Virus record (IMG/VR): IMGVR_UViG_3300035423_000032
Span: 44,984-64,983 of that record
From: an uncultured virus (IMG/VR IMGVR_UViG_3300035423_000032)
Lineage: Duplodnaviria > Heunggongvirae > Uroviricota > Caudoviricetes
Strand: one strand, 5' to 3'
Length of the DNA stretch: 20,000 nucleotides
The notes below the pieces were generated by a model that was not told where the DNA came from, did not search any database, and was given only the letters and a program-made list of their open reading frames with translations. The translations under genes and the position numbers were made by a program. The number at the start of each line of letters is the position of its first letter. Positions within the stretch are counted from its first letter, which is position 1. Shown in pieces: positions 1 through 20,000 of this stretch.

Positions 1-131
1 CTAAGGCTTGCTAAAATCTCGTCCATAATAAGATTTTCAACTTCGTCAAGTTTGATATTTGTTGATTCGTGTACGAGTTTTACAAGCGTTTCTTCCGTAA
101 GCGTTAATTCTATTGTTACTTTATTTTCCAT
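1..131 (-). CDS. Hypothetical protein, N-terminal part only (MENKVTIELTLTEETLVKLVHEST...), runs off the window
   Basis: ATG at 131 just after the upstream MTase stop, preceded by GGAG; open to the window edge. Confidence 0.65.
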   Translation of the reverse strand, partial: MENKVTIELTLTEETLVKLVHESTNIKLDEVENLIMDEILASL

Positions 132-135
132 ACTT

Positions 136-855
136 TTACTCCGTAAATAAACTAAGTTGTCCGCCTGCTTGGATATTGTTAAGTCTATCGGTTGCTACCT
201 TGTGCCACCTTTCCGAGATTTCAAAGCCCAGATAGTGCCTTTTTAGATTTCGGCTTGCGACAGCTGTCGTTCCGCTACCGATAAAAGGGTCGAATACCAA
301 ATCGCCTTCGCTACTGCTGTTTAATATAAAGTTTTGAATGATATGTACTGGTTTTATCGTGCTATGGTCGAACTTCTTCTTATCATTCACATTCATTGTC
401 GTAACATAGAATGTTTTTTTGCTTTCCGAATTACCAAACAACGGTACACCCTTTTCGCGGAAGAAAAAGCAGTATTCCGTATCATTCATATACTTGTTAT
501 TGCAGGTCGGGCAGACATTCGTTTTGTGCCAAGTGATTAAATTCCAGTTACACTTGCGTTGGATAACGAAGTATTGCAACAGCGCAGGGATTTGACTTTT
601 ACTGCACCAAATATACAGATTTATGCGGTTTAATACTCTTACGAATTCGTCGAGTATTTCCGCCTTAAAACCGTCTGATATTTCAACGTATTGTTCGTAG
701 TGCAGGTTCTTCTTTTCACCGAATTTACCTGCGCTATGCTTTACGCTTTGCTCATACGGCGGATCTGTTACTATTAGGTCGACGCTCTTATCGGGCAAAT
801 CTTTAATTGCTTGATAACTGTCAACGCAGTTTATTGTGTCAAGGTCAAACTTCAA
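136..855 (-). CDS. N4-cytosine/N6-adenine DNA methyltransferase (beta class)
   Basis: DPPY motif IV, HSTIKP, DPFIGSGTT motif I; likely TTG start at 855 overlapping the upstream TGA (TTGA) after GAGG; C-terminal QLSLF. Confidence 0.92.
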   Translation of the reverse strand: MKFDLDTINCVDSYQAIKDLPDKSVDLIVTDPPYEQSVKHSAGKFGEKKNLHYEQYVEISDGFKAEILDEFVRVLNRINLYIWCSKSQIPALLQYFVIQRKCNWNLITWHKTNVCPTCNNKYMNDTEYCFFFREKGVPLFGNSESKKTFYVTTMNVNDKKKFDHSTIKPVHIIQNFILNSSSEGDLVFDPFIGSGTTAVASRNLKRHYLGFEISERWHKVATDRLNNIQAGGQLSLFTE

Positions 856-2350
856 GCCGCTTCCTCTGCAATTTCTTTTAAGCCTTCCATAACATAGAGA
901 ATGTTCGGTAAAGCCATTCCGTTGCCCCACATTTTGTATTCGGGGGAATCGTTGTGTTTAATATCTTTCGCCCACCAGTCAGGCATTCCTTGTAATCGTG
1001 CGCATTCTGTCGGCGTAAGACGGCGGACTATTAACCGCGCATTAGTAATTTGGCAAATCGCATTGCCGCCTTGATTTTTTGAAGGGTCTGGCACAGAGGT
1101 ATCTAAGCAACGCGCGATTTCTGTTTTATGTATTCCGCTGTGAGGGTTCTTTGATTTCATGCTGTTGGAGGCGAGCGAATCTAACGTATAAGCCTCGCTG
1201 TAAACAACATAGTTGGGGCATTTATAGTCGCGGCTCTTTAATGTTGGTGATTTTTCTTCTTCGATTGAAAAATATGTTTCGTCTGTTCCACAGTAACAAA
1301 CCGCGTGTCTGTCGATAGTATTAAGCGTGTAACTTACGCCCTCTTTTACCCCTTTACCGTTACACCCCGCCGTATCCGCACGGTCAATACAATTACCTTG
1401 AATGCAATAGACGGGAGGCTTAGCCCCTATAACCAATAACGCCCGTTCTGCACCCGTAGCACACAACGTACAGCAAGGGTCGCCATTCTTGGGGTTGCTT
1501 GCATTTGTTTTGCTGGTTATGGTTTCTTCATTGTAAACAACTACTGCGGTGTAGTCAGTGACGCGATTTTCGTGGTCGCCCGTTATTGTTGGCGCAATAG
1601 CCCCATTTCCGTTGCCTCTTGCATCGAAACATTGCCCTGAATTATGAGCGCAATTTTCAGCAACGTCGGAAGAGTCTTTCCACGTTTGACTGACCGTCTT
1701 AAAATTCCGCGACAAGCCGTTTCGCTCAAATAATATTTTGTCGGCACGTTCTCCTCTAAAATCTGCGACAAGGTAGATTCTTCTACGACGCTGGGGCACT
1801 CCCCAAAATTGAGCATCGAGCGTTCGCCACGCGAGGGAATATCCTCGACCCAATATGTATCCTGCTCTGTTCCAGCGAGTAGATTTGCCCCCCCCCGCGA
1901 AGGTCGAGGAATAACGGCTGAACCGTCTTTAACTCTGACGATTTCTTCAAGGACTGTTCGGAAGTCTTCGCCTTGGTTTGAACTGTATGCGCCGGGGACG
2001 TTTTCCCAAACAACGAATCGAGGAAACTCATTTGCTGTTGCATTTCGCATCTCCTTAATAATTCTTATAGCTTCCATAAAAAGCCCTGACCGTTCACCGT
2101 CTAACCCTTCACGCTTACCTGCTATTGAAAGGTCTTGGCAGGGTGAGCCAAAAGTTATTATGTCAACGGGTTCTATTTCTGCACCATTAATCTTTGTAAT
2201 ATCGCCAAGTTGTTTAACCTTTGGAAATCTCTTTGCCGTTACTTCGAGTGGAAATTTTTCTATTTCTGAACTCCATACTGACTGAATTCCACAAAGCTCT
2301 GCCGCGAAACAACACGTTCCTGCGCCGTCAAATAAACTACCCATTCTCAT
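852..2350 (-). CDS. C5-cytosine DNA methyltransferase alpha subunit, frameshifted at the G9 tract (would be 499 aa with G10)
   Basis: 5' frame has SLFDGAG (I), GSPCQD (IV), WENVPG (VI); 3' frame has AWRTLDAQFWGVPQRRRRIY (VII/VIII), RRLTPTECARLQG and GNG (X); one extra G joins them as ...PSRGGGKSTRWNRAGYILGRGYSLAW. Confidence 0.88.
1583..2043 (-). CDS. Nested beta subunit of the heterodimeric C5-MTase (M.EcoHK31I beta-like), frameshifted at the same G9 tract (153 aa with G10)
   Basis: AAGGAG RBS 7 nt before ATG 2043; N-term SLFGKTSP...KTSEQSLKK; C-term ECPSVVEESTLSQILEENVPTKYYLSETACRGILRR resembles the motif IX-bearing beta polypeptide. Confidence 0.8.
1888..1896 (-). repeat. G9 homopolymer (coding strand TCGC-GGGGGGGGG), putative slipped-strand switch
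   Basis: C9 on + strand at the exact frame junction of both alpha and beta ORFs. Confidence 0.85.
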
Positions 2351-2901
2351 ACTGCTAAGTCCCTCACATAAAACCAACTTTGGGGCGCAGTAAGCACCGT
2401 CCTATCGCAGTAAACTTCTTTGGTTGAAGTCCCCTGATATGCGTAGCGACAGCCTTTGCAATAAATGTCTGTGTTATAGTCGGTCTTTCCGTTTTTGCAC
2501 AGGAATTCAAATTCGTTAAGTTCTTTCGGCTGTTCGTAAACAGTAAGTTCGGAAATATGCAAGCCGTAAAGATAATCTTCTTTGCCGTATGCACGCGCCT
2601 CGCTCTCGGTAAGACAACTGCCACCCCTTGCGATAGCTTCAAAACCGCACTCGCCATAAAGAATTGTTTTGTCGCAAATAAATTCGCCAACAACCTTTCC
2701 GCGAGCCTTGTTTGTAAGAATTACGCTGGCTGCGCTCAAATCGTCGCAGAGAGTAATATCAAACTTACTGCTCGTAACGTAAATGTAAACCTTAAAAGGT
2801 CCGTTAATGTGCGGTATTCTTTTGCGGATCTCAACTGTCTTTAAACCGCGTAATATAAGTTCTACCCACTTGGGTTGAATTGCTATTAAAATCGCTTTCG
2901 C
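2347..2901 (-). CDS. ASCH/PUA-like domain protein; start codon apparently GTG->GCG
   Basis: Frame open from 2901: AKAILIAIQPKWVELILRGLKTVEIRKRIP...PFKVYIY...GKVVGEF...APQSW; the ORF track only called it from 2739. Confidence 0.78.
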   Translation of the reverse strand, partial: AKAILIAIQPKWVELILRGLKTVEIRKRIPHINGPFKVYIYVTSSKFDITLCDDLSAASVILTNKARGKVVGEFICDKTILYGECGFEAIARGGSCLTESEARAYGKEDYLYGLHISELTVYEQPKELNEFEFLCKNGKTDYNTDIYCKGCRYAYQGTSTKEVYCDRTVLTAPQSWFYVRDLAV

Positions 2902-3131
2902 TTTCTACCTCTATAAAGTCGGCTCTTTCTTTGCTTTTTTGTTTCCAGTACTAATGGGCAATCGAATTCGCGCCCATTGTCGTTCGGCAGCGCGGTTTCC
3001 CTACCTGTTAAGCAACAACCATAGATTAAATCACTATCTTTATCAAGTTCGTTTACCTTTCTATGATAGGCAAAATCGCATCCTGTACAGGTAGTTGGAA
3101 TCTCGTCAACTATTACCGATAAAACTTTCAC
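2886..3131 (-). CDS. Small Cys-rich hypothetical phage protein
   Basis: PTTCTGCDF...CCLT...CPL; coupled to neighbours. Confidence 0.7.
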   Translation of the reverse strand: MKVLSVIVDEIPTTCTGCDFAYHRKVNELDKDSDLIYGCCLTGRETALPNDNGREFDCPLVLETKKQRKSRLYRGRKRKRF

Positions 3132-3132
3132 C

Positions 3133-3336
3133 TTACAATTCCTCTAAATACCCGATAAGTTCGTCCGCCGAGCAGTCACCTTCCAAGTAAGCAATTACCT
3201 CTATGATTCTGTCATCGCCCAAATCGACACCCATTTTTTCAAGCTCGGTATTAAGTTTTAAATTTAATTCCCTTTGCTTTTCTGCGTTTTTAGCAATGCA
3301 ATTTGCAATATCTTTAACTTTTTGTGATACTTTCAC
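3133..3336 (-). CDS. Hypothetical protein
   Basis: ORF coupled to the upstream stop (GTGA). Confidence 0.65.
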   Translation of the reverse strand: MKVSQKVKDIANCIAKNAEKQRELNLKLNTELEKMGVDLGDDRIIEVIAYLEGDCSADELIGYLEEL

Positions 3337-3515
3337 TTTCTTGCCTTCCTTTGCTTTTTTCGGGTCTGTCGAGCAACCTTGTTCCGCTTATGGCGTTTGT
3401 TCTTAATTTTTGCAATGTGAGGACCTTTGGTATAAGGTCTTGATTTGCGCTGTTCGGGGAATCTGAAATTATCAAATATTCCGTCCGAATAAATATGATT
3501 TCCGAGTATAAACAT
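3333..3515 (-). CDS. Small basic hypothetical protein
   Basis: ORF in operon; Lys/Arg-rich C-terminus. Confidence 0.6.
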   Translation of the reverse strand: MFILGNHIYSDGIFDNFRFPEQRKSRPYTKGPHIAKIKNKRHKRNKVARQTRKKQRKARK

Positions 3516-3523
3516 TCTGCTTC

Positions 3524-3763
3524 CTATCTATCGCTCTTATAAATTTTTAGTAGTTTTCGTTTTAACTTTTTAGGCATAGGCATTTTTAGTATTTCTTCCA
3601 TCGGGGTACCGTGGCGGTAATGCCACTCAATGTCGTTCACTTGACGTTGCTTTTTTTGAATGTCTTTGAGTTGACTATCAAGTATCAGTAACACCAAAAG
3701 ACATATTAGAACGCCCAGTATCAGGCTCGCCATAATAAGTCCGAGAATTGAAAATACGTTCAT
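3524..3763 (-). CDS. Small membrane protein (single N-terminal TM helix)
   Basis: VFSILGLIMASLILGVLICLLVLLIL hydrophobic stretch. Confidence 0.65.
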   Translation of the reverse strand: MNVFSILGLIMASLILGVLICLLVLLILDSQLKDIQKKQRQVNDIEWHYRHGTPMEEILKMPMPKKLKRKLLKIYKSDR

Positions 3764-3950
3764 TGCCTGCCTTTCCTATCAAATTCACGAATTGCTTTGA
3801 CTTGTGTTTGTAGATAATCAAAGCATTCGTTCTCTCGCCGCAATACTCTTTAACCTTTCCGTTATCGAGAAGTACGGTATCAAAATTCCTTCTCATAGAA
3901 AGCCGTTTGAGCTTTCGCTTTTTTCTGTCTAAGTTAAATTTGTTAGCCAT
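3678..3950 (-). CDS. Hypothetical protein
   Basis: TAATG coupling at 3950; overlaps the next gene by 86 nt. Confidence 0.5.
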   Translation of the reverse strand: MANKFNLDRKKRKLKRLSMRRNFDTVLLDNGKVKEYCGERTNALIIYKHKSKQFVNLIGKAGNERIFNSRTYYGEPDTGRSNMSFGVTDT

Positions 3951-4555
3951 TAGGTATTACCCTTTACTCTCCGTATGACATTTGTGTCGTAGCCGCTATC
4001 GACAAACTTTTCGCAAAGCGGGCGGTTGATTCCGTTGCCGAGATAGGTGTATATGTACAACCATTCTTCCTGAGTGAATTTCGTCCCTAAGTACTGGTTG
4101 ATCCCTTCGCGCATTCTGGTTTGAAAAGCAATATTCTTCTCTATGCTTTTCTTGCTGCGGTTTCCGTAAGGTTCGGACTTACTTGCCGCGCGGGAAATCT
4201 GCTCTATAATTTTGCACCGCAGTGTAGTTAGGCTCGTTATGGAACTTAATCCAAAATAGGTGTTTGAGTCACGGTCCAGTATCAGCTCATTTGACGAGTT
4301 AATGAAACTGCCGGGGAATAACCGCATAAACCACAAAATAGCCGCCGCGACTGTTACAGGGTCTTTATCGTTCAATTTTGCTTTTACGGATTCAAACTTA
4401 TGGAATTTGATTATCTCGGCTGCACAATAAGGACAGTATTTGTAGGGCATTGTCCGCCCTGCGTGAACTTCTACCGTTCCGCACGCCGAGCATTTCCAAG
4501 TAGAACCTAAGTCCTTTTCAAGTATCTCTGTTTGTGTGTATTCGCAAGTTTTCAT
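3950..4555 (-). CDS. Hypothetical phage protein with N-terminal Zn ribbon
   Basis: CSAC...CPYC, then a phage-like domain (SFIN..ELI...YLGT.F...IYTYLGNG). Confidence 0.8.
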   Translation of the reverse strand: MKTCEYTQTEILEKDLGSTWKCSACGTVEVHAGRTMPYKYCPYCAAEIIKFHKFESVKAKLNDKDPVTVAAAILWFMRLFPGSFINSSNELILDRDSNTYFGLSSITSLTTLRCKIIEQISRAASKSEPYGNRSKKSIEKNIAFQTRMREGINQYLGTKFTQEEWLYIYTYLGNGINRPLCEKFVDSGYDTNVIRRVKGNT

Positions 4556-5046
4556 AATGTTGTTTCTCCCTTTAATTCTCTCTCAGCATCTTCGTAGGTT
4601 TTAAAAATATCAGCCTGCTTGCGTCGTATTGTTTCGCCGTAAAGCGTGTAGGAAATTGCGTGTTTGCCTGCGTGAACCTGTCTTATCTTCTCGCTTGAAA
4701 TGACCTTTGAATCGTTCATGCGACGCAGTATGTAAACGTGTTCGCCAACTTTGAATTTTGGCTCATTACTTACCATTTCAAAGCGTGTAGGAATTACACA
4801 AGGTTCAACTATTCTAATCCCGTAATACTCAAACGGTCTTGGTGTTCTTGGCTCAATTTCCATATCTAACCCCATTACCTTTGGTTTAATATGCGGGATA
4901 TATTTTTGGCTATCCTTAACGATTTCCTTTTGTAATTCTTCCGTTACTGCGTTAAAAAGTTCGTCCTTAATCGCAAGTATAAGATTTTGAAATTCTTCTT
5001 CGGTAAGTTCGATTTTTCCGTTTGCGTTCTTGGTTAAAGTAATCAT
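4552..5046 (-). CDS. Hypothetical protein
   Basis: ATGA coupling at both ends. Confidence 0.7.
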   Translation of the reverse strand: MITLTKNANGKIELTEEEFQNLILAIKDELFNAVTEELQKEIVKDSQKYIPHIKPKVMGLDMEIEPRTPRPFEYYGIRIVEPCVIPTRFEMVSNEPKFKVGEHVYILRRMNDSKVISSEKIRQVHAGKHAISYTLYGETIRRKQADIFKTYEDAERELKGETTL

Positions 5047-5534
5047 AAATTGCTATTTACCTTGAAATATTTATTGATAACTTTTATTGCTTGGGCTACG
5101 CCGTGGCAAACCGTAGCGTAATAGCCTTGCTTGTTCAGATATTCTATCCATTCAAGTTGTTCGGGTGTTGGCTTGGCTTTCTCGTCCCTTTTTAGTTCAA
5201 TATAAAGTCCGTGGTAGCCATTAAGCGGTGTAGGAAAGCTCAAGTCGGGGAAACCCGGACGCATTCCGAGCTTTTTAAGTCTGCCGCCATAAGACTTCGA
5301 CCTCTGTCCTTCGTTTGGGATATGTACGACTGTGATTTTGCAGAGCTGACAATACTGAATTACCGCTTCCTGAACTTCATCCTCGGTTACTCTCTGCCCA
5401 GCAACCTTTTTAGGTGCAGCCTTTGATTTTTTTGTACTCTCGCCTATCGGCGGAACCTTAAAGTAATCGCACTCGGTACTGCCGAAGTTGCAACCTTTTT
5501 TATATTCTGAGCACCGCTCGTTGGCGCATTTCAT
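5043..5534 (-). CDS. VRR-NUC domain nuclease (probable Holliday junction resolvase)
   Basis: TEDEVQ..HIPNEG..GMRPGFPDL..LYIELK..TPEQLEW PD-(D/E)xK pattern; ATG 5534 after GGAG. Confidence 0.9.
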   Translation of the reverse strand: MKCANERCSEYKKGCNFGSTECDYFKVPPIGESTKKSKAAPKKVAGQRVTEDEVQEAVIQYCQLCKITVVHIPNEGQRSKSYGGRLKKLGMRPGFPDLSFPTPLNGYHGLYIELKRDEKAKPTPEQLEWIEYLNKQGYYATVCHGVAQAIKVINKYFKVNSNL

Positions 5535-5748
5535 TAGACCACTTTCTCCCAGTAGAAGTTTCTTTCGCAAGCGGCTTTTGCATCTTTAAGCGTTTCTTTA
5601 TGAAAAGCGAATGTGTTATAACCAACGCTGGCCGTATAACGCACTTCCCATCTGCTACGCTCTTTCCAAATCACAAATGTGCCTTTCTTACCTTTCGCCT
5701 CGTAACTACCGTCGTCTTTCTTTTTCCTCTGAAAAGTCCGTCAACCAT
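5534..5748 (-). pseudogene. Uncalled ~70-codon gene (KKKDDGSYEAKGKKGTFVIWKERSRWEVRY...TLKDAKAACERNFYWEKVV) whose nearest upstream ATG (5748) is out of frame
   Basis: Protein-like open frame 5740-5534 ending in TAATG coupling to VRR-NUC; in frame with the upstream TGA. Confidence 0.6.
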
Positions 5749-6172
5749 TCGTGCCGTCCCCCAACCGCAGTTGTTTGTTTACGAAAAGCTGGTACACAGT
5801 TTCGCCAGTCGCAAGGTTATTAAGCATGTAGGGGAAGAAAATCTCGCTCATTGTAACCATTTCGCTTTCGAGAATTGCCATTTGAGCGTCGATCCAGTCT
5901 TTTACAATTCGCCACGCTGTCATTTCCGCCTGTGCATAGTTCGCACCTGACACCTTTTGTTTCTGTAATACCAGCAAGACCTTTTCGACATTCGCGGGCA
6001 AGCGCACAGCCTGTACCCCAAACGGCGTGTCGATTTCAAAGCAAACGGCAACGACCTTTCCGTTGTCGTAATCGTGAGCAACGCGCCTTGCGCCGTGCTC
6101 GGCTAAAATTCCGCTTATTTCGCTGATTGTTTTGTATGCGCTGACTTTTGTCGTGTAATTTTTAATAGGCAT
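5741..6172 (-). CDS. Conserved-looking hypothetical phage protein
   Basis: GAGG RBS; MPIKNYTT...LPAN...AWRIVKDWIDAQMAI. Confidence 0.82.
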   Translation of the reverse strand: MPIKNYTTKVSAYKTISEISGILAEHGARRVAHDYDNGKVVAVCFEIDTPFGVQAVRLPANVEKVLLVLQKQKVSGANYAQAEMTAWRIVKDWIDAQMAILESEMVTMSEIFFPYMLNNLATGETVYQLFVNKQLRLGDGTNG

Positions 6173-6197
6173 AAATTCCTCTCTTTTTTGTGTTTTC

Positions 6198-6220
6198 TCT
6201 CACACCGCAAGGGTGTGAGA
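6198..6220. other. Hairpin immediately downstream of the putative DGR variable region
   Basis: TCTCACACC-GCAAG-GGTGTGAGA, perfect 9-bp stem starting 2 nt past the stop codon. Confidence 0.7.
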
Positions 6221-6222
6221 TT

Positions 6223-6990
6223 TTAGATACCGATTTGGAAATGGGGGCGAAGGTAATCCCCGTCGTCCGCGTAGTCGTAGATCGCAAACCCGCTGCTGCT
6301 CACACCGCAGAAGTACTCAGCCGAGGCAACCGAGCGAGTCCACTGCCATCTGCCGTACTCTCCGTCACGGCAACCCGCAATGCGGTTGCGCCAGTCCTCT
6401 TTATAGAGTTCAAACTGTTCGCCCTCCTCGTACATTGCATGAATCTTTCTGCCGTGCAATTCAAACTCCGACGGAATGAATACTTTGTCTTCCAAGAATT
6501 CTCCGTTGCCTACGTCAATTTTGGTCGGAATTATGTATTTTGCAAGGTCGTCGGGTAGCAACGCAAGGAAGTCTTCGTTGAGCCACTTGCGAGCAAGTGT
6601 CTTTGCATATCCCCCTTTAGTGGTACAACTTTTGTTCATTGCAATTCGCCCGTCGCCGTCGTTTGTACCATACAAATCTAAAAGATTAAGAATAACCGCG
6701 TTGTCTTTTCTGTGAGTAATTTGTACCGTATAAAACTCACCGTTTTTTAAGGTAATATTCTTTTTTGCGCCTAAACCTAAAGCCTTTCCACTCTTAGTTT
6801 TTAAAATCTCAATAATCTCGTCCCAACTCTTACTGTTAAGGTCTATGGCAATAGCGGGTAGTGGATGGTTTACCTCTATGAGCTTACTGCAGGTAGGACA
6901 CTTTATTGCTGGGATAATATCCGACTCGTCAAATTCCATTGCTGTAAGACAGCCATTACATGTTGTTACATTCCCTGTGATTACTTTCAT
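6223..6990 (-). CDS. Zn-ribbon + DUF6273/CLec-like protein, probable DGR target
   Basis: CNGC...CPTC; GGY..T.ARKWLN..F, DKVFIPSEFEL, WQWTRS...FCGV...G...LRPHFQI. Confidence 0.82.
   Translation of the reverse strand: MKVITGNVTTCNGCLTAMEFDESDIIPAIKCPTCSKLIEVNHPLPAIAIDLNSKSWDEIIEILKTKSGKALGLGAKKNITLKNGEFYTVQITHRKDNAVILNLLDLYGTNDGDGRIAMNKSCTTKGGYAKTLARKWLNEDFLALLPDDLAKYIIPTKIDVGNGEFLEDKVFIPSEFELHGRKIHAMYEEGEQFELYKEDWRNRIAGCRDGEYGRWQWTRSVASAEYFCGVSSSGFAIYDYADDGDYLRPHFQIGI
6232..6345 (-). other. Putative DGR variable region (VR)
   Basis: Scaffold codons are A-free (TCG GTT GCC, TTC TGC, GTG, GGG, GCG, CTT CGC CCC); 13 intervening codons all end in C/T, matching an AAY template. Confidence 0.7.
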
Positions 6991-7961
6991 AAATTCTCCT
7001 TGTTAAAGTAAATTTCCCTTATTGTTTTTCCGTCCTTGCGCGGCACATAGTCCATGAATTCGCAAGTTCGGAATAGAATTCTGTTGTTGCACCACCGTTG
7101 CAAATCTCTTATGATTTGCGGGGCGGTATTTTTGCGGTAAATTCTTATGTCGGGCAAAAAACCCAGTTTTCTCACAGCTTGCACACGGTAAAGGTCTTGC
7201 TCTATCGTTGTGTTGAAATTTGTTAGTATGTAAACGATTTGCTTACTGTCGCCACCACCAACAATCTCTTTGTAAACCGAAAGACCTTTAATGATTGCCT
7301 TTTCGTTTTTCATAAAGTCGAAAGCGAAGTGCGTCCGCTTTGCCTTAATCTTTTTTAAGAGGTCGGCAACTTCTCGCGTAATAAATCTCGCATCGAGTCC
7401 TTGGTTGAAATTCACGTTCGCCTTACTATCTGCGAGCTGTTGCAGAAGTTCCATTCGGTCTTTGCAAGCAAGCAGGTTTGCGTCAAGCAGTTCAATATTT
7501 TTCTGCCCTTTCCAAAACTCTGACAAATCAGCAACCTTTTGACTGCATATTCCCTCTTTCTTGCTCACAATGCAGAAGTCACAGTTGTTACAGCAACCCC
7601 GTGTAAGAAAGCCGTAAGCGGTATCCTTAGTGAGTTCGGGGTATAGACTGTAATCGGGGTAAATGTGTTCTATCTCGTCGGGTAGCACGGGGTCGCGGTC
7701 TTTATGGTAAACTTCTTTTCCGTTCTCAACCGTTATTGCAAAACCAGTTCCGCCGTAAACTATTTCGTCGGCTTGTAAGCAGGAAATCGGCATTTCCGAA
7801 TACTCGTCGCCAAAAACCTTGCTGACATAGATTTTGTCGTAATGTTTTAAAGGCAATACAAACTCTACCGAATCGCCACGCGCCTTGTGCCACGCTGATA
7901 TTTTCATTAAGGGCAGGTTCGGGAAGTTATGACTATCAACGTCGAATAAACCGATATTCAT
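6987..7961 (-). CDS. Radical SAM protein with N-terminal B12-binding-like region
   Basis: TRGCCNNCDFC (CxxxCxxC); N-term PNLPLMKISAWHK...GGTG. Confidence 0.85.
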   Translation of the reverse strand: MNIGLFDVDSHNFPNLPLMKISAWHKARGDSVEFVLPLKHYDKIYVSKVFGDEYSEMPISCLQADEIVYGGTGFAITVENGKEVYHKDRDPVLPDEIEHIYPDYSLYPELTKDTAYGFLTRGCCNNCDFCIVSKKEGICSQKVADLSEFWKGQKNIELLDANLLACKDRMELLQQLADSKANVNFNQGLDARFITREVADLLKKIKAKRTHFAFDFMKNEKAIIKGLSVYKEIVGGGDSKQIVYILTNFNTTIEQDLYRVQAVRKLGFLPDIRIYRKNTAPQIIRDLQRWCNNRILFRTCEFMDYVPRKDGKTIREIYFNKENL

Positions 7962-8593
7962 TAACTTTCGTCCTTTTTATTTCCGAGCAGTAAGGTTAAA
8001 CCGTTTGCACCTGCCAGTTTCAAAAACTGTTCCGATGCTTGTCTGTTCTTTAAGGTTTCTTTTATACGGGGCATTGCTTTTAAAAATCTGCCCTTTTCAA
8101 ATACCCTGCTTTCGTTGTCCATTGCCGCAATTTCTCTCAACCCCGATATGTTTACACAATAGGCTTTAATTTCTTCCGACAGCTCGGACCAGATTTTACT
8201 CAACTTTGCCGTTCCGCGCCGATAGCTTTCGTCGCCGTACCTCAAATCACAGCTTGCGTCGTGAGTTTCATACAATACGCTTACTAACTCTGCCCAAAGT
8301 TCTTCGTCGGTCTTTTTGTTCGCGTTTACGAGCTTATCCACCTCGTCAAGAATGTTCTTTATTTTGGGTGCAAAGTCGGACGTTTTTATTGCATTACTGA
8401 CAGATTGGAATACTACCTCTCGCGGGTAATCTTTCAAAGTGTCGTACCAGTAAGCAATAAGCAACCTGCCTTCTTCTTCGCTTTGAAAATTGTACGCATT
8501 CTCAAAGTTTGTTCTTATGAGCATTATGAGCTGAGGAATATCTGTTTTTTTAAGGTTTGCCATCGTTGTTTTCTGTACCGTCGTCGTCCGCAT
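7961..8593 (-). CDS. Replicative helicase loader/inhibitor (G39P-like); start may be 8563
   Basis: WYDTLKDYPREVV..AIKTSDFAPKI; directly follows the replisome organizer. Confidence 0.75.
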   Translation of the reverse strand: MRTTTVQKTTMANLKKTDIPQLIMLIRTNFENAYNFQSEEEGRLLIAYWYDTLKDYPREVVFQSVSNAIKTSDFAPKIKNILDEVDKLVNANKKTDEELWAELVSVLYETHDASCDLRYGDESYRRGTAKLSKIWSELSEEIKAYCVNISGLREIAAMDNESRVFEKGRFLKAMPRIKETLKNRQASEQFLKLAGANGLTLLLGNKKDES

Positions 8594-9398
8594 CTTCTTC
8601 TGCGGCGGCTTGGTTAAATAGGTTTTTTAATATATCAGTACCACACTCTCGCGCTGCACCTTTACCTTTCTTCGTGGAAGGGTTCTCTTTAAAGTCGTTA
8701 TAATAACCTGTAAGAATTTTCTTATAGTTCTTACAAATCCACCCAAGGTTTTTTGCGAAAGGTCTGTCCTGTAAGAATGTTTTGCTGTCTTCATAGAATT
8801 GAGCAAGTAAGGTAAAGTCTATATCTGAAACTGTACCGTCATACCCGTCAACTGTTATGTTGAACCTTTCGCAAAACTCTTTCATTCCCACAATCTCGTC
8901 GCCTATACGCGCGGGCATAATATCTATATCTTCATCTGCATCTCTATCTGCCTCTATTGGAATTTGGTTTGAATTTGGTTGTAATTTTTCCAACCCGTCC
9001 CCTGTTCCAAGTTCAGCATTTTGTTTCTGTCTTCGCTTATAAACGTTGTTATATGTTTCACTTCCGATTGAACCTGCGGCTTGCGGCAAGAACCCGTCGC
9101 CGTCATTTTTTTCAATTAAAAGCCCTTGTATCCGAAGATAATTTATCGTTACGCGAACGTTTTCTTCGTCTTCGTCCAGCTTGTTAGCCATTTCAGCTTC
9201 AAACGTTTCTTCGATTCCCTCGTAGATTAAATATCCGTTACACTCAATACTTAAAAGCATAAGTTTCAAGTAGATAATCGTGTATGTATCTCCGCCTGCA
9301 ATACGGCGCAACTTCTTAATGCGCGCGTCGCGGAAAAAGTGTCTGTCGAGCTTTAACCAGTAGTACCTTTTGTTGTTAATCTCGTTTCCGTGTGCCAT
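8550..9398 (-). CDS. Phage replisome organizer / replication initiator
   Basis: RYYWLKLDRHFFRDARIKKLRRIAGGDTYTIIYLKLMLLS N-terminal domain; GAGGTG RBS before ATG 9398. Confidence 0.9.
   Translation of the reverse strand: MAHGNEINNKRYYWLKLDRHFFRDARIKKLRRIAGGDTYTIIYLKLMLLSIECNGYLIYEGIEETFEAEMANKLDEDEENVRVTINYLRIQGLLIEKNDGDGFLPQAAGSIGSETYNNVYKRRQKQNAELGTGDGLEKLQPNSNQIPIEADRDADEDIDIMPARIGDEIVGMKEFCERFNITVDGYDGTVSDIDFTLLAQFYEDSKTFLQDRPFAKNLGWICKNYKKILTGYYNDFKENPSTKKGKGAARECGTDILKNLFNQAAAEEDADDDGTENNDGKP
8957..8993. repeat. Short iteron-like repeats within the initiator gene (candidate phage origin)
   Basis: TTGGAATTT/TTTGAATTT/TTGTAATTT at 11-bp period plus inverted TTCCAA, in the linker region. 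Confidence 0.4.
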
Positions 9399-9420
9399 AC
9401 ACACCTCAAAATTCGTTATT

Positions 9421-9508
9421 TGGTCGCGGGAAATGCCCCTTTTTCGCGTTTTTCAGCGGACCGCGACTATTTACCCGCCAAAACCCTTCGTGTCGTAAAG
9501 GGGCATTT
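9421..9508 (-). other. Structured intergenic element between recT and the initiator
   Basis: 12-bp perfect IR 9431-9442/9497-9508 interleaved with 7-bp IR 9423-9429/9461-9467. Confidence 0.55.
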
Positions 9509-9525
9509 AAACGCTTAGTTGTTGA

Positions 9526-10629
9526 TTAGTTCTTCTTGTTGAAAAAGGCATCTTCAACGGTCTGCTGACCTTTGGTAGATTTGCCTGTTTTCTTGCCTTT
9601 CGCCGGGGACTGCTCTGCGCCGTCGGTTTCCGAACCACTTTCTTCGTCTTCGTTGTCAACGCCTGCTCTCTCAGCCATAGCCGCGATTTCTTCGTCGTTG
9701 GGTTCGCCGTCGATAACGATAACGTCGCCAAGGCTTTCTTCGTTCTCGTTTCTGCTGTCGGAATAATGAATAGGCGCGTCGGGTGAAAGTTCTTCTCTGA
9801 AACCGCCGTCCGATTCGTATGCTTTCTGGAAGTCAACGGACATTACGCCCCATTTACCGATAAGCTGGCGAATCATAGTCTTTCTCGCCATTCCGTCGAA
9901 ATCAACGTACCAGAAAGAGCTGTACTTCCAAGCGTCTTCGGGCGGATATTTACCTGCAAGGTAGTCTTCATATGATACACGCGCAACCTTGGGGTTGTTT
10001 GACTTAACCGCGTCGAGCTTGAATGCCTTGCTGTATCTTGCAGCGTGCCGTAACATTTTCTTCTTTGACCAGTAGATAGCCTTGAAGAAACCGCCGTGCG
10101 CTGCGTTGTAACGGAAGAATGCGTAATAGCCGACTGTGGGAGTCTTCTCGCGCTGTTCGTCGTCTTCAATGGGTCTGAATTCATAAACTTCGTTTATGTT
10201 GTCGATTTTTACGACTTCGCCCTCTTTGATTTCAACGACGTTTAACTGCTCGTAATAGCCCGACCTTTCCGCAAGCTGTACATAACCTTTCCAGCCAAGG
10301 ACGAAAGTTGCAACCGTGCGGTCATTCTTCTTGTCCTCGAAAGGTAATATGTAGCAGTGCCCGATAGAAGGCGACATAGAGAGCTTTAAGGCGTTTGCCA
10401 AAAGTCCTGCGCTTACAACCGTCGGGAAGTCGCATTTCTGCAACTGGGGATTGACCGCTACTGCCGAGGAAATGCTACTTATAAACTTTCCCGCCTCGTT
10501 CTCGTTACCTATCATTGAAACGATAGAGTTCTTGTTTTCAACCTTCTGCAACCACGCCGAGAAACGCTTGGGCTGTTCCTGCGGGGCGGGTTGCTGTTGA
10601 AGACTTGTTAAAGTGTTCTTACCTGCCAT
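9526..10629 (-). CDS. recT: RecT-family single-strand annealing recombinase
   Basis: LSMSPSIGHCYILPF...LGWKGYVQLAERSG...GMARKTMIRQLIGKWG; AAGGAG RBS; next to YqaJ. Confidence 0.93.
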   Translation of the reverse strand: MAGKNTLTSLQQQPAPQEQPKRFSAWLQKVENKNSIVSMIGNENEAGKFISSISSAVAVNPQLQKCDFPTVVSAGLLANALKLSMSPSIGHCYILPFEDKKNDRTVATFVLGWKGYVQLAERSGYYEQLNVVEIKEGEVVKIDNINEVYEFRPIEDDEQREKTPTVGYYAFFRYNAAHGGFFKAIYWSKKKMLRHAARYSKAFKLDAVKSNNPKVARVSYEDYLAGKYPPEDAWKYSSFWYVDFDGMARKTMIRQLIGKWGVMSVDFQKAYESDGGFREELSPDAPIHYSDSRNENEESLGDVIVIDGEPNDEEIAAMAERAGVDNEDEESGSETDGAEQSPAKGKKTGKSTKGQQTVEDAFFNKKN

Positions 10630-10651
10630 AATGATTTATTCTCCTTAATTT

Positions 10652-11443
10652 TTAGTCTTCGATTTTTCTGTACTCAATGTTGTTTTCATTGAGGAATGCA
10701 GCCAGTTTCTGGAAGTCTTCCGCCGAACCCTTAACTTCAAAACGAATGGTGATTTCGGTTTCTTCGCTGTCGCTGTTTTCGGCTCTCTGCGCCGCGTTCA
10801 ACTCTGCGACCTTAGCGCGGTCTTCTTTAAGCCTTTTGTTTTCTTCTATTGTCTGCGCCAAATTCAGAGTGCGGAAGTAGAAAAGTTTCAAGCCGTCGGT
10901 ATCTGCTGCGCCGAGCGAGTCAATAACTGTTAAGTCCTCGCGGATCTTACCTACTTTTTCGTCAATAGCCTTTGCTGTTGCCTTGAATTTTGAAGTAGCG
11001 TTGTACCACTTGGTGTCTTCGATTTTCTCGTAAGGCACAAGGTCTGCAAGGTCGCCGATAACTTCGTTGAAGTACTTGACTATCTCGGCTTTCTTTTCCG
11101 CTTTCGCCTTATTGTCGTGAGTGGTAATAATTTCGCCGATTCTGTCTGTTGCTTGCTTGACGGCGGCGATTACTTCTTTTACTTGCTCTGTGAATTTGTC
11201 GAGCGGTCCGCTGTAAATCTTTTTAATTTCCAGTCGTTTCTCGTCGAGCGATTTAATCCAAGCGTTAAGTGCTGCCCTGTCCTCTTTTGCTTGGGTTATA
11301 TCCTCGTCGGTATAAACCAAGTTCATGTAGCGCGGTAAAATCTCATTTTGCACACGTTCCAAAAGTTCTTCGTTGTTCCACGCTATCATTGCGGGAATCA
11401 TTTTTGCTACGTCATCTTTTATAATGACTTCAAGCTGTTCCAT
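10652..11443 (-). CDS. DUF1351-like coiled-coil phage protein
   Basis: IAWNNEEL..Y..LVYT....AKEDRAALN...KRLEIKK; between YqaJ and RecT. Confidence 0.82.
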   Translation of the reverse strand: MEQLEVIIKDDVAKMIPAMIAWNNEELLERVQNEILPRYMNLVYTDEDITQAKEDRAALNAWIKSLDEKRLEIKKIYSGPLDKFTEQVKEVIAAVKQATDRIGEIITTHDNKAKAEKKAEIVKYFNEVIGDLADLVPYEKIEDTKWYNATSKFKATAKAIDEKVGKIREDLTVIDSLGAADTDGLKLFYFRTLNLAQTIEENKRLKEDRAKVAELNAAQRAENSDSEETEITIRFEVKGSAEDFQKLAAFLNENNIEYRKIED

Positions 11444-11468
11444 AGAAATCTCCTTATATTTTTTTTAT

Positions 11469-12140
11469 TTATATCGGGGGTAATTTAAGTGGCGGTTCTT
11501 TTTTTGCTATCACATATTGCCAGAATTCGTCTTCCGCCTTTTCAAGCACTTTGATACTTTCTTCTTCTTCACTGCGTTCAAACTTATATTCTCGTTCCGT
11601 GATAACAAGTTTTTTCTTGCCATTCTCGTCGAGCGAATAACTTTTAAAGCGCACCTTTAATATGTAAAAGTCCCAGCCTGTCGTACTCAGATAATGAAGT
11701 ATTTGACAGTAATAGTAGTCTGGTATTTTGTCGTCCCACTGCTCCCAAGCCTTTCGGCTGTTCGGCTCAGTATGCTTGATTTCAAGTCCACCCTTGCGCC
11801 CGGTGGCTTTTTCAATAAGCCCACCGTCAACCGATGCGAATCGGTGTCCGCGTTTGAATACTGTGTCCTTATAGTCAACGAATTCATATTCGTCCGCATG
11901 CTCAATAGCGAATAACTGTGCAATAGGGTCTTCCGCCAAAGAACCTTCTTCCATTCGTTTGTTGGTTTTAAATGACGACTGCACCAAGCCAACCTTTTCT
12001 TTCCAAAGGTCTGTGTTCTTTTTCCAAGGGCTTAACCCAAGAACCGCCGCCGCGTCGCTACCGCCTATCCCTTTTGTGCGAAGCGCGTACCATTCGGGCG
12101 ACTTATATTTGATTTTTAATTCTTCAACTACCTTTTCCAT
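11469..12140 (-). CDS. YqaJ-like viral recombinase exonuclease
   Basis: EWYALRTKGIGGSDAAAVLGLSPW...ASVDG...LEIK...IPDYYYCQ. Confidence 0.92.
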   Translation of the reverse strand: MEKVVEELKIKYKSPEWYALRTKGIGGSDAAAVLGLSPWKKNTDLWKEKVGLVQSSFKTNKRMEEGSLAEDPIAQLFAIEHADEYEFVDYKDTVFKRGHRFASVDGGLIEKATGRKGGLEIKHTEPNSRKAWEQWDDKIPDYYYCQILHYLSTTGWDFYILKVRFKSYSLDENGKKKLVITEREYKFERSEEEESIKVLEKAEDEFWQYVIAKKEPPLKLPPI

Positions 12141-12412
12141 TTCTTTACCTGACACGCAATTCCAGCGCTTTCGGCTTCCATAAGTCCGTAATTGTGCCAG
12201 AATTCATCCCACCATTCGGTTGAAAGTCCACCCTTTGAAAAGTGCTCAAAGGCTCTATGCGGTGCTTGGTTAGCTATATAATCAAGGCTCTTGTGCCTTG
12301 CTTCAATGGCGGTATATACCGCACTACTGATAGGCTTTCTTCTTGTTTTAATCTTAATGGTGGGCTGCTTGATTATTTTTACAAAAATTATTTGAAACAT
12401 TGTTTTGCTCAC
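12128..12412 (-). CDS. Hypothetical protein
   Basis: ORF fills the gap between the MTase and YqaJ; weak RBS. Confidence 0.45.
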   Translation of the reverse strand: MSKTMFQIIFVKIIKQPTIKIKTRRKPISSAVYTAIEARHKSLDYIANQAPHRAFEHFSKGGLSTEWWDEFWHNYGLMEAESAGIACQVKKWKR

Positions 12413-12422
12413 TTGAAAGTTT

Positions 12423-13424
12423 TTATTTTATGCCGCTATCGGCACCCTGATTAAAGAGGTTAATCTGTGTACCCCCCCCCGCGACTCTCTTTTTGATAAT
12501 GGGAATGTATTCGGGGGAAAGTTCTATGAGAATGAAATCTCTGCCGTTTTCCTTTGCTACTTCGCCAGTAGTCCCACTGCCTGCAAACGGGTCAAGCACC
12601 GTTCCGCCCACTCTACTGCCCGCAAGAATGCAGGGTTTGATTAAGTCTTTCGGGAATGTTGCGAAGTGTGCACCTTTGAATGGTTTAGTGGTTACGTCCC
12701 AAACGTCGCGTTTGCGCCGTGTGGGTCTGAAATCGTAAGCGTGTCCACTCTTTGTTCTGTAAAACTTATCGGGGTTCTCGGTGTATTTCTTACCGCCGTA
12801 TCGAGGTAATTTTTCACCAGTCTGTTCCGTCGGCTCTTTAAAACGTTTTGACGTATAGTCAACAACTGGTTCTTCAATAGCCTTGTAATCGAAGTAGTAA
12901 TGCGCCGATTTTGAAAGCAAGAAAATGTATTCGTGTGATTTGGTGCATCTGTCCGTAACGCTTTCGGGCATAGGGTTCGGCTTATGCCAAATTATGTCCT
13001 GTCGCAAATACCAACCATCAGCCCTTAATGCAAGGGCGAGTAACCAAGGAATACCCATTAAGTCTTTCGGTTTCATTCCGAGAGAAGACGGCTTTATAAG
13101 CTCGTGCTTGTGCGTTCCGAGAATGCCTTTGTTTGTTGCTTGTATCTTCGCAAGCGGGGTTGTTTGTCCTTTACCCTTTCCGCTACCCGCGTAACTGTCT
13201 GCTATGTTGACCCATAACGTGCCGTCAGGCTTTAATACACGTCGAACCTCGCGGAATATATCGACGAGCTTTTCTATGTACTCGTCAACCGTCTTTTCAA
13301 GCCCGATTTGCCCCTCTACGCCGTAATCTCTTAACTGAAAGTATGGTGGTGAGGTTACACAGCAATCAACGCTATTTTGCGGTAATGTTTTAAGTTTTTC
13401 GAGAGCCTCGCCTTGAATAATCAC
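12423..13424 (-). CDS. N4-cytosine-type (SPPY) beta-class DNA methyltransferase
   Basis: TSPPY, IIWHKPNPMPES, HFATFP, DPFAGSGTT; GTGA coupling. Confidence 0.93.
   Translation of the reverse strand: MIIQGEALEKLKTLPQNSVDCCVTSPPYFQLRDYGVEGQIGLEKTVDEYIEKLVDIFREVRRVLKPDGTLWVNIADSYAGSGKGKGQTTPLAKIQATNKGILGTHKHELIKPSSLGMKPKDLMGIPWLLALALRADGWYLRQDIIWHKPNPMPESVTDRCTKSHEYIFLLSKSAHYYFDYKAIEEPVVDYTSKRFKEPTEQTGEKLPRYGGKKYTENPDKFYRTKSGHAYDFRPTRRKRDVWDVTTKPFKGAHFATFPKDLIKPCILAGSRVGGTVLDPFAGSGTTGEVAKENGRDFILIELSPEYIPIIKKRVAGGGTQINLFNQGADSGIK
12472..12480 (-). repeat. Second G9 homopolymer (TCGC-G9) before the QINLF tail
   Basis: + strand CCCCCCCCCGCGA 12472-12484, identical to 1888-1900. Confidence 0.8.
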
Positions 13425-15226
13425 GCAGCCACCTTTTTCTTGCGCTTACCTTGCGCCGATGCCGTTTTGTCGAATTCCAGATTAAGGTCTTTCATTGTCG
13501 GTATATTGTCTTTAACTACCGCAAGTTCGGGCACATTCGCCTTTACAAGAGCCGTAGCAACGGGCGGACATACCGCATTTCCAAGCCTTGCAACCTGTTT
13601 TGATTTGTTGTACGCTTTACCGATTTTGCTTTCTATGTCAATGCAATAATCGGCGGGAAAGCCTTGGGCGAGTTTCAGTTCTTCGGGTTCAAGCATTCTC
13701 ATTCCAACGTCGGAAATAAAGTACTGCACACCTGCAATTTCAAAAATAAGAAGTTCGTCCTTAGCTATGTTGTAACCCGCATAGTTGTTTAAAAGGTCGC
13801 GCACCATATCCCACTTTCCGAGATTTTGAGTAACGCCGACTTTCTGCAGATAAGTGCTTACTAAAACTTCGTGCGCCTTTGCAGTTACTGTGGGGAACTG
13901 TTCTCTTAAATCTGAGCACCCCATGTGATTACGCAATACGCATAAATGCTGTTCTACGAGATAGTGGCGAGGCTCAACAGTAACCGTTGCCAACGGGCTA
14001 TCGGGACTGCTTGCGTGGTCTGCGCCACCGTAATAGTGCATTATGTTTGCTGTCATAAGGTGTTCGTGATTCGTGCCCGTAATGGTAGGCATAGGCTTGT
14101 CTGCACCGCTACCCCTACCGTCCGCACCGTCGCCGTATCTACTGGAAAGATTAACGGAAACCAAAGCGTTGTGGTCAATTCCAGTTACTGTCGGCGCAGG
14201 ATCTGTTATGTCTGCGCCCTTCTGATAATCACCGCTGTAATGTTTTGCCAAGTACTTGGCTTCAAGTTTAGGCTCAATAAGGTAGTGGTGATTTGCGGAA
14301 GTCTGCGTCGACATAGGTTTGTCGGGGTCTTGCGCCGTATTCGAGTAGTTCATTTCCATAATGAACGGCTGAGGGTTCTTGATTACAAACTTATCAAGCC
14401 CACGCGCAATTCTGCGTAATGTGTTGGGGACAAGCACTTTCTTTCTTCCAAAAATGGACGGACATTCAAGCAACCAGTTGATGCAGTCTGCGGCGGTTCT
14501 GTAAGGTTCCAACCCCTTACCTTCGCCGTGTGTCGGTTCGGGCCATACGATAGGCTTTTTGTCGCAACGAGCAATAAGGTAGAAACGCTTTCTTATTGTG
14601 GGCGCGCCGTAATCGCAGGCTTTAAGCACTTTCCATTCGACTTCGTAACCGAGCGCGCGCAGTTGCTCAACAAATCTGTTGAATGTCTGCCCGGCGCGTT
14701 TTTTATCGGGTTCAAACTGCTGCTGTTCTGCCGAAAGCACTTCGCCTTTTTCGGCGGTTATGTACTTAGTTTTGCCTCCCACTTTTATGATTTCTTTTAC
14801 ACAACGTCCATTTACGCGAATAGTCTTTAAGGGTCCCCAAGTCGTAAATTCTTCGACGTTTTCAAGAATGATTACACGGGGACGGACCATTCCAGCCCAT
14901 TTGAGCGCAATCCACGCAAGACCGCGTATATTCTTCTTGACGGGCGTATTACCTTTCGCTTTGGAAAAGTGGGTGCAGTCGGGCGAAAGCCACATAAGAC
15001 CTACGGATCGCCCTTGCGTAATTTCTTTCGGGTTTACACCCCACACGTCTTCCATAAGGTGTTGCGTGTAAGGGTGATTAACTCCGTGCATTGCTATTGC
15101 ATCGGGGTTGTGGTTTATCGCAACGTCAACAGGCACGCCGAGCGCAAGTTCTATTCCCGTGCTTGCGCCGCCGCCGCCAGCGAAGTTGTCAACTATCATT
15201 TCACGCAGAAGGTTGTCTTGATACAT
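13421..15226 (-). CDS. C5-cytosine DNA methyltransferase (phage type) with repeated variable-region modules
   Basis: DNFAGGGG (I), SPDCTHFS (IV), LENV (VI), APTIRKRF (VIII), AQGFP, LGNAV (X). Confidence 0.93.
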   Translation of the reverse strand: MYQDNLLREMIVDNFAGGGGASTGIELALGVPVDVAINHNPDAIAMHGVNHPYTQHLMEDVWGVNPKEITQGRSVGLMWLSPDCTHFSKAKGNTPVKKNIRGLAWIALKWAGMVRPRVIILENVEEFTTWGPLKTIRVNGRCVKEIIKVGGKTKYITAEKGEVLSAEQQQFEPDKKRAGQTFNRFVEQLRALGYEVEWKVLKACDYGAPTIRKRFYLIARCDKKPIVWPEPTHGEGKGLEPYRTAADCINWLLECPSIFGRKKVLVPNTLRRIARGLDKFVIKNPQPFIMEMNYSNTAQDPDKPMSTQTSANHHYLIEPKLEAKYLAKHYSGDYQKGADITDPAPTVTGIDHNALVSVNLSSRYGDGADGRGSGADKPMPTITGTNHEHLMTANIMHYYGGADHASSPDSPLATVTVEPRHYLVEQHLCVLRNHMGCSDLREQFPTVTAKAHEVLVSTYLQKVGVTQNLGKWDMVRDLLNNYAGYNIAKDELLIFEIAGVQYFISDVGMRMLEPEELKLAQGFPADYCIDIESKIGKAYNKSKQVARLGNAVCPPVATALVKANVPELAVVKDNIPTMKDLNLEFDKTASAQGKRKKKVAA

Positions 15227-15230
15227 AGCA

Positions 15231-15881
15231 TTACCCCCAAATCAACCTATCTCGTCTGAAATCGTCGCCCATAATCTTGCGAATGCTACCTTTCATAAAG
15301 ACCCTTATTCCGCGCTTGTCGGCTTGCTCAACGATTCGGGTTATCCATTCCTTTTGCGGAATAACCTTACCTTTGCGGTTGCCTGTTTCCGCGCCGATTA
15401 TAAGCTGACGCGTTCTACCCAAAATCGAAGACAAGTCAAGCGGTTCAAGTATCGGCTCAATGCTAAGGAAGTCCGTTATCTCGTCTTCACCAAGCGCGTC
15501 GACCTGCGACTGCATTGTTATGGTCTTTCCGATAAAGAGCGGAAGTTTGCCTCCGTACTTCTTGCAGAATTCGTCGAGAATTGCATAGTCAATTCCATTT
15601 TCAATGGACTGTCCTTCTTGCTCGCGTTCTCCCCTTTTGGCTTGCTTTAACATTTCGCCGTAAGTCATTCCATTTAAAGCGGCGCGCGAATCGTCGTACC
15701 CCATAAGCCTTAACCGTTTCTTGGCTGTTCTCTCGCCAAGTTCACTGCTACCACTACCGCCTTGTTGGTACAGGTAAGGTATATCCGTGTAAATACAGTC
15801 AATACTCTTATCGGGAATGCGCTTTATGGCTTCGTATGCGTCAACGCATTGTATTGAGTTTTCTTCAAAGGGTCCTATCAT
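15231..15881 (-). CDS. In-frame fusion: N-terminal half of an N4/N6 MTase + C-terminal half of a DUF5131 (Gp37/Gp68)-like protein
   Basis: IQCVDAYEAIKRIPDKSIDCIYTDIPY...ILDEF then FLSIEPILEP...IIGAETGNRKGKVIPQKEWI...VFMK; no FxGxG motif. Confidence 0.78.
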   Translation of the reverse strand: MIGPFEENSIQCVDAYEAIKRIPDKSIDCIYTDIPYLYQQGGSGSSELGERTAKKRLRLMGYDDSRAALNGMTYGEMLKQAKRGEREQEGQSIENGIDYAILDEFCKKYGGKLPLFIGKTITMQSQVDALGEDEITDFLSIEPILEPLDLSSILGRTRQLIIGAETGNRKGKVIPQKEWITRIVEQADKRGIRVFMKGSIRKIMGDDFRRDRLIWG

Positions 15882-16165
15882 ACGCAAGCGGTAGCAACTT
15901 TGTAAAATTTAAGGTTCTGTTCGGAATAGGTAAATTTAACGTCAATTCCCTTTTTCTTCATTCTCTCGACAATCTCGTCAGGACCGTGGCGGCGAATTAA
16001 AGTCTTTATGTACTGCTCGGTTGTTCCGAGATATTCAGCCAACTTCGCACAAGTCAAGTTCTTTTCAAGCGGAGAGAAACTGCAACACTCGCCCTTTTTG
16101 CAAGGACGCACTGAGGGTTCACAGTTTACAATGCGCTGGCAGTTCCAGCATAAGTTTCCTTCCAT
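15878..16165 (-). CDS. Small Cys-rich/HTH-like hypothetical protein
   Basis: CWNC..C..C..C then TCAKLAEYLGTTEQYI. Confidence 0.7.
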   Translation of the reverse strand: MEGNLCWNCQRIVNCEPSVRPCKKGECCSFSPLEKNLTCAKLAEYLGTTEQYIKTLIRRHGPDEIVERMKKKGIDVKFTYSEQNLKFYKVATACV

Positions 16166-16170
16166 TGCAA

Positions 16171-16590
16171 CTAAACCCCCGTTACAGACTTCGGCACCTC
16201 GTCGTCAATGTCATTTTCCATAAACGGTTCGTAAGTGTCTTTGAAGAATTCGCCGAGCTTGATTTTCATTTGACCGTCGCGCCCAGCCTTTTTGTCCATA
16301 GTGCGAATGGTTTTTAAAAGGTTAAACACATGCTTGTACAAATGCGTAGTTACGGTGTCCGATTCTTCTTTCGTGCAAACATAATAACCGCCTTTATACG
16401 AGCCTATAACCTTTTCGAGTTCACCGCTATTGCGGATTTCCCGAATGTGTACACGCAGCGTGCGTTTAGACATACCAAACATTGCGCTCAAATCTTTTGC
16501 GCTGATGGCATTTTCCTTGCCGACGTGATTTTTCAGCTCGTCATAAAGACGGTAAGTGATACTTTCGTGGTGTTTAGTTTTAATCCCCAT
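16171..16590 (-). CDS. Winged-helix DNA-binding protein
   Basis: GKENAISAKDLSAMFGMSKRTLRVHIREIR...IGSYKGGYY. Confidence 0.8.
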   Translation of the reverse strand: MGIKTKHHESITYRLYDELKNHVGKENAISAKDLSAMFGMSKRTLRVHIREIRNSGELEKVIGSYKGGYYVCTKEESDTVTTHLYKHVFNLLKTIRTMDKKAGRDGQMKIKLGEFFKDTYEPFMENDIDDEVPKSVTGV

Positions 16591-16629
16591 ATTGTCAATC
16601 CTTTTAATAGTTTCTTTTGATTACCGCGC

Positions 16630-16827
16630 TTAGTCGTTCTCGGCGAGATAATCAATGCTTACCCCAAGCACATTTGAAATAGATTTCGCTATCACAAGAG
16701 AAGGTACTTTGTAACCGCTCTCAAAATTGCAGTAAGCAGGCTGAGAAACACCTATTGCTCTGGCTACTTCTCTTTGAGTTAAGCCTTTCTTTTCTCTTGC
16801 TGTTTTAAGTCTGTCGGAAACAGCCAT
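16630..16827 (-). CDS. Cro-like XRE HTH regulator
   Basis: LKTAREKKGLTQREVARAIGVSQPAYCNFESG; AAGGAGG RBS; first gene of the early operon. Confidence 0.92.
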   Translation of the reverse strand: MAVSDRLKTAREKKGLTQREVARAIGVSQPAYCNFESGYKVPSLVIAKSISNVLGVSIDYLAEND

Positions 16828-16876
16828 TTTTTTGAACTTCCTCCTTTAAAATGTGCTTTTGATAACCTATCGGTTA

Positions 16877-16905
16877 TTGACAAGTAGGGACTTTTGTGGT
16901 AAAAT
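16877..16905 (+). promoter_or_regulatory. Rightward (lysogenic) sigma70/A promoter
   Basis: TTGACA-17 nt-TAAAAT with extended TG. Confidence 0.8.
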
Positions 16906-17002
16906 ACTTTCGCTACAAAGAATTATCAAAAAAGCCTACTTGCCAATAAACTGCCCCCACTTTGCGTTTTCGGGGGTGGTAGGTTTTGGTTATCGTCTTT
17001 TT

Positions 17003-17020
17003 TGATAACCTTGGTTATCA
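17003..17020. promoter_or_regulatory. Palindromic operator TGATAACC-TT-GGTTATCA (related copy at 16860-16878)
   Basis: Perfect 8-bp arms over the leftward transcription start; the variant overlaps the rightward -35. Confidence 0.6.
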
Positions 17021-17048
17021 TTATATAGGAACTTTCCTGCATTGTCAA
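17020..17048 (-). promoter_or_regulatory. Leftward (early lytic) consensus promoter
   Basis: TTGACA (17048-17043)-17 nt-TATAAT (17025-17020) on the minus strand. Confidence 0.88.
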
Positions 17049-17071
17049 CTATTTTTGCAGGAATTTTCCTA
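17026..17071. promoter_or_regulatory. Pair of operators TAGGAA-NN-TTCCTGCA flanking the leftward -35 (candidate CI sites)
   Basis: 17026-17041 and inverted 17056-17071 share 14/16 nt; each has an AGGAA/TTCCT palindrome. Confidence 0.7.
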
Positions 17072-17095
17072 AATTATTTTTTTAGGAGAATTACT

Positions 17096-17512
17096 ATGGA
17101 TAAAGCAACTGAAATCATTATCGAACTTATGACACAACGCGGACTTTCCGCCCGCCAGTTAGAATCGTCGGCTAATTTATCGAATGCAAGCATTCAGGCG
17201 TGGAAAAGCGGAAAGGCACGCCCCTCGGTAGATGCACTTGTTAAGCTGTCGGACTACTTTGGTGTATCGGTTGACTTCCTTTTGGGTCACGAAGTGCAAG
17301 AAAAAAAGTCGTCCCTTACGGAACGACCTGCTTATGATATTGCCGAAAAGTTTGTTAGCGAGTTCGGCTCTCTGCTCTCGGAAAAGAATTTTATAGACTT
17401 CACAAAGCTCTACAATGTAATGAACGAGAACCAGAAGACGTTTTTACTTGCCAGAACGATAGGAATGTTGAATGGGCAAGGTATAAATACTCAAGCCATT
17501 GTCGGCTACTAA
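17096..17512 (+). CDS. CI-like XRE repressor (no peptidase domain evident)
   Basis: AGGAG RBS; GLSARQLESSANLSNASIQAWKSGKARPSVDALVKLSDYFGVSVDFLLG. Confidence 0.9.
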   Translation: MDKATEIIIELMTQRGLSARQLESSANLSNASIQAWKSGKARPSVDALVKLSDYFGVSVDFLLGHEVQEKKSSLTERPAYDIAEKFVSEFGSLLSEKNFIDFTKLYNVMNENQKTFLLARTIGMLNGQGINTQAIVGY

Positions 17513-17533
17513 TTTTTAACGGGGGTAAAAAGT

Positions 17534-18169
17534 ATGAAATCTATGTTTAAGAAATTGTTAATTGTTGCTTTTGCTGTGCTGTCGGCTACTCTTACACTCT
17601 TATTTGCTGGCTGTACAGACAATGACGATAGCTTGCAAGCTGAATTTGCCAAGTACCTTTCACTCGATAAGAAAAACGGCACCTACGCAATGAATTCGGA
17701 AACAAAGGTTAGCCTTTTCTCTTTCGATATGACGGACGATACGCTTCCGAAGTTCTGCATTGAATTTAATATTGAAGATAAGCCCCTTTCTGAATGGCTC
17801 GAACTGTCAAACGAGAAAAGAAAGGGTGACTTGAAAGCTATCGCGGTGTCGGCGCAGAACTTTATTGTGTTGAAAGATTATAGCAACCGTTGTCAGATAT
17901 ACATTTCGGTCATATACAGTCCCGGCACGCAGTCCATATACGATTTGAACAAGGATACGCTGTACGTTCCGAATTGTGACAGTATTTTTTCGGAAATGTA
18001 CAAAACCTACTCTACTTGCAGTCTAAATGAAGTAAGGGAAAGACCTACTGGACCCGACTGGCTCGCAAATAGAAACATTAAAGGTTCAAGCGACCTTGAA
18101 TCAATGTGGGTTTATGTAAGTAATGGCGCACTGAAAATATCAGGCGAATCCAAATCGACAGCTGTTTAA
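17534..18169 (+). CDS. Lipoprotein, possible superinfection-exclusion/accessory protein
   Basis: Signal peptide with lipobox FAG-C; between repressor and integrase. Confidence 0.75.
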   Translation: MKSMFKKLLIVAFAVLSATLTLLFAGCTDNDDSLQAEFAKYLSLDKKNGTYAMNSETKVSLFSFDMTDDTLPKFCIEFNIEDKPLSEWLELSNEKRKGDLKAIAVSAQNFIVLKDYSNRCQIYISVIYSPGTQSIYDLNKDTLYVPNCDSIFSEMYKTYSTCSLNEVRERPTGPDWLANRNIKGSSDLESMWVYVSNGALKISGESKSTAV

Positions 18170-18191
18170 ACTACCCCACCGCCGTGCTTTA

Positions 18192-18220
18192 TTGAGCCGA
18201 TTACTCGATTAAAGTATAAT
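18192..18220 (+). promoter_or_regulatory. Candidate integrase promoter
   Basis: TTGAGC-17 nt-TATAAT. Confidence 0.55.
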
Positions 18221-18257
18221 TTCCCTTACGAATTTATTTTTGGAGGAAATTATACAA

Positions 18258-19616
18258 ATGAACCAATTTATCAAAGACTGCTTATCGAACATTGCCAAAA
18301 ATTCGGAAGCCATTTCTGCCGCCTCGCAGGGCATAAACACAGCCGTCATAGCTATTTTAGGCTATACTGCCGGGCAACAGGACGCGCAAGACTTTGGTGG
18401 TATCTTTAATGCAGCAGAATCGTTAAACTCTTTTACTCAGGTAGAGAATGGGTCGCAAAATATCGTTTCGGTAAAACCTTTAATTGAGGTGATAAAAGAA
18501 ATGATAATTGAACTCAAACTCAAAGGCTCAGTCCGCGAACGTGAAAACGGGCTGATTGAATTCCGTAACCAACAACTCGGTTCGACTTACGGGAGGGACG
18601 AAAATGAAATAAAAGAAAAGTTATTAAGGAAAATTCGGGCACTGAAAAGCCACAGAAAATTACCGCAACAGCAAAATAAGAAAAAATTCCCTTTACTCTC
18701 GGAATTCTATACGCAACGCTACTTGCCTTATAAACAGAGCCAAAAGCGAGCAGAAAACACTTTAAAGGGAATTGAGTACAACTATAAGTACATAATTGAG
18801 CAAGGCTTTGATAAGCCACTCAACGAGTACACGGCGAAAGACATTAAGGACTTCCTTTTTGCGATAGATAAGACAAGGAAACGCCAGATTATTCAGGGAA
18901 TGCTCAACAACCTTTTCAAATACGCAGTGTCGGAATCGCTCTTAACGGTAAACCCCTGCACCGCCATTGAAAAAATGGAGCATGATACGAATATGGGCAC
19001 GTCCTTTTCATTTGTCGAGCAAGCGCGATATTTCAAAAGGCTTTTTGCGGACGAGAAAATCAACTACCAGCTTAAATGCTATTATATTTTTACATATTTG
19101 GTCGGCAGTCGAAGAAATGAGGGTCTTGACGTTATTTTTTTGGACGCGGATATGGAAGAAAAGCTCTTAAAAGTGAACGGCACCAAAACCGACGGATCGC
19201 TTAGACAAATTCCTTTATTTCCGTTCGTTGAAAAACTGCTCTCTACTCTTACCCCCAACAAGAAAGGTCGTTACTTCCCTTTTACCGAGCGGGCCGCAGA
19301 TGGTGTGTTCAGTAAGTTTATGAAAGAATTAGGAATGGACCATAAACTTCACGACCTGCGCCACTCGTTCGGCACTATTCAAATCTGCTGTAATAAAATA
19401 GACGTTAAAACCGTTTCGCTTTGGATGGGGCATTCCAACATTGAAACTACTTTAAAGTACTATACCCACCCTGAGCAACTCGATAAGGCGACTTTTTTAC
19501 GCGGCGATTTGTCGGAAGACGAGAAAACGGTCATTTATAAGGGTAAATATGCCGAAATACTGCAGTTGATAGATAGTTTTCTAACCGCTCATACCCAAAA
19601 TATACCCAAAAAATAA
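18258..19616 (+). CDS. int: Tyrosine recombinase/integrase
   Basis: GSRRNE (R), TKT (K), HDLRH, MGHS, TLKYY; GGAGG before ATG 18258; alternative start 18501. Confidence 0.93.
   Translation: MNQFIKDCLSNIAKNSEAISAASQGINTAVIAILGYTAGQQDAQDFGGIFNAAESLNSFTQVENGSQNIVSVKPLIEVIKEMIIELKLKGSVRERENGLIEFRNQQLGSTYGRDENEIKEKLLRKIRALKSHRKLPQQQNKKKFPLLSEFYTQRYLPYKQSQKRAENTLKGIEYNYKYIIEQGFDKPLNEYTAKDIKDFLFAIDKTRKRQIIQGMLNNLFKYAVSESLLTVNPCTAIEKMEHDTNMGTSFSFVEQARYFKRLFADEKINYQLKCYYIFTYLVGSRRNEGLDVIFLDADMEEKLLKVNGTKTDGSLRQIPLFPFVEKLLSTLTPNKKGRYFPFTERAADGVFSKFMKELGMDHKLHDLRHSFGTIQICCNKIDVKTVSLWMGHSNIETTLKYYTHPEQLDKATFLRGDLSEDEKTVIYKGKYAEILQLIDSFLTAHTQNIPKK
19591..19611 (+). repeat. Tandem ATACCCAAAA x2, candidate integrase arm sites
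   Basis: Direct repeat at 11-bp period at the int 3' end, ~150 bp from the att core. Confidence 0.55.
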
Positions 19617-19623
19617 CGAAAAA

Positions 19624-19672
19624 TCCCCCGATTTATCGTGTTCGGGGTGTTCCAAAACACGGAATCGGGGGA
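19624..19672 (-). terminator. Long hairpin / intrinsic terminator downstream of the tRNA 3' half
   Basis: TCCCCCGATT/AATCGGGGGA and CGTGTT/AACACG stems; T-rich tail on the minus strand. Confidence 0.7.
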
Positions 19673-19707
19673 CAAAACAATATCAAAAATATTGAATTTT
19701 ACTGATT

Positions 19708-19763
19708 TGGCGCGAAGAAAGGGATTTGAACCCTTGTATGGTCGCCCATAACACGATTTCCAA
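19708..19763 (-). other. att site: 3' half of tRNA-Ser(GGA) from anticodon loop to CCA
   Basis: TTGGAAA TCGTGT TATGG-GCGA-CCATA C AAGGG TTCAAAT CCCTT TCTTCGC GCCA; tRNA similarity stops exactly at the 7-nt anticodon loop. Confidence 0.88.
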
Positions 19764-19772
19764 ACATACCGC

Positions 19773-19806
19773 ATTTTTGGGCTATTTTAGCCTATTTTTG
19801 CCCTAT
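19773..19806. repeat. Three imperfect tandem repeats ATTTT(T)[G/A]G[G/C]CT, candidate arm/Xis sites
   Basis: ATTTTTGGGCT ATTTTAGCCT ATTTTTGCCCT; the reverse complement of the first resembles ATACCCAAAA. Confidence 0.45.
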
Positions 19807-19863
19807 TGAATAGGGTTTTTGAAATTTTGAATACGGAATTTGCAAAAACAGCCTGAAAATGGC

Positions 19864-19892
19864 TTGCCTTTTTTCTCGGCTTTAAGTACAAT
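19864..19892 (+). promoter_or_regulatory. tRNA promoter
   Basis: TTGCCT-17 nt-TACAAT, 11 nt before the tRNA. Confidence 0.7.
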
Positions 19893-19903
19893 GTTAGAGT
19901 AAT

Positions 19904-19994
19904 GCAGAGATGGCTGAGCGGTTTAAGGCGCACGATTGGAAATCGTGTGACGGCTAATACCCGTCCGGAGGTTCAAATCCTCTTCTCCGCGCCA
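19904..19994 (+). tRNA. tRNA-Ser(GGA), full length, with an A3:C70 acceptor mismatch
   Basis: Anticodon arm CACGA-TTGGAAA-TCGTG, long variable arm GACGG/CCGTC, GGTTCAAATCC T-loop, G discriminator + CCA. Confidence 0.92.
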
Positions 19995-20000
19995 ATAAAT

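Follow-up and report, generated by a model that had tools for sequence, protein, structure and literature searches.

A poly-G tract at the crossing of two overlapping genes as a probable phase switch for both subunits of a prophage C5 methyltransferase

Introduction

Phasevarions depend on Type III mod or Type I hsd methyltransferases that carry simple-sequence repeats (SSRs), and a poly-G tract occurs in bpm of the Bordetella phage BPP-1. The known SSR phase-variable methyltransferases, which are turned on and off as slippage alters the length of the repeat, are single reading frames. Another arrangement is that of M.EcoHK31I from Escherichia coli HK31, of which the available passages state that the alpha polypeptide has motifs I-VIII, motif X and the recognition domain and that the beta polypeptide carries motif IX; these passages mention no homopolymer switch, unlike the locus presented here. 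Among phage enzymes, the available part of the paper on pneumophage SpSL1 describes an active m5C enzyme and makes no mention of a nested gene. Our searches of the literature, which covered genes nested in or overlapping those of phage cytosine methyltransferases as well as phase-variable phage cytosine methyltransferases, did not find the arrangement reported below.

In this study, we analysed a window of 20,000 nt of viral DNA, the source of which is a gut prophage. Its C5 methyltransferase locus resembles the SSR phase-variable methyltransferases in having a homopolymer in the coding region, the length of which differs between otherwise identical copies. It differs from them in that the tract lies in a dual-coding stretch, where it shifts two genes at once and makes chimeras between them, and in that the C5 methyltransferase here is an orphan enzyme of a prophage. 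With M.EcoHK31I the locus shares a small protein nested in another frame of alpha, and here beta is predicted to bind alpha. Beta lies wholly inside alpha in the G10 allele, the nesting being broken by G9 in the window. The likeness to M.EcoHK31I that had been drawn from the sequence alone does not extend to content, however: as far as the two betas can be compared by description, motif IX is on beta there and on alpha here, since our alpha itself has RRLTPTECARLQG, and our beta shows no motif IX and aligns, weakly, to residues 284-338 of E. coli Dcm.

Results

The methyltransferase gene lies on the minus strand of the window, and the C9 run at 1888-1896 of the plus strand is a G9 run of the coding strand (Table 1). 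Its place among the C5 methyltransferases (PF00145) is given by the catalytic PCQ, ENV, QxRxR and motifs IX and X, which are distributed over two frames. Reading of the three minus-strand frames confirmed the anatomy proposed in the sequence-only reading. A beta gene with ATG 2043 and an AAGGAG ribosome-binding site, the latter made of alpha Lys-Glu codons, lies inside alpha in another frame, and both genes cross the G9 tract, with the beta profile matching the window in two frames that meet there (2028-1882 and 1876-1625). The frame opened by ATG 2350 runs through motifs I-VI and, past the tract, through 100 aa of the third frame, so that betaC is fused in frame behind alphaN up to a stop at 1585-1583; the product is the 255-aa chimera of alpha motifs I-VI and the beta C-terminus that had been described. 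The betaN ORF leaves its frame at G9 and stops at 1783, giving 86 aa, for which no Pfam or PHROG match was found. The rest of alpha stays open, as had also been noted, from 1928 to a stop at 852-854, and encodes QRRRR (motif VIII), RRLTPTECARLQG (motif IX) and WGNG (motif X); the TTG at 1853 with AGGA before it is present. In the G9 allele this alphaC frame is without a conserved start, and in the G10 allele it runs on unbroken from alphaN. A tandem-repeat finder returned no repeats from the window. The window has a second C5 methyltransferase, at 13421-15226, for which the beta profile gave no significant match, the nearest being at 14661-14575 (E 1.8).

Table 1. Elements of the methyltransferase locus in the G9 allele of the window
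Feature	Position	Strand	Remark
G9 homopolymer	1888..1896	-	Slippage site; Gly run in any frame read
alphaN: ATG 2350 and motifs I-VI	1897..2350	-	PF00145 positions 1-129, E 1.9e-30
betaC: conserved C-terminal two thirds of nested beta	1583..1887	-	Beta profile E 2.3e-38 at 1876-1625
alphaC frame: motif VIII, target-recognition region, IX, X	852..1928	-	PF00145 positions 134-321, E 6.4e-17
betaN: 5' part of nested gene, ATG 2043	1897..2043	-	Beta profile E 2.5e-12 at 2028-1882
AAGGAG Shine-Dalgarno of beta	2051..2056	-	7-nt spacer to ATG 2043
Candidate C-terminal start: TTG 1853-1851 and AGGA 1863-1860	1851..1863	-	Present in window

The nested beta gene is real. When 80 loci were picked by alpha residues 1-102 only and the 74 that were long enough (6 were too short) were scored, the +1 frame was open for at least 120 codons in 72 of them, versus 5 for the +2 frame, and the beta profile matched the +1 frame in 70, the +2 frame in 3 and frame 0 in 1. 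These counts support the earlier proposal that a phage C5 methyltransferase gene here contains a second, nested gene in a different frame. Among 49 alphas of at most 85% identity, from loci partly chosen by similarity to beta, there was no +1 stop across alignment columns 105-225; in the same loci, identity at synonymous sites was 0.44-0.93 in these columns (at least 0.57 in 6 of 8 windows) versus about 0.3-0.46 elsewhere. In 20 of 22 relatives, the beta ATG is preceded at a distance of 6-10 nt by a Shine-Dalgarno-like motif of at least 4 nt, and the start Met is invariant in all 35 aligned betas, the conserved start aligning with the second ATG of the window, at 2031. The mark of the family is a +1-frame ORF of about 130-160 codons that starts near alpha codon 103-110, matches the beta profile and is kept open by selection. 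The window belongs to this family of phage C5 methyltransferases: its locus shares the position of the nested gene, the conserved motifs and the predicted partner role, with two beta halves split by the tract. The intact betas of relatives had no Pfam match, gave only noise against NCBIfam, and found nothing usable among PDB sequences, where one match (6z1p, E 0.0066) was at chance level.

As to the role of beta, a model of the alpha-beta complex from the intact homologue pair of L204 reached an ipSAE of 0.84 (best control, 0.00). Of 157 solved complexes, 116 attain the mark for such models, as do 2 of 215 mismatched pairs. Contact agreement between runs was at least 54%, the pLDDT of the partner was at least 59, and the interface includes alpha 162-214 and 486-500 (motif IX). 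Beta is thus predicted to bind alpha, against its motif VIII and motif IX regions. Modelled alone, beta had a mean pLDDT of 58.5 and was confident only in helices 110-147. The alpha profile aligns to Dcm 90-283 and ends at motif VIII (E 6e-17), and the beta profile falls on the next stretch, directly after motif VIII, in a weak match (E 0.005, probability 7%). These consecutive stretches are one chain in Dcm, whereas here they come from overlapping DNA read in two frames. We infer that beta probably supplies the segment that follows motif VIII in one-chain enzymes.

The length of the tract varies among natural copies. Five copies with 500-nt flanks that are 100% identical on both sides have G9 (the window), G8 (L165 and L251, which may not be independent samples), G10 (L252) and G13 (L168), as read from assembled contigs, some of low coverage (L168 is labelled cov 3.9) and open to miscounts. 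Logan contigs from four runs gave G9 in X1, X13 and X15 and a tract longer by CC (G11) in X16. Since the window itself may derive from X1 or X13, these two lend G9 no independent support. The assembled contigs of X16 end and start at the tract, which is only a hint of length heterogeneity within that sample. Natural variation, as foreseen from the window, is therefore borne out at identical flanks (G8, G9, G10 and G13) and in one run (G11), with in-phase and out-of-phase lengths in assembled contigs that are otherwise identical. Relatives of about 96% identity have G11 (L166) or GGT followed by G8 (L167 and L169).

The products expected of two other lengths were found in natural copies. In L253 (G10), which is 100% identical to a 1801-base query apart from the tract, alpha has 499 aa from its ATG (508 from an upstream TTG; 1624-3150), and beta (153 aa, 1958-2419) lies wholly inside it, in agreement with the prediction that G10 restores both genes together. 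In L254 (G8), which is 100% identical to the same query outside the tract, betaN is joined to alphaC in an ORF of 396 aa, again as predicted, and the N-terminal stub has 197 aa counted from a TTG. All three tract phases are thus found in nature. Other subclades carry tracts at the same site in different phases, namely L161 (G9), L162 (G7), L188 (G10), L204 (G9) and L234 (G8). Among the loci called chimeras by a motif classifier, only the tract-bearing ones (the window, L161 and L162) are true alphaN-betaC fusions. Four further candidates for such chimeras (L091, L106, L120 and L159) were rejected, the beta motif EENVP containing ENV, and the 23 rows scored 'no_betaC' by the motif classifier reflect its strict pattern rather than absence.

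Across the family, 133 kb of these genes contain 57 coding-strand G runs of at least 7, compared with 15 such runs for the flanks (214 kb); C runs of that length are absent. Of the 25 genes with such G runs, 21 are discontinuous, versus 7 of 43 others, a count in which the strict motif-IX pattern misclassifies some long intact genes and the loci are mutually related. In the comparison of homologues for the tract, suggested in the sequence-only reading, 9 of the 80 alpha-chosen loci had a G run of at least 6 at codons 141-159, and most family members have no tract in the overlap. Within this 80-locus sample, non-standard frame arrangements occur together with G runs, as a mutational switch predicts.

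Discussion

We consider it probable that this locus undergoes phase variation by slipped-strand mispairing, that both subunits are switched at once and that G9 is an OFF allele. The enzyme would be a prophage C5 methyltransferase of two proteins that share their coding DNA: alpha, of 499 aa in its intact form, with motifs I-VIII, the recognition region, IX and X, and beta (153 aa), which would be translated inside alpha in a frame shifted by one base, with a ribosome-binding site of its own. Slipped-strand mispairing during replication would alter the length of the poly-G tract, and because the tract lies where both genes cross, one slippage event would break or restore both subunits. G10 and G13 would be ON, while G9, as in the window, and G8/G11 would be OFF-type and leave stubs and chimeras only, so that a phage population would hold methylating and non-methylating members. 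We infer that switching occurs within a lineage and that activity is lost at G9; the gene pair is most likely off in the window.

A different possibility is that each tract phase specifies a different working subunit set, differing in activity or specificity, rather than ON or OFF: alpha and beta at G10, an N-terminal catalytic piece with a betaN-alphaC protein made from the start of beta at G8/G11, and alphaN-betaC with a separately started C-terminal piece at G9. The G8 phase does have proper starts for both products, and in L167 and L169 a TAA right behind the tract in the alphaN frame shortens the out-of-frame tail, which looks like a tidying of that phase, although these two loci may represent a single phage. 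In other family members, a second homopolymer, at the end of beta (C10 in L005, G8 in L073), sets whether it is alpha or beta that continues into the recognition region and motifs IX and X, and proteins of the beta-TRD-IX-X type exist (P0022-25 and P0032-36). P0019, P0020 (which has an additional in-frame Gly), P0021, P0026 and the cultured phage FP_Toutatis (G9) show the alphaN-betaC phase again, and this phase itself could be useful. Out-of-phase alleles also outnumber in-phase ones. If selection did not act on the three phases, some two thirds of alleles would be expected to fall out of phase. The individual products fit less well: at G8/G11, betaC has no start, and at G9 the C-terminal piece (VIII-X) has no conserved one. 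The idea put forward in the sequence-only reading that G9 is a working re-split enzyme is without support because its TTG start is not conserved, TTG 1853 and AGGA reading CTG and AGGG in L086/L087, which are about 96% identical; in the FP_Toutatis sequence, visual inspection of the stretch from the tract to motif VIII revealed no ATG, GTG or TTG. Moreover, in 4 of 74 alpha-chosen loci beta is not in the +1 frame, and the gene contains a G run of at least 6 in all four. Such a set of working alternatives is therefore unlikely, and that one homopolymer gives three methylation states, with at least the G8/G11 phase a working alternative enzyme, is a doubtful though conceivable outcome.

The tract might also act in expression, with RNA polymerase or the ribosome slipping on the G run to give a mixture of frames from any allele, the length setting only the ratio. 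There is a precedent in the herpesvirus thymidine kinase, for which the part of the source available (PMC5009743) describes compensatory frameshifting at a G run, at a low level, and the out-of-phase G9 kept by the cultured FP_Toutatis would fit. The enrichment of G runs on the coding strand alone (57 versus zero C runs) points the same way, but it has a simpler cause: a G run reads as Gly in every frame and a C run as Pro, and Gly suits loops in both overlapping proteins. The length of the DNA tract itself varies, as replication slippage predicts, and we give recoding only a small chance of being the answer. That the tract is truly G10 everywhere, with the other lengths being homopolymer miscounts of short-read assemblers, is very improbable. 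Long G runs are error-prone, and the G13 variant comes from the contig of low labelled coverage. On the other hand, lengths from 8 to 13 in otherwise identical copies span more than the usual consensus miscount, G9 was assembled independently in three of four runs from three studies (two of which may be the window's source), G8 is present in two collections, and the tracts at the same site in other subclades stand in different phases. Phase variation of both subunits by replication slippage is the reading that we prefer to all of these.

In summary, homopolymer-switched methyltransferases were known, as was one enzyme with an out-of-frame nested subunit, and the two features are combined here; what is new is a single tract in a dual-coding overlap that would switch both genes and of which the ON allele occurs naturally. 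The nested partner gene has been left unannotated in phage records, and phage cytosine methylases described as 'frameshifted' or 'split', such as that of FP_Toutatis, probably represent genes in the OFF phase and not dead ones. Should the switch work in this way, prophage and phage populations would hedge their bets: their methylated DNA would be safe from ordinary restriction, and their unmethylated DNA would escape methyl-dependent restriction.

RESULTS

Three frames meet at one poly-G tract

A C5 DNA methyltransferase gene (alpha) and a small gene nested within it in another frame (beta) share a poly-G tract, which separates alphaN from alphaC and betaN from betaC. The first ~150 residues of the 255-aa ORF comprise C5-methyltransferase motifs I–VI (Pfam PF00145 positions 1–129, E 1.9e-30), and downstream of the tract it runs on for 100 further residues in the betaC frame. 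The alphaC frame contains motif VIII (QRRRR), then a long stretch for recognition, then motif IX (RRLTPTECARLQG) and motif X (WGNG). The sequence-only reading had calculated that G10 would restore alpha and beta together and that G8 would join betaN to alphaC; this arithmetic was correct and agrees with natural alleles. A G10 copy in a metagenome-assembled genome (MAG), 100% identical to the 1801-base query save for the tract, encodes a 499-aa alpha, counted from its ATG, together with a 153-aa beta; in a G8 copy, betaN is joined to alphaC in an ORF of 396 aa, alongside an N-terminal stub.

Features of the window
Feature	Position	Strand	Remarks
N6/N4 methyltransferase	136-930	minus	overlaps alpha 3′ end by 79 nt
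alphaC frame	open 1928, stop 852	minus	PF00145 positions 134-321, E 6.4e-17
255-aa ORF	ATG 2350, end 1583	minus	frame translation
betaN ORF, 86 aa	ATG 2043, stop 1783	minus	third frame
AAGGAG	2056-2051	minus	precedes ATG 2043
Poly-G tract	1888-1896	minus (coding)	G9, read as C9 on plus strand
Radical SAM domain protein	6987-7961	minus	phrog_9298, E 2.4e-99; amid phage replication genes
N6/N4 methyltransferase	12423-13424	minus	PF01555 match complete to residue 312
Second G9 run	12472-12480	minus	C9 on plus strand
Second C5 methyltransferase, 601 aa	13421-15226	minus	another subfamily than alpha

The window, the final 20 kb of the 64,983-base virus record, also carries an integrase, a repressor-like regulator, and recombination and replication genes; the phage is temperate. 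An identical copy is present in a MAG from mouse gut, on a contig of 492 kb. Two N6/N4 genes, the second C5 gene, and alpha bring the DNA methyltransferase genes in these 20 kb to at least four. The second C5 methyltransferase gave no significant match to the beta profile. In the N6/N4 methyltransferase gene at 12423-13424, the second G9 run falls within the codons of the C-terminal tail; it is in frame, and a slip there would alter only about the last 17 residues.

The nested beta gene is conserved

In tblastn, two queries, the tail of the G9 product (100 aa) and the alpha-frame translation of that DNA, hit the same sites in homologous phage genes (Ruminococcus phage NatCom_2329: tail E 3e-21, 60% identity; alpha frame E 2e-23), and the uninterrupted alpha of NatCom_2329 and of Streptococcus phage Javan105 contains a +1-frame stretch of 135–140 codons with no stops. 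The tail was matched by 17 of 18 candidate database proteins; these are stand-alone proteins of 75–165 aa, mostly covering betaN and betaC, and the start of one (P0002) resembles that of the window beta.

To avoid circularity, 80 IMG/VR loci were picked with alpha residues 1–102 only, upstream of the overlap, and the 74 remaining after exclusion of six that were too short were counted. Around alpha codon 150, the +1 frame was open for at least 120 codons in 72 loci and the +2 frame in five (frame 0 was not counted), and the beta profile matched the +1, +2, and 0 frames in 70, three, and one, respectively. A second set, partly picked by beta similarity, was reduced from 75 loci to 67 unique sequences and then to 49 alphas of ≤85% identity. 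Across alignment columns 105–225 of these partly beta-selected alphas, the +1 frame is stop-free and synonymous-site identity is 0.44–0.93 (≥0.57 in six of eight windows), against about 0.3–0.46 elsewhere, peaking where conservation of alpha itself is lowest. The start Met is invariant (35/35 aligned betas), and a Shine-Dalgarno-like motif formed from alpha Glu-Met-Arg codons lies 6–10 nt 5′ of the beta start in 20 of 22 loci. The comparative data thus indicate that the nested second gene, already proposed from the window alone, is real.

The tract is hypervariable

The tract and its flanks were searched in three collections, and 500 nt per side were compared. Among copies with identical flanks, the length varied from G8 to G13 and included the predicted G10 allele.

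Tract alleles in related copies
Copy	Flank identity	Tract
Window	reference	G9
L165 (IMG/VR)	100%	G8
L251 (MAG labelled Ca. Borkfalkiaceae)	100%	G8
L252 (MAG labelled uncultured Christensenella, 492-kb contig)	100%	G10
L168 (metagenome contig labelled cov 3.9)	100%	G13
L166	~96%	G11
L167, L169	~96%	GGT+G8, TAA right behind tract in alphaN frame

In contigs of four public sequencing runs, the tract was G9 in X1, X13, and X15, two of which may be the source of the window, and had two extra C's (G11) in X16, where contig ends and contig starts both fall on the tract. Each of the three phases is therefore represented. Database proteins P0021 and P0002 have an identical C-terminal sequence, which follows alphaN in P0021 and betaN in P0002, and P0020 has the phase of the window with one additional Gly. 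At this site, the cultured Faecalibacterium phage FP_Toutatis also has a G9 tract in the phase of the window, and in its annotation the locus appears as two methylase genes.

Homopolymer runs of at least 7 nt were counted in the 80 loci picked by alpha alone: the methylase genes (133 kb) hold 57 G runs on the coding strand and the flanks (214 kb) 15, with no C run in either. A G run encodes Gly in every frame, which fits linkers in two overlapping proteins, and this may cause the strand bias. The runs, six or seven in some genes, recur at fixed sites, including codons 141–159 (the site of the window tract) and about 236–243 (the beta end). A tract at the beta end, C10 in L005 and G8 in L073, sets whether the alpha or the beta frame continues into the recognition-IX-X part, which accounts for the beta-TRD-IX-X proteins in the database. 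Genes were discontinuous in 21 of 25 loci with G runs versus 7 of 43 without (12 too short were skipped), as counted with a crude search pattern and on related loci. Four IMG/VR loci (L174, L238, L149, L093) have five to seven G runs of 6–10 nt within a single methyltransferase gene broken into several frames, some at Gly-rich motifs of recognition modules; this looks like combinatorial switching of those modules.

Beta is predicted to complete alpha

Searches of Pfam, NCBIfam, and PDB sequences gave no family match for beta. The alpha profile aligned to residues 90–283 of E. coli Dcm, ending at motif VIII (E 6e-17), and the beta profile aligned weakly (E 0.005, probability 7%) to the very next residues, 284–338, an adjacency that gives the weak match its interest. 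The complex of an intact homologous pair (L204; alpha 549 aa, beta 149 aa), modelled with purpose-made alignments, scored 0.84 (best control 0.00), on a score whose mark was attained by 116 of 157 solved complexes versus 2 of 215 mismatched pairs; contact agreement between runs was at least 54% and partner pLDDT at least 59. In the model, a beta strand (residues 44–50) pairs with alpha 163–171, and the conserved LSQIL region contacts alpha 186–188 (motif VIII) and 486–500 (motif IX). Modelled alone, beta was mostly disordered (mean pLDDT 58.5). Taken together, beta is best read as a detached enzyme piece that would fold onto alpha. The sequence-only reading had likened it to the beta of M.EcoHK31I, whose alpha lacks motif IX and whose beta carries it (PMC2836561); we rejected this identity, since here motif IX is in alpha itself.

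DISCUSSION

Slipped-strand phase variation probably switches both subunits together. A slipped-strand event on the tract would shift alpha and beta jointly; G10 and G13 would be ON alleles, with both intact, and the G9 of the window would be of the OFF type: its products would be a chimera of alphaN and betaC (255 aa) plus a stub of betaN, and the motif VIII–X piece has no conserved start. The suggestion that G9 might be a re-split enzyme found no support, since its putative C-terminal start, TTG preceded by AGGA, is CTG with AGGG in the nearest relatives.

The products of the G8 phase have good starts, and the L167/L169 variant looks tidied by its TAA after the tract; both points favour a functional rewiring in the other phases, which we consider unlikely. 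Transcriptional or ribosomal slippage, for which PMC5009743 describes a precedent on a G run, might rescue out-of-phase alleles; this appears marginally less likely still. That the tract lengths, which differ between copies with identical flanks, are assembly miscounts seems improbable. Joint switching by slipped-strand events is the reading that we favour.

Two relatives have unusual architectures. P0026 (621 aa, alphaN-betaC phase) contains Hint/intein-type Pfam domains (PF13403, PF14890), its PCQ motif being split into ‘SPC’, a long insert, and ‘CQDLS’. P0029 (466 aa, NCBI) runs from alphaN through AWRTLDAQFWGVP into the beta frame (‘...ESTLSQILE...KYYLS’) and then motifs IX and X, without QRRRR; either this hybrid is natural or the record contains a frameshift.

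In Streptococcus phage SpSL1 (L255, KM882824, 6828–7910), the m5C methyltransferase gene contains a +1-frame stretch with a match to the beta profile (E 1.6e-11). PMC6755750 reports, from bisulfite sequencing, that this methyltransferase methylates the phage genome; on that account, an experimentally active enzyme with a nested frame exists, and it could act as a test bed.
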